Origin: a virus
IMG/VR virus record: IMGVR_UViG_3300020446_000009
Span: 4,560-68,559 of that record
Length of the DNA stretch: 64,000 nt
Reading direction: 5' to 3' (one strand)
In this document: piece by piece, positions 1 to 64,000 of the stretch
How positions within the stretch are numbered: the first letter of the stretch is position 1
Layout: the number at the start of each line of letters is the position of its first letter
Position numbers and translations under genes: made by a program
Notes under the pieces: model-generated
What the model was told of the DNA's origin: nothing
Databases searched by the model: none
What the model saw: the letters and a program-made list of their open reading frames with translations, nothing else

Positions 1-2327
1 CCTCCTGCAGACCAAGTAGTTCCATTCCACTCATTTGTTTCAGCTACTGTGGATCCATCCCAACCAAAAACTGATAAAGCAGCATTTTGAGTTCCTGTTC
101 CTCCCTGTCTATATTGGGCTGTAGATAAAGCACCAGCTGTAGACCAAGCAACTCCAGAAAAAGTTTCAGTACAAGTTAATGCAGGATAGCAACCACCAAA
201 TATTAAAGATGTATCCCAAGTACTACCTGCTCCAGCATGATATGCTCTTGCATTATTTATAGCACTATTTGTAGACCATGATGCAATACTACTTGTAAAT
301 TGTGAATTCATCCATTCACAATTATATACAGGGGGATCATAAACTTGTGTAAAAGTTTGAGCTAGAGTAGTAGTAGGATAACTACCGGGATAACCACCCG
401 CTCCTACAACACCAGTACCACTTTGTGAACTACCTTGTGCCCCATATTTATTACAACTATAAGTAGGCCCAACAGACCAAGTACTTCCATCATATAATTC
501 AGTACAACGTGTAAATGAAGGCCATGCACCTGATAAATTTGAAAATCCAGTCATTGCAGCATTTACTGTACCACCTGTTACTCCATAACCAACCCCAGTA
601 GCCATATTGGGCCCCGCAGACCAAGAAGTACCATTATAATCTGCATGAGCACAGTTTCCATAAGCATTTACATTACCACCAGCCATAAGAGCTGAATTAC
701 TAGATTCTCCTGCTTCATTAAATACATGATTATACATAGGAGCAGCGGTTTCTGCTGACCATGAAGTACCATTATAACTTTCAACAGTATTTAACCTACC
801 AGATGGAGAATAATAACCCGCTATTTGCAATGTATCATTTGTAGTTCCTACCATTCCTTGATATCCCTTAGCAGAAGGGATTGCAGTTTCAGATGCCCAA
901 CTAGTACCATTATATTGTTCATGACATGTTCTATATGTAGGAGTAGTGTACCCACCAGTTCTAACAGCTGCATTTTGTGTTCCTGTTCCTCTAGTAGCAT
1001 AAAGAGCATAAATATTATTACCACCAGTACTCCAAGAAGATCCATCCCATTCTTCAGTAGCACTTGTATATGATGGATTATTATAACCACTAAATATTAC
1101 CGCCGAATTTTCTGATTCTCCAGCCCCTCCTCCTCCTTGTCTAGAAGTAGATATTGAAGATATAGTATTATAAGTACAAATTGTTAACCCACTTCCTCCT
1201 TGTTGAGGGATTACTGGTGTTTCACACCATACATAAGTTCCAGTAGTGGAAGGATAACTACCAGGATATCCTCCTGCTCCAACAACAGAAGTGCTAGTTT
1301 GACTTGTTCCCTGGGATCCATATCTATTTGTTGGTCCATTAGGTCCTGTTGACCATGAGGTACCATTATATGTTTCAGTCCAAATATAATTAAAACTAGG
1401 CCAAGAAGCAGGCACTGCGGCATGTCCTAAAAAGGAAGCATTTACAGTTCCGGCACCTTGAGCATATCCTCTACCATTATTTAAACAAGCACCAGCTGAC
1501 CATGAACTTCCATCCCATATATAGTGATCACATCTACCTGGGGACCATGAAGGTGCTTTATATCCTCCAAAAGTAGAAGCACTATCTGAACTTTCTCCTG
1601 CTCCTCCTGGTTGATGTGAACCTCCTCCGGGTACAGAAGTATTTGATGACCAAGATGAACCATTATATATTTGGGAAGTGGATAAATAAGAGGGTGCTAC
1701 ATATCCTCTTGCTGTTATAAAAGAATTTGTTGTTCCTGCTCCTGATCCTCTAGTTTGGTTAGAAGGAGAATTAGGACCAGTTGCCCATGAAGAACCATTA
1801 TAAGTTTCCATCCAACATCTATAAGCAGGAGCACAATAACCCCCTAAATATATGGCCGCATCAGCAGTTCCCGCTGATATTTCTTGATGGTACATTCTTC
1901 TAATTAAAGCACCACCAGCAGACCAAGATGAGCCATTATATTCTTCAGTACATTGAACACATTGACTTGAAGGATTTATATAACCACCCCATATTACTGT
2001 AGCATCACCAGTAGCTCCTGCTCCACCACCCCAAGCTCTACCTGTTGATATATTTGTGATTGACGAATAAGCGCATGTCCCGGGTTGAGCTGCTACATAA
2101 GGAACTAATTGACATGTAAAAGCACAAGTACCACCATATAAATTTTCCTCTAAAAAAGTACTTCCAGAAAAGAAAGAGCTAGGCCAACTACCAGAATAGT
2201 AGCTATAGTACATTTTATTTTCATTATCACACCAGAATAAAGTTCCAGGATCTGTTGTTTTATATTCGGCAGAAGATGTACCTACAAAAAATGAACCGCT
2301 AATTGATAAGTCTTGTAAAAATGCCAT
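1..2327 (-). CDS. Tail fibre / receptor-binding protein with Kelch-like beta-propeller repeats (runs off left edge; absent from ORF track)
   Basis: Manual translation from ATG at 2327 (MAFLQDLSISGSFFVGTSSAEY...) stays open to position 3. It has repeated TEEYNGSSWSAGG-type motifs about every 45 aa, like ORFs 2330..3403 and 9973..13578. Confidence 0.85.
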   Translation of the reverse strand, partial: MAFLQDLSISGSFFVGTSSAEYKTTDPGTLFWCDNENKMYYSYYSGSWPSSFFSGSTFLEENLYGGTCAFTCQLVPYVAAQPGTCAYSSITNISTGRAWGGGAGATGDATVIWGGYINPSSQCVQCTEEYNGSSWSAGGALIRRMYHQEISAGTADAAIYLGGYCAPAYRCWMETYNGSSWATGPNSPSNQTRGSGAGTTNSFITARGYVAPSYLSTSQIYNGSSWSSNTSVPGGGSHQPGGAGESSDSASTFGGYKAPSWSPGRCDHYIWDGSSWSAGACLNNGRGYAQGAGTVNASFLGHAAVPASWPSFNYIWTETYNGTSWSTGPNGPTNRYGSQGTSQTSTSVVGAGGYPGSYPSTTGTYVWCETPVIPQQGGSGLTICTYNTISSISTSRQGGGGAGESENSAVIFSGYNNPSYTSATEEWDGSSWSTGGNNIYALYATRGTGTQNAAVRTGGYTTPTYRTCHEQYNGTSWASETAIPSAKGYQGMVGTTNDTLQIAGYYSPSGRLNTVESYNGTSWSAETAAPMYNHVFNEAGESSNSALMAGGNVNAYGNCAHADYNGTSWSAGPNMATGVGYGVTGGTVNAAMTGFSNLSGAWPSFTRCTELYDGSTWSVGPTYSCNKYGAQGSSQSGTGVVGAGGYPGSYPTTTLAQTFTQVYDPPVYNCEWMNSQFTSSIASWSTNSAINNARAYHAGAGSTWDTSLIFGGCYPALTCTETFSGVAWSTAGALSTAQYRQGGTGTQNAALSVFGWDGSTVAETNEWNGTTWSAG

Positions 2328-2329
2328 AA

Positions 2330-3403
2330 TTAAGATGATAATAAAGTATTTGATCCTGAAGCATATGCCCCTAATATAGTAGTACCAATTCCTCCTGGTG
2401 TATTTTCGAGTACATAAGATACTGCTAATGAATTACAATTATCCCAACCACTAAATGCTATGGCATTACCTGATCCATTGGCATTATCCCCACCTCCTGT
2501 ATACCAAACTGAGGGTAAATTAAGTGGAGAAGTTGACCAAGAGGTACCATCAAATGTTTCTACAACACAAGTTACCCCTGAGGGAGTGCTTCCTCCTATT
2601 ATATAAGTATCATTAGTTGTACCCGCAGAACCATGAGATGTTTTAGCTGTAATTCCATTGGGTCCTGAAGACCATGCCGTACCATTATATGTAGATGATT
2701 CTACTCTAGCACAATATGGTGATACAAATTGTCTTCCACCTTGGTATATAGCTGCATTTTGTGTTCCTGTCGAAGTAAAATATTGTCTTTTATTAATATT
2801 ATTTCCTCCATTTGACCAACTACTTCCATCATATTCTTGGGTTGCAGATTGAACGGAATATGATGGTCCTACACCCCCAAATGCTAAAGCAGCATTTTCA
2901 ACACCATTACCTGCTAAACCATATCTATTATAAGACATACTTCCACCTATTGTCCAAGAAGTACCATCATAATGTTGGGTTTTACCAGAACAAACAAATT
3001 TACCAGGAGCACCAGAGCATCTATCTCCAATTTCTAAGCCTGAAGATGTTCCAGTTCCTGCCCTTCCTCCTTTTACTTTTCCAAATAGTAAATTTCCCCC
3101 TGATGACCAAGAAATACCATTATATTCTTGTGTATCATTTGTATATATAGTACCAGGAGCACCCCCAGCTGCTGAAAAAGCATCATTAGCTGTTCCTACT
3201 GCGTTTCCATAAAGTTTTTGAGTAATTTGTGCTGCAGCAGAAGTCCAGGCATTACTTCCTGCTTGACAGCAAGTATAATATACTCTATTTTCTTCTAAAT
3301 TATAAAATAAACTACCAACTGAACTTGTATTAGCTGAAGATGTTGATACAAATAAAGGTAAAGTAAATGACCCAGTTACTGCGGTATTTAAATATTCTGC
3401 CAT
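2330..3403 (-). CDS. Receptor-binding/tail-associated protein with one Kelch-like propeller block
   Basis: About six (T/Q)EY(N/D)GxSWSxGG repeats; short N-terminal anchor resembling neighbours. Confidence 0.75.
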   Translation of the reverse strand: MAEYLNTAVTGSFTLPLFVSTSSANTSSVGSLFYNLEENRVYYTCCQAGSNAWTSAAAQITQKLYGNAVGTANDAFSAAGGAPGTIYTNDTQEYNGISWSSGGNLLFGKVKGGRAGTGTSSGLEIGDRCSGAPGKFVCSGKTQHYDGTSWTIGGSMSYNRYGLAGNGVENAALAFGGVGPSYSVQSATQEYDGSSWSNGGNNINKRQYFTSTGTQNAAIYQGGRQFVSPYCARVESSTYNGTAWSSGPNGITAKTSHGSAGTTNDTYIIGGSTPSGVTCVVETFDGTSWSTSPLNLPSVWYTGGGDNANGSGNAIAFSGWDNCNSLAVSYVLENTPGGIGTTILGAYASGSNTLLSS

Positions 3404-3799
3404 TTATAATATATTTGATGAGCTAATATGTAGCCATTCTTGATTAATTTCATTCCAATAATATAATCCTCCAAATGATCCTGTAGGTTTAGGTACAGGT
3501 GGTTCCCATTTAAATGAACTAGTATTTAAAGTCCAAGATGTATGGGGTTGAGGTTTGTAAAATACATCTAATTCACTATCATATTTCCACCCTACCCCAG
3601 CAAAATTTCCTCTTAATGCTTTAGATTGGTCTTCAGAAGGATTATCTGAATTTGCCTGGTAGTGTATTCCTTCTCTTGTGTTATAAGAAGTTTGTATCCA
3701 TTGTCCTTCTTCTTCACTTTTATAAGTATCAAAAAATTCTTGACTACCTTTTAATACTTCTGTTACTGTACCATTAACTACTCTTGCAAAATATGCCAT
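3404..3799 (-). CDS. Small tail-fibre accessory protein, companion of Gly-rich fibre tips
   Basis: MAYFARV...WIQTSYN...LRGNFAGVGWKYD...PQPHTSWTLN...WEPPVPKP pattern recalled from small genes next to Gly-rich fibres in aquatic phages. Confidence 0.6.
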   Translation of the reverse strand: MAYFARVVNGTVTEVLKGSQEFFDTYKSEEEGQWIQTSYNTREGIHYQANSDNPSEDQSKALRGNFAGVGWKYDSELDVFYKPQPHTSWTLNTSSFKWEPPVPKPTGSFGGLYYWNEINQEWLHISSSNIL

Positions 3800-3803
3800 A
3801 ATA

Positions 3804-4835
3804 TTATAATGTTGGGGTAAAATAACCTGATTCAGTAAATGTATGAACTATATGAGGGCCGCTAGTTGATATCGTCCCTCCTGTAGCACAAGCTGAAGAG
3901 CCACAATATCTAACTATTACTATCCCAGATCCACCAGTACAACCAGCTCCTCCACCTCCACCAGTGTTAACTCCTCCTGAAGATTGGATACCACTTTGTC
4001 CCGAAGACATCCCAGCACCACCACCTGCTCCTGTGCCTCCTCCTCCTTGACCACCAACTCCTACTGAACCAGGTGATCCTTCAGCATATATCCCACCTCC
4101 TCCACCTCCTGCATAATAAGTAGGAGTTCCTGTGATTGAAGATTGTAATCCATCTCCCCCATTTCCCGATTTATGTGGTGTTGCACTACATCCTGTATTA
4201 CCAGCTGCACCCCCACCACCAGAATTATAGTCACGATCACTAAAAGAAGACCAAGTACTACCAGGTGCACCAGGGCATCCTTGATCCGCAGTATGGGCAC
4301 CACCTCCAGGACTAGAAGACCAACCTGAAGATCCTCCTCCACCTGATCCCCCAGAGCAACCTGCTCTACCAACATTCCAAGGACCCCAATCTCCTCCTGC
4401 TCCTCCTCCATCAGAGGTTATAGTACAGGTACCATTAGTAAGGGTACTATCATCCCCATTAGTGAAAACACTTCCTCCTGATCCTACAGTTACTGTCCAA
4501 GCAGTATTATCTTGAATGCATATAGTACTTTCAGCTGTGGATCCACCTCCACTAGATTCTCCTATTACAGATGAACGATATCCACCAGCTCCACCTCCAC
4601 CATCACCACTACCAGGGCCACCTCCACCGCCACCGGCAACAACAAGATATTCTAAATCATATGATGGTGGTGTAGGAAGATAACTACTAAAGTCACTACT
4701 ACCACAAAATACAAATTTACTATTTGAATTATTCCACCATAAGTATCCTCCACTAGAAGTATTAAATGCAGATTCACTTAAATTAAAATTTGGAGAAGAA
4801 CTTCCTGAAAAAGATGTATTTAGTAAAAAAGCCAT
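3804..4835 (-). CDS. Glycine-rich (polyglycine sandwich) adhesin / fibre tip protein
   Basis: EYLVVAGGGGGG...GGGAGGYR, YYAGGGGGG, NTGGGGGAG, GGSGIVIVRY, HTFTESG motifs of the phage Gly-rich domain. Confidence 0.75.
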   Translation of the reverse strand: MAFLLNTSFSGSSSPNFNLSESAFNTSSGGYLWWNNSNSKFVFCGSSDFSSYLPTPPSYDLEYLVVAGGGGGGPGSGDGGGGAGGYRSSVIGESSGGGSTAESTICIQDNTAWTVTVGSGGSVFTNGDDSTLTNGTCTITSDGGGAGGDWGPWNVGRAGCSGGSGGGGSSGWSSSPGGGAHTADQGCPGAPGSTWSSFSDRDYNSGGGGAAGNTGCSATPHKSGNGGDGLQSSITGTPTYYAGGGGGGIYAEGSPGSVGVGGQGGGGTGAGGGAGMSSGQSGIQSSGGVNTGGGGGAGCTGGSGIVIVRYCGSSACATGGTISTSGPHIVHTFTESGYFTPTL

Positions 4836-4864
4836 ATCATATTATATATGATAAATATGGTTTA

Positions 4865-5812
4865 TTAAATAGAACTTAATACTGTATTTATGTCAAATAT
4901 CTGTTTTACATCCATATAAGGGCATTCATGAATATTATTTTCAAATTGATAATCAAAAGTATAAGAACCTATAAGTTGGTTAGCCTTTTTAGGTAATTTT
5001 GCCGTTAAATTAGTATGTAAATTATAACCAAATACATTAGGTGAAGTACCTACCCATAATACTGTAGATTTTTTATTTAAAGCAGCCGCAGCGTGTTGTA
5101 AACAAGAATCAATTAAAGCAAGTTTTTCTGCTTTTACTACTAAAGAAAATAATTCCATATTAGACATTTTTTGATCTAATCTTTCTACATTATCTAATTT
5201 ATAACCATTTGGTCTAGTTATTTGAATAATATGGTATTGTTGATAATACTTTTTAACTATCTCCTGAGCTATTTCTATAGGCATATCTCTAGTCCAGGAA
5301 TATGAATATTTTTGGCCTTCCATAGGTCCACCTCCAGATTGAATTACCATTATAGGTTTTGGTCTATCCCATAATCCTAAAAGCATACCTTGAGGGTAAT
5401 TAGGTAAAATAACAGGGGATTGTTTTTTATATTCTATATCCATTAAATCACACCAATTATGTACTAAATGTTTTTTCTTAGTAATATGGTCTGATTGATT
5501 ATATGGTTCATGTTTTGAAATAATTACATCTTTTCCTTCAATATAATCTTCATAAAAATATGGAGCTTGACCCAATTGAAATATTCTATCCACATCTGAA
5601 TTATTTAAAAATACTTCAGGCCAAGAAGTAACCATTATTAATTTGCGATCAGGATATTTAGTTTTAATATCTTTAATTAAAGCGGTACCAGCAATATTTT
5701 TACCTAAACCACCCTGAATATGCCATATAAAATTTTTTCCTTCAGAAATAGGTTTTGTTTTTTCTGATTGGGTAATTATTTGTTTAGGTTGGTAAGTATA
5801 TCCTTGTTGCAT
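4865..5812 (-). CDS. Glycosyltransferase, GT9/heptosyltransferase-like (GT-B fold)
   Basis: N-terminal GGLGKNI loop and C-terminal IDSCLQHAAAALNKKSTVLW, matching the GT9 DS-x-x-H-x-A-A-A-L motif. Confidence 0.7.
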   Translation of the reverse strand: MQQGYTYQPKQIITQSEKTKPISEGKNFIWHIQGGLGKNIAGTALIKDIKTKYPDRKLIMVTSWPEVFLNNSDVDRIFQLGQAPYFYEDYIEGKDVIISKHEPYNQSDHITKKKHLVHNWCDLMDIEYKKQSPVILPNYPQGMLLGLWDRPKPIMVIQSGGGPMEGQKYSYSWTRDMPIEIAQEIVKKYYQQYHIIQITRPNGYKLDNVERLDQKMSNMELFSLVVKAEKLALIDSCLQHAAAALNKKSTVLWVGTSPNVFGYNLHTNLTAKLPKKANQLIGSYTFDYQFENNIHECPYMDVKQIFDINTVLSSI

Positions 5813-5813
5813 A

Positions 5814-6476
5814 TTAAAATTTTAATTCAGTTAAACTACCTTCTTCCCCAAATCCTACTTCGGGTACAATATTAAATGCTACACTACAACGTGTAGTTTT
5901 TGATTTATTTAAGGGTACTGAATGATGTAAATAAGAAGGAAACATTAAAAACAAACCAGGATTAAATTGAATATCAAAATGTTCCCAAGCATATTTTAAA
6001 TTTCTTTTATCATTAACTCTTTTAGGAGAAATATATGATGTATTAAATCCACCCATCATTTTATGCAATCTAATTGCTGGAGTTTTTTCCTCTGGTTGGC
6101 CAAAATAAAATACTCCCGAAATTAAACTATTAGGATGGGTATGTTGTGTATGATGTTGTCCTGGATGTTTATAGGATAACCATGATTGGCCAAATCTATA
6201 GGATTTATAATCATAAGCTAACATATCTCCATAAGTTTTAGCTACTCCTAAAATAAAAGTTTTTAAACCTTTACATTCAGGTTCATCTAAAAGATAAGAA
6301 TTAGATGATCTATCCCCATAATTAGCTACATCTACTCCCTCTTCTTTACTATCACCAGCCATTTCTTGTTTATAAAAAAATTCAGTTAAATAACCAAAAG
6401 ATTCGGGTAATTGGGTAGTAAATACTGGAGTGGGGAATAACTCTATTACTTCATATTTAATTTTTTCTTCATGCAT
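5814..6476 (-). CDS. 2OG-Fe(II) oxygenase, TIGR02466-like
   Basis: LFPTPV, HTHPNSLISGVFY, FPSYLHHSV, RCSVAFN. Likely start is ATG 6476, overlapping the upstream stop. Confidence 0.8.
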   Translation of the reverse strand: MHEEKIKYEVIELFPTPVFTTQLPESFGYLTEFFYKQEMAGDSKEEGVDVANYGDRSSNSYLLDEPECKGLKTFILGVAKTYGDMLAYDYKSYRFGQSWLSYKHPGQHHTQHTHPNSLISGVFYFGQPEEKTPAIRLHKMMGGFNTSYISPKRVNDKRNLKYAWEHFDIQFNPGLFLMFPSYLHHSVPLNKSKTTRCSVAFNIVPEVGFGEEGSLTELKF

Positions 6477-7110
6477 AACGACCAAATATTATTTCTGATA
6501 TTGTTTCCTGTTCTCCTAAAGTACCTTTAGTTAAAGCATTTACACCAAGTGCTTTTCTTACTCTATTAGTTCTATTAGGTGGTACACCATGACTTAACCA
6601 TGATGGAAAAATAATAAAATTATTTTGTTTAGGTGTAAAATATATTTCTTCTTGAGAAAATGGGTGTTTTTGATAATCATCTAATAATGCTGGTTCAAAG
6701 TATGAACGATTAAATGATCTTACTTCTTTAGAAAAACATATAGCAGAATCATTAGGTTGAACATCATAATAAAATACCCCGGCCAATAAAGTATTTGGGT
6801 GGGTATGTGCTTTATGAAACATACCAGGTTGTTTATATGTTAACCAAGATTGTGCAAATTCTAATTTTTTATATTTGTAACGCATTATATCAGTTGCATA
6901 TTCTTCAAAACATTTCATAAAAAAATTATTTAAAGACTTACAAACAGGATGATCTATAATATATGAATTTTTAGATATTTCCCCATATGCTGCCTGAGAG
7001 GCACGATTCATTGGTTGAGCATCAAAATATTTTACTACCTCGCTAGTATCTCCCTCATATGTGTTTACATAAAGAGCAGTTGGAAAAATTGGATGTATTT
7101 CTGCAGACAT
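6469..7110 (-). CDS. 2OG-Fe(II) oxygenase, TIGR02466-like (paralogue of 5814..6476)
   Basis: IFPTALY, HTHPNTLLAGVFY, FPSWLSHGV, RKALGVN. Confidence 0.8.
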   Translation of the reverse strand: MSAEIHPIFPTALYVNTYEGDTSEVVKYFDAQPMNRASQAAYGEISKNSYIIDHPVCKSLNNFFMKCFEEYATDIMRYKYKKLEFAQSWLTYKQPGMFHKAHTHPNTLLAGVFYYDVQPNDSAICFSKEVRSFNRSYFEPALLDDYQKHPFSQEEIYFTPKQNNFIIFPSWLSHGVPPNRTNRVRKALGVNALTKGTLGEQETISEIIFGRYA

Positions 7111-7128
7111 TATCCTTAATGTATAAAA

Positions 7129-7725
7129 TTATTGGTTGGGAGACACGAAATTAAAAGCAATAGATATACGTTCCGAATCTGTATTGTTTCTCTCTACTGA
7201 ATGTTTAACCCAAGAGGGGAATAAATAAAACATAGATTCCTTAGTAATACATGGTACCGTCATTGCATTAGCCATTGTTTGTTCCCTTTCTACTTTAGAA
7301 GTCAAGAAAAATTCGGCATTATCTCCTCTATGCAACAATAAATTCCCCATATTTTTTTCAGGAACTTGAACATAATATGTACCACTTAATACACTATTTT
7401 GATGGTCATGTTGTTCATTATAATCGTATTTACCATTAATATTTATCCACCAATTTCCTAATATTAAATTTGATGTACCCATGTAGCGCCGCGGTACATC
7501 ATTAACAAATACAGTTAATTCATTAAATAATTGCTCAAGTGATGAAGGAATAGGGGTAATAAGTTCTCCACTATGCCATCCACCCCTATTTGATATATTG
7601 ACACCAGGTTTTTCATTTTTAACCTTATAACAATATTCCACTATTGGTTTATTATCAATATCTTCTACGGGGCATTCCCAAACCGGAGTTGCCCACCATA
7701 ACCTTTCAAAAACCTTAAATTCCAT
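7129..7725 (-). CDS. 2OG-Fe(II) oxygenase, TIGR02466-like
   Basis: SNRGGWHS, WININ, HDHQNSVLSGTYY, FPSWVKHSV, RISIAFN. Confidence 0.85.
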   Translation of the reverse strand: MEFKVFERLWWATPVWECPVEDIDNKPIVEYCYKVKNEKPGVNISNRGGWHSGELITPIPSSLEQLFNELTVFVNDVPRRYMGTSNLILGNWWININGKYDYNEQHDHQNSVLSGTYYVQVPEKNMGNLLLHRGDNAEFFLTSKVEREQTMANAMTVPCITKESMFYLFPSWVKHSVERNNTDSERISIAFNFVSPNQ

Positions 7726-7734
7726 AACTTTATT

Positions 7735-8355
7735 TTATCTAAAGGGACGTCCGCCAGTCCAAAATACTAAACAACGTCTTTCTCCTCTTGTAATTGGTTT
7801 TACTCTATGCATACAAAAAGCAGGAAATACTACTACATCTCCTTTTTCTCTTGGTACAGTTAAAAAATTATCTTTACCACCTAACCAAATTTCAAAATCA
7901 CCACCCTCATAGTCATTAGAATCTGATAATTGAACAGTCATAGCTAATTTACGTTTATTAACACTATATGCTCCTATATCCATATGCCAATCCAAATGTC
8001 CTCCATCTTCAGGATAAATTACATAATGAATAGGATCAGTAACAATATCAATATCAAAGTGAAATACTTTTTGATTTGCCTCTACAGCCATTGGAAATAA
8101 CAATTCATATAACCATTGAGAATGTTTTTCAGGGCGAATATAAGCTATATCCCTATTATTAGTTTTATATGAATCCGTAACATTCCCCATTTCTTCAGTT
8201 CCTGTTTTACCTTTTGAAAATTCATAATTAGAATGAACCATATCAGTTAATTCTTTAATCATTTGATCACTAAATACATTTTTATAATAATAAAATGTAT
8301 TCCAATTTGATTGGGGTTGAAAATTATTATAAGGGATAAGTGGGAAATTACTCAT
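7735..8355 (-). CDS. 2OG-Fe(II) oxygenase (PKHD/prolyl-hydroxylase-like)
   Basis: WHMD (HxD), RKLAMTVQLS, YEGGDF, FPAFCMHRVKPITRGERRCLVFW. Confidence 0.85.
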   Translation of the reverse strand: MSNFPLIPYNNFQPQSNWNTFYYYKNVFSDQMIKELTDMVHSNYEFSKGKTGTEEMGNVTDSYKTNNRDIAYIRPEKHSQWLYELLFPMAVEANQKVFHFDIDIVTDPIHYVIYPEDGGHLDWHMDIGAYSVNKRKLAMTVQLSDSNDYEGGDFEIWLGGKDNFLTVPREKGDVVVFPAFCMHRVKPITRGERRCLVFWTGGRPFR

Positions 8356-8938
8356 TTTCTTCTAATTTATGGTGGCAAAACCATCCTGTTAAAACATATT
8401 TTGTTTGTGTAGGTGAAGGTACACCCCTATGTAAATACATCCAATCTGAAGGCCAAATTAATAATTTACCTTGTTTTGGGGTTTCAAAATGATGTTGGTA
8501 AAAAAATTCTGTTTCTCCCCTGTCAGTAACATCATTTAAATATACCATCCATACTAATACTCTACTTGAATGTTTTAATCCTGCTCTTTCACAATGCCAA
8601 GTAGAAAAACCTTCTTCAGGAAGATAACGTTGCATATTAAAATGGGACCAAATTCTAAATGGATCCATTTTTTCCATAGCATATTGGTGCCTTAAAGAAT
8701 AATCATTTTGAGATTTTTCAATTATATCAACTAAATTTTGGAGTAAAGGACCCCAAGTATCATGTTTTAAATACCCAGGATGGAAAGTTATATCAGTAGA
8801 TTTTTTACCTGAATCAGAACTTTCTCCCTCGGGTCCATATAAAACACCAGGTGTTTTTTCATCTGATGCTTCAAATTTATCTATAAATGCTTGACATAAT
8901 TCAGGCGATAAGGCATTTTCTTTACGATACAGAAACAT
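8348..8938 (-). CDS. 2OG-Fe(II) oxygenase (2OG-FeII_Oxy_3 type)
   Basis: WHCE (HxE), RVLVWMVYLNDV, GETEF, WPSDWMYLHRG, KYVLTGW. Confidence 0.85.
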   Translation of the reverse strand: MFLYRKENALSPELCQAFIDKFEASDEKTPGVLYGPEGESSDSGKKSTDITFHPGYLKHDTWGPLLQNLVDIIEKSQNDYSLRHQYAMEKMDPFRIWSHFNMQRYLPEEGFSTWHCERAGLKHSSRVLVWMVYLNDVTDRGETEFFYQHHFETPKQGKLLIWPSDWMYLHRGVPSPTQTKYVLTGWFCHHKLEENE

Positions 8939-8941
8939 ATA

Positions 8942-9628
8942 TTATTTTTGTTCTGTAGATTGTTGCAATTGAAGTTTTGCTTCCTTAAAGCTTAATAAAT
9001 TACCATCTTGTTTTTGCAACCTTTCTACTGTTTTAAGTGGTCCTACAGCATTAATAACTTCAGCCGGGCCTGCATTTGGTCCTAAAGCCTGTGCCCTATT
9101 AGTTAATGCTAAACGATAAGAAGTAGCTTGATGGGTATTTACATCTTTAGTATCAAATGTACCATCATCTAATTCATCTTTTAATTTAGACCAAGTTTTT
9201 AATTCACGAACACGATCATGTGCTACTTGTTCCATATTAGCTCTGCCATACAAACTTTCATCTAAATCAATTTGAATTTTTCTTTGTTTAAAATCATCTC
9301 CTTCCTCAATTGCCTTTTGCATTTTTGCTTCTAGCTTTTCACGTCTTAAAGCAGCGCGACGCATATCAAATGAAAGACCCATTAAAGCATCAAAATGAGC
9401 AGACATTTCTCTTACTGATTGCCAATATTTTGAAGCGGCAGTTGGATGTTTACCATCATTAAGTACTGAAATACGCATCTCTGTTTCAGTACGGAAAATT
9501 TGTTTTTTAGTCCAATTATCAGTAAGTTCTTCTTTTAATTGAAGTATAGATTGAGCATCCTCTTGTTTGAGAACGCTCAATATAGGTTTTAAGTCTTCTG
9601 TTACGACTAGATCTTTTTCTTTAGTCAT
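8942..9628 (-). CDS. Conserved coiled-coil phage protein in the tail-fibre region (possible chaperone)
   Basis: FRTETEMRISVLND, HPTAASKYWQSVRE, long charged helices; first gene after a host-type promoter. Confidence 0.5.
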   Translation of the reverse strand: MTKEKDLVVTEDLKPILSVLKQEDAQSILQLKEELTDNWTKKQIFRTETEMRISVLNDGKHPTAASKYWQSVREMSAHFDALMGLSFDMRRAALRREKLEAKMQKAIEEGDDFKQRKIQIDLDESLYGRANMEQVAHDRVRELKTWSKLKDELDDGTFDTKDVNTHQATSYRLALTNRAQALGPNAGPAEVINAVGPLKTVERLQKQDGNLLSFKEAKLQLQQSTEQK

Positions 9629-9650
9629 GTTTATAACTTTAGTTTATGAA

Positions 9651-9682
9651 TTAATATACAACTTTATTTTTAGTATTCCAAA
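9651..9682 (-). promoter_or_regulatory. Bacteroidota-type housekeeping-sigma promoter driving the oxygenase/GT9 cassette
   Basis: Minus strand TTTG-N20-TATATTAA, same geometry as four copies in the early region. Confidence 0.6.
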
Positions 9683-9940
9683 TTATGCTTCAGGAAGAGA
9701 ATATGTTACTGCCGATCCACTATTAGGTCCTTCAGTAATAAAAGAACCAGAAATAGAAGCGGATACTAGTGTTTGTGCTTCAGAAAATGTTTTTTCAGTA
9801 GCTCCTACTCTAGATGCCCAAGAAGTATTTTCTGTAGTCCATACTTCACCAGGATGTCCTGCAACATGAGCAACTTCGTTTTCAGCATGGGTAATAAACC
9901 CTTTTCCTGTGTTTGTAGCGTGGTAATATTTTAGTGCCAT
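9683..9940 (-). CDS. Small virion-associated hypothetical protein
   Basis: 85 aa ORF right after a late-type motif; contains SASISGSF and SGS motifs like the structural proteins. Confidence 0.55.
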   Translation of the reverse strand: MALKYYHATNTGKGFITHAENEVAHVAGHPGEVWTTENTSWASRVGATEKTFSEAQTLVSASISGSFITEGPNSGSAVTYSLPEA

Positions 9941-9972
9941 GATTAAATTATTTTATTATAAATATATTATTT

Positions 9973-12900
9973 TTAATTATTATTATCAAGTCTTGTTTTA
10001 AGATCATTAATTTGTTCTTGTTGTTCTTGAATTGATTTTACAAGTGCAGATACTAATTTAGTATAATTCATACCTTCTATTTTACCATCTTTTTCAGATA
10101 TTAAATTTGGGTAAAGATTTTTTACTGATTCTGCTGTAAAACCAATATCGGGTGCTTTTGTTGATTTCCAATTAAATTCAACGGGTTTTAATTGCATTAC
10201 TTTATCAAGTTGAGATTCCATTGGTTGGATATTATCTTTATATCTCTCAGCTGAGGTTTCAATTAAACAAGATACTGTAGTTTTTCCAGTTGCTCCTGAA
10301 TAAGAGAATGTTTGTTGAAATTGTCCTTGTGGATCAATACTATAAGTGCAGTTACTCTGGTAAGGGTAATTTGCAGTACAATAACCACCAAACATTGTAG
10401 CACCACCAAGTCCTCCTTCTGTTGAAGTATTACCACCATGGTATCCAGTAAGCATGTTATTACCTGCAGACCAAGATGTTCCATCATATATAACAGTTCC
10501 TAGATAGGAATACGTTGGTGAATTACTATTTCCTCCCGTATTGAAAGCAGCATTTTGAGTTCCTGAACCTCTACCACCACATTCTCCACTAGGTAATGAA
10601 CCTCCTGAGGACCAAGATGTTCCATTATAATGTTCAGTAGATGTAAGTTTCCCAGGATCACCACCTGCACTTAAAGCAGCATTTTGGGTTCCTGCAAACA
10701 TCATGTTATCTATATTATTGCTTAAACCACCACTACTACTCCATGATGAACCATCATACTCTTCAGTATAATTATATCTTGAATATGGGCTATAATTAAT
10801 AAGTCCTCCAAAAGTTACACCAGCATTTTGGGTTCCCGCAGTTCCTCTTAATCTCATATTGTTATTAATCAAGGTACCACCAGAAGCCCACGATACACCA
10901 TTATAATGTTCAGTATCTGAGAATGGGTATCCTGCTACTTGTAAGGCAGCAGTTTGAGATCCCATCCCATTAGAATTTTCACTACTATTAATTAAAAAAG
11001 GACCATTACTCCAAGATGAACCATTATATTCTTCACTACAATTATATTGACCATATGGAGATGGACAATTACCAAGAAATGCTAGTGCAGCATTTTGAGC
11101 ACCCGCTCCTCCTCGATATCTTAAAACATTATTTGTAATTGCAGGAGCTAATGACCATATATAACTACCTCCTAAACTTGAATTTAAAAATGAATATTCT
11201 ACACTACCAGTTACTTGCAAAGAACCTGTTGAAAGAGATCCACTTCCTTGAATACCACCTGTTTCACCTAATATAATTGAGCTACCTGATAATACTGTAT
11301 GACCTACTGTGGGAAGAAGACTACCAGATCTAAATGAATTAGTAGCATCTCCACCAAATGATCCAGTCATTGTACCTCCAAATGATCCTGTAAATGATCC
11401 CGTGGCAACTGTATTTCCTGTAGTTCCATTAAATGATAAAGTTGTTCTAAAATACGGATCAGGTTCTGTAAATTCTTCAGTACAAGTATCATGACCTATA
11501 GGAGTATATGCACCCGCAACTAACATACATTTTGAAGTTCCGGCACCTGCTCTTTGACATGCATTAGTAGTAATCATGGCACCTGTTGAACTCCAAGAAG
11601 TTCCATTATATTGTTCAGTACAGGTACTACAGTTATAGTTTTCATCCATTCCACCTGCTGATATTCCAGCACTACTATTACCTGCTACAGCATTTGATTG
11701 TTGTGCGTTAATTAACGAACCACCTGTTGACCAAGAAGTTCCATCATATTCTTCAGTGTAACCATGGGTATAATTTGGGGTCAAATTGTACCCACCTGCT
11801 GTCATTGTAGTATTTTGAGTTCCTCCTCCAGCAAGACACATTCTACAATTATTTAAAGAACCACCTGTAGTCCATGTTGTACCATCATATTCTTCAGTCT
11901 TAGTAACTATATTCCAAACATTATATTCACATCCACCAAAAGTTAATCCAGCTGTTTCATTTCCCGAGCCAGCAAATACAAACATAGTATTGATTTGGTT
12001 ACCACCACTTGACCATGAAGAACCATTATAATGTTCAACAGAGCAAATAGCCATCCAAGTGGGAGTATCTGTACACCCACCAGCTATATAGGCAGAATTT
12101 TGGGTACCATCCCCAGCATGACATGATCTACCAACAATTGAAGAACCTCCAGTAGCCCATGAACTACCATCATATTCTTCAGTACATGTACTAAAATTCC
12201 AGTTATTAGTACCAGCCATTAATATACCTGCATTTTGAGTTCCTCCCGCAGCTGAACATGCTCTATTATTAATTAATGACCCACCTGTAGACCAGGAACC
12301 AGGAAGAGATTGTATATGTGCGAATCCCGCACTACCTGTATTTTCTAAACTACCAGATATAATAGCAGATCCGGTGTGAGGAAATCCTCCTCCTCCACCA
12401 CCAGAAATTCCAGTTAGTCCCGATCCGTCACCTACAAACGATCCAGTAAATGATCCAGTTGCTGATACATCTCCAGTTGTATTAGAATAGTCGAATGTAT
12501 TACATAAATTTAATGGAAGATTGTATTCTTCAGTTACACTTAAAAAGTTTTGACTATTACATCCACCACCTACACTTAAATTAGCTGAAGAATTATTAGT
12601 AGATGCCATACTATATCTGCATGAAGGCATAGTTGTACCAGCTGACCAAGAGGTACCATCATATAATTCTGTTAAGTCTGAGATGGAGCAAAATCCACCA
12701 AAAAGTACTGCATCATTTTGTGTTCCTCCACCTCCACTACATGCTCTTGCCGAAATCATAGTACCACCTGATGACCAAGAAGTACCATCATATAATTCTG
12801 TATTTTGGCATGCAGTATATTCATCTGTTCCACCTGCAGCTAAAGCAGCATTTTGGGTTCCTGCACCCATACTTGATTCTCTTGCCGCAATTAAACCACC

Positions 12901-13578
12901 ACCTGTTCCCCAAGAAGTACCATTATATTCTTCTGTACAACTATAAATTGTAACTGAAGGACCACCACCAAAATAGTTTCTACCCCCATGTGCTAGGGCA
13001 GCATTTTGGGTTCCTTCTCCTCCTATACCATATCTAGCTTGAATTAAAGCACCACCAGTAGACCATAATGTACCATCATATTCTTCAGTACAAGATGAGT
13101 AAGATGGATGAGGTTCACCTCCAAATATTAATCCTGCATTTATAGTTCCTGCTGTTCCTGCTTTATTGTGGCCATCAATTAAAGCACCACCTGCTGTCCA
13201 TGAAGAACCATCATATTCTTCAGTACATAAACAACAGGCAGCAGGGTTTGCATAGCCACCAGCTGCTACTGCGGCATTTTGGGTTCCAAATCCCCCTACC
13301 TGAGTCCTTCCTGTAATTAAACTACCACCAGCGCCCCATGCTCCTGAACCAGAATAAAATTGATAAGCAAATTTTACACTACCAGTTACATTTAAACTAC
13401 CTGATATATCAGCAGATCCGGTGTGAGGAAATCCTCCTCCTCCACCACCACCACCACTACCAGCATTTTCGGCATATGAAGCAGTTATAGCATAAGAGGC
13501 AGAGTTTATTAATCCAGTGGATTCAATGCTACCACTTACTGTAAGAGAACCGGTAATTATAGGATTGTGTATTAACAT
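9973..13578 (-). CDS. Tail fibre with three Kelch-like propeller blocks and C-terminal intramolecular chaperone (peptidase S74-like)
   Basis: About 18 TEEYDGxSWxxGG/GTQNAA repeats in three blocks; C-terminal ETSAERYKDNI...IGFTAE...YTKLVSALVKSIQEQQEQI. Confidence 0.85.
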   Translation of the reverse strand: MLIHNPIITGSLTVSGSIESTGLINSASYAITASYAENAGSGGGGGGGGFPHTGSADISGSLNVTGSVKFAYQFYSGSGAWGAGGSLITGRTQVGGFGTQNAAVAAGGYANPAACCLCTEEYDGSSWTAGGALIDGHNKAGTAGTINAGLIFGGEPHPSYSSCTEEYDGTLWSTGGALIQARYGIGGEGTQNAALAHGGRNYFGGGPSVTIYSCTEEYNGTSWGTGGGLIAARESSMGAGTQNAALAAGGTDEYTACQNTELYDGTSWSSGGTMISARACSGGGGTQNDAVLFGGFCSISDLTELYDGTSWSAGTTMPSCRYSMASTNNSSANLSVGGGCNSQNFLSVTEEYNLPLNLCNTFDYSNTTGDVSATGSFTGSFVGDGSGLTGISGGGGGGFPHTGSAIISGSLENTGSAGFAHIQSLPGSWSTGGSLINNRACSAAGGTQNAGILMAGTNNWNFSTCTEEYDGSSWATGGSSIVGRSCHAGDGTQNSAYIAGGCTDTPTWMAICSVEHYNGSSWSSGGNQINTMFVFAGSGNETAGLTFGGCEYNVWNIVTKTEEYDGTTWTTGGSLNNCRMCLAGGGTQNTTMTAGGYNLTPNYTHGYTEEYDGTSWSTGGSLINAQQSNAVAGNSSAGISAGGMDENYNCSTCTEQYNGTSWSSTGAMITTNACQRAGAGTSKCMLVAGAYTPIGHDTCTEEFTEPDPYFRTTLSFNGTTGNTVATGSFTGSFGGTMTGSFGGDATNSFRSGSLLPTVGHTVLSGSSIILGETGGIQGSGSLSTGSLQVTGSVEYSFLNSSLGGSYIWSLAPAITNNVLRYRGGAGAQNAALAFLGNCPSPYGQYNCSEEYNGSSWSNGPFLINSSENSNGMGSQTAALQVAGYPFSDTEHYNGVSWASGGTLINNNMRLRGTAGTQNAGVTFGGLINYSPYSRYNYTEEYDGSSWSSSGGLSNNIDNMMFAGTQNAALSAGGDPGKLTSTEHYNGTSWSSGGSLPSGECGGRGSGTQNAAFNTGGNSNSPTYSYLGTVIYDGTSWSAGNNMLTGYHGGNTSTEGGLGGATMFGGYCTANYPYQSNCTYSIDPQGQFQQTFSYSGATGKTTVSCLIETSAERYKDNIQPMESQLDKVMQLKPVEFNWKSTKAPDIGFTAESVKNLYPNLISEKDGKIEGMNYTKLVSALVKSIQEQQEQINDLKTRLDNNN

Positions 13579-14845
13579 CTTATTTATTTTCTTTTATAAT
13601 ATTTTTTAACTCATTAATTTGTTCTTGTTGTTCTTGAATAGATTGAATTAATATTGATACCATTTTAGAATATTGTATTCCTTCAACTTCACCCTTTTGA
13701 TTATGTCCAATAAATTCAGGGTATAATTTATTTACTTCTTCTGCAACTAACCCAATATGTTGATCTTGTGTTGGAGACCAAGTATAAGATACAGGTTTTA
13801 ATTGCATTACTTTATCTAATTGTGGATTTAGTGGTTGAATATCTTCTTTATATCTTAAAGCAGAAGATTCTACAAATGTAGTTGATGTTGTAGTTCCAGT
13901 ATCTTTATCATAAACAAATCCTGGAATATATGAACCTGGTGGTGAAAATTCTTCTGTACAATTAAATCTAGATGGATAAAATCCTCCAGCAAATACAGCT
14001 GAGGTTGAATTACCAAATCCTGCAACTTGATTTCTTGATTGAATAAATGAGCCCGCCGAACTCCATGAACTACCATCCCATGTTTCCCCACTAGAAATTA
14101 CAGTTGGGGTTCCTGATGCTCCTGCACCATGTCCTGCTAGATAAGCATTAGCGGAAGCAGCAGCTGCACCTCTCCAATAACTTATATTTATTGTATTAGT
14201 TCCAACCGTCCAACTAGATCCATCATACTCTTCAGTACAATTAAAATAAGAATTAGAATATCCTGGGCCTCTACCTCCTATTAATAATGAAGAGTTTTGG
14301 GTTCCTGCTCCTCCATGTGCCGCCCTTCCTACAATTAAAGCACCACCTGATGACCAAGATGAACCATCATATTCTTCGGTAGCTGTCATAAAATTAGAAG
14401 TTCCATATCCACCATAAGCTAATCCGGCATTTTGTGTACCACCCGCGGCATGGTTTTTTCTTGTATTAATCATAGCACCTCCAGTAGCCCAGGAAGTACC
14501 ATCATATTCTTCAGTATCAGATATGATTGATGGTGTATTACCCCCTGTTCCTATAGCAGCAGTTGAGGTTCCTGCTCCCTTCATTTGTTGTCTTGCTGTA
14601 ATTATATTACCACCTGCACTATAGGAAGTACCATTATATTCTTCAGTACAATTAGAATAAGATGGACCTACATAACCACCAAATACTATTCCAGCTGTTG
14701 ATGATGCACCCGCCCCACCAGGACTTGATTTACTTTGGTTTAAAGTATCAGCACTAGAAAAAACAGCAGTTCCCGCAGTTGAATCAAATCTTGGGAATGA
14801 TACACTACCAGTTACATTTAAACTACCTGATATATCAGCAGATCC
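13375..14845. repeat. 45-bp identical direct repeat shared by two fibre genes (13375-13419 and 14801-14845)
   Basis: tacactaccagttacatttaaactacctgatatatcagcagatcc in both; a 40-bp identity also links 12364-12403 with 13411-13450. Confidence 0.85.
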
Positions 14846-17800
14846 TGTAAAAGGAAATCCACTCCCACCTCCAGCATTTTCAGCATAGGATGCTGTTATG
14901 GCATAAGAGGAACTTAAAACTAATGCTTCACTTCCTCCATCAGTTTGTACTCTTAATCTACCACTATGTACACTTACTCTTCTTTGAGATGAAGTATCTG
15001 ATCCAATAATAAGTTCATCAACTATAATTTTTTTCCTAGTAGATCCTACATGGAAACTAACGTGACCATCTGCATCTCTTGATATTTCAGTACCTCCTAA
15101 ATTAATTGTAGAACCACTTAAATATAAATCTTTCCAACGTAAAGATGAAGAACCTAAATCATATGTTTCATTTTGAGAAGGAACTAAGTGCCCACTAGCA
15201 GTTATAGCCCCTCCCGACCCATTTAAGTGACTAATAAGGTGTCCACCTTCAGTTACTACTATATGCCCCGAACTTGTAGCTGCAAATGTAACAGTAGCAA
15301 CATTAGCACTACTTAAAGTTACACTTTCGGGTATAATTTGTGTGTTACTAGAATCGTATACTATAACATTAACATTTAAACTATTAAAGTTATGAGTTAC
15401 TGTTTCCGAAACAGAGTTTGTAAATGAAGAAGTTACTGTAGTTTCTGTTGAAATACTTGCAGTTACTCCTGTTAATCCACTACCATCTCCCGATATAGTA
15501 CCTCCTACAACAGTTAATGATCCCGATATACCAGCTGAACCTGTAAATGGAAAGCCAGTTCCTGTTCCACCACCTGAACCTGTTGCCACAGTAACAGCAA
15601 AAGTTGAAGAATCTCCTTTAGTAAAAGTAATAGTATTACTTGTTGCAGAAGCAGTTGTTAATAAACTACCAGTGTTAACACTACCCGCATTTTCGGCAAA
15701 GGATGCTGTTATAGCATGAGAAGAAGTTATAGCATAAGATGCACTTGTAACTGTCCCATCTACATTAGATGCCGCTACATAAGAAGCTGTTTGAGCTGTA
15801 GTAACATAAGAAGCTGTTGTTGCTGTACCTTGTAAAGATCCGGTTGCAACTAAATCATATAAATCAATTAGTTGAATTGTATTGCCCATTCCATTACCAT
15901 GAACAGTACAATAATATTTTAATGAGCTTGAAGTAGCAAAATCTACATCAAATTCTACATAAGCACCTGTGTTACCTGCTGTACCTACTGTTGTAACACC
16001 TGTTGTATATGAAGTGTTATCAGGTAATCTAAAAGCTAATGGATGATTATTATTTGTAGAATCAGATAGGTCAAATCTATAAGTAGTACCTTTATTAAGA
16101 GATAATTTTGGTGCTGTTACACCATCAAAAGCATATTTATTACCTCCATCACTTACTACTGTTACAATAATTTCATCATACTTATCTTCAGTTTGTAATA
16201 CATTAGTCCAAGCTGAACCTGAATATACTTGATATTTGCCTACAGTTGTATTAAAAATTACATCACCATTTTGAGCTGTAAATGTTCCTCTTTCAGTTGT
16301 AGTAAGTGAAGCAACTCTAAATGGAGAGGAAGTTACAACAACGGCATCGGAAGCACTTAAATTTAGACTTGTTGGAGAAAATAAAGCAGGTATGCCTGTT
16401 AAACTGGGATCTAAATTAAACCCATAAGAAGTAACAGATCCAGTTATATTAACAGAACCTGTGATTGTTTGATTTCCTATAAAAGTATTACTACCTGTAG
16501 TAGCATATGAACCTGTTTTACTTGTAAGGGTTGTTATATCGGCTACATTTCCTCCTATGCTAGCAGCTATAGATGCAGAAGTTGATGTAAAGGCACCTGA
16601 TATATCAGAAGCAATTTGGGCCGAACTTGATAATAAGGTATTGCTTAATTCGGATTCTGCTGTTGTAATTCTTGTACTAAATGAAGCACTATCCGCTACT
16701 AAACCGGCTACATCAGAAGCAACTGAAGAACTGTTAGTAGTTATACTGGCTACATTTGCCGCTATACTACTAGCAAATGAAGCACTATCTGCCTTAGTAG
16801 CAATATTTGTTGCTAAGGAACTAGATAGTGAAGCAGTAGCAGTATTTAATACTGATGTTATTATTATATCTTCTCCATTAATTTTATAAGAACTACCAGT
16901 TACTAAAAGCGATCCTGTTCTTATATGGGTATCATCTAGAGTATCTCCAAATTTAGTTGAACCACTTGAAAATATTACAGAAGAAGTTTCATATATTGTT
17001 TTCAGATAATTAATAGAGGCAGTACCTTGTACTGCTATATCTTCTGTAAATGTTTTAGTTCCCGCTATAGACTGATTTCCTGTTATTTTTACAGCACTAC
17101 CATCTAAAGTAGCTATATCAGTTGCAATAGAAGCACTTGTTGAAGTAAAAGCACCTGATATATCAGAAGCAATTTGAGCTGAACTAGATATTGTACCTGC
17201 GGCAACAACTCCAGTTAAACCAGAACCATCACCAGTAAATGAACCAGTATATGTTATAGTGGTTGTAGATAATGATGAACTAAAAGTTTCCTGAGATGTT
17301 ACTCTTGTACTAAATGAGGCACTATCTGCTACTAAACCAGCTATATCAGAAGCGGCGGAAGCACTATTTGTAATTATGCTAGCGACATTTGCCGCTATAC
17401 TACTAGCAGCTGAAGCACTATTTGTAGTTATATCAGATTTATTTGTTGATATATCTGCTGATAGACTTGAACTTAAACTTGCGGTTGCACTATTTAATTC
17501 TGCTTCGGTAGCAAAAGTTGCATCTAATGATGAGCTAAAGGTTTCTTGAGCTGTTACTCGTGTACTAAATGATGCAGAAGGTGCTGTAAAAGCACCTGAT
17601 ATATCAGAAGCAATTTGGGCCGAGCTACTAAGTGTTCCGGCTGCTGTTACACCTGTTAAATTTGATCCATCTCCTGTAAATGAGCCCGTAAATGAGCCTG
17701 TAAAATTACCATCTCCACTTGTAGCAAAAGATGCAGAAGTAGCAGATAATACTGTACCATCTACACTACCCCCACCTACGTAAGAAGCAGTTAATGAAGT

Positions 17801-17968
17801 ATTTGCTATATTGGCTACAGTAGCTAAAGAAGAAGTACCTACAATATTTCCTATAAAACTTCCTGTAAAAGAACCAGAAAGAGATGATCCAGAAATAGAT
17901 GTAAAATTTGCAGCGGTTCCATCAATATTAGAACTAGCAGAGAGATTGACTCCTTTTAAATATGCCAT
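13580..17968 (-). CDS. Long tail fibre: Ser/Thr/Ala-rich stalk, cupredoxin-like insert, one Kelch-like propeller, S74-like chaperone
   Basis: Three SSSAQIASDISGAFT repeats; YDLGSSSLRWKDLYL fibre motif; HP...YYCTVHGNGMG; C-terminal ESSALRYKEDI...IGLVAEEV...IQEQQEQI. Confidence 0.85.
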   Translation of the reverse strand: MAYLKGVNLSASSNIDGTAANFTSISGSSLSGSFTGSFIGNIVGTSSLATVANIANTSLTASYVGGGSVDGTVLSATSASFATSGDGNFTGSFTGSFTGDGSNLTGVTAAGTLSSSAQIASDISGAFTAPSASFSTRVTAQETFSSSLDATFATEAELNSATASLSSSLSADISTNKSDITTNSASAASSIAANVASIITNSASAASDIAGLVADSASFSTRVTSQETFSSSLSTTTITYTGSFTGDGSGLTGVVAAGTISSSAQIASDISGAFTSTSASIATDIATLDGSAVKITGNQSIAGTKTFTEDIAVQGTASINYLKTIYETSSVIFSSGSTKFGDTLDDTHIRTGSLLVTGSSYKINGEDIIITSVLNTATASLSSSLATNIATKADSASFASSIAANVASITTNSSSVASDVAGLVADSASFSTRITTAESELSNTLLSSSAQIASDISGAFTSTSASIAASIGGNVADITTLTSKTGSYATTGSNTFIGNQTITGSVNITGSVTSYGFNLDPSLTGIPALFSPTSLNLSASDAVVVTSSPFRVASLTTTERGTFTAQNGDVIFNTTVGKYQVYSGSAWTNVLQTEDKYDEIIVTVVSDGGNKYAFDGVTAPKLSLNKGTTYRFDLSDSTNNNHPLAFRLPDNTSYTTGVTTVGTAGNTGAYVEFDVDFATSSSLKYYCTVHGNGMGNTIQLIDLYDLVATGSLQGTATTASYVTTAQTASYVAASNVDGTVTSASYAITSSHAITASFAENAGSVNTGSLLTTASATSNTITFTKGDSSTFAVTVATGSGGGTGTGFPFTGSAGISGSLTVVGGTISGDGSGLTGVTASISTETTVTSSFTNSVSETVTHNFNSLNVNVIVYDSSNTQIIPESVTLSSANVATVTFAATSSGHIVVTEGGHLISHLNGSGGAITASGHLVPSQNETYDLGSSSLRWKDLYLSGSTINLGGTEISRDADGHVSFHVGSTRKKIIVDELIIGSDTSSQRRVSVHSGRLRVQTDGGSEALVLSSSYAITASYAENAGGGSGFPFTGSADISGSLNVTGSVSFPRFDSTAGTAVFSSADTLNQSKSSPGGAGASSTAGIVFGGYVGPSYSNCTEEYNGTSYSAGGNIITARQQMKGAGTSTAAIGTGGNTPSIISDTEEYDGTSWATGGAMINTRKNHAAGGTQNAGLAYGGYGTSNFMTATEEYDGSSWSSGGALIVGRAAHGGAGTQNSSLLIGGRGPGYSNSYFNCTEEYDGSSWTVGTNTINISYWRGAAAASANAYLAGHGAGASGTPTVISSGETWDGSSWSSAGSFIQSRNQVAGFGNSTSAVFAGGFYPSRFNCTEEFSPPGSYIPGFVYDKDTGTTTSTTFVESSALRYKEDIQPLNPQLDKVMQLKPVSYTWSPTQDQHIGLVAEEVNKLYPEFIGHNQKGEVEGIQYSKMVSILIQSIQEQQEQINELKNIIKENK

Positions 17969-18048
17969 GGTTTATTTTAGATATCTTTATTATAAATATT
18001 GATTGAAACTAACTTATACTACAAGCTTTGTTATAAATATTAAATAAG

Positions 18049-18597
18049 TTATTCCAAATAAAATCCAGAAATTTGAAGTGTATATTTATCCTTCATTCCT
18101 CCATTCATAGATAAGTGAAGTACTTTATCGGACCATAAAAATCCATCTCCTGCCTTCCAATCTACTGATGTTTTCCATTTTTTATTATTGTTTATATCTT
18201 GATATTGAATCATATGTCCTACTTTCCAATCTTCAAGATAAATATTTGCACGTACCTTAGTACGTTTATCATTTGGGTATAATTTTTTAAATTTAAAAAA
18301 AGTATCCCTATGTAATGTTACAACATTTCCTGGGGGTTGTAAAATTGAGGAGCATGTTTTTGCCTCAATATTTAACTCTTTAGCTAATTCTTTAACTATA
18401 GGATGTTCAACGTCATGCCATATTTGTTGTATAACTGTATTATTTTCATCAAATGAATAACCATCACCATATTCAGTATATAAATCGTTTTGTTCCTCTC
18501 TTTGATAAGAAATACAAGAACCTTTATGTACAGAATAGTCTGCTAAAGGTGGGAGAAAGAAATTATAATCAAAATCTAAATTTAGGTGTTGTAACAT
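18049..18597 (-). CDS. Cupin/2OG-Fe(II) hydroxylase-like protein (Asp/Asn beta-hydroxylase-like)
   Basis: QPPGNVVTLHRD (HxD), WKAGDGFLW, distal His in VLHLSMNGG, KYTLQISG. Confidence 0.6.
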   Translation of the reverse strand: MLQHLNLDFDYNFFLPPLADYSVHKGSCISYQREEQNDLYTEYGDGYSFDENNTVIQQIWHDVEHPIVKELAKELNIEAKTCSSILQPPGNVVTLHRDTFFKFKKLYPNDKRTKVRANIYLEDWKVGHMIQYQDINNNKKWKTSVDWKAGDGFLWSDKVLHLSMNGGMKDKYTLQISGFYLE

Positions 18598-18622
18598 TAT
18601 TTAACTTTATTATAAATATTTA

Positions 18623-20191
18623 TTATTTTTGGATGTGATAATTTTCTAAAATTAATCCATCCATTTCTGTATTTTCTAACATCCATATAGCATCTCTATA
18701 AGTGTTAAGTATAGGTTTACCCGCTATATTAAATGATGTATTAAGTAGTACTCCAATTCCTGTTCTTTGATCCATCCAAGTTAATAGTTCATATAACCAA
18801 GGGTTTTGTTTTTGGGTTACAGTTTGAACCCTAGCTGTCCCATCAATATGAGTAATTGCCTCTAATTTAGATTTATATTCTTCTTTAACCTTAGGGCAAA
18901 AAGACATCCACCTTGATTCCTGATTAAATTCAAAAAATTTATTTACATCTTTTAATCTAACTACAGGAGCAAAAGGTCTATAATATTCTCTATTTTTTAC
19001 TTTTTTATTTAAAATATCTTTCATATTAGGAATTGAAGGGTTACATAATATACTTCTATTTCCTAAAGCCCTAGGACCTATTTCACTTCTTCCTCTTACT
19101 ACACCTATAATTTTTCCTGGTATTAATAAATCATCTATTATTTTTTCTGGAGTTATATAATCCGATTTATGTTTATGGACATATTCATGTAAAGAATTTT
19201 TATCCCATACTTCTGGTCCCATATATGTAGCATCAAAAGCAGTTTTTGGTTTTAAATAACTTAACATAAAACCTAAAGATAAACCACTATCATTTGGATT
19301 AGGAGGAATAAATGTTCTAGTTATATTATTTACAGCAGTATTATTTAATATATTTAAAGCACAACCCCCGGATAATATTAAATTACCTTTACTAGCATCT
19401 ATATAATCTTTACTTACTTCATAAAATATATCCTCAAATATTTTTTGTGAAGTTCTACTCATATCTAATTCTAAATCTCCTTCTAAACATTTAGGAAGAT
19501 TAAGGTCTTTTTTTAATTGAGCATAATTTCTTAATTTACTAAATTTAAAATTATCATGACCTTTATAATATTTTCTTAATGATGGGATCCATTCCTTTCT
19601 AATTGATCCATACCCTGATAATCCCATTAATTTTCCAGCGTATACTAAATAAGCAAATGACCAAGGATCTTGTCTTATTGAAGGGGTATATCTACCAATT
19701 TCAGCATATTTTTCCCCAATATTATAATCATAATCCATCCAATCTAATTCAACTCCTTTTTCTCTGGTGGCATTATAAAAATTAAAACACCCATCATTTC
19801 CACCACCATCAAAACTAATAATTTTAGCTTCTTGTAAATCTGATTGGTAAAAAGCACCACTGGCATGGCCAAATTGATGGTATACTTCTATTATATTTTT
19901 GCAATTAAAAAAAGAAAGGATATTATCTTTTTTACCTAAATGAGAGCTCCAAGTATTTACATCATCATGATTACAAATTAAATTTTCATAATTTTCAGCA
20001 CCATATTTTTCCTTAAAATAATTTAATATTTGCCGAGTACAATTTAAAGGATTATGGGTAAAAAAATACCATAATAAACCGGCATTTTTTACATTAGTAT
20101 ATCTTTCTAATTCTAAAATTTCTAAAATTTGATCACCTTTTGATACAGTAAAAGAACAATTATGGCCAGAATATATAGCTAAATTATACAT
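18623..20191 (-). CDS. Carbamoyltransferase (NodU/CmcH family)
   Basis: ELERY, HQFGHASGAFYQS, DGGG, AGKLMGLSGYG, LSGGCALN, PNDSGLSLG, GRSEIGPRALGNRSIL, REYYRPFAP, HIDGTARVQTV, LLNTSFN. Confidence 0.92.
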   Translation of the reverse strand: MYNLAIYSGHNCSFTVSKGDQILEILELERYTNVKNAGLLWYFFTHNPLNCTRQILNYFKEKYGAENYENLICNHDDVNTWSSHLGKKDNILSFFNCKNIIEVYHQFGHASGAFYQSDLQEAKIISFDGGGNDGCFNFYNATREKGVELDWMDYDYNIGEKYAEIGRYTPSIRQDPWSFAYLVYAGKLMGLSGYGSIRKEWIPSLRKYYKGHDNFKFSKLRNYAQLKKDLNLPKCLEGDLELDMSRTSQKIFEDIFYEVSKDYIDASKGNLILSGGCALNILNNTAVNNITRTFIPPNPNDSGLSLGFMLSYLKPKTAFDATYMGPEVWDKNSLHEYVHKHKSDYITPEKIIDDLLIPGKIIGVVRGRSEIGPRALGNRSILCNPSIPNMKDILNKKVKNREYYRPFAPVVRLKDVNKFFEFNQESRWMSFCPKVKEEYKSKLEAITHIDGTARVQTVTQKQNPWLYELLTWMDQRTGIGVLLNTSFNIAGKPILNTYRDAIWMLENTEMDGLILENYHIQK

Positions 20192-20193
20192 TA

Positions 20194-23100
20194 TTATAAA
20201 ACCTCTCTGTCTTTAAAATTTATATTAGCAAATTTTTCGTAATCTTGTAAACTTCTTTTATCACCTAAATTATATTTACCTAAATCCCCATTTTGTTCAA
20301 CTAGCATTTTAAGTCTATTTACAGCTACAGTATGTTTTTCATGATGGTTTTTAAAAGTATTTATATGTTTAGCGGGTGTTTCTGGGTGAATACGATGCCA
20401 AGCTAATATTTTAGTAGGTAAATATATATCATATCCGGAAGTATAAGACCTTAAAGCTAAAGCAAATTCTTCTCCTGTATAATAATGTTCAGGATCTTGT
20501 TCTATTTCTTGTACCCATTTTCCCCAACTAAAAATAAATCCACCATATAGTAAAGATACATTTTGGTTAACTTCATTTGTAGATCTTTCATCTTGATAAC
20601 CACCATAAATTGGCCAATATTGATCTGTTAAACGTCGAAATGTAGGCACATTTAAAACAGTAGGGTTATTTAAATGAGTAAATTCATAATCAATTCCCTT
20701 ATCATCATCCCTATGATAACCTGGAGGAAGAAATGATATTAAAGGATTAGGAGATTTATTAAGTAATTCATTAAATTCTTGAATTATAGTTTTATCCCAA
20801 TTTTGTAAAAATCTAGTATGGGCATCTACTTGAAGACTATATTTTTCCCCATTATAAAATTGTTGAGAAATATTACGAGCCCAACACCCTCCTTCAGATT
20901 CTGTCCAATCAAATTTTGATAATTTAATATTATATTTTTGAACTAAATCATCTAATATATTTTCAGAAGTATTAGGAGTGGAATTATCATACTGCATACA
21001 TACTCCAAAATATAAATTTTCAGGGGATGAAGACTTATTAATGCAATCTAAAATTGTATGTCTAATTTCATAATCTTTAAAAGATGCTATAGATACAAAT
21101 ATAGTAGAATCTGATATATTTTGAATAGGGGGTTTTTTAAATTCAAAACCTAAAAAATTTTCTAAATCATGAAGAGATCTAACATAAGAAGGATCTTTAG
21201 CAAATAATATTTTATTTAGTTCTTCTACTGAATTATCGTCTAAAATAGGATTTTGGAAATTATTGGGTGTTCTATAAGGTATATCTTTTTTAGTTTTATA
21301 ATTATAATTATGCCATATAGTAGCTTCAGAAGCTACTTTTGGATTCCATCCCTTTAAAAAAGAAAGATAGGTAGCAGTATCTTCTTCACCACTAAAAACC
21401 ATACGTTCTGGGATTTGTACTTCTTTTAACCAATCTGCTTTAACAAAAGTAAATCCTGCAGTAACCCATTTAGTATCCTTTACTTCATAATTTTTTAAAG
21501 ATGGAAGATTTTCCGCTTGACATCTATTATCTATTGGATCATCTGGGTGGATGAATTTTTTAATTTTTAAAGGAGTATTATAAGGTAATTTTAAATATTT
21601 TTTTGTTGGATCCGGAACATCAAAATTATTAGGATAAGTTGTTAAAATAACTTTAGGTTCATTTATACTATTATACTGGTGTATTAGAATTAAGTCCCAA
21701 TTTTCTTTAAATCTAGAATGAGAATCTATATTTAAAAAATAAGATTCATTTGTAAATTTTTCTTTAATCCTATTTCTAGCCCAAACTACGCCTTTAGTAT
21801 CTTCCCAATGAATATATATTAACTCTAAATTAGGATAATTTAATTCTAATAATTCATGATAAACATCTATTTCATCTTGTACACATACTACTACTTTTAC
21901 TTTATTGGGGTTAGATACTTCTTCATATAAACTTTTTAAAGTATCAAATATTTGACTATCTCTGTAACTGGCTATAGAAACAAAGGTTATATCATTATTA
22001 AATTTACTTACATCTAAATATTCTCTACACCAATTATGTCTTGCTTCGGGATCATTTATATAATAATCTTTATGGATATGAGTAATAGGTTTTGTATTTA
22101 TATAAAATTTTTTATCTATTATATCATTCATAAAACTTCTAATTTTATAAACATAAGTAGATAAAGTAGAATTATCATTACCTATAAATGATAAACCACG
22201 AGAACATATAAGTTGTTCAATAAGTGGAATCCAATTTATATTTATATTTTTAAATTTTAGTTGTTGTTCTAAATCATTGTAAAAAATTAATTCATACCCA
22301 TATTCTTCTAAATTTGAAAAATAGTTTTTATCTTCTAAATCAGTAGCAATATATAGTTTACTATTCTTAGGAATTATATCCTTAATATTATTTAAAAGTT
22401 GTTCGGGACTAATAAATAAATCTTTATATTGAAAATCATTTCTTCTTATATGCATTGAATAATATGATTTATCTCCTAATAAATTTATAAACTGCCAGGC
22501 AATATCCCTTAATTTGTTTTTATATACTACATACTTACCAATAAGTTGTTTTAATGAAGTTTCATGTTTAGTATAAAAAGATAAATAAAAATTACCTAAT
22601 AAATTTTCATTTAAATATATAATTTTTGAATTATCAAATATTGTTTCAGATTTTAATTCTTTTCTTCCTTTTAGGAATTTTTGAGGGATAGGAATTTTTT
22701 CAAAATTAATTACATGTTGAACTGCATCATAATTTAATACTTTACTTACTTTTTTTAATTCATCTAAATTATGTTCTATTTTATGGATATCACATAATTC
22801 TTCAAAAGATATATGTTTAATTCCTAAATTTTCTACTTCAAAGTAATCGGATAAATTACTTACACCTTCTGTAAGGTACATAGAATAAGAAGGGGGCAAT
22901 ACTAAGGTTCTATCTGTTAAATAGGATAAGCATATTGCTTGTTCAAAGGACATTCTAATATTATTAAAACCCCCTGACCATGGTTGGAAAAATAAATGTC
23001 CTTTACTACCTGTATAAAATTTAAATAAATATGGAAAATCCCATTTAGATTCATATATGTAATCTGTTCTTTCTTGATCGATATTAGATAATAAAATAGT

Positions 23101-23880
23101 ATCTGTTAAATTTCTAGCTTTATTTATTTCTATTTTTTGTGTAGGGGAATGGGTATAATCTTGTTTAAAAAATATTTTTTCTTTATCTATTGATTCTATA
23201 GCATTAGGATAATGTAATATTTTACTTATAGTTTGAGAATTATTTTTGTTCCAAATTGTACATCTTCCTAAATTGTCTTCTAATATAAATTTTACATTAT
23301 TTTTTTCTAACGCGTAATGTAAGCCCCACATTTCAGCTTCCCATTTACTAGTTTTTTTTCTAATAGCTATACAAATTTGCTTATAATCATTAATTATTTT
23401 TTTTAAAGTATAAAAAGTAATAGCAAAAGGATACATTATTCCATATTCATCTTCTTGAATTGTTTTTGTATCTTTAGTTAAAGCAGTAAAATTAATCCAT
23501 CTTTGACCTATTACTTCATTATGATTAGGATATAAATTAACAGGTTCTAAAAAAACCATATCAGGATCTAAAAATAATAATCTATCTGAGGGTTTAAATT
23601 TTTTATGTTTACATAACCAACTAATAGATTCATATTTATTTGGTATTCCACCCCACCACTTACCATCTTTAATTTCCCATTCTTTAGCCCAATCCGGAAG
23701 TTCAATTACTTCTACATTAGGAAATGTAAAATCTATAATTTCTTTATTGTGATTGTGGTCAAAGGAAGATAAAAATATAATTTTACCTTTTTGTTTAACT
23801 TTATCAGCTGACCATTTAAGTAACTGTAATTGCCATTTTTGGTAAAGACATTTACTTGTGCTTACAATTATATAATCCAT
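20194..23880 (-). CDS. Four-domain glycosyltransferase: GT95/GT96-like (HPAT/SERGT), O-fucosyltransferase-like, two GT60-like (Gnt1 Hyp/polypeptide GlcNAc transferase) domains
   Basis: aa 1-270: YQKWQ, NKYESISWL, FLDPDMVF, WEAEMWG. aa about 300-600: GGFNNIRM, RTLVLPP, MHIRRNDF, LYIATD, IEQLICSR...STLS. aa about 630 and 925: FVSIASY/F(R/K)D, IDSHSRF/VDAHTRF..WD, F/Y-S/T-GEE. Confidence 0.8.
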   Translation of the reverse strand: MDYIIVSTSKCLYQKWQLQLLKWSADKVKQKGKIIFLSSFDHNHNKEIIDFTFPNVEVIELPDWAKEWEIKDGKWWGGIPNKYESISWLCKHKKFKPSDRLLFLDPDMVFLEPVNLYPNHNEVIGQRWINFTALTKDTKTIQEDEYGIMYPFAITFYTLKKIINDYKQICIAIRKKTSKWEAEMWGLHYALEKNNVKFILEDNLGRCTIWNKNNSQTISKILHYPNAIESIDKEKIFFKQDYTHSPTQKIEINKARNLTDTILLSNIDQERTDYIYESKWDFPYLFKFYTGSKGHLFFQPWSGGFNNIRMSFEQAICLSYLTDRTLVLPPSYSMYLTEGVSNLSDYFEVENLGIKHISFEELCDIHKIEHNLDELKKVSKVLNYDAVQHVINFEKIPIPQKFLKGRKELKSETIFDNSKIIYLNENLLGNFYLSFYTKHETSLKQLIGKYVVYKNKLRDIAWQFINLLGDKSYYSMHIRRNDFQYKDLFISPEQLLNNIKDIIPKNSKLYIATDLEDKNYFSNLEEYGYELIFYNDLEQQLKFKNININWIPLIEQLICSRGLSFIGNDNSTLSTYVYKIRSFMNDIIDKKFYINTKPITHIHKDYYINDPEARHNWCREYLDVSKFNNDITFVSIASYRDSQIFDTLKSLYEEVSNPNKVKVVVCVQDEIDVYHELLELNYPNLELIYIHWEDTKGVVWARNRIKEKFTNESYFLNIDSHSRFKENWDLILIHQYNSINEPKVILTTYPNNFDVPDPTKKYLKLPYNTPLKIKKFIHPDDPIDNRCQAENLPSLKNYEVKDTKWVTAGFTFVKADWLKEVQIPERMVFSGEEDTATYLSFLKGWNPKVASEATIWHNYNYKTKKDIPYRTPNNFQNPILDDNSVEELNKILFAKDPSYVRSLHDLENFLGFEFKKPPIQNISDSTIFVSIASFKDYEIRHTILDCINKSSSPENLYFGVCMQYDNSTPNTSENILDDLVQKYNIKLSKFDWTESEGGCWARNISQQFYNGEKYSLQVDAHTRFLQNWDKTIIQEFNELLNKSPNPLISFLPPGYHRDDDKGIDYEFTHLNNPTVLNVPTFRRLTDQYWPIYGGYQDERSTNEVNQNVSLLYGGFIFSWGKWVQEIEQDPEHYYTGEEFALALRSYTSGYDIYLPTKILAWHRIHPETPAKHINTFKNHHEKHTVAVNRLKMLVEQNGDLGKYNLGDKRSLQDYEKFANINFKDREVL

Positions 23881-23883
23881 TTA

Positions 23884-25134
23884 TTAAGGTTGATACGCCC
23901 AATCTTTTAATTTATAGTGTGCATAAAAATTTCTATAAAAAGTACCTTTAAAGGGATCGGGACGACCATGTAAACAGGTAGCTGATTCATATAAAATTAT
24001 ATCTCCAGGTTCAGCATATATTTTATGCCATTCCCCGTCATGTGATTGAAAGTGTAATGGCCAATCTTCAGGTTCTTTATCCGGGCCACAACCACAAGCT
24101 AAATTTTTATCTACTATTATAATAGAAGAAACATGGTGGGTTTCTAATCTATCTACATGATTTATTAAACTAGCTCCCCTTTTATAAGATCTTATACCAT
24201 ATAACATAGTAGGAATTAAAGGAACTTGAACCCATTGTTGATGGAATGGTAAAAGTTGTTGGTGAATTAATTCTCTAAGAGAAACTAAATTATCAAAGGA
24301 CATCATTTCACTACCATAACCCCCATCTGGTGTATTAATAACATCTTTTACTCCATTCCAATTTTCCTCTTGTATATTATTTTGTAATAATTTATAAGCA
24401 TCATTTATAATACCCCAAACTTGAGAAGGTAATTTTTCAACTTTAAAACCTACTTCATTAAGACGAGGTAAATCGTCTTTAGTTTTAAATATTTTTTGAT
24501 TAGGAGGTGGTATTGATACTACTTTATTAGAATTATTATTTTTCCAATGTTCTTGAGACAATCGATCATCTTCACACCCATCCCATTTTTTTTCTCTCCA
24601 CCAAGAAGTTATAATATATTTTTTTCCTTTTTTTACCTCAGTTCCTTCATGAAGCATATCATGTATAACCTGCCCATCAATCATATTAGGCCAATATATA
24701 GCTTTACCTATTTTAGGTTTAACACTAAAATTAAATTTTGGAAAATCTGTTTCTCCTCCTTCTTCAGGTATATTTAAATACACCATAAAAGTATGGGTTC
24801 TATTACCAGATGCTAAACAATGATTTATAAATGAATCTCCTTCAAAAAAATCTGTATGGGGTTTGAAGAATTGACCTGGTTCATATAATTGGCCTTGGAT
24901 TGATTCACCTCGATTTATATCAAGTCCTAATTTTTTTGCTATTCTTTTTTTAATTCTTTTTATTAAGGGATTTTGTTCAGGTAAGGAAGAAGTACTAGAT
25001 GTTCTAGTTTCTTCATATTGACTTTTATCATTTCCTCTACCAGCAACTGTAGAACGGGTGTGATTTGAATCAATCATTTTAATAATTGCTTCACAATCTT
25101 TTTTAGATAAAAAATTAGAGATTTGTTCAATCAT
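23884..25134 (-). CDS. Prolyl 4-hydroxylase fused to a second 2OG-Fe(II) oxygenase domain
   Basis: N-domain: NFLSKKDCEAII, RTSS, YEPGQFFKPHTDFF, RTHTFMVYLN, GGETDFP, HEGTEVKKGKKY. C-domain: GIRSY, HVDR, EPGDIILYES, HGRP. Confidence 0.85.
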   Translation of the reverse strand: MIEQISNFLSKKDCEAIIKMIDSNHTRSTVAGRGNDKSQYEETRTSSTSSLPEQNPLIKRIKKRIAKKLGLDINRGESIQGQLYEPGQFFKPHTDFFEGDSFINHCLASGNRTHTFMVYLNIPEEGGETDFPKFNFSVKPKIGKAIYWPNMIDGQVIHDMLHEGTEVKKGKKYIITSWWREKKWDGCEDDRLSQEHWKNNNSNKVVSIPPPNQKIFKTKDDLPRLNEVGFKVEKLPSQVWGIINDAYKLLQNNIQEENWNGVKDVINTPDGGYGSEMMSFDNLVSLRELIHQQLLPFHQQWVQVPLIPTMLYGIRSYKRGASLINHVDRLETHHVSSIIIVDKNLACGCGPDKEPEDWPLHFQSHDGEWHKIYAEPGDIILYESATCLHGRPDPFKGTFYRNFYAHYKLKDWAYQP

Positions 25135-25152
25135 AACTTAGAATTTTATTTA

Positions 25153-25183
25153 ATAATATAATAACTTATTTTATTTACTCAAA
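25153..25183 (-). promoter_or_regulatory. Candidate Bacteroidota-type promoter for the P4H-GT-carbamoyltransferase operon
   Basis: Minus strand TTTG-N19-TATATTAT, 18 nt upstream of the P4H start. Confidence 0.45.
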
Positions 25184-25188
25184 GTAAT

Positions 25189-25446
25189 TTACAAACTACC
25201 TGAATAATCATTTATAACTTCATTTGTAATATCAATTGTGTCATAATGGTCAGTACCATATCCATAAGAACCAGATTCAAAAGACCCACTTGGAATTTTA
25301 ACTTCATTAATTGTATTTAAATGGCTATTAATAACAGCAGATTCTCCCTCTCCTGATATTGATATAGGATCTTCCCATGATACTATCGTATCATTATAAG
25401 AAGATGATATTAACCAATCATTAAAATCTAAAAAGCTTACTTCCAT
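25189..25446 (-). CDS. Small acidic hypothetical protein (likely virion accessory)
   Basis: 85 aa ORF in tandem with the Pro-rich gene; repeated SGS motifs. Confidence 0.5.
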   Translation of the reverse strand: MEVSFLDFNDWLISSSYNDTIVSWEDPISISGEGESAVINSHLNTINEVKIPSGSFESGSYGYGTDHYDTIDITNEVINDYSGSL

Positions 25447-25459
25447 ATTTTATTATTTT

Positions 25460-26284
25460 TTAACATCCTGAACATGGGATATACATATTTGATGCAGAAC
25501 CACCTGTATAAACAGTAATAGTATTATTTCGTACACATACATATGTAGTTGAAACATATGAAACTTGACTGTTCATGTATGTTCCATCACAACAAGTGTA
25601 AGCATACACTACATAACTTGAATATATACTTTTATTAACTTGATATCTGTAACATGTAACACTTGTTGGTGCTGGTGTTGGACTAGGTGTAACAGGTGCT
25701 GGTGTAGGACTTGGGGTAGGTGAAGGGGTTCCTACACAATCTGAACAACTATCATATTCAGCATAACCCGCATAATTTGGACTACTAGTTGAAGTAGAAT
25801 ATATTGTAGCACACCCAAAACCATAAACAAAAACAACAACCCCTGCATTTAAATTACCATCATAAGATAAGTTTCCGGATCCTCCACTACATCCATAAAA
25901 AGTATAACTAGCAATAGCTACAGGTGCAGGTGTAGGTGGTGGTGTAGCAGGTGATGGCGTTGGTGGGTTAGTTGGTGGATTTGTTACAGGTGGTGGTGTT
26001 GGTGGACTAGTTGGTGGACTTGTAGTTGGTGATGGAGTAGGTGGTGGTGTAACAGGTGATGGTGTTGGTGGATTAGTTGGAGGTGATGTTGGTGGAGGTG
26101 TAGGTGCATTTGTAGCAGTATTACAATTTCCTTGGTTAGAAAATTGAGTACCTGTCCAATATCTCCATATTGTACTATTACTGTAATAGCCTGATGGTCC
26201 AAGAGTACTACCACGCATATCGGCATATAGTTTAGTTGCTGTTGCTAAACTGCTACTATCAAGATAGAAATATTGGTTGGCCAT
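25460..26284 (-). CDS. Pro/Thr-rich (extensin-like) and Cys-rich virion protein
   Basis: About 65 aa PTPPPTSPPTNPPTPSP tract plus a second PTPSP tract between small Cys-bridged modules; late motif upstream. Confidence 0.75.
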   Translation of the reverse strand: MANQYFYLDSSSLATATKLYADMRGSTLGPSGYYSNSTIWRYWTGTQFSNQGNCNTATNAPTPPPTSPPTNPPTPSPVTPPPTPSPTTSPPTSPPTPPPVTNPPTNPPTPSPATPPPTPAPVAIASYTFYGCSGGSGNLSYDGNLNAGVVVFVYGFGCATIYSTSTSSPNYAGYAEYDSCSDCVGTPSPTPSPTPAPVTPSPTPAPTSVTCYRYQVNKSIYSSYVVYAYTCCDGTYMNSQVSYVSTTYVCVRNNTITVYTGGSASNMYIPCSGC

Positions 26285-26300
26285 TACTTATATAAATATT

Positions 26301-26456
26301 TTAAAATGTATAATTTTCAGTCATATTATTCTCATTATAAAATTCTACTAATGCATCAAAATCAATATTTTCTTTAGTAGCTCCTTCACAGTGTGCAATT
26401 ATTTTATCTGCCTCACTTTTCATAAATGGTGATAAATCTTCGTACGTTAGTGGCAT
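26301..26456 (-). CDS. Small hypothetical protein (51 aa; not in ORF track)
   Basis: MPLTYEDLSPFMKSEADKIIAHCEGATKENIDFDALVEFYNENNMTENYTF*; tiles the gap between genes. Confidence 0.55.
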   Translation of the reverse strand: MPLTYEDLSPFMKSEADKIIAHCEGATKENIDFDALVEFYNENNMTENYTF

Positions 26457-26461
26457 TTTTA

Positions 26462-26581
26462 TTAATTTTTATTTTTTAAATATTCATCTATGTCAAAAGA
26501 TTCTATTGGCATTCCCATTGACCCACATATTACACTTATTTCTGTTTGTAATTCTTCTGATAATTCTTCAAATTTTGTCAT
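26462..26581 (-). CDS. Small hypothetical protein (39 aa; not in ORF track)
   Basis: MTKFEELSEELQTEISVICGSMGMPIESFDIDEYLKNKN*; tiles the gap and resembles the next ORF. Confidence 0.5.
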   Translation of the reverse strand: MTKFEELSEELQTEISVICGSMGMPIESFDIDEYLKNKN

Positions 26582-26594
26582 AATTATTTTATAT

Positions 26595-29327
26595 TTAATC
26601 TGTTCTTAAATAATAAGTTACCCCATCAACCATACTAACACCCGAAACTGATATGTAAGCAAATCTTTCAGGGGTAATAGTAGATCCAGTTCCATTATTA
26701 TCCACATATGAGTTTGATAAACTTAAAGTAGCTGACCATCTTCCTTCTTGTCCTAAACTATTAGTAATAACTTTGTTTGAAAATGATGTAGATCCTGGAT
26801 CAGTACCACTACTAGAAGAAATTGCCATAAAAAATCCAAAAGAATTTGTAATAAATTGAGTTAGAAGTAAATGATTAACATTTCCAGCTCCTCTTAATCC
26901 TTGTCCTAATACAACTACAGGAAATCCTCCACCAAGATAAGCACAATCAGTTCCCGATAAATTTACCATTGTAGTTGTTGGGCCTAATCCTTGACCATAT
27001 ACATTCCAAGCAGGGTTACAAGGAATTGATGCATCAGCAAAAATACTTCCATGGTGGAATCCTGGTTGAATACCATTTGTTTGTTGGAATAACCCAGGGG
27101 CAGTGTAAGTTGATCTCCAAAATATGGTTCCTGCCCTAAATACCCAACCATTAAATCCAATAAAATTATTATAATCCTCACATGCTTGGTTAATATTATA
27201 TTGTGTGGTTCCTAAATTCATTAGGTAAAGTCCAGATGTAGGAGATGGAGTTGTAAGGGTCCCTACATTAACAGGTGGGGGTGTTGGTGGAGATGTAGGT
27301 GGTTGAGTTGGAGGGAAAATAACTCCAGGAGTAGCACCCGTACAATTTCCTAAAAATGTTACACTTGCTCCAGGAGTATTTATTGTTGGTTTAACACGTG
27401 TACAAACTGGATCTGTATCCCCACCATCTACACTTCTAGTTTGGGTATTACCATCACAATCAATATAACTAAATGTAGATACTGCGTCATGTTTAGCTTC
27501 TAATTCATATTCATAACAAGTAAATCCTAAACAAATTGGATCATTACAATTACCTCCTACTACAACTCCTGCAATATCATAAGGAACTGCATTGGTAGAA
27601 GTACCAGTAATTGTACCACATATTGTAGTACCAAAAAGTTCAAATTTTATAAGGTCTCCATTACTATAGGGTCCTGCATATTGATCATTTGTAGTAACAT
27701 GATATGTACCACCTCCACTACAACCACTTATTTCATATTTGTAAATAGTAGTTCCTGTTGGAGCAGGAGTTGGGGGTACAGTTGGAGCAGGAGTTGGTGG
27801 GTTTGGAGTATCACAAGTACCACTTGCTCCAAAAAACTGCCCATCCCAATATCTCCAATTATTACCTAAACTTATATATTGTGCGGGAACCGAACCTAAT
27901 GGGGGTATTGCATTATAATATACATTATTAGCTAATGTCCAATCGGCATTATCAAAATATAATCTTTGTTTAAAAACTGTAGTTCCAGGGGAATTTCTTG
28001 TACAAGCAGCATCGGCAGTATCTCCTTGATAAACATCAGTCTCTGTAAGATCAGAATCATATCCACATGTAATTATAACATTAACAGCATCACTTATAGG
28101 ATCAGATGGGTCAGCTGCCCCACCATAAACTCGTATTTGTCTACCTGTGGAAGAATTATAATCAAAATTATCTCTTTTTAAACTTAAATCATTTAATCTA
28201 TTACCCCATGGACCACTATAATTAGCAAAACCCATCCATCCTGAATCATAAACTGTACCACTATCATCTATTACAGTAACTCTATTAGGTCTTTCAAATG
28301 ATTCAATTTGAATACGATTGGCATATTGAGTATCTGAAGAAGGTATATCTACAGGATCATAAATTATATAGTTCATACTAGAACTATAAAAATCTAAATG
28401 AGAACTAGAGGTACAACTGTAAGTTCTATTAGTTGATGATATAGGTGCTGGAGTAGGTGGTCTAGTAGGTGGTGAAGTTGGAGGTGGAGTTGGTGGTCCT
28501 GTAGGAGGAGATGTAGGAGGTGGGGTAGGTGCATCATATATATTATTATCTGAACTACAAGGACCTAAATTTTCTATTACTACATCTTGATTTACAGTTA
28601 AATTATTTTGATCCTGACAAAATGTTATATTGGGCATGTACTCAATATTAAAATAACCAGACCCATGAGCTCGGGTTGGGGTATCAGAAGAACAAACTTC
28701 CATAGCATAATCAGGGAAAACTTCGGTTTCAAGTGTTGCTCCCGTTAAACAATCAGTATGACTTACATATAAAGAATCAGTTAAATCATAATTTTCAACA
28801 TAAAAAGTGTGACAAGGTAATTGATAACTACTAGTTATACCTTGAGCAGTTCCATCTTTAGCACAAAAAGGACCAAAGGTCCCAAATTTACCTATTTGTT
28901 CTACTCTATATGAACCATCAGTAGCAGTACATGGTACATATCTTACTTGACCATCATTACCATTATTATCATATGCTCTATATATAGTACAAGGTTCAGC
29001 AGTAACCGGTGCAGGAGTAGGAGCTTGAGTTGGTGGTGATGTAGGTGGTGAAGTTGGTGGATCAGGAGTTGAAACAGGAGCAGGTGTAGGAGCAGGGGTT
29101 ACAGGATAATTTCTATATTGTATAGATTCTGATACATGGCTTAAACTAGTTATATAACCAGCAAAATCGGGGTCAAAAAATTCTTGATCTGAATTAGATA
29201 TTAAACCAGTAAATGTGGTTTGTCCATCAACATTATCTCCTCCTTGTTTAATACCTCCAGCAATAGATTTTTCATCATCCGCTGATGATGAGTACATATC
29301 AAAATTTCCTCCTACTGGTACACCCAT
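26595..29327 (-). CDS. Large Pro/Thr-linker, Cys-rich modular virion protein (fibre/adhesin)
   Basis: Four PTxPPT tracts separating Cys-rich beta modules; follows an S74-type fibre gene. Confidence 0.75.
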   Translation of the reverse strand: MGVPVGGNFDMYSSSADDEKSIAGGIKQGGDNVDGQTTFTGLISNSDQEFFDPDFAGYITSLSHVSESIQYRNYPVTPAPTPAPVSTPDPPTSPPTSPPTQAPTPAPVTAEPCTIYRAYDNNGNDGQVRYVPCTATDGSYRVEQIGKFGTFGPFCAKDGTAQGITSSYQLPCHTFYVENYDLTDSLYVSHTDCLTGATLETEVFPDYAMEVCSSDTPTRAHGSGYFNIEYMPNITFCQDQNNLTVNQDVVIENLGPCSSDNNIYDAPTPPPTSPPTGPPTPPPTSPPTRPPTPAPISSTNRTYSCTSSSHLDFYSSSMNYIIYDPVDIPSSDTQYANRIQIESFERPNRVTVIDDSGTVYDSGWMGFANYSGPWGNRLNDLSLKRDNFDYNSSTGRQIRVYGGAADPSDPISDAVNVIITCGYDSDLTETDVYQGDTADAACTRNSPGTTVFKQRLYFDNADWTLANNVYYNAIPPLGSVPAQYISLGNNWRYWDGQFFGASGTCDTPNPPTPAPTVPPTPAPTGTTIYKYEISGCSGGGTYHVTTNDQYAGPYSNGDLIKFELFGTTICGTITGTSTNAVPYDIAGVVVGGNCNDPICLGFTCYEYELEAKHDAVSTFSYIDCDGNTQTRSVDGGDTDPVCTRVKPTINTPGASVTFLGNCTGATPGVIFPPTQPPTSPPTPPPVNVGTLTTPSPTSGLYLMNLGTTQYNINQACEDYNNFIGFNGWVFRAGTIFWRSTYTAPGLFQQTNGIQPGFHHGSIFADASIPCNPAWNVYGQGLGPTTTMVNLSGTDCAYLGGGFPVVVLGQGLRGAGNVNHLLLTQFITNSFGFFMAISSSSGTDPGSTSFSNKVITNSLGQEGRWSATLSLSNSYVDNNGTGSTITPERFAYISVSGVSMVDGVTYYLRTD

Positions 29328-29328
29328 T

Positions 29329-30318
29329 TTATCCCAATTTAGTTTCTATAGCTTTAATACGTTCTTCTAGTTCTAATATTGCCTTATGCATATGAGCTAA
29401 TACTGGTCTATCGTTCATAGTTAAATGTCCATTATCATCAGTAAATACTGCATAAGGTAAAACTTCTTGAACTTCTTGAGCTATAAAACCAGCATCAGGT
29501 TTATTATCTTTTATGTATTCGTAGGCAGTGAATTCTTTTAATGTTTTTAATCCTTCTCCAATTTCAGTAATTTGAGATTTTAATTTTTTATCAGAGGTTG
29601 TTATAAAGTTAGTAGCAGTGACAGTTGAAGAAGCTACTATAGTACCTGCATTTGTTGATGGAGATGTACCTACCCCTAAACAGTGAGATTGTAAATGGCT
29701 AGTAAATTGTGAAGTACCTGTTCCGGTTACTGTAAGTAATCCTCCAACATCTACACCATGAGTTGTTTCTATACTACCTGTAGATAATATAGTATATGTA
29801 TTTCCTGCTAATGAAGAGGTTACTACCATATCATTAGTAGTAGTATTTCCTCTATTTGTAACCATTTGAAGATTATCCTCAGAAGCAGTATAAGAAGCTT
29901 CTACTGAAGATAAAATGGCATAACCTGAGGTACCTTGGGGGAAATTAATTATTGCTGTATCTGCTGTTGGGAAAGAAATATCTTCTGTTAAAACTACATC
30001 ATAATTAGAATCAACAATAGTTACATTTAGGGGTCTAGTATTTAAGTTATGTGTTATATTCCATACACTACTAGCTACATTTTGGATGTGTTGATAACCT
30101 CCAGCATCCGTTCTTACATTAGTAAAAACATTTCCACTACCATCTACAACGAGAGCAGTTGTTGAATTTGAAGCAGATAAATTTATGAATTGAGCGTTAG
30201 ACGAAGTTAGTGAGCCTGTTATATCTACACTACTTGTAACGGTTAAACCGTTTGTTACATCTAAACTATTTAAAGCGGCATCACTTCCGGATATGATGAC
30301 CTTTTTCCAACTTGGCAT
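29329..30318 (-). CDS. Tail fibre protein with C-terminal S74-like chaperone
   Basis: WNITHNLN fibre motif, NLQMVTNRGNTTT, TTSDKKLKSQI...GFIAQEVQEVLPYAV...AILELEERI. Confidence 0.8.
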   Translation of the reverse strand: MPSWKKVIISGSDAALNSLDVTNGLTVTSSVDITGSLTSSNAQFINLSASNSTTALVVDGSGNVFTNVRTDAGGYQHIQNVASSVWNITHNLNTRPLNVTIVDSNYDVVLTEDISFPTADTAIINFPQGTSGYAILSSVEASYTASEDNLQMVTNRGNTTTNDMVVTSSLAGNTYTILSTGSIETTHGVDVGGLLTVTGTGTSQFTSHLQSHCLGVGTSPSTNAGTIVASSTVTATNFITTSDKKLKSQITEIGEGLKTLKEFTAYEYIKDNKPDAGFIAQEVQEVLPYAVFTDDNGHLTMNDRPVLAHMHKAILELEERIKAIETKLG

Positions 30319-30328
30319 ATTAACAATT

Positions 30329-30381
30329 TATTATGGTTGGTTACAGGATTGCCTGCCCACTTCCCTTACGGGCCTATAATA
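30329..30381 (-). ncRNA. Candidate structured cis-regulatory RNA (three-way junction) in the 5' UTR
   Basis: TATTATAGG-CCC GTAA GGG-AAG-TGG GCAGG CAAT CCTGT AA CCA-A-CC ATAATA: three complementary stems and a GNRA loop, GC-rich in an AT-rich genome. Confidence 0.5.
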
Positions 30382-30398
30382 TACTCATAAATATGAAT

Positions 30399-30430
30399 AA
30401 AAAAGAGCTAACTATCAAGCTAACTCTTCT
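30399..30430 (-). terminator. Intrinsic terminator overlapping the stop of 30420..30773
   Basis: AAGAGTTAGCT-TGAT-AGTTAGCTCTT stem followed by a T-run on the minus strand. Confidence 0.6.
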
Positions 30431-30773
30431 TTTTTTGATCTTTTTCAAGAAACCTATATTGGTTTTGAAGCTTTAAGGTAACTTGGAAAACATGCTCCAA
30501 TTGACCACCTTTGAAATTGGCTTCTTTTATAAAGTGGAGTAAAAACATTAATTCCTGTTCATCTAAAGAATTTTTATTTTTACTTGAAAGGATAGAAAGT
30601 CTTTCTTTTAAAATTCTAACATCCTCATTTAATTTATTAACCGTAGATTGAAGTTTTTGAGAATTTTCTACTAAAAGTTCTTTGTGTCTTTCCCATGATA
30701 TGGATGGTGAAGCTTGCTCCACCATCCAATCTGGAATATTCCCAATTTCAACATTTTTTGCCTTGAAACCCAT
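30420..30773 (-). CDS. Small coiled-coil protein, possible fibre assembly chaperone
   Basis: Charged helical 117 aa ORF between fibre genes. Confidence 0.5.
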   Translation of the reverse strand: MGFKAKNVEIGNIPDWMVEQASPSISWERHKELLVENSQKLQSTVNKLNEDVRILKERLSILSSKNKNSLDEQELMFLLHFIKEANFKGGQLEHVFQVTLKLQNQYRFLEKDQKKKS

Positions 30774-30795
30774 TTGAATTAAACATAATTAAAAA

Positions 30796-32142
30796 TTATG
30801 AATATATCCAAATGTCTTCACTATCACCGGCAACATATAGGTTACCTTTTTTATTATACCTAGCACCTGGGTCATTAGCACCATTTGGATCATTTCCATT
30901 AGTATTAATAGCCGCTGCCATAAATGCATCTGGTGTAAAGGCATTTTGGGAAGCATCAAATGAAGCATCTACACCAAATCGAGTTGTAGCTGCATCAAAT
31001 CCGAAGCATTCACCATCTGTTGCACCAGTTTGTTGTATTACAATACCACCATCTCCTGTTGAAGTTGATCCAGAGGCTAATCTGATAAATCTATCAGCTA
31101 CATCTAAATCTTCTGTGTGTTGGAATGAGGCAGTACCTAATACTGTTAAGTTTCTAGAAATTGTAGCATCTCTAGTAACTGTTAAATCTTGTCCAATTGT
31201 TACATCATCTGGTAATCCAATTGTTACAGTATCAGCTGTTGCTGTACTAACTTCAACTTCATTAGCTGTTCCAGAGAATGTTAATGTTTCAGTTAATAGA
31301 TTAACTGCTTGAGCATTTGAACCATCAGTTAAATTTAACGTGGTTGCTATTCCTGTTAATCCACTACCATCACCAGTAAATGAACCAGTAAATGAACCAG
31401 TAGCATCTGTAATAGTTTGAAGTCTAGTAACTGTATCTCCTAAATTAACTACTGTTGTACCTAATGTAATGGTAGAGTTTTGTAATTTAGCATTTGTGAT
31501 ACCAGAATCTTTTACTTGAAGACTATCAGTAGCAATTTCGATTGTAGAATCATCTACATTTGCTGTAACAGTTAATGTTTGGTTAGCACCTGCGGTAGTA
31601 ATACCTGCTCCACCAGCAATAGTAAATGTTTGAGAATCTAAATCTACTGCACCTGTTCCTGAATCACCTGAAAAGTCTAAATCTTCTTGTGATATTTGGT
31701 TATCAACATAAGCAGTTGTGGCTACTTTAGTCGAGTTATCACCTGCAGTTTGTGTGGTTGCTGTTGTACCATCCGCTATGGATCCAGTAAATGAGCCTGT
31801 ATACCCAGTTATATTTAATTGGGTTACTGTATCTCCTAAGGATACATCATCACCACCAAATGTTATACCGTCATTGGCTAATGAGGAATTAGGTACAGCA
31901 CTTAAACTAAAGTTTAAGGTATCCGTTCCAGCATTAGCAGTCATTAATAACCCAGCTCCTGACGAAGAGGCAAAGGTTAAATTTCCTTGTGAATCGTTTG
32001 CAAGTAATTCCGTGCTCAAGAATGAAGCAGTAGAGAATGAATTTCCTGCTGCTGGTACCTGTGATGCACTTATATATCCTGAGTCATTATTTAACTGAGA
32101 TATATTACTACCCGAAACGACGAGTTTTTTCCAAGTTGCCAT
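30796..32142 (-). CDS. Tail fibre protein
   Basis: MATWKKLVVSGS start, DNSTKVATTAYV, VDDSTIE, ITNAKL, VTIGLPDDVTI fibre motifs. Confidence 0.75.
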   Translation of the reverse strand: MATWKKLVVSGSNISQLNNDSGYISASQVPAAGNSFSTASFLSTELLANDSQGNLTFASSSGAGLLMTANAGTDTLNFSLSAVPNSSLANDGITFGGDDVSLGDTVTQLNITGYTGSFTGSIADGTTATTQTAGDNSTKVATTAYVDNQISQEDLDFSGDSGTGAVDLDSQTFTIAGGAGITTAGANQTLTVTANVDDSTIEIATDSLQVKDSGITNAKLQNSTITLGTTVVNLGDTVTRLQTITDATGSFTGSFTGDGSGLTGIATTLNLTDGSNAQAVNLLTETLTFSGTANEVEVSTATADTVTIGLPDDVTIGQDLTVTRDATISRNLTVLGTASFQHTEDLDVADRFIRLASGSTSTGDGGIVIQQTGATDGECFGFDAATTRFGVDASFDASQNAFTPDAFMAAAINTNGNDPNGANDPGARYNKKGNLYVAGDSEDIWIYS

Positions 32143-32205
32143 TGAGAATAATTGTTTTTAGTTAATTAAATAAAATTTTATATCGATTATACGTATTCAT
32201 AACCT

Positions 32206-33351
32206 TTAATCTAATGCAGCCCAAACTGAAGAAGATTGAAAGTAAAGTCCTCCATAGTCTGCAGTTGCAGAAGGTGATGGGGCATCTATATTTGCAAAAA
32301 ATTGTGCTACACCCTCTGAGTTAATTTTAAAAGCATCATAACTAGCAGAATTAACTACAAAAAAGTCAAGATTTGATGCTGTTTGAGTTACTAAAAGTGA
32401 TCCTGTAATGCGAACATCCCTAGAAGAAGTTAAAAATGTTGATCCTATATACCAATCATCATCACCTCCACTACCACCTTCAATAACTATATTAACACCC
32501 TCTTTACCAAAGCTTTCGGTTAAAGTAATATCTTGTATTCCTGAACCTGTAAAATTAACAAATTGGGTATTTCCTTTAGTATATGATCCTGTGTATAAAA
32601 CATCAAGACCTATATCATCTAAAAATTCTTGTACTGCTATTTGATAAGCTCCTACTTCATAACCACCAGCAGGAGTTCCTGCTACGTTTTGGTTAAAAAT
32701 AGTAGCTAAAGAAGAGCTATAAGATAGTTCTACTATAGCAAATGATGTAATACCAGATGAAGCTGCTTTATCATCCTCTTCTGCTAATATTCCATTAGCA
32801 CTACTAGTTATATAAAATGAAGCTTGTTGGGTATTTTGCCTATTTTGTACTCTACTAATTTCATATTGTGCAAACTCACCTGAGATACCACTTGATAATG
32901 AAGCAGTAGATGCTTGAAGTAATAGTACTCCAAATTTATTATCAGTAGGAAGATAATTAGAATCTTCACTACCTGTAATATTATTAAAATTAATTGGGTT
33001 ATTTGTAGGTGAAGTTAATGACCCAGAATTAATAAAATATTGTCCTTTAGGAGGGCTAACTCTACCTAATCTATTAGTTCCTGTAGCTGAAGGAACGGCA
33101 TCTACTTCAATAGTATTATTACCAAGATCAACAGATACAATAGTTACACCCGAAGGAAAGTTTGAAGATGCTATTAATTGTTGACCAGGAATTATATCAT
33201 TAGCACCAAAATATCCACTAACATCTACAACATTAGTTAATGTTGTTGAACTGGTATCACAATCAAATCTTATCCTTATAAAGGAATTAGTACCATTAGC
33301 AAATATAGTGGCGTTATCTATTGCGCCATAAAACAATCGGTCTTGAGCCAT
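32206..33351 (-). CDS. Virion structural protein (tail/fibre-associated)
   Basis: Beta-rich, Ser/Thr-rich, NFTGSG and ITGSL motifs shared with fibres. Confidence 0.55.
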   Translation of the reverse strand: MAQDRLFYGAIDNATIFANGTNSFIRIRFDCDTSSTTLTNVVDVSGYFGANDIIPGQQLIASSNFPSGVTIVSVDLGNNTIEVDAVPSATGTNRLGRVSPPKGQYFINSGSLTSPTNNPINFNNITGSEDSNYLPTDNKFGVLLLQASTASLSSGISGEFAQYEISRVQNRQNTQQASFYITSSANGILAEEDDKAASSGITSFAIVELSYSSSLATIFNQNVAGTPAGGYEVGAYQIAVQEFLDDIGLDVLYTGSYTKGNTQFVNFTGSGIQDITLTESFGKEGVNIVIEGGSGGDDDWYIGSTFLTSSRDVRITGSLLVTQTASNLDFFVVNSASYDAFKINSEGVAQFFANIDAPSPSATADYGGLYFQSSSVWAALD

Positions 33352-33365
33352 CTACAATTATATTT

Positions 33366-35405
33366 TTAGAATAATTGAGCCTTTACAATAATTGGAGAGA
33401 AATTGTCTATTCCCGTTATTTTTAATATATTATAATTGCTACCTAAATTCCATTGTTGATTTATTGTTGGGATATTACCAGAATTACCTGTACCTGTAGC
33501 ACTAATACCTGAAATATTGGCTACATTAATACCCGTTTTGCTTCCAAACGTTCCAGCTCCTTCTTGTGTACCCGCAGGTAATGTCACTTGCATTGGAGCT
33601 GATTCCTGATTATCAGCATATATTAACAACCCGTGTAGTTGGCAACTACCACTTAAAGCACCTGGTGCTGTAATTGATATTGCAGTTACATCTCCACTAT
33701 TATCTGTAACACTGGCGCTAAATGCAGGAACGTATGCTGCACTATCACCCGCAGTTCCTCCTGTTGAATCAACATCTAATGTAAATGTATCCGCATCTGA
33801 TACGGCAACAGCAGAATATTTGTAATCCTGATTAGCATTACGAACCATTACACAATCACCATTACTTAGACCATGGCTAGTACTAGTTACAGTAAGTGTA
33901 GTACCTGATCTAGTCCATGATTTACTTCCAAAATAATCACCAGTAGAAGTTAATTCTAATCTATGAGTAGAATTTGATGAAGCAACATATCTCATAGCAG
34001 TATTATATACTACATCTACTCCTCCACCACCACCTTCAAGTGTTACTGTGACTCCTGATCCCGAAGTTACAACATCTGCAACACCTGAACCTGTAAAATT
34101 AATTCCATCTATGTTTGTAGCTACAGTACTACCACTTTGTTGTACTAATACTGCGGACCCATCAATTCCAGATGTACCTGAAGTTCCGGATGTACCAGAA
34201 GTACCACTTGTTCCAGAAGTACCATCTGCTCCATCAGTAGCAGAGGTTCCAGATGTACCTGAAGTTCCGGATGTACCAGAAGTACCACTTGTACCCGATG
34301 TTCCACTTGTACCTGATGTACCATCAATACCCGAAGTACCAGAAGTACCAGAAGTACCATCTACGGCTGAAGTACCACTTGTACCTGATGTACCTGTTGT
34401 TCCACTTGTGCCTGAAGTACCTGAAGTACTATCTACACCTGAAGTACCAGATGTTCCATCTGTAGCAGAAGTTCCAGATGTACCGGATGTTCCATCTGTA
34501 GCAGAAGTTCCACTTGTTCCCGAAGTACCAGAAGTACCAGATGTACCTGAAGTACCAGATGTTCCACTTGTTCCCGAAGTACCATCAATTCCTGAAGTAC
34601 CATCTTCTCCAGATGTACCAGAAGTACCAGAAGTACCATCTATAGCTGATGTGCCTGAAGTACCGGATGTACCATCATTTGAAACACCTGAGCTACCACT
34701 TGTTCCTGAAGTACCGGATGTACTATCAACTCCAGATGTTCCTGAAGTCCCGTCTGTAGCAGAAGTTCCGCTTGTACCAGATGTACCATCAATTGCGGAT
34801 GTACCACTTGTTCCTGAAGTACCATCATTTGAAACTCCCGAGGTACCACTTGTACCTGAAGTACTATCTACACCTGAAGTTCCAGATGTACCAGCATCTC
34901 CTGAGGTTCCAGAAGTACCATCTACGGCTGAAGTACCACTTGTACCTGATGTACCAGATGCTCCATCATTACCATCTACTCCTGAAGTACCAGATGTACC
35001 AGCAGTAGCTGAAGTACCAGAAGTACCATCCACTCCAGATGTACCATTTGCTCCATTAGATCCATTTACACCTGATGTTCCTGAGGTTCCAGCCGCCCCA
35101 GCTGCTCCATCATTACCACTTGTTCCACTTGTTCCCGAGGTACCAGCAGATCCTCCTCCACCTCCATAAGAACCAGTAAAATGTAATTCTCCCGTAGAAG
35201 TATCAACCATTACTGTTTTATATGCAGTATTAGAATTTTCTGCTATTGTTGGATTTTTAAGAGATCCAGTTACAACAAGAGAACCTGAAATTGTTATATC
35301 GTAATCTTCAGCTCCAGTTAGGGCATCTACAGACTGGGAGACGTGCCATGACTGTATTGTAGCCCCTTGGACTATTTGTGATTCATAATTAAGTACTTTG
35401 GCCAT
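33366..35405 (-). CDS. Tail fibre with collagen-like Gly-Thr-Ser repeat stalk
   Basis: About 330 aa of GTS/GxD triplets between globular ends. Confidence 0.8.
34150..35150 (-). repeat. 9-bp-period coding minisatellite encoding (GTS)n
   Basis: Degenerate gaagtacca/gatgtacct/cttgttcca units on the plus strand. Confidence 0.85.
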
Positions 35406-35437
35406 TTTACTTACTGTTTGTTATAAATATAATTTTT

Positions 35438-36343
35438 TTATTGTCTATCTACATTTATTAATATAGTTGTGTCAGTTGTTTTTGAAGTAGGTAAAGGTTG
35501 GGGTAATTTACCAACTGCAATTAAATCTCTTTGATCATTATATAAACCCACTGTGGTTACATATGGTGAAAAAGACGCACTAGTTGCAAAACCCCAAGGT
35601 GTACCATTAGATCCACTTATTACAGATGGATTTTGAGTAAAGTTATATTCACTTTCTCCTAAAGTACACTTGTATTGTGTTTCGTATATTGTATATGAAC
35701 TAGAAAATGAACAAGTTACATTTAAATTACTAACGAATGTAGATATTTCTTCATCCCAATAATTTCTCGTTCGTTCTCCTCCAGTTAATACAATAATACC
35801 ATGTTCATAAATAATATTACCTATATAAGTAGATCCAGAAATTAATCTTCCTTCACCATCATCTTCATAACTACCACTAGGGGTAATAAAATTAAATGAT
35901 TCTGGTTGTATATAATCACCATACATATATTGAGGTATAGATAATACTCCAATAGTAGAATTAGAAGCAGTTGGAAAATATCTATAGGCTTCTAAAGTTG
36001 TATTTTCAAAATTTTGATATAAAGGTGAATATGCTCTACCGGTTATAGTTCCATCAGGATTAAAACTAGCAGTAGATACTGTTGAAGTTTCACCACTACC
36101 TGATATATAATTTGAATAATATAATTGTTTTGTTTGATTATAAACTAAAGATTGAGCCTTTCTATTATTAGAAGGCCCAGTTAAAGTTTGATCTGTTAAA
36201 TAATTTGTATTTTTTCCTAAATATCTTCCTATATTGACATTGCTTCCTGATAATGATGTTTGTCCCTCAAATTTAAATCCTTTGTTTAAGTTAAGAGGTG
36301 ATACTATTACATCCTGAGCATTGAGAGTCTTGAAAGCGGCCAT
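35438..36343 (-). CDS. Baseplate/fibre-attachment protein (paralogue of 36347..37375)
   Basis: EYNFTQNPS...PYVTTVGLYNDQRDLIAVGKLPQP C-terminal motif. Confidence 0.6.
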   Translation of the reverse strand: MAAFKTLNAQDVIVSPLNLNKGFKFEGQTSLSGSNVNIGRYLGKNTNYLTDQTLTGPSNNRKAQSLVYNQTKQLYYSNYISGSGETSTVSTASFNPDGTITGRAYSPLYQNFENTTLEAYRYFPTASNSTIGVLSIPQYMYGDYIQPESFNFITPSGSYEDDGEGRLISGSTYIGNIIYEHGIIVLTGGERTRNYWDEEISTFVSNLNVTCSFSSSYTIYETQYKCTLGESEYNFTQNPSVISGSNGTPWGFATSASFSPYVTTVGLYNDQRDLIAVGKLPQPLPTSKTTDTTILINVDRQ

Positions 36344-36346
36344 TCA

Positions 36347-37375
36347 TTAGAAATCTAATTTGATTCTTACTAAAGATTCTTTTGTGAAATTCTTTTGTAT
36401 AGGTCTTGATAATTTAGATACAGCTAATAATTCATTTGAATCATTATATAAACCAACTGAAGTAGGATATACTTGAGGATTATTAATAAAATAACTGTAC
36501 ACTACTTCACCTGTTGAACCTGATATAAATGATGGATTTTCAGAATAATTAAATTCACTATTTCTAGCTCTAATAAATACAAAATCTGAAGTAATTGTTT
36601 CTTCAGAATTTAATGTAAAAGAAGCACCAGATGATATAGTATTATATAATTTTCCTTGATTTAAACCATCGGTATTAGCACTAAGATTAGTACCTAAAGC
36701 AATACCATAAGTTGAATCATCTAAAGCGGCACCATTTAGTATTATAGTGGAAGAATCGGGAAGGAATAAACCGTAAGAACCAATAGTAGTACTACTTCCT
36801 CCTGCTCCTGCGTACCCATTTCCAGCATAAGCCGCTCCATTTGAACCACTTACTACTTCAAATGCTCTTTGAGTACCATAAAATGTAGGTAAAGTTACAT
36901 CCTTTGAATTATCAGTTAAAACAACACTTCTACTACCATTTGTTAAAGTTAAATTCATAGAACCAGGTAATAATTTTTCTTTATATCTAGCTCTATTAAT
37001 TGATATTACATAAAAATATTGGTTAGTAGTTACACCACCAAATGAAAAATCTGAGTTTTCATCTTCTAAAACTAAACTTCTATATTGACCATATACTGTT
37101 CTAGAATAAGATAAAGTAGTAGATACATCAGCATTAAATGCTAAAGATCCTCTACCTGCTTTATCTGCAAAAGCTACATCAAATTGAACCTCAGCATCTG
37201 TGGCAGATGGTGTGGATTGGTATACGGCATAATAATAATCTCCTGATCTGTCTCCTACTTGAGCAGATGAAGTAAAAAAAGTACTTAATGTTGGAGCATT
37301 CCCACTCCATACTGTTGATGAAACAGAGTCAGCACTAACTAAAAAATCTTCGGCTTCTAATCTTTTAAATCCCAT
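36347..37375 (-). CDS. Baseplate/fibre-attachment protein
   Basis: EFNYSENPS...YPTSVGLYNDSNELLAVSKLSRPIQK...RIKLDF. Confidence 0.6.
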   Translation of the reverse strand: MGFKRLEAEDFLVSADSVSSTVWSGNAPTLSTFFTSSAQVGDRSGDYYYAVYQSTPSATDAEVQFDVAFADKAGRGSLAFNADVSTTLSYSRTVYGQYRSLVLEDENSDFSFGGVTTNQYFYVISINRARYKEKLLPGSMNLTLTNGSRSVVLTDNSKDVTLPTFYGTQRAFEVVSGSNGAAYAGNGYAGAGGSSTTIGSYGLFLPDSSTIILNGAALDDSTYGIALGTNLSANTDGLNQGKLYNTISSGASFTLNSEETITSDFVFIRARNSEFNYSENPSFISGSTGEVVYSYFINNPQVYPTSVGLYNDSNELLAVSKLSRPIQKNFTKESLVRIKLDF

Positions 37376-37381
37376 GGCTTA

Positions 37382-38041
37382 TTATGTTGCAGTTTTATTA
37401 ACGGTTATTGGGATAGTTATTCTAGCACCACTATCTAATCCTACTACTGTTAAAGTTGTTCTAATAGTTGTATTAGAACCAAATAAAGTATTTACAGTAG
37501 TTGCTTTAAGATTAATTTGTGAACCAATTACTGTTTTAGAAACATTAGTTCCTAATGTAGTTGTAGCATTTTGAGCTGTTGCTGCTTCACTATTAATACC
37601 CATACCAGTAAAAGTATTCATTAATCTAGTATCTGCTATTGTTGCTGAATATCCACTGGTTTCAAAGGTTTGCTCGTTATCTAAATAATTTAATGTTTGT
37701 GGTGTAATAGCTAATGCTGCTCCTTGTTTAAGTGTAATAGCATCATAACCAAGATTTAACACTGGTAATTTAGCTGTACCACGAGGTAGAGTTACCAACT
37801 TATATTTCATAATTTGACTTTCATCTGGAAATGCTTCTAATAATGGCATTCCATCAATAGCTTCTCCATAATATGAAGATCCAGATGGGTGGGTTGGATT
37901 AAAAAGAGTATAATCTATCTCGTCATCAGATAGAGCAAATTGTGTGATGCGGAAAGAACCATCGTTACGAGCAAGTAATTCACGACCTTTCTTTGTTAAA
38001 ATGGCATCAACAGTTATTACAGTATTATTTAGATATCCCAT
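37382..38041 (-). CDS. Baseplate/tail-collar protein
   Basis: DAILTKKGRELLA...ITQFALSDDEIDY resembles the LTxxGxxLLA start of tail-collar fibre anchor domains. Confidence 0.55.
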   Translation of the reverse strand: MGYLNNTVITVDAILTKKGRELLARNDGSFRITQFALSDDEIDYTLFNPTHPSGSSYYGEAIDGMPLLEAFPDESQIMKYKLVTLPRGTAKLPVLNLGYDAITLKQGAALAITPQTLNYLDNEQTFETSGYSATIADTRLMNTFTGMGINSEAATAQNATTTLGTNVSKTVIGSQINLKATTVNTLFGSNTTIRTTLTVVGLDSGARITIPITVNKTAT

Positions 38042-38071
38042 TTTGTAAATATATATATTTTGTTATAAATA

Positions 38072-41000
38072 TTAAATTATTCTTTTTTCAATTAAATCCT
38101 TAAGTACTTCATCAGGATTGCGATCATATTTTTCGATTCTATGCTCAGGTAATAAAATACCAGGTGAAGAAGAAGCAGATACAGGGAAACCATATGGTTT
38201 TTGTTGATCTAAAATTATAAAGTTTCTATTTTCTTTATATCTTCTTACCACAAAGAAATCTAAATTTGTTGGTTGTTTATTTATAATATCTCCATTTGAG
38301 GATGTGTATTCAAATGGTGGGGCAATGGTTATATGTAAACCATCATTTTCAGGATTAGTACTATAAGGATCTATAGGTGGTCTAACTCCCTGTTTTCCAC
38401 CTGCTGAAGTAATAGTGTAAACTAAGTCTTCATTATTTTCAAATCTAATTTCATCTCCTATTTCTAATGACCAAGGATCAACTACGGGATCAAATTCTAC
38501 AAAGTCAGGTTCAATAGTAGATGGGAATACTACTTCTGTATCTCCTACATAAGGTATTTTAGCTTGAACATAGTATTGACCATTAGTATTATTTCCATCT
38601 TCATCAAAAATACCATATGCTTGATTTAATATAGAAGAAGACATAAATAACATATCTGTAGTACCCGAGATTCTTCTCCAATATGGTCCAACAGCTCCAT
38701 TTACATTTTGATCACTATTTGCAATTGGTGATGTAATATTATATTTTAATACTGGGCTAGTGTTATAACCACTAGTTAATCCTGGGTTAAATGTTGTCCT
38801 CCATGAAGGTCCATTTTTAATGTAATCCCCATCTCTTATATAGGATCTAAAGAAATCATCATTTCTTCCACTATCACCAGGTTGGGTTATTTGCCCTTTA
38901 ACTTTAAGGAACATTCCTGATCCTTGTTTTACATTTTTTAATTTAAATTTAATACTCCATTTATATACTACATTAGCTCCATCTATACCAATGTTTCCTT
39001 GACCATCATTATACCATCCTCCTCCAATTAATACTTGGGCTTCTTTTCTATTTGTACTATCTGAAGACCAGTCAGAATTACCATATATTTGTTGGATAAT
39101 TATTTTTTCTAAATACCTACTATCTGGTTTAAATTCAATTTGATTATTTGATATATAATATTGACGATCAAATCCACTAGGACTTGGTTCAATAGTTAAA
39201 GTTTTATAAACAGATTCATCTGATAATCCCGCATTTTCAATTGGGGTTAAAGTAATTTGGGATATTTCAAAATTATTGCTATTAGCAACAAATACTTCAC
39301 TAGGGTTAGTTGGTACTTTTATAAATGGGGCTAATGTTACATTAGCAATTTGTCTATATTTGTCCTTAGATTGTCTTGAAGTATATAAATCTCCTTTCTG
39401 CCAATGTTTAGAACTTCCATTAGGTCTTCTATATCTTGCAGGGAATGTTGATGAGTAAAATATAAATTCACCGTCAACTTCATATTTATCTGATAGATCT
39501 GCTCCCAGAGTATTAGGAGTAATTGCCGCAGAATCTAATGGGAATAAAAGTGTACTAGCAGCACTACCAGTAGGAAGATTTGGAGTAGTATTAGTAGTAA
39601 AAGGTGTAATATCACCACTAGCAAAACTAGCAGTTGTTAACTGATTCCCTACAGTTAAATCTTCAGTATCATTATTTGTTGAAGCAACTGGGAAATCGGA
39701 GTTTGATTGAGCAGCATTAATATTAACAGCAAGATTTGTAAACCCACTCCCAATTCCTAAAGTACCATAGAAAGGACTTCCAGACATAATAATGTTATTA
39801 GTATGCCCTAAACTTGAGGTTTGAGAATATAATATTGGGGATGGATATTTACCTAATTTAAAAGTAGAAGATAATCCTTTATTTAATCTTGATAATTCCT
39901 TTGCTTCCTCTATACTTTGTAAACTAGTTTTTACTCTTGTTGGTTTTGCATCATAATCATACAATTGGAAAGTTTTTTCAAAAAGTGAAAAGTTTATGTC
40001 TGATAATGTAGGATCGTATATTGTCCCACTTTCATCAATTAAATATTTAACATAATATGCCGTTTTTCCATTTAAATTAGGATATGTATCTATTATTTTA
40101 TTAAAATAAGCAATATATGAATTTCTTAGTTGTACATTAGGTATTTTACCTAATGGTGAACCTTTTCCTTTATTTACAATCTCAGGTGTAGATATGTCAG
40201 CCTGATAATAAAAAGAGTTTGTACTATCTACATCATCATTAGGATTATATTCATTTATTTGTCTTCTACTTGTAGATGATCCTATATATCGTGCAAATGA
40301 AGAACCCAACTGGGTATAATGTGATTCGGGTACAGTTGCCCTAACCGCCTCATCTTTTATAATTTGATCAAAATTAATAGGATTAAGTACATCTACTGAA
40401 TAATCTACATCTTGTAAACGTTCATTTGGTCTTTGTCCAAATACATTATTATTAATAGGATCACAATCATCGTTAAGTTCAAGATAATTATTGAAAGTAA
40501 CAGGTACTAAATCTTGAGCAGGATATACTAAATTACCAAAACTCATAGTATAATTATTTACTATAAGTGATGAATTGAAATTAGATGATTCATTTCCTAC
40601 TTCTACTGCTAATCTAAGATTATCACCTATAGAAATTTCATAAGGTTGTAATGTAGTTTTTAGCGTAGATTCTAAACCATATAATATATTAGTAGAATTA
40701 ATTGATGTTACATCACTTGCTATTACATTATTATTTTGATATAATTTTAAAGTAGCACTTTGCCATGTATTAACATCATCTCCACTTCCGGTTCCGCCAT
40801 ATTCAAATTCATTATCACCATAACTACCAGTTCCATATGAAGATGATCTTATTACATTTATTGAAGTATATCCAAAATTAACTGATGCTGTTATTTGGAG
40901 TTCTTCTAGAGGAGTAGTATCAAAAGTATATACACCATCAGTTGGTCTTTCATTAGCTAATGAGCTGGAATAAGCAATATAAACAGTTTCAAATTCATTA

Positions 41001-42781
41001 GCAGGTGGACCTACGGGTTGAGATCCTGATCCATAAGAGCCACTAGAATAATTTTGTTCTCCATATCCTGCTTCTATAGAACCAGTAGAAGTAACAATAT
41101 AAGTTTTAAAAGGTCTATGTAAAAATCTATTATATTTATAAAAATTTCCATTCCCCGTTCCTACAGTTGCTAATCCTCTATATAACCATAATGATTGAGA
41201 TTCTTTTACTGGTATATTAAATCCTTCTGGGGTACTATATGTTGTAGGGGTAGCATTTATATTTACTAATTCTACATTAAATAAAGGATCAAAATTAGGA
41301 TTTGCAGTTTTTTTAGTATCTAAATTGCTGCCACCTCTAATTACAATTTGATTTGTATCTTCTTTATAATAATAAATTAATTCATCTCCACCCGATGTTA
41401 CAAAAGCAGGACCTATTTGAGTCAAGTTAGTTTGAGCAGAATATGATATAAAACTTGAAGATGGGATTGCTACATAACTAGCTGAGGCGTTAATGAAGAA
41501 TGGAGGAGTTGAAGGTTGATATGTAGCAGATCCATCTTTATCTCTTTCTGTTGAACCTGAATAAAAGGCTTGTAAAGGATCATCTAATGTACCCCCAGTA
41601 GAAATTAGTGTTCCATTAACATAATAATTAGCTCCAGCCCAACCTCTAAAAAATTGTTCTGTTGGATATGAAGTAGATGAAGATGGGAAATAACCTTGAG
41701 GTATAGATTTATCAATACCTGTGGCTAATGTTGGTTGTACTACAGTACCTGAAGAGGAAGCATACACAACATAATCTCCTGTTGCCAGGAAAGTATCAGT
41801 TACATCTGCTGGTCTATTAGTATCAGTAGCAAAAGAAGTTAATTTTGATTCTTGATTTACAAATAAATGACTATAATTTTGAGTACTATATTTAGTAACA
41901 TTAAATAATTGATAATCCTCAGCATAATGCCCACTTCCATTGTGAATAAAGCTACCTGTAGAATTAATTGGGTTATACATTACAAATCGTGCCCATTCTG
42001 AATGTTTAATAAAATCACTTAATATAGCACCAGTGGATGACACATTATTCATTTTAATGTGTTTTACTTTAAATCCATCATTCCATAACCATGCATATCC
42101 AGCACTAGAAGGATAATAATTAGCTCCTATAAAAGTAGATTCAGGAACACCCCAATCAATATTAAATGGTTTTGGAATTGAACCAGTTGAAGGTGTACCA
42201 AAAGACCCAGAAGAAGCTACTATATATTTTGTTGAGCTCCCAGTAACATCTGTTTCATGATAACCTCTTAAATCACTACCATTAAATGTAGCAATAAGGG
42301 GTTTTCTAGTAGTAAAAGATGAAGTGCTATGGGCATAACTTTGAGAAATAGGATTATTAGCATCTCCAGATGGAACATTACCAGTACCACTAGAAGCGCT
42401 TACTATCATATAAGTTAAACTAGAACCAGTGTGTATACTATCTATATTATAGTCTATAAAATATGATGAACTACCACTTACTTCTAATCTAAGAGTACCT
42501 TTACTATTTAAATCATCAAGTTGGGTTAAAAAACTTATTATAGATTCTTTATTATTTATATCATCTTCATCTAAGTAAATTTCAGTAGCACTTACTTCAT
42601 TCGTTGTACTACCTGGAAGTAAACTACCACTATTTAATCTTATATCACCAGCTCCGGGTGCTACTGAGGATGTTAAATAATCAAATCTATAGTTAAAATT
42701 AGCAGACCCACTATAAAATCCAAAAATTTTATTTGATCTTGAAAGATTTTGTAACGCAAAGTAGTAATCTTGTACTGCCAT
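38072..42781 (-). CDS. Large virion structural protein (baseplate/fibre associated)
   Basis: 1569 aa, beta-rich, Ser/Thr-rich, inside the baseplate operon, late motif upstream. Confidence 0.6.
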   Translation of the reverse strand: MAVQDYYFALQNLSRSNKIFGFYSGSANFNYRFDYLTSSVAPGAGDIRLNSGSLLPGSTTNEVSATEIYLDEDDINNKESIISFLTQLDDLNSKGTLRLEVSGSSSYFIDYNIDSIHTGSSLTYMIVSASSGTGNVPSGDANNPISQSYAHSTSSFTTRKPLIATFNGSDLRGYHETDVTGSSTKYIVASSGSFGTPSTGSIPKPFNIDWGVPESTFIGANYYPSSAGYAWLWNDGFKVKHIKMNNVSSTGAILSDFIKHSEWARFVMYNPINSTGSFIHNGSGHYAEDYQLFNVTKYSTQNYSHLFVNQESKLTSFATDTNRPADVTDTFLATGDYVVYASSSGTVVQPTLATGIDKSIPQGYFPSSSTSYPTEQFFRGWAGANYYVNGTLISTGGTLDDPLQAFYSGSTERDKDGSATYQPSTPPFFINASASYVAIPSSSFISYSAQTNLTQIGPAFVTSGGDELIYYYKEDTNQIVIRGGSNLDTKKTANPNFDPLFNVELVNINATPTTYSTPEGFNIPVKESQSLWLYRGLATVGTGNGNFYKYNRFLHRPFKTYIVTSTGSIEAGYGEQNYSSGSYGSGSQPVGPPANEFETVYIAYSSSLANERPTDGVYTFDTTPLEELQITASVNFGYTSINVIRSSSYGTGSYGDNEFEYGGTGSGDDVNTWQSATLKLYQNNNVIASDVTSINSTNILYGLESTLKTTLQPYEISIGDNLRLAVEVGNESSNFNSSLIVNNYTMSFGNLVYPAQDLVPVTFNNYLELNDDCDPINNNVFGQRPNERLQDVDYSVDVLNPINFDQIIKDEAVRATVPESHYTQLGSSFARYIGSSTSRRQINEYNPNDDVDSTNSFYYQADISTPEIVNKGKGSPLGKIPNVQLRNSYIAYFNKIIDTYPNLNGKTAYYVKYLIDESGTIYDPTLSDINFSLFEKTFQLYDYDAKPTRVKTSLQSIEEAKELSRLNKGLSSTFKLGKYPSPILYSQTSSLGHTNNIIMSGSPFYGTLGIGSGFTNLAVNINAAQSNSDFPVASTNNDTEDLTVGNQLTTASFASGDITPFTTNTTPNLPTGSAASTLLFPLDSAAITPNTLGADLSDKYEVDGEFIFYSSTFPARYRRPNGSSKHWQKGDLYTSRQSKDKYRQIANVTLAPFIKVPTNPSEVFVANSNNFEISQITLTPIENAGLSDESVYKTLTIEPSPSGFDRQYYISNNQIEFKPDSRYLEKIIIQQIYGNSDWSSDSTNRKEAQVLIGGGWYNDGQGNIGIDGANVVYKWSIKFKLKNVKQGSGMFLKVKGQITQPGDSGRNDDFFRSYIRDGDYIKNGPSWRTTFNPGLTSGYNTSPVLKYNITSPIANSDQNVNGAVGPYWRRISGTTDMLFMSSSILNQAYGIFDEDGNNTNGQYYVQAKIPYVGDTEVVFPSTIEPDFVEFDPVVDPWSLEIGDEIRFENNEDLVYTITSAGGKQGVRPPIDPYSTNPENDGLHITIAPPFEYTSSNGDIINKQPTNLDFFVVRRYKENRNFIILDQQKPYGFPVSASSSPGILLPEHRIEKYDRNPDEVLKDLIEKRII

Positions 42782-42806
42782 TTAACTTTTGTTATAAATA
42801 TTTTTT

Positions 42807-45800
42807 TTACGAAAATTCACTACACCTATTAATTGTTGTAAATTCAGTTCCTGTCCAATATCTTACTATATTACCATCAGAATAATATCCACTACTAGCA
42901 AATAGTATTCTACCTAAACTATCATTTGTTGCTCTATAGATTGCTGTAGCATCTTTTAATATAATATTATCTAATCTAAATGCATTATTTATATTATTAC
43001 ATGCTGATGATTTACTTGAACTATATCCTAAGTATACTGTATATAGATCTACATTTTCTTGAATATCAGTTACAGAACCAGATATTAATTGGCCAACATT
43101 ATACCAACCATAAGGTACAGATGCTGTAATATGAGCGGTTCTTGTTAATGATGATGTAATAGCTGGATAGTAAGAATTACCTATTGATTGAGAATAAATT
43201 ATATTATTATATAAACTAGCTGTTTCCACTGTTGGAGGTGTTATGTTACCATAAATGTTTACTTCAAATCCACTTGAACTATTTGATGCCGATCCTGTAA
43301 TCATACTAAATGTTAAAATTGATGCTGTTGGTTGTAATGCACTAGCTGTAACAGATATTAGTTGATTATAGTTTGAATAATTTAATGGTTTATTTGGTAT
43401 TCTAATATCAAAACTAGCAGTTCTAAAAATACCAGGTGATCCCGATGGGTGTATTAATTCATAATATGGAGAAGAACCACCAGATGAGGATATAAAGTTT
43501 ATACTACCTTCTATACTAGCATTTGATAAAGTTGGAGGTGTAATTATACCTAAGAAATCAACACTAAATGTAGTTGCGAATTGCATATCACTTCCTGTAA
43601 ATGCAGGAGGTATTCCTCCTGTTAATTCAGTAACTAAAAATTCATCATCGGATCCTGATAATGCTACTATTCTATATAAGTATTCAGGTATATTGTTCCA
43701 AGTATAATATGCACTACATGGATCTTCATCTGCTATCCCCTCTCCTCTTTGTAATTTAGTTCTTTTAGATGAACCACTAAATTCACCATTATAAAATTCA
43801 CGTTGATCATCTCTATTATAAATTTGAGGACCAAAAACAGTAGCTATTGTTTCATCCCAATCTTGAACTACCCCAAATCTATTATTAGCACCAGTACCAT
43901 CTGAACCCGAAGGTGAAGTAGTTAAATTATTAAAGGTATTAAATACTCCTGCGGCACCACCACTAACATGATATAAAGACCCACTATTATAATTTTGAAC
44001 AAATGGTTTAACTGAACCTGATAATTGTTCATCTCTAAAACTTAATTGAGTTGCTCTAAGTTTATTTCTTTCGAGCATATGTTGTTTTACTACTACTCCT
44101 GAACTTAAACTAGTTCGAGCGGGAGTAAAATCTTTAATCATTTTAAATAATGAATTATCAAAGAATTTTATCAGACGAATAAAATCTCTAACATCATAAC
44201 TGTGAATATATTTTTCAAAATAAGCATCTCTTAAAATATCTAAATCAGGATAATTGTAACGAGATTCAGATACTTGTCTTGGATCCCCTATATAATCTCC
44301 TAGGTTAAAATTACCTATTTGATTAATAATATCTGTATCTACTTGATTAGTAGGGGAAAATGCTACTTCTAAATAATTAGTATTAGGAGTATAATTTTGT
44401 GTTGTGTACGATTTTTGCTCTAGGGCAACAAGAGGAGATAAAGTGTCTCCTGAGGGAATTATGTTATCTTCAAGAGTAATTTTATCTGTAATACGGTTTT
44501 TTATTCCAACAGGTACTTGATTTAAGTAAATTGATTCTTTATTTGTTGCAAAGCTACTAGAGGATAAAAAGTAAGTATCTACTTGATGTGCACTGGAAGA
44601 AGCATTCCAATAAAAATAAGACATATCCCAATTGTCTTCTATTAAATTCCAAGTAGCACTTCCTTCAAATGAACTTGTTACTGATGACCCAGTAACTGTA
44701 GGATGTATAGATGATCTAGAACTTGTATTAAGCATAGAACCTAAAGGAGCTCTAAATGCTAATTCATTAGGTGTTGAATTAAGAGAATTACCAACACAAG
44801 AATAGGGATTTAAAACATAATTATCAAAAGAGGATTGGCTAATAGCAGGACCCCAATATCTAATTTCTTGTAAAGACCCTGAAAAGAATTCATATCCAGA
44901 AAAACTTTGTGAAGCTGGAAAATGTATCCAATCTGATCCTTCATAAAAAGATGAAGTACAAGCTATTGAACTAGAAGCTTGATGTAAAATTGAATGATCT
45001 CCTTTATTAGCTACAAACAAACTAGCAGTATCAGTTGAATCAAAATCAACAATAGTTTGGATTGACCACCAATCACCATCAAATATTGGTAAATAAACAC
45101 TGGCAGTAGGTGCTCCAGGAGTAATTCCTTGAGGGTAAAATTTAACTGTACCGTATTGGTTTTCTAAATCTGTTCTAGAACCGGAATAAGATCCACTTGT
45201 TTGGCTAGAACCAGTATATTCTATAACTAATGCTGATTGATTTGTTTCAGTTGTATATAATAATTGATTTACTGATCCCGTAGGTATACCTGGGGTTTGG
45301 AATCTAAGTTGTACAGTTTTAGGTGTAGGTTGATAATCAAATTCTTCATTTGTATTAAATGAGGATGACATAAAATTACTACCATCTAAATCTAATTTAT
45401 AATTAAATATTTTTTGTTCTAATTCCCAATTTTGAGTTGTATTTAATGCCTGGTCTCCAAATTCATTTACCCTTAAAATAGTATCAGGAATACCATAAGA
45501 AGTAATTAATGCTTTTAACCCAGCTACTGTTCCTTTAGTTTTAAGTAAATATGGAATATTATGGTAGATACGTTTATATAATCGCTTATTAGCATTATCT
45601 AATGGTATTGTATCACTTGAAGCGGATATTGGGGATAAAATTAGTTCTTTTTGACCTGTAACAGGGAAAGAAGGTGTTTGAATTTCATTATATGGAAATG
45701 AACTACCAGAGGGTGTAATACCTAAAAAGGCAGTAAATAAATCATTAGTATTAAAATTATTTGAATATAATTTAACACCAAAATCTTTTATAGCATCTGC

Positions 45801-47222
45801 TACTAAATCTTTTGAAATACCAAAATCTAATCTATTATCAGCATCAAATTTATTTACAATATCTTTAGTATAAATCCAAATATTATCAAAATGTTGACCA
45901 ATCATATCAACAAATAATTCATATCTTTGATTTGATGGATCTTCTCTTAAATAATCAGGGATTGAAAAATATAACCAATCCTGATTTTGTTGATCATAAT
46001 TTGAAGCAGATAAAGCTTGACCCCCATAATATGGACTTTTAGGATCGGCACTACCTAACCAATTTAATACAGTAGCTGATCCAGTAGAGAAGAGGGTGTA
46101 TGGCTTAGATGTACTTGATTTTGGGTAACTAGATGTTGAACCGGAATTGTAGTAGAGGAAGTATTCATAATTATCAAAATTTTTAATTACATTATCTAAT
46201 TTTCCTTGATATGAAGCTTTAGATGAACTAAAGGCAATTGACCCTGTAGTACTACCTGTTATATCAGATTCTAGTGAGGCAATTGAATTTTGGTAACCTT
46301 CTATTAATCCTACTTTATAATAAAAATTTTCTAAACGAGTTAAGGCAGAAGAAAATTTTATGTACTCCGATCTATCTTCATAATTAATATTAATATTTAT
46401 TCCTTTTTCATTTAACAAACTATTTATTTGTTGTTGTGAAGAAGTAATATCGGTCCCAATTAAAGTATCATAAGTTGCTACTTCAGAAGAAACTCCACTT
46501 TCATCTTTAATATTTAAACTATAATTAGGACCCGCTATAAAAGAAAAATCTTGGGGTTCAAAAATAGGTATTGGGAAGTTAACTTGATATCCCTTTGCAG
46601 AAGAAAGATCTTCAATTACCCAACACTGTGATTTTAAATTAAAATCAGAAGGTAGGGGTTCATATAATTTAATTAAAACCGTAGGATTATCATCTACAGT
46701 AGTATCTAATTGTATGTTATTAGCTATAACTAAATTATTAGAACCAAAATTTAAATAAAAATCAACAAAATAATCTTTAGATTCTCTATAAGAAATAAAA
46801 TCATTTGAAGATGAAATAATACTATCATTACTAATAACTGATGAATCTAGTCTAATTTCTGTTCTATCAGCACTAATTTCAGATATATAATAATTTTCCT
46901 GAATAGAGGAACTTAAATGTTTTTTATAAAAATAATAATTAATAAAATAATTACCCTCATCATATCCTAAACTTTTAAGATCCTGGATTGGGTCTAAATT
47001 TACATGTCCATCTTTAATTGTATATGTAAATAATTCTTCGGTATTATTTGGGAATATTAAATTTTTATTATCATCATACACATAATATTCAATATAATCC
47101 GTAGATTGAGAAAAAGCAGTATCTACCTCAGATGATGGTATTATATTAACATCTTCTTGAGAATACGTTTGTACTGCAAACGTCTCTGGATTAATAGGTA
47201 AAATTAGAATATTCTCCTCCAT
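42807..47222 (-). CDS. Large baseplate wedge protein (gp7/P2 gpI-like core with LamG-like region)
   Basis: FVDMIGQHFDNIW, YLLKTKGTVAGLKALITSYGIP, FSGSLQEIRYW motifs. Confidence 0.65.
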   Translation of the reverse strand: MEENILILPINPETFAVQTYSQEDVNIIPSSEVDTAFSQSTDYIEYYVYDDNKNLIFPNNTEELFTYTIKDGHVNLDPIQDLKSLGYDEGNYFINYYFYKKHLSSSIQENYYISEISADRTEIRLDSSVISNDSIISSSNDFISYRESKDYFVDFYLNFGSNNLVIANNIQLDTTVDDNPTVLIKLYEPLPSDFNLKSQCWVIEDLSSAKGYQVNFPIPIFEPQDFSFIAGPNYSLNIKDESGVSSEVATYDTLIGTDITSSQQQINSLLNEKGINININYEDRSEYIKFSSALTRLENFYYKVGLIEGYQNSIASLESDITGSTTGSIAFSSSKASYQGKLDNVIKNFDNYEYFLYYNSGSTSSYPKSSTSKPYTLFSTGSATVLNWLGSADPKSPYYGGQALSASNYDQQNQDWLYFSIPDYLREDPSNQRYELFVDMIGQHFDNIWIYTKDIVNKFDADNRLDFGISKDLVADAIKDFGVKLYSNNFNTNDLFTAFLGITPSGSSFPYNEIQTPSFPVTGQKELILSPISASSDTIPLDNANKRLYKRIYHNIPYLLKTKGTVAGLKALITSYGIPDTILRVNEFGDQALNTTQNWELEQKIFNYKLDLDGSNFMSSSFNTNEEFDYQPTPKTVQLRFQTPGIPTGSVNQLLYTTETNQSALVIEYTGSSQTSGSYSGSRTDLENQYGTVKFYPQGITPGAPTASVYLPIFDGDWWSIQTIVDFDSTDTASLFVANKGDHSILHQASSSIACTSSFYEGSDWIHFPASQSFSGYEFFSGSLQEIRYWGPAISQSSFDNYVLNPYSCVGNSLNSTPNELAFRAPLGSMLNTSSRSSIHPTVTGSSVTSSFEGSATWNLIEDNWDMSYFYWNASSSAHQVDTYFLSSSSFATNKESIYLNQVPVGIKNRITDKITLEDNIIPSGDTLSPLVALEQKSYTTQNYTPNTNYLEVAFSPTNQVDTDIINQIGNFNLGDYIGDPRQVSESRYNYPDLDILRDAYFEKYIHSYDVRDFIRLIKFFDNSLFKMIKDFTPARTSLSSGVVVKQHMLERNKLRATQLSFRDEQLSGSVKPFVQNYNSGSLYHVSGGAAGVFNTFNNLTTSPSGSDGTGANNRFGVVQDWDETIATVFGPQIYNRDDQREFYNGEFSGSSKRTKLQRGEGIADEDPCSAYYTWNNIPEYLYRIVALSGSDDEFLVTELTGGIPPAFTGSDMQFATTFSVDFLGIITPPTLSNASIEGSINFISSSGGSSPYYELIHPSGSPGIFRTASFDIRIPNKPLNYSNYNQLISVTASALQPTASILTFSMITGSASNSSSGFEVNIYGNITPPTVETASLYNNIIYSQSIGNSYYPAITSSLTRTAHITASVPYGWYNVGQLISGSVTDIQENVDLYTVYLGYSSSKSSACNNINNAFRLDNIILKDATAIYRATNDSLGRILFASSGYYSDGNIVRYWTGTEFTTINRCSEFS

Positions 47223-47228
47223 ATTTTT

Positions 47229-47735
47229 TTAGTATCCTCCTCCACCGGATCCTCCTCCACCTCCACTAGATGAGCCCCCACTAGACGAGCCAGCACCTGA
47301 TCCACCTCCACTTGATATTCCTGTGGAAGTACTTGAAGAAGCTCTATTTAAACCTTCTTCTTGTGGTGTTAATGATCCAGTTATATTTAATGATGTCCCC
47401 GAAACTGTTTCCGCTAATTCAATTTGAGTACTTAATAGTTCTTCTCTTAATGAAGTAATTTCCTGTTGTAATGCTTCAACCATTTCATTATTTTCCTCAA
47501 AATTAATATATTCACCACTTGTTTTAACTAAATATTCATGGGAATTTTTAGCTCCTAAAGTAGGTATTTCATAAAATAATTCATCGTATAATTGGAAAAA
47601 TTCTTCAATTGTAGGTGTTTGAGATATAGCATCAACAATAGAAGTAACACCCAACTCTGAAAATTGAGTATTAATAGTTTTTGGGTATTGAGCTTTATTA
47701 AATACCCTTTTTTTTGTATCTACTTTTTGAGCCAT
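47229..47735 (-). CDS. Baseplate-region hypothetical protein with coiled coil and Gly/Ser tail
   Basis: FFQLYDELFYEIP...SHEYLV, coiled coil, low-complexity C-terminus. Confidence 0.55.
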   Translation of the reverse strand: MAQKVDTKKRVFNKAQYPKTINTQFSELGVTSIVDAISQTPTIEEFFQLYDELFYEIPTLGAKNSHEYLVKTSGEYINFEENNEMVEALQQEITSLREELLSTQIELAETVSGTSLNITGSLTPQEEGLNRASSSTSTGISSGGGSGAGSSSGGSSSGGGGGSGGGGY

Positions 47736-48829
47736 TATCCATTTACAACTTTAAATACATAATCATCATCTTTTACAAATGTACTACCTGATATAGTAGT
47801 TTGTATTAGAATCTTATAATTTCTTTCGGGTTCAAACCCATTCATATATAAATCAAAATAATTTCCAGTGCTATCACAACTAATTTTAGTAAAAGTTGAA
47901 TCAAAATCAATTATAAATTCATTTGTGTCTAAATCCTTAACGGCATAAAATGATGCTGTAGGTAAATAATGATTAGTAGTGTATATAGATGAAGTTTGGA
48001 AAGTTCGAGTAGGATAAGTAGGCCTTACATTTAATCTAAAACGATTTATACTTTCAGAATAAAATATACCTGGGTTTTCATCTAATGCTATAGTTACATC
48101 AGATGTAGTAAGTGGGGATAAACTCCCAGTTTCATAAGAAAAATCATCCCATTTAAACTCTAAATGTGGGGGATATATAGTATGAGTATCAACAGAAAAG
48201 AATTTAAATTGAGGTTGATTAGCACTACCAGATATAAATTCTTGGCTATCTACTAGTTTTACTATAAATGAATCCGTACCTATACTAATTAAATTACCAT
48301 ATAAAACTAAACTATCAGTACCTAACATAATTTCTACTAATTGTTTAACTCCTATATTAAGATCTTTTATAGTTCTTCTATCCATGGATTGTGTAATAGG
48401 ACCATATGAGGAAGTAGTATCTAAAATATCTCCTCCTGGGGTAGTCCATGCACCTGATCCTGAATAATATCTCCAATTCCAACTAACTCCATCTGTTGAT
48501 TGTGGTGAATCTAAATATTGACCACTACCATTATCAAAAGATCCGGATACTAAGCCCACTTCTAATGTAGTGGCTTGATTTACTCCTTGAACATTTGCGG
48601 CATATAATCTTAAGTTACTATCCCAAGTTCTACCATTAAGGTAACTATTGTATACTTCTACTATTTGATTTCCATCAAAATCAACAATTGACCTTGCGAC
48701 TCTAGGAGATTGCCCTGAGTCAGGAAATAAATTTGAAACTTCTAGTATAGCATCATCCCCTGTATTCATATTAGGGTATGCTGAATATAAACTAGCGTCT
48801 CGTACCGGAAAGATTTTATATATTGCCAT
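47735..48829 (-). CDS. Virion protein with DNRLRE/CBM96-like N-terminal domain
   Basis: RDASLYSAYPNMNTGDDAILEV, WTTPGGD, FFSVDTHTIYPPHLEFKWDD. Confidence 0.55.
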   Translation of the reverse strand: MAIYKIFPVRDASLYSAYPNMNTGDDAILEVSNLFPDSGQSPRVARSIVDFDGNQIVEVYNSYLNGRTWDSNLRLYAANVQGVNQATTLEVGLVSGSFDNGSGQYLDSPQSTDGVSWNWRYYSGSGAWTTPGGDILDTTSSYGPITQSMDRRTIKDLNIGVKQLVEIMLGTDSLVLYGNLISIGTDSFIVKLVDSQEFISGSANQPQFKFFSVDTHTIYPPHLEFKWDDFSYETGSLSPLTTSDVTIALDENPGIFYSESINRFRLNVRPTYPTRTFQTSSIYTTNHYLPTASFYAVKDLDTNEFIIDFDSTFTKISCDSTGNYFDLYMNGFEPERNYKILIQTTISGSTFVKDDDYVFKVVNG

Positions 48830-48830
48830 T

Positions 48831-50675
48831 TTATAAAGTTACTACTTTTCCTCTAATATCTTGATTTGGATATTTCAATTCAAATATAGATGGGTCTAAT
48901 GATGGGTAAATTACCCCATTTTGAGTTGCTCCATCAATATCATATGCATATTGAGAATATCCCGAAGATGTTCCTCTTTTATTACTTATAATCACTTTTT
49001 TTACAGTTTGAACACCTTCAATATTATCTAAAAGTGAAAATAAATTTCTATATATAATAGGTTGATTAACTTGCCAATTATTAATATTAAAATAATTTTG
49101 AAGTGAGTTAATACAATTTGTTAATATTTCGTTATTATTATAATTAGGTAATGTTATAATTTCAAAATTACAATCAATATTAATAATAAATGCATCTTTT
49201 ATAGATACAGTATCACCTATCATTCTATATTGATTTAAATAAGTTTTTAAGTTTGATTTTAAAGTAGATGATCCAGTTTTTAACTTTCCGTTTTGATCTT
49301 GAGATAAAATATACAAACATAATGAAGATAAGTTATCATCCGCTTTAGGTTTTTGAGCATATCCTTTAGATACTACCCCAAATCTAGAAGGCATACTTAA
49401 AGCTCTAACTAAATAATCATCCGATGTTACATTTCTTAACTGGGATGAGTATTGTGAAATAGTGTTTTGTCTAATTTCTTCAACTGTATCACCATCTTTT
49501 CCTCCTGAAGCAGCATTTTCATTATTTGCTGCTAAAGTTCCAAATATATAATTTGCTGTAGTAGTATTTAAGTTAGTATTATTAAATTGTATAGTAGAGG
49601 TATTTAAACTAGTAATACTGTTAGCCGCTACATTTGATTCAACCCCACCACCTGTATAATATCTAACAGTTAGGGTTGTATTAGATGGGGCAATACCGTA
49701 AGTATTTGTAAATATAAAATTAGTAGGGGAAAAAGCAGTTGTTAATTTATCTTTTTCAAATGGTAATCCTATTCCTACATTAAAAGGATTTGGTGTAATT
49801 TCTTCATCAACTGATTCGGGATTACCAGATCCAAATTGAAGTTGTAAGGTACTTGCATTTTTAAATCGTGTTGCAAATCTACGTTGTACTTGTTTATTTT
49901 TTAATATGTAAGGAGCATCTTCACTATTTTGGTAATTGTTAGGATCATTTACATTTGTGTTTTTAACTCCGTCAAAAACCATATCTTGAGCTAAATGATC
50001 AACTTCATACCACTCATTCCCATCATTATCTATACAATCTATTATTCCAGCTATATTTGTTGAAGAAATTTCTACAGTTGGGAATTCAGTTGGTGTAGAA
50101 AAAGAAAATGTTGTAGAATTAATCGTGCCTGAAACTGCTTTTCTAGTTTTCTTTAATAAAAAGTATGTGGGAGAATTATCTGATACTTGAGCTACAGTTA
50201 CAGTAGTTGGATCTAAAGAGCTTGAAACAGAAAAATCTATGGGATCTTCTATAATAAATTTAACGGATGAATTTGCTGTGGATGTTACTTGTGTATTTGC
50301 GTTAATAAATAAAGAATAATTATAATCAGGAACAGCAGACCCACTTACTTGTTTAGAAGGAACTTGTTGATAAAAATCTAAATCTACAGATGATAAACCA
50401 GTTACTTTTGGTTTATAATTAAACATATAAGCTAAATCGTACATATTAGACGATTGCTTAGAATATTGTATAAAATTTTCTTGAAATTGATTATCTAAAT
50501 AAAAGGATAAAACATCACCTACATATGATGCCATTTCCATGAACATTACCCCAGGTGATGATGCATCAAAATCAGTATAAGTATTTGGAAAATAAGTTTG
50601 AGCATAATTAATTAAATCAGCTCTAAATCGATCAAAATCCTTATTTAAATATTTTATTTCTCTATTAGTGGCCAT
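48831..50675 (-). CDS. Baseplate wedge subunit, T4 gp6 / baseplate J-like
   Basis: KDFDRFRADLINY, DFDASSPGVMFMEMASYVGDVLSFYLD, QFGSG, ASGGKDGDTVEEIR, RNVTSDDY. Confidence 0.88.
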   Translation of the reverse strand: MATNREIKYLNKDFDRFRADLINYAQTYFPNTYTDFDASSPGVMFMEMASYVGDVLSFYLDNQFQENFIQYSKQSSNMYDLAYMFNYKPKVTGLSSVDLDFYQQVPSKQVSGSAVPDYNYSLFINANTQVTSTANSSVKFIIEDPIDFSVSSSLDPTTVTVAQVSDNSPTYFLLKKTRKAVSGTINSTTFSFSTPTEFPTVEISSTNIAGIIDCIDNDGNEWYEVDHLAQDMVFDGVKNTNVNDPNNYQNSEDAPYILKNKQVQRRFATRFKNASTLQLQFGSGNPESVDEEITPNPFNVGIGLPFEKDKLTTAFSPTNFIFTNTYGIAPSNTTLTVRYYTGGGVESNVAANSITSLNTSTIQFNNTNLNTTTANYIFGTLAANNENAASGGKDGDTVEEIRQNTISQYSSQLRNVTSDDYLVRALSMPSRFGVVSKGYAQKPKADDNLSSLCLYILSQDQNGKLKTGSSTLKSNLKTYLNQYRMIGDTVSIKDAFIINIDCNFEIITLPNYNNNEILTNCINSLQNYFNINNWQVNQPIIYRNLFSLLDNIEGVQTVKKVIISNKRGTSSGYSQYAYDIDGATQNGVIYPSLDPSIFELKYPNQDIRGKVVTL

Positions 50676-51082
50676 TATGTAAAGTTTAATTGTAAATCAT
50701 CTGATATACCAGTATTTGCTACATAATATTTTATGCTTACCGTAATTTGATTTCTATCATTATCACTACTTATTCCTAAATCTTCTACTACTACTCTAGG
50801 AAAATAAACAGATAATTTTTCTTGGATATCTTCTTTTATAAAATCCAAATTATCATCTGTAATTTGTGTAAATATAAATTCTCTTAACCCTGCTCCAAAT
50901 TCAGGATTACCTGGTCTTTCACCTGGGTTAGTAAGAAAATAATTTACTAAATTGTTTTTAATAGCATCTTTAGTTTGATAATTGGGGATAAAAACAGAAT
51001 TTCCAGTAAATGGAATATCTACACCTATAGCTACTCTAGGTTTAGTATCATTAGGAAATATTTGTTTTGCTCCAAATGCCAT
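50675..51082 (-). CDS. Baseplate wedge subunit, gp25/GPW-like
   Basis: IKNNLVNYFLTNPGERPGNPEFGAGL...YFPRV. Confidence 0.88.
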   Translation of the reverse strand: MAFGAKQIFPNDTKPRVAIGVDIPFTGNSVFIPNYQTKDAIKNNLVNYFLTNPGERPGNPEFGAGLREFIFTQITDDNLDFIKEDIQEKLSVYFPRVVVEDLGISSDNDRNQITVSIKYYVANTGISDDLQLNFT

Positions 51083-51411
51083 TATTGTCTATTCATTAAT
51101 CCCATAATTTGATCCATTGATACATTACCTTCAGGCAATTGACCATTTGGTCCTGCTGTATCAGTGTTTGTAACTCTTAAAGGTTGATCAATTTGGGATG
51201 TATTAAATGAAGCAGCAGTATCACCTAAAATATTTCTATATGATTCTCTTAATTCACTTTTACTTTTTGTTGGTGGAGTTGCTACAGGGGCTTTTTCTTG
51301 AATTGGTTGTTTATTTGATTTTACAGCCTCTAAAAGAATTTCTTTTAATTCGTCTTGAATTGCTCCCTTTACTTCTTCTCTAATTAATTTTCTTAGTACG
51401 TCTAGTTTCAT
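51082..51411 (-). CDS. Hypothetical phage protein
   Basis: MKLDVLRKLIREEV start; late motif upstream; stop overlaps the gp25-like start. Confidence 0.55.
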   Translation of the reverse strand: MKLDVLRKLIREEVKGAIQDELKEILLEAVKSNKQPIQEKAPVATPPTKSKSELRESYRNILGDTAASFNTSQIDQPLRVTNTDTAGPNGQLPEGNVSMDQIMGLMNRQ

Positions 51412-51444
51412 AATACAGATATAACGTTATTTATAAATATTAAA

Positions 51445-52770
51445 TTAAAATGCTTTTAAATCGTTTGATTGAATATAATATGCTAATTCATTTATCAATA
51501 CAGTATCTTCAGCACTAAATGAGGGGTCTCCTTTTACTATCACTACCCCTTGAGGATTTTTACCTACAGCTTGTCTTCGTTTTAAATTTCCTACTGCGTT
51601 TTGATCTACAGTTTGAACTTCTAAAGTAAATCCATTTACATTTTTAGTTGGTTCAACTGCATCCTCAGTTTTAGCTTTATTTTCTAATTCTCTTAATTCA
51701 GAATTTATTTCATCTAATTGAGTATCAGGTGCACACTTAAATACTAATTGATCTATTGCCTTTAAAATTAACAACAAAATTACAATAGCGGCTACTAAAA
51801 AGACAAGGGCAACTATTAGGGCAATATTTAACTGTTTATTACTATCAATAAATTCTTGAATTACTTCTCTAACTTTTTGTATTTGCAATAAAGGAATAGG
51901 TATAGGAGGTGTAGTAGGGATACCGGCTAATGCAATATTAACTTCTTTAAGTTTTAAAGCTATAAAATTAAATAAAACAGCTAGAGCGGTATTGACTGCT
52001 ACCATTGCATATATTTGATTTAATTGCCTTACAATACTATTTCTTTTTCTAACAGCTTGTCTTAATTGATCAGGTGTAGGGCATTGGGCTTTTTTTAAAT
52101 CTGCAAGTTTAGTAATCCCAAATATTACAAGTAAACCAATAGCTAAAGGAATCAATTTAAATAAAATTATATTTTGCATTTTATAAATTGCCTTTCTCCT
52201 AATATTTACTACTTTTTCAGGAATGGAATATGCTAATTGTTTAGCTTCTTCTATTTTTTCATTTACTTGGTTTCTTACTTCTATAGCAGCTTGTTCAGCC
52301 GCCCTTGAGATATTAACTAACCCTTTAGTTTTTATATCAGTTTTAACTGCTCTTTCACTAGTTAAGACTTCTAAATTTGTAGGTACAAAACCTTTAGCCA
52401 TTACTAGCAATTGTGTTTGTACTAATGCTTTTTGATTGTAAGGAAGAATAGGAATACCTAACTCAATAGTAAATTGACCTTGGTCATCACTTTGAACTTG
52501 TTTACCCGTAGCTAGTACAGGTTGGATTTTAGCCTTAGATAGGGGTGTACTTGTAGTTTTATCAAATATTCTTCCTTTAATTTGGTATTTTTCAATTACA
52601 GGAATATAGGGTTTTAACCTATTTTCTATTTGTTCTGGGGATAGTTGTTCTTTAGTATCTTTAGCCTGTTTTTTTAAATTATTTATATCAAGATCAACAC
52701 CAATAGCTTTTTTACCCGCTTCGGTTTTTATAAATTCTTTTGCTAATTGTAAAAGTTCTTTTGATTCCAT
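51445..52770 (-). CDS. Hypothetical protein with beta-sandwich (carboxypeptidase-regulatory-like) segment and hydrophobic helices
   Basis: YQIKGRIFDKTTSTPLSKAKI; three long hydrophobic stretches. Confidence 0.5.
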   Translation of the reverse strand: MESKELLQLAKEFIKTEAGKKAIGVDLDINNLKKQAKDTKEQLSPEQIENRLKPYIPVIEKYQIKGRIFDKTTSTPLSKAKIQPVLATGKQVQSDDQGQFTIELGIPILPYNQKALVQTQLLVMAKGFVPTNLEVLTSERAVKTDIKTKGLVNISRAAEQAAIEVRNQVNEKIEEAKQLAYSIPEKVVNIRRKAIYKMQNIILFKLIPLAIGLLVIFGITKLADLKKAQCPTPDQLRQAVRKRNSIVRQLNQIYAMVAVNTALAVLFNFIALKLKEVNIALAGIPTTPPIPIPLLQIQKVREVIQEFIDSNKQLNIALIVALVFLVAAIVILLLILKAIDQLVFKCAPDTQLDEINSELRELENKAKTEDAVEPTKNVNGFTLEVQTVDQNAVGNLKRRQAVGKNPQGVVIVKGDPSFSAEDTVLINELAYYIQSNDLKAF

Positions 52771-54026
52771 TATAATACTTTTACTACTTTAGACTTATAT
52801 GAATCTTTCTTATCTTCAAAGGCATTTATTGTCTCTACTAATTGAGTAGCAATTGAGGGAGCTACTTTTAATGCTGGTTCTGTTGATAATGCGTTAGCTA
52901 ATTGTTTTAAAGTATCAAGTATACCTTCAAGTTCGGGCATAAATGTATCACCTAGTATAACAGGTTGATTTGCTTCAGAACTACCTAATTTTAATTCTCC
53001 ACTTTCAATAGCCATACTACCACTAGTAGAAATTCCAATTCCTTCATTAGCTGATAAAGAAACTGATTTTTGCCCTGATATTAATACACTATCTTTAGTA
53101 GAATTTAATAAAACTCTTTCTGAATTAAGAATTATTTGGGCTCCCTTATATGAATTAGGATATATAGGTGATTCTTTTAACCCAGTATAATTGGTAGAAG
53201 CCGCCTTAATAGGAATAAGTTGATTAGATGTTAAATAAATTGATGAAAGATCTTTATTTATATCTTCAATTTGTGGGATCCATCCTTCATCCCCCGAGTC
53301 TAAAGGTTGTCCATTACGTAATATAGTGATTGGGTTACCTTCTTCTCCATTTTCAGACCAATTATTTTTATATACTCCATTTGACCTAGCAGTTGAACCT
53401 AATCTTATACTATTACTAAATCTTCCTTCAAATATATTATCACCTACAAAAGGTAAAACGGGACGAATATCTGATTGTTCATTAAAAGTCCCACCCGTAG
53501 GGTTATCTCCCTGTAAATCTATTTCTGTAGACTCATCTTCCACTCTCCTAACAGATCCTCCTTCTATAGATTGATAATCTCTACGTTGTTCTGGGTCTTT
53601 TTTATTGTCAAAAACATTTGGGTATGCATTATGATGGGGATGATTCCAAAGGGATATAGCATTTAGATAATAGTATACTTGAGAAGAACTTTGTTTACCT
53701 ATCTCAGTATCTGGGAGATGTAAAAGTAAAACTATTTCATTTACTAATGGATAATTTTTAAATTGTGGAAAAAATGGTTTTGCAATTGGGGTAAAACTAT
53801 TTTTAAAAGATGGGCTAGATATTGGTTCAAAATTAATAGTTCCTATTCCGTTCCACCCTCCATATTTTTGAAATTTTTCTTGATTAGTTTCATCTAAAAC
53901 AATATCCGTTACTCTAGCAGGTATCATTTGTAGTTGCAATTTTTCAATTGAATCAACTAACTTTGATATATCACTACTAGAATTTAAGGATTGGCCTAAA
54001 TATGCAATTCCAGTTTTAAGAGCCAT
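52770..54026 (-). CDS. Baseplate hub/central spike protein (gp5/VgrG-like)
   Basis: YPLVNEIV OB-fold motif, GDNIFEGRFSNSIRLGS, beta-helix-like IILNSERVLLNS, QPVILGD. Confidence 0.65.
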   Translation of the reverse strand: MALKTGIAYLGQSLNSSSDISKLVDSIEKLQLQMIPARVTDIVLDETNQEKFQKYGGWNGIGTINFEPISSPSFKNSFTPIAKPFFPQFKNYPLVNEIVLLLHLPDTEIGKQSSSQVYYYLNAISLWNHPHHNAYPNVFDNKKDPEQRRDYQSIEGGSVRRVEDESTEIDLQGDNPTGGTFNEQSDIRPVLPFVGDNIFEGRFSNSIRLGSTARSNGVYKNNWSENGEEGNPITILRNGQPLDSGDEGWIPQIEDINKDLSSIYLTSNQLIPIKAASTNYTGLKESPIYPNSYKGAQIILNSERVLLNSTKDSVLISGQKSVSLSANEGIGISTSGSMAIESGELKLGSSEANQPVILGDTFMPELEGILDTLKQLANALSTEPALKVAPSIATQLVETINAFEDKKDSYKSKVVKVL

Positions 54027-54366
54027 TTTCTTCCTTAAAATTATTGTTTAGTTTATCTAATTCCTCTATTAATTGTTGTTTTTCTTCTTCACTAATCCCC
54101 AATGCTTCTTCGCCACTAGTATTGTTTAATGCGCGTTGCACTATAGTGGCCATTTTAATTAATTGTTCATCGTTTTTGACACCAATTTCTAAATAATCTT
54201 TGATGAGAGGAACAATTAAAGTTGCATCACCTATATCTTTTACAAGAGGTTTTAATTCAGAAATCAACCCCGAAATTTGGTTTTCTTTCTTTTTTTGGTT
54301 ATCATAAATTTCACCTAAAATATCCGAAAACTTCTTTTTTCCAAATACAATGTTATCCAGTGCCAT
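54016..54366 (-). CDS. Conserved helical phage protein
   Basis: Likely start MALDN at 54366 after the late motif; LIVPLIKDYLEIGVKNDEQLIK. Confidence 0.55.
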   Translation of the reverse strand: MALDNIVFGKKKFSDILGEIYDNQKKKENQISGLISELKPLVKDIGDATLIVPLIKDYLEIGVKNDEQLIKMATIVQRALNNTSGEEALGISEEEKQQLIEELDKLNNNFKEENGS

Positions 54367-54402
54367 GATGTTTTTGATCATAAATATGGATATAGTTAAG
54401 GG

Positions 54403-55113
54403 TTAGAATCGAGCGTAACCATTTTCAAGGTAAAATATATAATTACTCTTAAAAATTTCATGTAACTGGTTAGCTATTTTAGTAATCTTTGGTGTTTTTA
54501 CATCTACCATTTCACGAATGTAGATATATAATGCTTTTTTATTAAAAACATCTAAATCTTCACGTTTACGGAATAATTCCAATATTGCATCCGCTATTTG
54601 AGCATCATTTTTTTTAGGAAATAAGTCAAATATATTTTTAGTAGTATGGGCTACAAATAAATCTATGTATTTATCTAAATCGCTTTTTACAGCATCATCA
54701 CCCATATTGTAAGTGTAATTTGATCCTTCCTTAGAAAGTTCACTTACATCCGTTTTTTTAATCTTTTTATTATAATTTTTAGTATTATATAATATAAGCC
54801 AACGTTTAACTATAGTACCAAAATAAGAATAGGCTTTTGCCCCCCGAGAAGGATCAAATAAATGTATTTTTGATAATAAAAATGTAATTATTTCATGTTG
54901 TAGATGCTCCAAATTCTCTACTTCAGTATGGTAGAATTTGAAAGTATGTATTATATTTTGTGTGAGTTTGAAAAAGGGATAATGAATTTCTTGTTGATAT
55001 ATCATACTACGAACATCAGAATCTGGTTCGTTATTATATCTTACAATGGCGTTTTCGGTATCCTGGGTAAAATAGTTTTTACTCTTCTTCCTCCTTTTAC
55101 GAGGTTGTTCCAT
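54403..55113 (-). CDS. Phage sigma factor, T4 gp55-like late sigma
   Basis: KNYF start, then FDPSRGAKAYSYFGTIVKRWLI resembling sigma region 2 of gp55-like proteins; lies at the head of the structural operons. Confidence 0.6.
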   Translation of the reverse strand: MEQPRKRRKKSKNYFTQDTENAIVRYNNEPDSDVRSMIYQQEIHYPFFKLTQNIIHTFKFYHTEVENLEHLQHEIITFLLSKIHLFDPSRGAKAYSYFGTIVKRWLILYNTKNYNKKIKKTDVSELSKEGSNYTYNMGDDAVKSDLDKYIDLFVAHTTKNIFDLFPKKNDAQIADAILELFRKREDLDVFNKKALYIYIREMVDVKTPKITKIANQLHEIFKSNYIFYLENGYARF

Positions 55114-55116
55114 GTT

Positions 55117-55395
55117 TTAACTGTTAGTTTTAAATCGAGATAGTGCATTTTGCAACTTTTTTATTTCATTAAAAAACCAACCAATTTCATCATCTGAACT
55201 AAAACTACCCCTAGTGTCTAGTTCTTGAAGTTTTTTATCTGCGTCTTCAATTGATGATCGAAAATTATTAATAAACTCTCGCTGTGATACAATTATATCC
55301 TCTGCTTTCTCGTTTTTGATTAAAAGGTTTATGGTCGTATATCCAAAGATTACGACCACTGCACCAAGAATGTATATTATTATTTCTAATGTCAT
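55117..55395 (-). CDS. Small membrane-anchored coiled-coil protein
   Basis: N-terminal TM helix, FSSDDEIGWFF. Confidence 0.55.
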   Translation of the reverse strand: MTLEIIIYILGAVVVIFGYTTINLLIKNEKAEDIIVSQREFINNFRSSIEDADKKLQELDTRGSFSSDDEIGWFFNEIKKLQNALSRFKTNS

Positions 55396-56174
55396 TATAA
55401 ACTATCTAACATGGTTTTAAGACCTTCACTTTTAACTGTATTTAAAGCCTTAGATTTTAGGTTAGATTTAGGTTTTGACGATAATGTAAAATTTTTCTTT
55501 TGATTATCCACGTTATTTTCTCCTCTTAGTTTAGGTAGCCATTCTTGTTCAAATTCTATACGAGCAGCCATTAAATCAGCCTGGTGGAGAATATAAGGTA
55601 ATGAAGTACGTGGTTTTTGTTCGGGCATAAAAGTATGAAGGTATTTTTTATTAGATTCATCATATAACCCATCATGGGTCTTAATAGCCAACATTTCATT
55701 AAATGAATAAGATATATCATGTGCCTGGAGGAGATATAGACTTCTATCAGGTACGGAAGCAAAGGGTACTTTAGTATTAAACATATAATTTTCCCCTAGC
55801 TTATCTTTTCTCCATTGATCAGTTTGAGGTATATAGGAGGCATTTTCTTCATCCCCCATTTTACCTAAATCATGATTAATAGCAGAAAATACTAATTCTT
55901 CAATAGTAAAAGTACTAGTATCAACACCTTCTTCTTTCCACAATTCATATTGTTTAAGAGAACACCTAACTACTCTGTTTACATGATCTACATAACCTCC
56001 AGGAAAGGCACTATGATATTCTTTTTTATGGGCAGCGGGCATCATTACGATACGCTCCTCATATTTTTTATAAAATTCTAATAATTTTTCTTTTCTATTA
56101 GATGAAATATGTGTTCTTATATTATCAAGAAATATTCCCCAATTTGATTGGATTTTTTCGGCTGTCAAACTCAT
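55395..56174 (-). CDS. HD-domain phosphohydrolase
   Basis: HSAFPGGYVDHV, INHDLGKMG, HDG, HQAD. Confidence 0.85.
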   Translation of the reverse strand: MSLTAEKIQSNWGIFLDNIRTHISSNRKEKLLEFYKKYEERIVMMPAAHKKEYHSAFPGGYVDHVNRVVRCSLKQYELWKEEGVDTSTFTIEELVFSAINHDLGKMGDEENASYIPQTDQWRKDKLGENYMFNTKVPFASVPDRSLYLLQAHDISYSFNEMLAIKTHDGLYDESNKKYLHTFMPEQKPRTSLPYILHQADLMAARIEFEQEWLPKLRGENNVDNQKKNFTLSSKPKSNLKSKALNTVKSEGLKTMLDSL

Positions 56175-56177
56175 ATA

Positions 56178-56375
56178 TTAGTATTTATTAAGTTCGCTTG
56201 ATGCCATAGGCTCCGCCTCAACCATACTTCTAAGTTCTTCAACAATCCCTCCAGCTTTAACAATATTAGCTTTATAGGATTCAATAGGAGCTTGTGTATT
56301 AACAATACCTTGAAGTGTTGCTAATGTTGCCTCTAAATTGTCTAGTTTTCGATTAATTAAATTTCTATTTCTCAT
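56178..56375 (-). CDS. Small coiled-coil hypothetical protein
   Basis: 65 aa, GAGTTATG start context. Confidence 0.55.
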   Translation of the reverse strand: MRNRNLINRKLDNLEATLATLQGIVNTQAPIESYKANIVKAGGIVEELRSMVEAEPMASSELNKY

Positions 56376-56487
56376 AACTCATTTTTTTTAAAATTCCCCC
56401 CGGGTTATAACCTTTGTTCCTATCCCTTTTTTCATACAACCCGTGATATAAATATACAAGAAAGGGATTATTTTGTCACGCTATTTT

Positions 56488-56907
56488 TTAAATTTTATTA
56501 GTAATCTTATAAATTTTGTGAAGATGCGCACATTTTTCGTATTCTTCTCGTTCTTCAAAAAATCTTATTATTAATTTTAGTGTTTCTAACAAAACAGGTA
56601 TATTCTGTTTGGTAAGAGCATAAAGATGATTACTTTTATCTATATCTATATCTTTAATGTAATACCAAGCTCTATTAAATACGGTAAATTCTGAAGATTT
56701 TTTAGTCCCTATTTCATCAAAACTACCATCTACCTTTTTAAAGAATGCTTTTATTTTTTCATTAAACACAATATTATTATTTATCAATTTCATAAACATC
56801 CCAATTTTACCTTCGGGTGTTGACATAAAATCAATATATATTTCCTTAGCTGGGGTGCTGTTTTTTCCATCATCAAACAACCCAAATATTTTGTTTATAT
56901 TAGGCAC
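56488..56907 (-). CDS. Hypothetical protein with C-terminal UVR-like motif
   Basis: FFEEREEYEKCAHL. Confidence 0.55.
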   Translation of the reverse strand: MPNINKIFGLFDDGKNSTPAKEIYIDFMSTPEGKIGMFMKLINNNIVFNEKIKAFFKKVDGSFDEIGTKKSSEFTVFNRAWYYIKDIDIDKSNHLYALTKQNIPVLLETLKLIIRFFEEREEYEKCAHLHKIYKITNKI

Positions 56908-57079
56908 TACCTTGCAGTTTTAATTGTTTATACGCTATATAACCTGCATCACATAATGGGATTTCCTCTGATTCTTTGATTGAAGCACTTAATTTAGTCC
57001 ATTCCCTAAAAAACCCCTTTTTATGGGCTTTAAGACCTGTCTCCTCATAAAACTTGGCATCAAACTGTTCCATTGCCAT
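56900..57079 (-). CDS. Small hypothetical protein (59 aa; not in ORF track)
   Basis: MAMEQFDAKFYEETGLKAHKKGFFREW...QGSA*; fills the gap and directly follows an ATATTTATA motif. Confidence 0.55.
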   Translation of the reverse strand: MAMEQFDAKFYEETGLKAHKKGFFREWTKLSASIKESEEIPLCDAGYIAYKQLKLQGSA

Positions 57080-57087
57080 TATAAATA

Positions 57088-57276
57088 TTAATCTAACTTC
57101 TCTATTTCGGTTTCTTTTTCTTTGATTTTATCACAAATATTACTAAAACTTTTAACAATATCTATTTTATCCTTATTATCAGGATGATATTGCCATAAAT
57201 CTTCAGCCATACGATTTAATACAATAAGATCGTTAACTAAATTTTCTCTGTGTTGTTCTAAAGTTATTTCTTTCAT
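57088..57276 (-). CDS. Small hypothetical protein
   Basis: 62 aa, LWQYHPDN motif, coupled to the upstream gene. Confidence 0.55.
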   Translation of the reverse strand: MKEITLEQHRENLVNDLIVLNRMAEDLWQYHPDNKDKIDIVKSFSNICDKIKEKETEIEKLD

Positions 57277-57908
57277 TAGTCTACAATTATTTTTAATTCA
57301 TGTTCTGTTATTTCACTCCAACCTTTATCTGTATTAAATGTTGCTTTAACATAAACGGATAAGGTATCACCTTTCATTCGGTTATCCAAATAAAATTGTT
57401 GCCTGGGTTTATAAGTATATTTACTATAAGTGGCAAATAATCTATCTGAATAAGGGCAATCAAAACAAGTATTTTTAGTAATTTGATAACCCGCTATATT
57501 TAAAGGTTCCATTAATTTAGCTATATCGCTTATATCATAAGTTATATTACCAACAGGTATTTGAGCACCAGTTTGAGTTTGTAACCCAAAAGGAGAGTAT
57601 ACAGGTATAGTAAAGGATAAATCATCAAATGCAACCCAATAATTACTATCATAAGCAACTTCAACTAATGGTACATCATTAACAACATATTCTTCATACA
57701 ACTCATCTAATTTTCCAGCTACAGTAAAATACTTTGGACCCCAATATTCGACGTGCCAATACCCATTACCATCTTGATATGATTTAGGTGAATCAACATA
57801 AAATACAGAATCACATCTTCCATCTTTACACGGATAAAAATCAATATCATCCTGTTTATCACAGGCAATTAGAAATACAAATGGGATTAAAATTAATTTT
57901 TTAAACAT
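57276..57908 (-). CDS. Lipoprotein
   Basis: MFKKLILIPFVFLIA-C-DKQDD lipobox with an acidic Bacteroidota-style export signal. Confidence 0.7.
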   Translation of the reverse strand: MFKKLILIPFVFLIACDKQDDIDFYPCKDGRCDSVFYVDSPKSYQDGNGYWHVEYWGPKYFTVAGKLDELYEEYVVNDVPLVEVAYDSNYWVAFDDLSFTIPVYSPFGLQTQTGAQIPVGNITYDISDIAKLMEPLNIAGYQITKNTCFDCPYSDRLFATYSKYTYKPRQQFYLDNRMKGDTLSVYVKATFNTDKGWSEITEHELKIIVD

Positions 57909-57925
57909 AACCTTTATTTATAGTA

Positions 57926-57957
57926 TAAATGTACGAAAGGCTCCCTGGGGAGCCAAA
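57926..57957 (-). promoter_or_regulatory. Bacteroidota-type (-33/-7) promoter
   Basis: TTTG-N20-TACATTTA; spacer contains inverted repeat GGCTCCC-CA-GGGAGCC. Confidence 0.7.
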
Positions 57958-57973
57958 CGTACTATATAGAAAT

Positions 57974-58780
57974 TTATGCAACATACGTTAAAGCTGTTTC
58001 ATACATGTCAGCATTAACTTTCATATCTTGTCTAAAATTCTTAATTGGTCGAGCATATCTTCTCTTACCATTTCTAGTCATATATTTGAAATTACCTTCA
58101 ACTATATTTTCTTGAACTCTGTTAAATACTTCCCACAATCCATTTCCTGAATCTTGTGATCTTTGAGTTTCTAAAACTTGATTAATGGCTTGCTCATCAA
58201 ACGTATTATTAGATCCACCAACTCTAGTTTCAAGTAACTTTTTAGCAAAGTCAAGTGTTTGTTCTTCACTTAATTGAACTTGTTTCATCTTATTCATTGA
58301 TTCAACAGTTAAATCAAGATTTGAAATTACATTTTTAATTACACCTTGAAGTGTTTCAAAATCATAACCCATATGACGGATTCTAAACTTCTCAAATTGC
58401 TTAGTAGAAATAACTAAACCATTTTCACAAATCATTCTAAACAATCCAGCTTGAAATGAAAAACAACTTTTTCCATCATGTGAATTAGTCATTAGTATTT
58501 GTGGGTAAACAACATCATTATCTTTTCCTTCAATAACAACATCATTATTTCTAAAAACAACTAAATGCTTTTGATATCCACTATTTTTAGATCTACTATT
58601 TACTTGTTTAGCATCAACAACTTTCCATCCTAATAATTCCATATCACTAATAACTTTATCAGTAGGAATATGAGAATATTTTGAGGTAACCTCAGGCGAA
58701 CCAGTTTTAGTAAAAATAGTTGGAACGGTTTCTTTTAACTCATTTAAACTTAAAAAATTTTTGTTTTCGTAATTTAGCAT
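57974..58780 (-). CDS. DUF932/DUF945-family protein
   Basis: YSHIPT, KHLVVFR, LMTNSHDGKSCFSFQAGLFRMICENGLV, LWEVFNRVQEN. Confidence 0.8.
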   Translation of the reverse strand: MLNYENKNFLSLNELKETVPTIFTKTGSPEVTSKYSHIPTDKVISDMELLGWKVVDAKQVNSRSKNSGYQKHLVVFRNNDVVIEGKDNDVVYPQILMTNSHDGKSCFSFQAGLFRMICENGLVISTKQFEKFRIRHMGYDFETLQGVIKNVISNLDLTVESMNKMKQVQLSEEQTLDFAKKLLETRVGGSNNTFDEQAINQVLETQRSQDSGNGLWEVFNRVQENIVEGNFKYMTRNGKRRYARPIKNFRQDMKVNADMYETALTYVA

Positions 58781-58810
58781 AACTCTTATTTTTATTAATT
58801 ATTTACCTTG

Positions 58811-58842
58811 TAAATATACGATAGGCCTCCCGGGTAGCCAAA
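58811..58842 (-). promoter_or_regulatory. Bacteroidota-type (-33/-7) promoter
   Basis: TTTG-N20-TATATTTA. Confidence 0.7.
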
Positions 58843-58936
58843 TAGAATGTACATTACTTTTAATTTATTTTTTAATACAGCGTGTCCTTCGAAAGGCTCC
58901 TTTATACATTGTCCCATACTAATATCCATATATACT

Positions 58937-59230
58937 ATGATTCATCTAAAGAGTGATAATTTAAAGAAGTATTTAAGTATACTCCCAAAACGAGTAATGC
59001 TAATATTTGGTTCTCCGCAATGCAATGCATGCAAACAAACAATCCCACAAATTAAAGGACAATTTGGAGACAAAATATCACTTTTGTATATTAACGGTGA
59101 CCAATGGGAGAAAATTGCAGATGATTATGACATTAAATTTTACCCAACTCTAATAATAGTGGAGAATGGTAAAGAGAAAAAGCGTATAGAAAAAGATCAT
59201 ATAGAACAGTTAACTAAAATTATTAAATAA
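58937..59230 (+). CDS. Thioredoxin-like protein
   Basis: FGSPQCNAC (CxxC), YPTLII cis-Pro motif; probable start ATG 58937. Confidence 0.8.
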   Translation: MIHLKSDNLKKYLSILPKRVMLIFGSPQCNACKQTIPQIKGQFGDKISLLYINGDQWEKIADDYDIKFYPTLIIVENGKEKKRIEKDHIEQLTKIIK

Positions 59231-59231
59231 C

Positions 59232-59648
59232 ATGGAAGAGTATTTTTCGACACTATTACTACTAACATTTTTTAATGGAGGGCTAGCTATCACGATAGTA
59301 TATTATTTTATTGCGATACAGAAAGTCAAGGTAGCGTATGAGGCAATGCTGGCGTCGCAATCTTCCCTACAGAACCAACAGACTATCCAAAATACAATGT
59401 TGAGGGAGAAAGCTGATGATTTAGATATGCTAATTCTGGATATTCAATCAAAGATGGATGAAGATAATTATGCGGATCTGAGTAAAATAAATGCTAAGAT
59501 TAAGACTTTAGAGACGGTTTTGGAGAGTCATGCTAGGAGTTGGCAAATGGAGCAAGCTTTTGAGAAAAAAGTTCAAGAAAGTTTAGCAAACATTAAACAA
59601 TGGATGAAAAAAATGGGGGATGACCCGACTTTAATACGGGGTTATTAA
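59232..59648 (+). CDS. Membrane-anchored coiled-coil protein
   Basis: N-terminal TM segment followed by heptad repeats. Confidence 0.6.
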   Translation: MEEYFSTLLLLTFFNGGLAITIVYYFIAIQKVKVAYEAMLASQSSLQNQQTIQNTMLREKADDLDMLILDIQSKMDEDNYADLSKINAKIKTLETVLESHARSWQMEQAFEKKVQESLANIKQWMKKMGDDPTLIRGY

Positions 59649-59653
59649 ATGGT

Positions 59654-59815
59654 TTGGGAAAGAAAATCATCAAATGCTCTCAATGTGAAGAGGAATTTGA
59701 GAACGGTTATGAATATAGGATGCATTGGGAGGAAAAACATTTTTATCCTTACATAGGAAGAGCATCTTTTGACTATGAGCGAGCAAAAAAAGACAAAAAA
59801 CGAAAAGACTATTGA
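59654..59815 (+). CDS. Small C2H2 zinc-finger protein (53 aa; not in ORF track)
   Basis: TTG start; KIIKCSQCEEEFENGYEYRMHWEEKH matches C-x2-C-x3-F-x5-hydrophobic-x2-H-x4-H. Confidence 0.6.
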   Translation: MGKKIIKCSQCEEEFENGYEYRMHWEEKHFYPYIGRASFDYERAKKDKKRKDY

Positions 59816-59957
59816 ATTGGAAAAAGAGGAGTGCATTAGTTGTGGGGTAGAGACTCCAGAATACAGAAGCACTAACATATATTATAGACAATACTACATA
59901 GAGGGCGCCGGTCAACTATGTAAAATATGTTACGGTAACACATATGGGTGCTCTTAG
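59769..59957 (+). CDS. Small zinc-ribbon protein
   Basis: CISCG...YYIEGAGQLCKIC; true start may be TTG 59817. Confidence 0.6.
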   Translation: MTMSEQKKTKNEKTIELEKEECISCGVETPEYRSTNIYYRQYYIEGAGQLCKICYGNTYGCS

Positions 59958-60306
59958 GGAATGTAATGTATGTGGTAAGAAAAGGAATCATTCTAAATTT
60001 AAGCATCCGGGTAAGAAAACTTGTATAAGATGTGAGACTCGTTGGTGGATGCGAATCTTACGCCTATTGGTTATACAACGAAGGCTTACCCCGATAGAAA
60101 GATTAGCTAATAGAGCTGGATATATGGGATCTGCATTTATTATGATGTCGCCTTATTTGCTCCCATATGATGGGATAGGGGCTTACACATATGTTTTAGG
60201 TGCCATTTTATCAATACCACAAGTATGGTTAGCTAAACAATGGAATATTGTAATTATAAATTTTAATTTATTAGTAGGATACGGTCTGTATATATTTAAT
60301 CCCTAG
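59944..60306 (+). CDS. Zinc-ribbon plus membrane-domain protein
   Basis: CNVC...CIRC followed by three hydrophobic helices. Confidence 0.6.
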   Translation: MGALRECNVCGKKRNHSKFKHPGKKTCIRCETRWWMRILRLLVIQRRLTPIERLANRAGYMGSAFIMMSPYLLPYDGIGAYTYVLGAILSIPQVWLAKQWNIVIINFNLLVGYGLYIFNP

Positions 60307-60376
60307 GCGTAAGTTCTTTTAAAAGAAAGAAGTTGCTATTTTACTGTTTTTATCCAAGACGCCATAATGGGAAAAC

Positions 60377-60396
60377 GAGCCCCCAAATGGGGGCTC
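60377..60396. terminator. GC-rich hairpin at the convergence point, probable (bidirectional) terminator
   Basis: GAGCCCCC-AAAT-GGGGGCTC perfect 8-bp stem between convergent gene blocks. Confidence 0.6.
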
Positions 60397-60611
60397 TTGT
60401 ATATATTTGTATATATCACTCGATTGTAAAGATCGTGTTCGAACTGTAAATCCCCCTACACTTTTTTGCTTGCATATACACGCTATATGGATATTAATTA
60501 CGATGGTATTATAAACATATTACGTGCGGCGGTATGCTACGGTACGACAGTATGGGGCCTACCATACGGTACGCCCCTTCAAAAAATAAAAAATAATAAA
60601 GGAAATGTATA

Positions 60612-60752
60612 CTAATATATTGTCTCCGCGTTGGACACCTCCGTGATAAGCACTTGCGCCAACGACTGAACCATAGTAGGATTACCAGCGGCATCATAAA
60701 TGTCATTCGCCAGCTGATATATCACCTCTTTATCCGATTGATTTAATTTCAT
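60612..60752 (-). CDS. Small hypothetical protein (46 aa; not in ORF track)
   Basis: MKLNQSDKEVIYQLANDIYDAAGNPTMVQSLAQVLITEVSNAETIY*; starts 1 nt after the upstream stop. Confidence 0.5.
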   Translation of the reverse strand: MKLNQSDKEVIYQLANDIYDAAGNPTMVQSLAQVLITEVSNAETIY

Positions 60753-60753
60753 T

Positions 60754-61002
60754 TTAATTTATCTCCATTACGTGAATAAGTGAGTCATCAATTTTTACTA
60801 ATATGTCTTCTAACTTTTCAAACATCGATAGTGATAAATGTGTGGCGGCTGCACGATGAATTTTATCATAATAATAACCATCAAACAAACCAAATAACAT
60901 GTTTTTTAATTCAGCGTCATCAACTTGCTGAATACAATCTAATACAAAACGTGTATCACACATTTCAAACACCTCATGTCTATCAAATCTTTTATATGCC
61001 AT
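60754..61002 (-). CDS. Early hypothetical protein
   Basis: AAAGGTTATG start context directly below a host-type promoter. Confidence 0.6.
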   Translation of the reverse strand: MAYKRFDRHEVFEMCDTRFVLDCIQQVDDAELKNMLFGLFDGYYYDKIHRAAATHLSLSMFEKLEDILVKIDDSLIHVMEIN

Positions 61003-61022
61003 AACCTTTATTATTTACGTCG

Positions 61023-61054
61023 TAAATATACGATAAAAATTTAACATATCCAAA
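61023..61054 (-). promoter_or_regulatory. Bacteroidota-type (-33/-7) promoter
   Basis: TTTG-N20-TATATTTA. Confidence 0.7.
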
Positions 61055-61369
61055 CATTTCCATATAAAAAACGTGAACAATTGCGGTTCACAAGTATATA
61101 TTTGAGTTGTTTCGAAAAATTTGGATGCGCAACATAAATGGGTTAATACCCCCTCGCTTTTATCCTATATAACACCCCATATGTTTGACAGACACCATTC
61201 ATACTTTAATATAACAACAACTAAAACATAAATTGTTTGACACATTAACACCTTGTTGGTCATACTTTACATTTGGAAATTGAACCAAGGCTTATCTCAC
61301 CATGAATCAATCGTAAAAACCGTATACCAAAAATAAATGTAACCAACAATTATTATACCCAGGCAAATC

Positions 61370-61507
61370 CTATCTCGCACCCTTACGTTTATAATAATCG
61401 TTCTTGCTCATACGCTTTGGTTTACGTGTAGATGCTGTTGAACGCTTGTTGATAGCCAACCATTCCATTAGTTGTGTGTATCGCTGTTTTGCACTTGTTT
61501 TACTCAT
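61370..61507 (-). CDS. Small basic protein (45 aa; not in ORF track)
   Basis: MSKTSAKQRYTQLMEWLAINKRSTASTRKPKRMSKNDYYKRKGAR*. Confidence 0.5.
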   Translation of the reverse strand: MSKTSAKQRYTQLMEWLAINKRSTASTRKPKRMSKNDYYKRKGAR

Positions 61508-61518
61508 GTATCTATTGT

Positions 61519-61746
61519 TTATAGTTTATTAAATTGTATGTTTATCTCACCCTGATTATTCGCTGGAATATTATATCCAAATCCCCATCGCTCACATACC
61601 CCAATTATCTTCATCCGCATTGCCTTACTTTGACCCGTTATCACTTTATAATCAAAATCACCCTTAACCGAGGCCATCAATAAAGTATCCTCAACCAACT
61701 CCGAGGCATCATCATGATTCATTCCATGTAAATCTATTGTAGCCAT
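61519..61746 (-). CDS. Stand-alone Smr/MutS2-type domain protein
   Basis: IDLHGM...KVITGQS matches the Smr LDLHG and IITG motifs. Confidence 0.7.
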   Translation of the reverse strand: MATIDLHGMNHDDASELVEDTLLMASVKGDFDYKVITGQSKAMRMKIIGVCERWGFGYNIPANNQGEINIQFNKL

Positions 61747-61898
61747 CCTTTAATTATGTTTATTACAATAAAAAGGTTACAAATAATAGCTTGTAGTACT
61801 ATAAATGTCCTCCACAATGCTACTTGATCGGCTGATTTATTATCCTCACCAACTTTCTCACCTAAGGCCCTTGCCCAATGTTTCCATAACTGTCTCAT
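61734..61898 (-). CDS. Small membrane protein (54 aa; not in ORF track)
   Basis: MRQLWKHWARALGEKVGEDNKSADQVALWRTFIVLQAIICNLFIVINIIKGWLQ*; WAxALGEK pattern recalled from aquatic myoviruses. Confidence 0.6.
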   Translation of the reverse strand: MRQLWKHWARALGEKVGEDNKSADQVALWRTFIVLQAIICNLFIVINIIKGWLQ

Positions 61899-61958
61899 AT
61901 TGTATATACGTATTAAAATGTGATAGTGTGTAGTAAAGAGCTTCGTGCTGCTTTTTTT

Positions 61959-62087
61959 TTATCTACCCCTACCCGATTTTTTTATACCAACATTTCTAAT
62001 TGTTTTATTCCTACCTTTGCCTTTTATTTTACCTTGCTTTCCACCCACCTTTTTATCATGCTTGTTTCCAAAAAATTTACTACTCAT
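61959..62087 (-). CDS. Small Lys/Gly/Arg-rich protein (42 aa; not in ORF track)
   Basis: MSSKFFGNKHDKKVGGKQGKIKGKGRNKTIRNVGIKKSGRGR*. Confidence 0.55.
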   Translation of the reverse strand: MSSKFFGNKHDKKVGGKQGKIKGKGRNKTIRNVGIKKSGRGR

Positions 62088-62108
62088 ATTTAAAATATTT
62101 TAAGTTAA

Positions 62109-62399
62109 TTATAATAACCTTATCATGTCTTCTTCGTCACCCGAATCATAATACTTATCATATAACCTTTGATCTTTTTTCCAACACTTAGTACATACTT
62201 TACCTCGCCTTATTGCTTTAACCATTTCATCATATGTTACTATTTCATATTCCTCTTCCTTAGTTAATTTTTGCTGTGTAAAATCATTATCAATACGAAT
62301 AAGTTTTTCCTCCATCCACTCCAATACTGGTGATTCTGGAATGTACATTGGAACAACACCCACTGTTCCAAAACACCATTCACATTTCAATTTTGACAT
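62109..62399 (-). CDS. Hypothetical protein with split CxxC pairs
   Basis: CEWC...CTKC. Confidence 0.5.
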   Translation of the reverse strand: MSKLKCEWCFGTVGVVPMYIPESPVLEWMEEKLIRIDNDFTQQKLTKEEEYEIVTYDEMVKAIRRGKVCTKCWKKDQRLYDKYYDSGDEEDMIRLL

Positions 62400-63112
62400 T
62401 GTATAAGTTCTTGTTTATGCCCATCAAACATATCTTTAGTAGCGCGTTTCCAATCTAAAACCGGATCTGGATTATTATATGTTAAAGCATTTTGGTTAAT
62501 TTCCTCACCATTATGTCTTAGTTTATCTGTGTTACCATATAAATCCATACAAGTTGTCCAACCTGTCATATGATGTCCTGGTTCACAAATGTGTTTTAAA
62601 TTTAATAAATCATGTCCCAATTCATGATACATAAACATAAGTCTATGAGGTAAGGACATCATTCCCCAATTATAATCTTCACCATCTGGGACAGATATAA
62701 ATACTAAATCATCATTGCATGCACCACCTGTCCAACCTGTTGAATCACCCCTACTACCTGGAGTTCCATAACCTGCCCATATTACTCTTTCAATTTTATC
62801 CCTAAAATATAAACCATGAGCTTCGGCTTCATCTAAAAATACCTCTAAATAATCATTTGGTGTTGATTCTGGGTCTACTAATCTAGAGTAATATTCATCT
62901 GTTTCCCATGAAGTATTTATTTCATTAGTTGTAGTTGGACCTGCTGTACCAGTAGGAGGAGCTGGAATACCCAGCACCTCCATTATTAAATCTACTTTTT
63001 CCTCTAGCACTTCTATTTCTGGTTCTATCGTTTCATCTTTTGAACATGAACATAAAGTTAATAAACCATATGTTGCTAGACCTAGCATTATAACTTCTAA
63101 TACTCGTTTCAT
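62387..63112 (-). CDS. Lipoprotein zinc metallopeptidase (zincin)
   Basis: Lipobox LCS-C-SKDE; MYHELGHDLLNLKH zinc motif with a downstream Met. Confidence 0.7.
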   Translation of the reverse strand: MKRVLEVIMLGLATYGLLTLCSCSKDETIEPEIEVLEEKVDLIMEVLGIPAPPTGTAGPTTTNEINTSWETDEYYSRLVDPESTPNDYLEVFLDEAEAHGLYFRDKIERVIWAGYGTPGSRGDSTGWTGGACNDDLVFISVPDGEDYNWGMMSLPHRLMFMYHELGHDLLNLKHICEPGHHMTGWTTCMDLYGNTDKLRHNGEEINQNALTYNNPDPVLDWKRATKDMFDGHKQELIQCQN

Positions 63113-63113
63113 A

Positions 63114-63461
63114 TTAAGCTACTTCTAATAAACTAGGTGAAACTCTAATTTCTCCTGCAATACGACCTTCAGGAACATTAGTTTTTACAACTTTAATATT
63201 TTTAGACATAATCTTAATTACTCTAAATCTATCATTTTCATTAACCGTTCTATGATTAATTTTAACAATGTCACCTACTTTAAGTGATTCTTTAGTCATT
63301 CTAACAGTTGAAGCACCTTTTTCTAATTTCATTGTACTTCTTAAACCTTTATCATCAAAACGGATTGTACCTAAAGAAATTTTAGCACCATACTTTTCTT
63401 CTAATTGAGAAATAGCATTTTGAAAATCATTTCTAAAATTTTTAACTTCTGTTTTTGTCAT
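63114..63461 (-). CDS. Early hypothetical protein with SH3/KOW-like C-terminus
   Basis: LKVGDIVKINH...FRVIKIMSKNIKV; below a host-type promoter. Confidence 0.55.
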   Translation of the reverse strand: MTKTEVKNFRNDFQNAISQLEEKYGAKISLGTIRFDDKGLRSTMKLEKGASTVRMTKESLKVGDIVKINHRTVNENDRFRVIKIMSKNIKVVKTNVPEGRIAGEIRVSPSLLEVA

Positions 63462-63496
63462 AACCTTTATTTTAAATTAATTACTTATTTACCCTG

Positions 63497-63528
63497 TAAA
63501 TATACGAACAATATTTCGGGTAACCAAA
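63497..63528 (-). promoter_or_regulatory. Bacteroidota-type (-33/-7) promoter
   Basis: TTTG-N20-TATATTTA. Confidence 0.7.
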
Positions 63529-63530
63529 TT

Positions 63531-64000
63531 TTAATTGCTAAGTGGTGCTTTAATTGCTGGATGAGACTTATAATCCGTTAAAATAGCATCAAAATCACCT
63601 CTATAAATGTCATAATAAGTTAAACCTAATTTAGGTAATTCAAAACTATATCTGTCTATTTGTTCTTCAGCTTGTTCAATATGATTTTTATATAAATGAA
63701 TATCACCAAATCTTCCTATAAGTTCCCCAGGTTCATATCCTGTTTCAGCACATAATAATTCAAGTAATAAACCATAACTACTAATATTAAATGGTACACC
63801 TAAAAATAAATCGGCTGAACGTTGATTCCACATTAAACTTAATTTATTATCCGCTACATAACACTGAAATGAATAATGACAAGGTGGTAAAGTCATATAA
63901 GGTAAATCCTCTACATTCCAAGCTGATACTATATGTCTTCTACTATCGGGTTCATTAATTAATCCTACTATAAGATTTTCTAATTGGTCTATACCATTCC
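63531..64000 (-). CDS. thyA: Thymidylate synthase, C-terminal part (runs off right edge)
   Basis: Frame open to the edge: GIDQL...PDSRRHIVSAWN...LPPCH...QRSADLFLGVPFN...GDIHLYKNH. Confidence 0.95.
   Translation of the reverse strand, partial: NGIDQLENLIVGLINEPDSRRHIVSAWNVEDLPYMTLPPCHYSFQCYVADNKLSLMWNQRSADLFLGVPFNISSYGLLLELLCAETGYEPGELIGRFGDIHLYKNHIEQAEEQIDRYSFELPKLGLTYYDIYRGDFDAILTDYKSHPAIKAPLSN

Follow-up and report, generated by a model that had tools for sequence, protein, structure and literature searches.

The tail-fibre gene of the virus analysed here is preceded by a compact three-way-junction RNA which, judged by comparison of homologous leaders, is real, is conserved beyond chance and is a member of a new RNA family. 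We hold with moderate confidence that this element is a cis-acting translational operator of the putatively late fibre mRNA, and that it is probably bound by a protein.

The fibre locus and its leader RNA

The window (the whole stretch of DNA that was analysed, 64 kb out of a 68.6-kb IMG/VR virus record with an estimated completeness of 47%) is AT-rich, and its minus strand holds all of the ORFs of the examined 27000-34000 region as well as those behind the promoter-like box described below. The 329-aa ORF downstream of the junction encodes a tail fibre, as a Peptidase_S74 domain at its C-terminus (Pfam, E 6.3e-10) and numerous PHROG tail-fibre matches show. The 910-aa ORF that follows it contains several Pro/Thr linker runs and many Cys residues, found no match in Pfam and PHROG searches, and may be a distal adhesin; it probably shares a transcript with the fibre gene, and the two ORFs together would make the transcript headed by the junction RNA at least 3.7 kb long. 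A second structural gene (30796-32142, minus, start at 32142) has a paralogous N-terminus, MATWKKLVVSGS, of the MATWKK type, and no structured leader of the junction type lies upstream of it. At 33366-35405 (minus) lies the gene of a collagen-like tail-fibre protein of 679 aa (Pfam Collagen, E 6e-36) that contains long triplet repeats of the GTS type. The features of the locus are collected in Table 1.

Table 1. Features of the fibre locus and elements of its leader RNA (positions in the window)
Feature	Position	Strand	Remarks
Tail-fibre gene	29329..30318	minus	329 aa; N-terminus MPSWKKVIISGS; C-terminal Peptidase_S74 intramolecular chaperone
910-aa ORF, Pro/Thr- and Cys-rich	26595..29327	minus	starts 2 nt past the fibre stop
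117-aa helical protein	30420..30773	minus	in 36 of 37 distinct loci a family member adjoins the motif on its upstream side
Intrinsic-terminator-like hairpin and T run	30399..30432	minus	15 pairs; ends the upstream small-protein gene
ATATTTAT promoter-like box	30387..30394	minus	5 nt upstream of P1
Three-way-junction RNA	30329..30381	minus	53 nt; covariance-model match and covariation
P1, UAUUAU with AUAAUA	30381-30376 with 30334-30329	minus	bulged A at 30375
GG/CC pairs	30374-30373 with 30336-30335	minus	
P2 hairpin, CCC-GUAA-GGG	30372-30363	minus	
J2/3, AAG	30362-30360	minus	
P3 outer part, UGG with CCA	30359-30357 with 30340-30338	minus	AA bulge 30342-30341
P3 inner part, GCAGG-CAAU-CCUGU	30356-30343	minus	G.U pair 30356/30343
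J3/1, A	30337	minus	
Linker	30319..30328	minus	10 nt from P1 to the start codon; A/U-rich, without Shine-Dalgarno
ATATTTAT(A) boxes before ORFs	4858, 9965, 17999, 18040, 18619, 26299, 30394, 35430, 38072, 42801, 51440, 56455	minus	

The first-pass annotation had drawn a three-stem junction at these positions, ending 10 nt before the ATG. Its sequence, coordinates and stems are as described there: the minimum-free-energy fold of the 53-nt element is exactly that junction (-14.9 kcal/mol), the RNAalifold consensus of 77 leaders and the covariation analysis agree with it, and positions 30328-30319 lie between P1 and the ATG (30318-30316). The stability of the single sequence does not stand out from that of shuffled versions (z = -0.60, with 49 of 200 shuffles equally good or better), so the thermodynamics of the lone sequence cannot support the fold, and its support is entirely comparative.

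Conservation and covariation

Used as a query against viral contigs, the fibre protein led to 77 loci, and at every locus that matches from residue 1 of the protein the 130 nt upstream shows the same fold with visibly compensating changes. The covariance model R1 (57 positions, 18 pairs) matches all 41 loci whose protein match begins at residue 1, at 46-69.6 bits, and gives no match at any of the three loci that match the fibre protein only internally. In a protein-anchored set of 25 distinct rows, chosen without regard to RNA sequence though fitted to model R1, 97.3% of the cells are paired, as opposed to 31-51% when the partners are slid; nine of the 18 pairs have double-sided changes, the covariation score is 0.368, and none of 500 shuffles reaches the observed values. 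The AAG of J2/3 and the A of J3/1 are invariant in all 25 of these rows, and the two bulge A's are kept in 24 and 20 of them.

A larger set of 77 distinct leaders, which was partly gathered by RNA sequence patterns so that some of its columns are invariant by construction, returns the same junction under RNAalifold, with 18 pairs of which 10 have compensatory changes. Among its 1447 cells 95.0% pair (27-50% with slid partners), there are 200 double-sided changes where the slid controls have 20-32, and the score for covariation reaches 0.366, with the controls at or below 0.10; again none of 500 shuffles reaches the observed values. All of the helices contribute: P1 switches from UAUUAU/AUAAUA to UGUUGU/ACAACA, GG/CC becomes GA/UC in 10 rows, P2 changes from CCC/GGG to CCU/AGG, and P3 from UGG/CCA to UAG/CUA in five rows. 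The conserved wobble pair is G.U in 69 of the 77 leaders, A-U in the other eight, and G-C in none. The doubt that homologous leaders might lack conservation or covariation is thus answered by the presence of both, in favour of the motif.

Two details of the earlier description fared differently in this wider comparison. The statement that one strand only can form the fold extends from the single G-U pair noticed in the window to the family: 123 of the 1447 cells are G.U and the opposite strand would pair only 86.5%, and the fold therefore belongs to the mRNA strand. The GNRA tetraloop is present in P2 of the window, but it is not a trait of the family, since the loop is GNRA in 36 of the 77 members only; an obligatory tetraloop contact made from P2 is ruled out by the same count. 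A pairing between CCAA of the leader and UUGG at the Trp codon of the fibre gene was rejected as well, for by eye the five members whose P3 has the UAG/CUA form cannot keep it, because Trp has a single codon.

Gene specificity, copy number and carriers

A protein-blind scan of viral contigs with RNA patterns returned at least 115 stretches, and R1 was run on 100 of these loci. Among the matches listed, 49 are clear members (47.3 bits or more) and the remainder score 19.4 bits or less. Of these 49 listed members 45 precede an MPxWKK ORF, two an MPNWNK ORF and two another ORF, so that an MPxW(K/N)K fibre ORF directly follows the motif in 47 of the 49 members among the matches listed. A stricter pattern applied to 185,579 prokaryote genomes gave eight matches; three are genuine (55.9-59.5 bits) and lie on 8-23 kb MAG contigs before MP[SN]WKK ORFs, and the other five were set aside as chance matches in GC-rich DNA. 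In the window the sole strong R1 match is at 30328-30382 (71.8 bits, E 1.6e-21); a possible second copy at 41885-41952 (14.5 bits, E 0.085) is probably a chance match. The motif occurs exactly once in each of ten other viral records, 15-160 kb in length. The fibre proteins of the carriers are 43-89% identical across their first 26-74 residues only, and the fibre bodies downstream of this are unrelated.

When the leader was compared by blastn with 50,697 phage records, four records of one phage, Flavobacterium phage vB_FspM_immuto, were the only ones matched. Immuto is the only cultured carrier found among these records; its motif lies between genes 218 and 219, and gene 219 is annotated as a "putative tail fiber-like protein".

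This distribution bears on the idea that the junction is a riboswitch, in which a small molecule or ion would bind it and a ligand-stabilised P1 would gate fibre initiation. The element does look like a structured aptamer with an invariant core: about 25 of the 57 model positions, all unpaired junction bases among them, reach a conservation of 90% or more in spite of the divergence of the proteins (43-89%). Moreover, the fold is closed beside the start site by a weak, A/U-rich P1, which in 14 of the 77 leaders is overlapped by a Shine-Dalgarno-like run. Nevertheless, every occurrence of the motif precedes an MPxW(K/N)K fibre ORF or an endonuclease insert ahead of one, and none precedes metabolic or transport genes; the motif has no genuine match in a bacterial chromosome context (the three genuine prokaryote-collection matches are those on MAG contigs before fibre ORFs), and no Rfam riboswitch matches it. 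We consider a riboswitch unlikely, and less likely than a protein-bound operator since the genes behind the motif are never metabolic ones. The only ligand for which the carriers themselves offered a hint was a 7-deazaguanine, which was considered because the immuto report (PMC10516641) describes complete replacement of G by fdPreQ1 in the phage DNA. QueC of the 7-deazaguanine pathway is present in three of ten motif-bearing records (immuto itself, G001, and G004 and G005) and absent from a carrier that is 96% complete, a distribution that does not support a 7-deazaguanine or preQ-type ligand. A search with the Pfam TGT model carries no weight here, as it gave no match even in immuto, which according to that report (PMC10516641) has DpdA3.

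Comparison with known RNA families

The first-pass annotation could not match the junction to any RNA known to it. The Infernal/Rfam scan that it proposed bears this out: cmscan with Rfam 15 over 29800-30900 of the window (E <= 10) gave four weak matches, none of which lies over the junction (the nearest ends at 30385), and the same scan of seven other members (E <= 5) gave nothing on the motif. The passages returned by full-text literature searches describe no fibre-leader RNA, and the main-text terms of two motif surveys (PMC5737381 and PMC2864571) include no tail-fibre motif, their supplements being places where candidates outside Rfam may be listed. By these searches, the element is a new RNA family, absent from Rfam.

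Its closest functional parallels would be the translational operators of other phages, such as the pseudoknot in the T4 gene 32 leader, the targets of T4 gp43 and RegA, the MS2 coat-protein hairpin and the autoregulation of the P22 scaffolding protein. Like these, the motif is a short structured RNA by the start codon of one phage gene, gene-specific and present in single copy, and it would give a structural or assembly protein a means of feedback on synthesis. It differs from them in being a junction rather than a hairpin or pseudoknot, in having no sequence or model similarity to them, in that its binders are candidates only, and in preceding a tail-fibre gene; we know of no operator for such a gene. 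The operators of ribosomal protein S15 include the E. coli rpsO pseudoknot, which acts by "entrapment", and the three-way-junction mimics of Thermus and Geobacillus. The present motif shares with them a compact fold immediately 5' of the AUG and a conserved G.U recognition feature, and it would likewise dock on the 30S platform; however, it has G.U/C-G after an AA bulge in place of a G.U/G-C tandem, it matches no Rfam leader family, and the gene it precedes is not a ribosomal one. The T4 late genes 25 and 38 have structured ribosome-binding regions in which simple hairpins join a split Shine-Dalgarno and AUG. These too are RNA structures that lie before a late baseplate or tail-fibre gene and shape initiation, whereas here a conserved junction lies upstream of a start site that mostly has no Shine-Dalgarno (53 of 77 leaders).

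Among small junction aptamers, the purine, SAM-III/SMK box and c-di-GMP-II types resemble the motif in their size (50-90 nt), in a conserved junction core with variable distal stems, and in a closing P1 that adjoins the start site. The motif is unlike them in that its J1/2 is zero nt long, no pseudoknot or kink-turn is evident and there is no link to a metabolic gene; the joining strands of purine aptamers are far longer than its own. The c-di-GMP-II riboswitch has a pseudoknot plus kink-turn architecture. This family (RF01786) was rejected, being absent from both cmscans, and the fold that covariation supports is a plain three-way junction. The hammerhead ribozyme is a three-way junction whose conserved core strands are CUGANGA and GAAA, and the motif recalls it in having three helices, two of them joined by a GAA-like run, and just one base ahead of the closing stem. 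It was also rejected: CUGANGA is absent, P1/GG passes directly into P2 with zero nt in between, and no Rfam ribozyme matches.

Promoter-like box and start-site spacing

The junction had been placed between a terminator plus late promoter on one side and the fibre start on the other, and the terminator-like hairpin (30432-30399) and a recurring box (30394-30387) are indeed there. The ATATTTAT sequence is not over-represented in the window as a whole (28 observed, 22.9 expected). An ORF begins no more than 120 nt downstream of 12 of its 17 coding-strand copies, in nine of these cases at 7-23 nt; on the other strand this holds for none of its 11 copies. The promoter half of the earlier label is thus borne out by a promoter-like box that recurs before 12 coding-strand ORFs, and the epithet "late" is presumptive. 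Since the box mostly stands 7-23 nt before ORF starts, most genes would have very short leaders; from the box to the ATG of the fibre gene there are 68 nt, filled by the junction. Three of the 12 genes behind the box have fibre-type matches, namely this fibre, a 1462-aa protein and the collagen-like fibre. In 45 of the 77 leaders of the family, 4-9 nt lie between the end of the box and P1, and the others have different upstream sequences.

The spacing downstream of the junction is also conserved, with 6-13 nt from P1 to the ATG in 63 of the 77 leaders. Shine-Dalgarno-like runs overlap the 3' strand of P1 in 14 leaders, lie free downstream of it in 10 and are absent from 53; with 10 free and 53 lacking, a general mechanism in which P1 simply masks the ribosome-binding site is ruled out. 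The stretch from the motif to the ATG contains no terminator, the sole one being that upstream at 30432-30399, and the element is not a transcription attenuator or terminator-type leader.

The position of the box allows a simpler role, that of a stabiliser, in which the paired 5' end would shield the long fibre transcript from 5'-end-dependent decay and no regulatory partner would be needed. It is well established that 5'-terminal stem-loops stabilise bacterial mRNAs, and a box 4-9 nt before P1 in 45 of 77 leaders would put P1 at the very 5' end of an mRNA of at least 3.7 kb. A protective hairpin, however, needs neither a three-way junction nor invariant unpaired bases nor a wobble pair that is never G-C, and the other genes behind the ATATTTAT box have no such leader; we think this role improbable. 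A put-like antitermination RNA, which would modify the transcribing RNA polymerase for read-through of the long fibre operon, would suit an element that is the first RNA after the promoter and heads a multi-gene unit. It seems to us very unlikely, as terminator-like sites downstream are at chance level (eight found, 6.0 expected) and a polymerase-modifying role makes the tight conserved spacing to the AUG unnecessary.

A subfamily with a long P2 (L091, L095, L109, L125, L128, L142 and similar loci) has 5-9 pairs in P2, and its P2 loop, UGGC(A/G)A, is conserved. The box upstream resembles AATAAC and not ATATTTAT, so P1 may not be at the 5' end there, and an AAGGAG run overlaps the 3' strand of P1. 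A blastn search with a leader of this type found no match in the phage records.

A putative translational operator

The mechanism we favour for the operator would run as follows. Transcription from the ATATTTAT box would start at or a few nt from P1, to judge by the spacing, and the first RNA made would be the compact junction, with about 10 nt between the end of its 3' strand and the AUG. That strand would fall inside the region that a 30S subunit must occupy; the size of the 30S footprint is textbook knowledge, and the distances of 10 nt in the window and 6-13 nt in 63 of the 77 leaders indeed place the structure within the ribosome-occupied start region. A trans-acting factor, most likely a protein, would recognise the invariant unpaired AAG, AA and A together with the conserved G.U pair, and its binding would hold the leader closed or docked, so that initiation is throttled and fibre synthesis is matched to need. 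We infer the effect on translation and the existence of a binding partner; the structure, conservation, placement and absence from Rfam are observed. A specific reader of the folded core is suggested because of the position of the motif, its invariant unpaired bases, a wobble that is never G-C, its single copy and its link to one gene family. That it sets fibre stoichiometry is plausible, and fits both its position and its tie to one gene family.

The candidates for the factor are the unassembled fibre, acting through its co-conserved N-terminus, and the small helical protein encoded next to the motif. The latter is a candidate by virtue of its co-location. Its family has an invariant E, G and K and the core LsxxEIxFLxxxLxxxxIxGxxAxxxxxLQxKL, and its model is confidently all-helical (pLDDT 80.6). 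It has no Pfam family and no Atlas match, a fold search of the PDB gave no match at E <= 0.001, and no RNA-binding fold is recognisable in it. Phage-encoded ribosomal protein S21 was considered as a partner and rejected, since it was found in none of five records while the controls gave matches. A broader formulation, to which we give tentative credence, is that the motif represents a new class of regulatory RNA gating fibre translation, which either senses a signal directly or is bound by unassembled fibre through the MPxWKK N-terminus.

Tail fibres determine which hosts a phage infects, and the Shine-Dalgarno sequence is largely unused in Bacteroidetes-type hosts. To our knowledge almost nothing is known of how tail-fibre synthesis is controlled outside T4, or of translation-start regulation in phages of Bacteroidetes-type hosts. 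If the broader formulation is right, no structured operator of a tail-fibre gene would have been known before this one, and it would offer a handle on initiation control in Bacteroidetes-type phages, whose hosts' ribosomes mostly ignore the Shine-Dalgarno. An RNA with an invariant core is retained before otherwise freely swapped fibre genes in many uncultured aquatic phages, and its function is directly testable in a cultured system, Flavobacterium phage immuto and Flavobacterium sp. LMO8. The motif would also add a well-supported family to the RNA catalogues, and it marks a conserved DNA block that is apparently targeted by homing endonucleases.

Conservation of the DNA block and homing endonucleases

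Two loci carry an endonuclease gene between the motif and the fibre ORF. In L208 a 241-aa NUMOD1-type endonuclease (766-1491, minus; NUMOD1 E 4.3e-13, with a GIY-YIG match under its cut-off) is wedged there, and in L210 an 81-aa HNH endonuclease (1247-1492, minus; 22.4 bits, cut-off 21.4) occupies the same place. Both inserts are free-standing and lie exactly between the RNA motif and the fibre ORF, and the displaced fibre ORFs start behind AAGGAG-type sites of their own, one of them with a TTG start codon. These insertions suggest that the conserved block of box, motif and first codons has an additional role as a homing target.

Metatranscriptome contigs show how narrowly the conservation is confined to this block. 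In one marine library, X4, two contigs from other phages match the window only at 30329-30393, which comprises the promoter box and the motif, and the block must therefore be far better conserved than its flanks. The X4 contigs of relatives cover the motif, but as contigs only, with DNA carry-over possible and no start or strand readable; in three further marine metatranscriptomes (X1-X3) near-identical copies of the phage (mostly 99% or more), again seen as contigs only, cover neighbouring genes and not the motif. These contigs hint weakly at transcription of the motif region in a marine RNA library, and they do not establish that the region is transcribed at all.

It might be argued from such data that the conservation acts at the DNA level, with box, motif and first codons forming a recombination arm for swapping fibre cassettes and a homing-endonuclease target, and that the fold is incidental. 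An endonuclease gene exactly between motif and fibre ORF in two of the 49 members among the matches listed, the two contigs confined to 30329-30393 and the unrelated fibre bodies downstream in different carriers are all in keeping with this, but compensatory changes in all three helices and 123 strand-specific G.U pairs are not expected of a homology arm. As the sole explanation we regard it as highly improbable; a DNA-level function may exist as a role added beside that of the RNA.

The HNH ORF of L210 retains the first three codons of the fibre gene (MPN). The gene order seen in the window, MATWKK gene, small protein, motif and MPxWKK fibre, is also found in L208 and L210.
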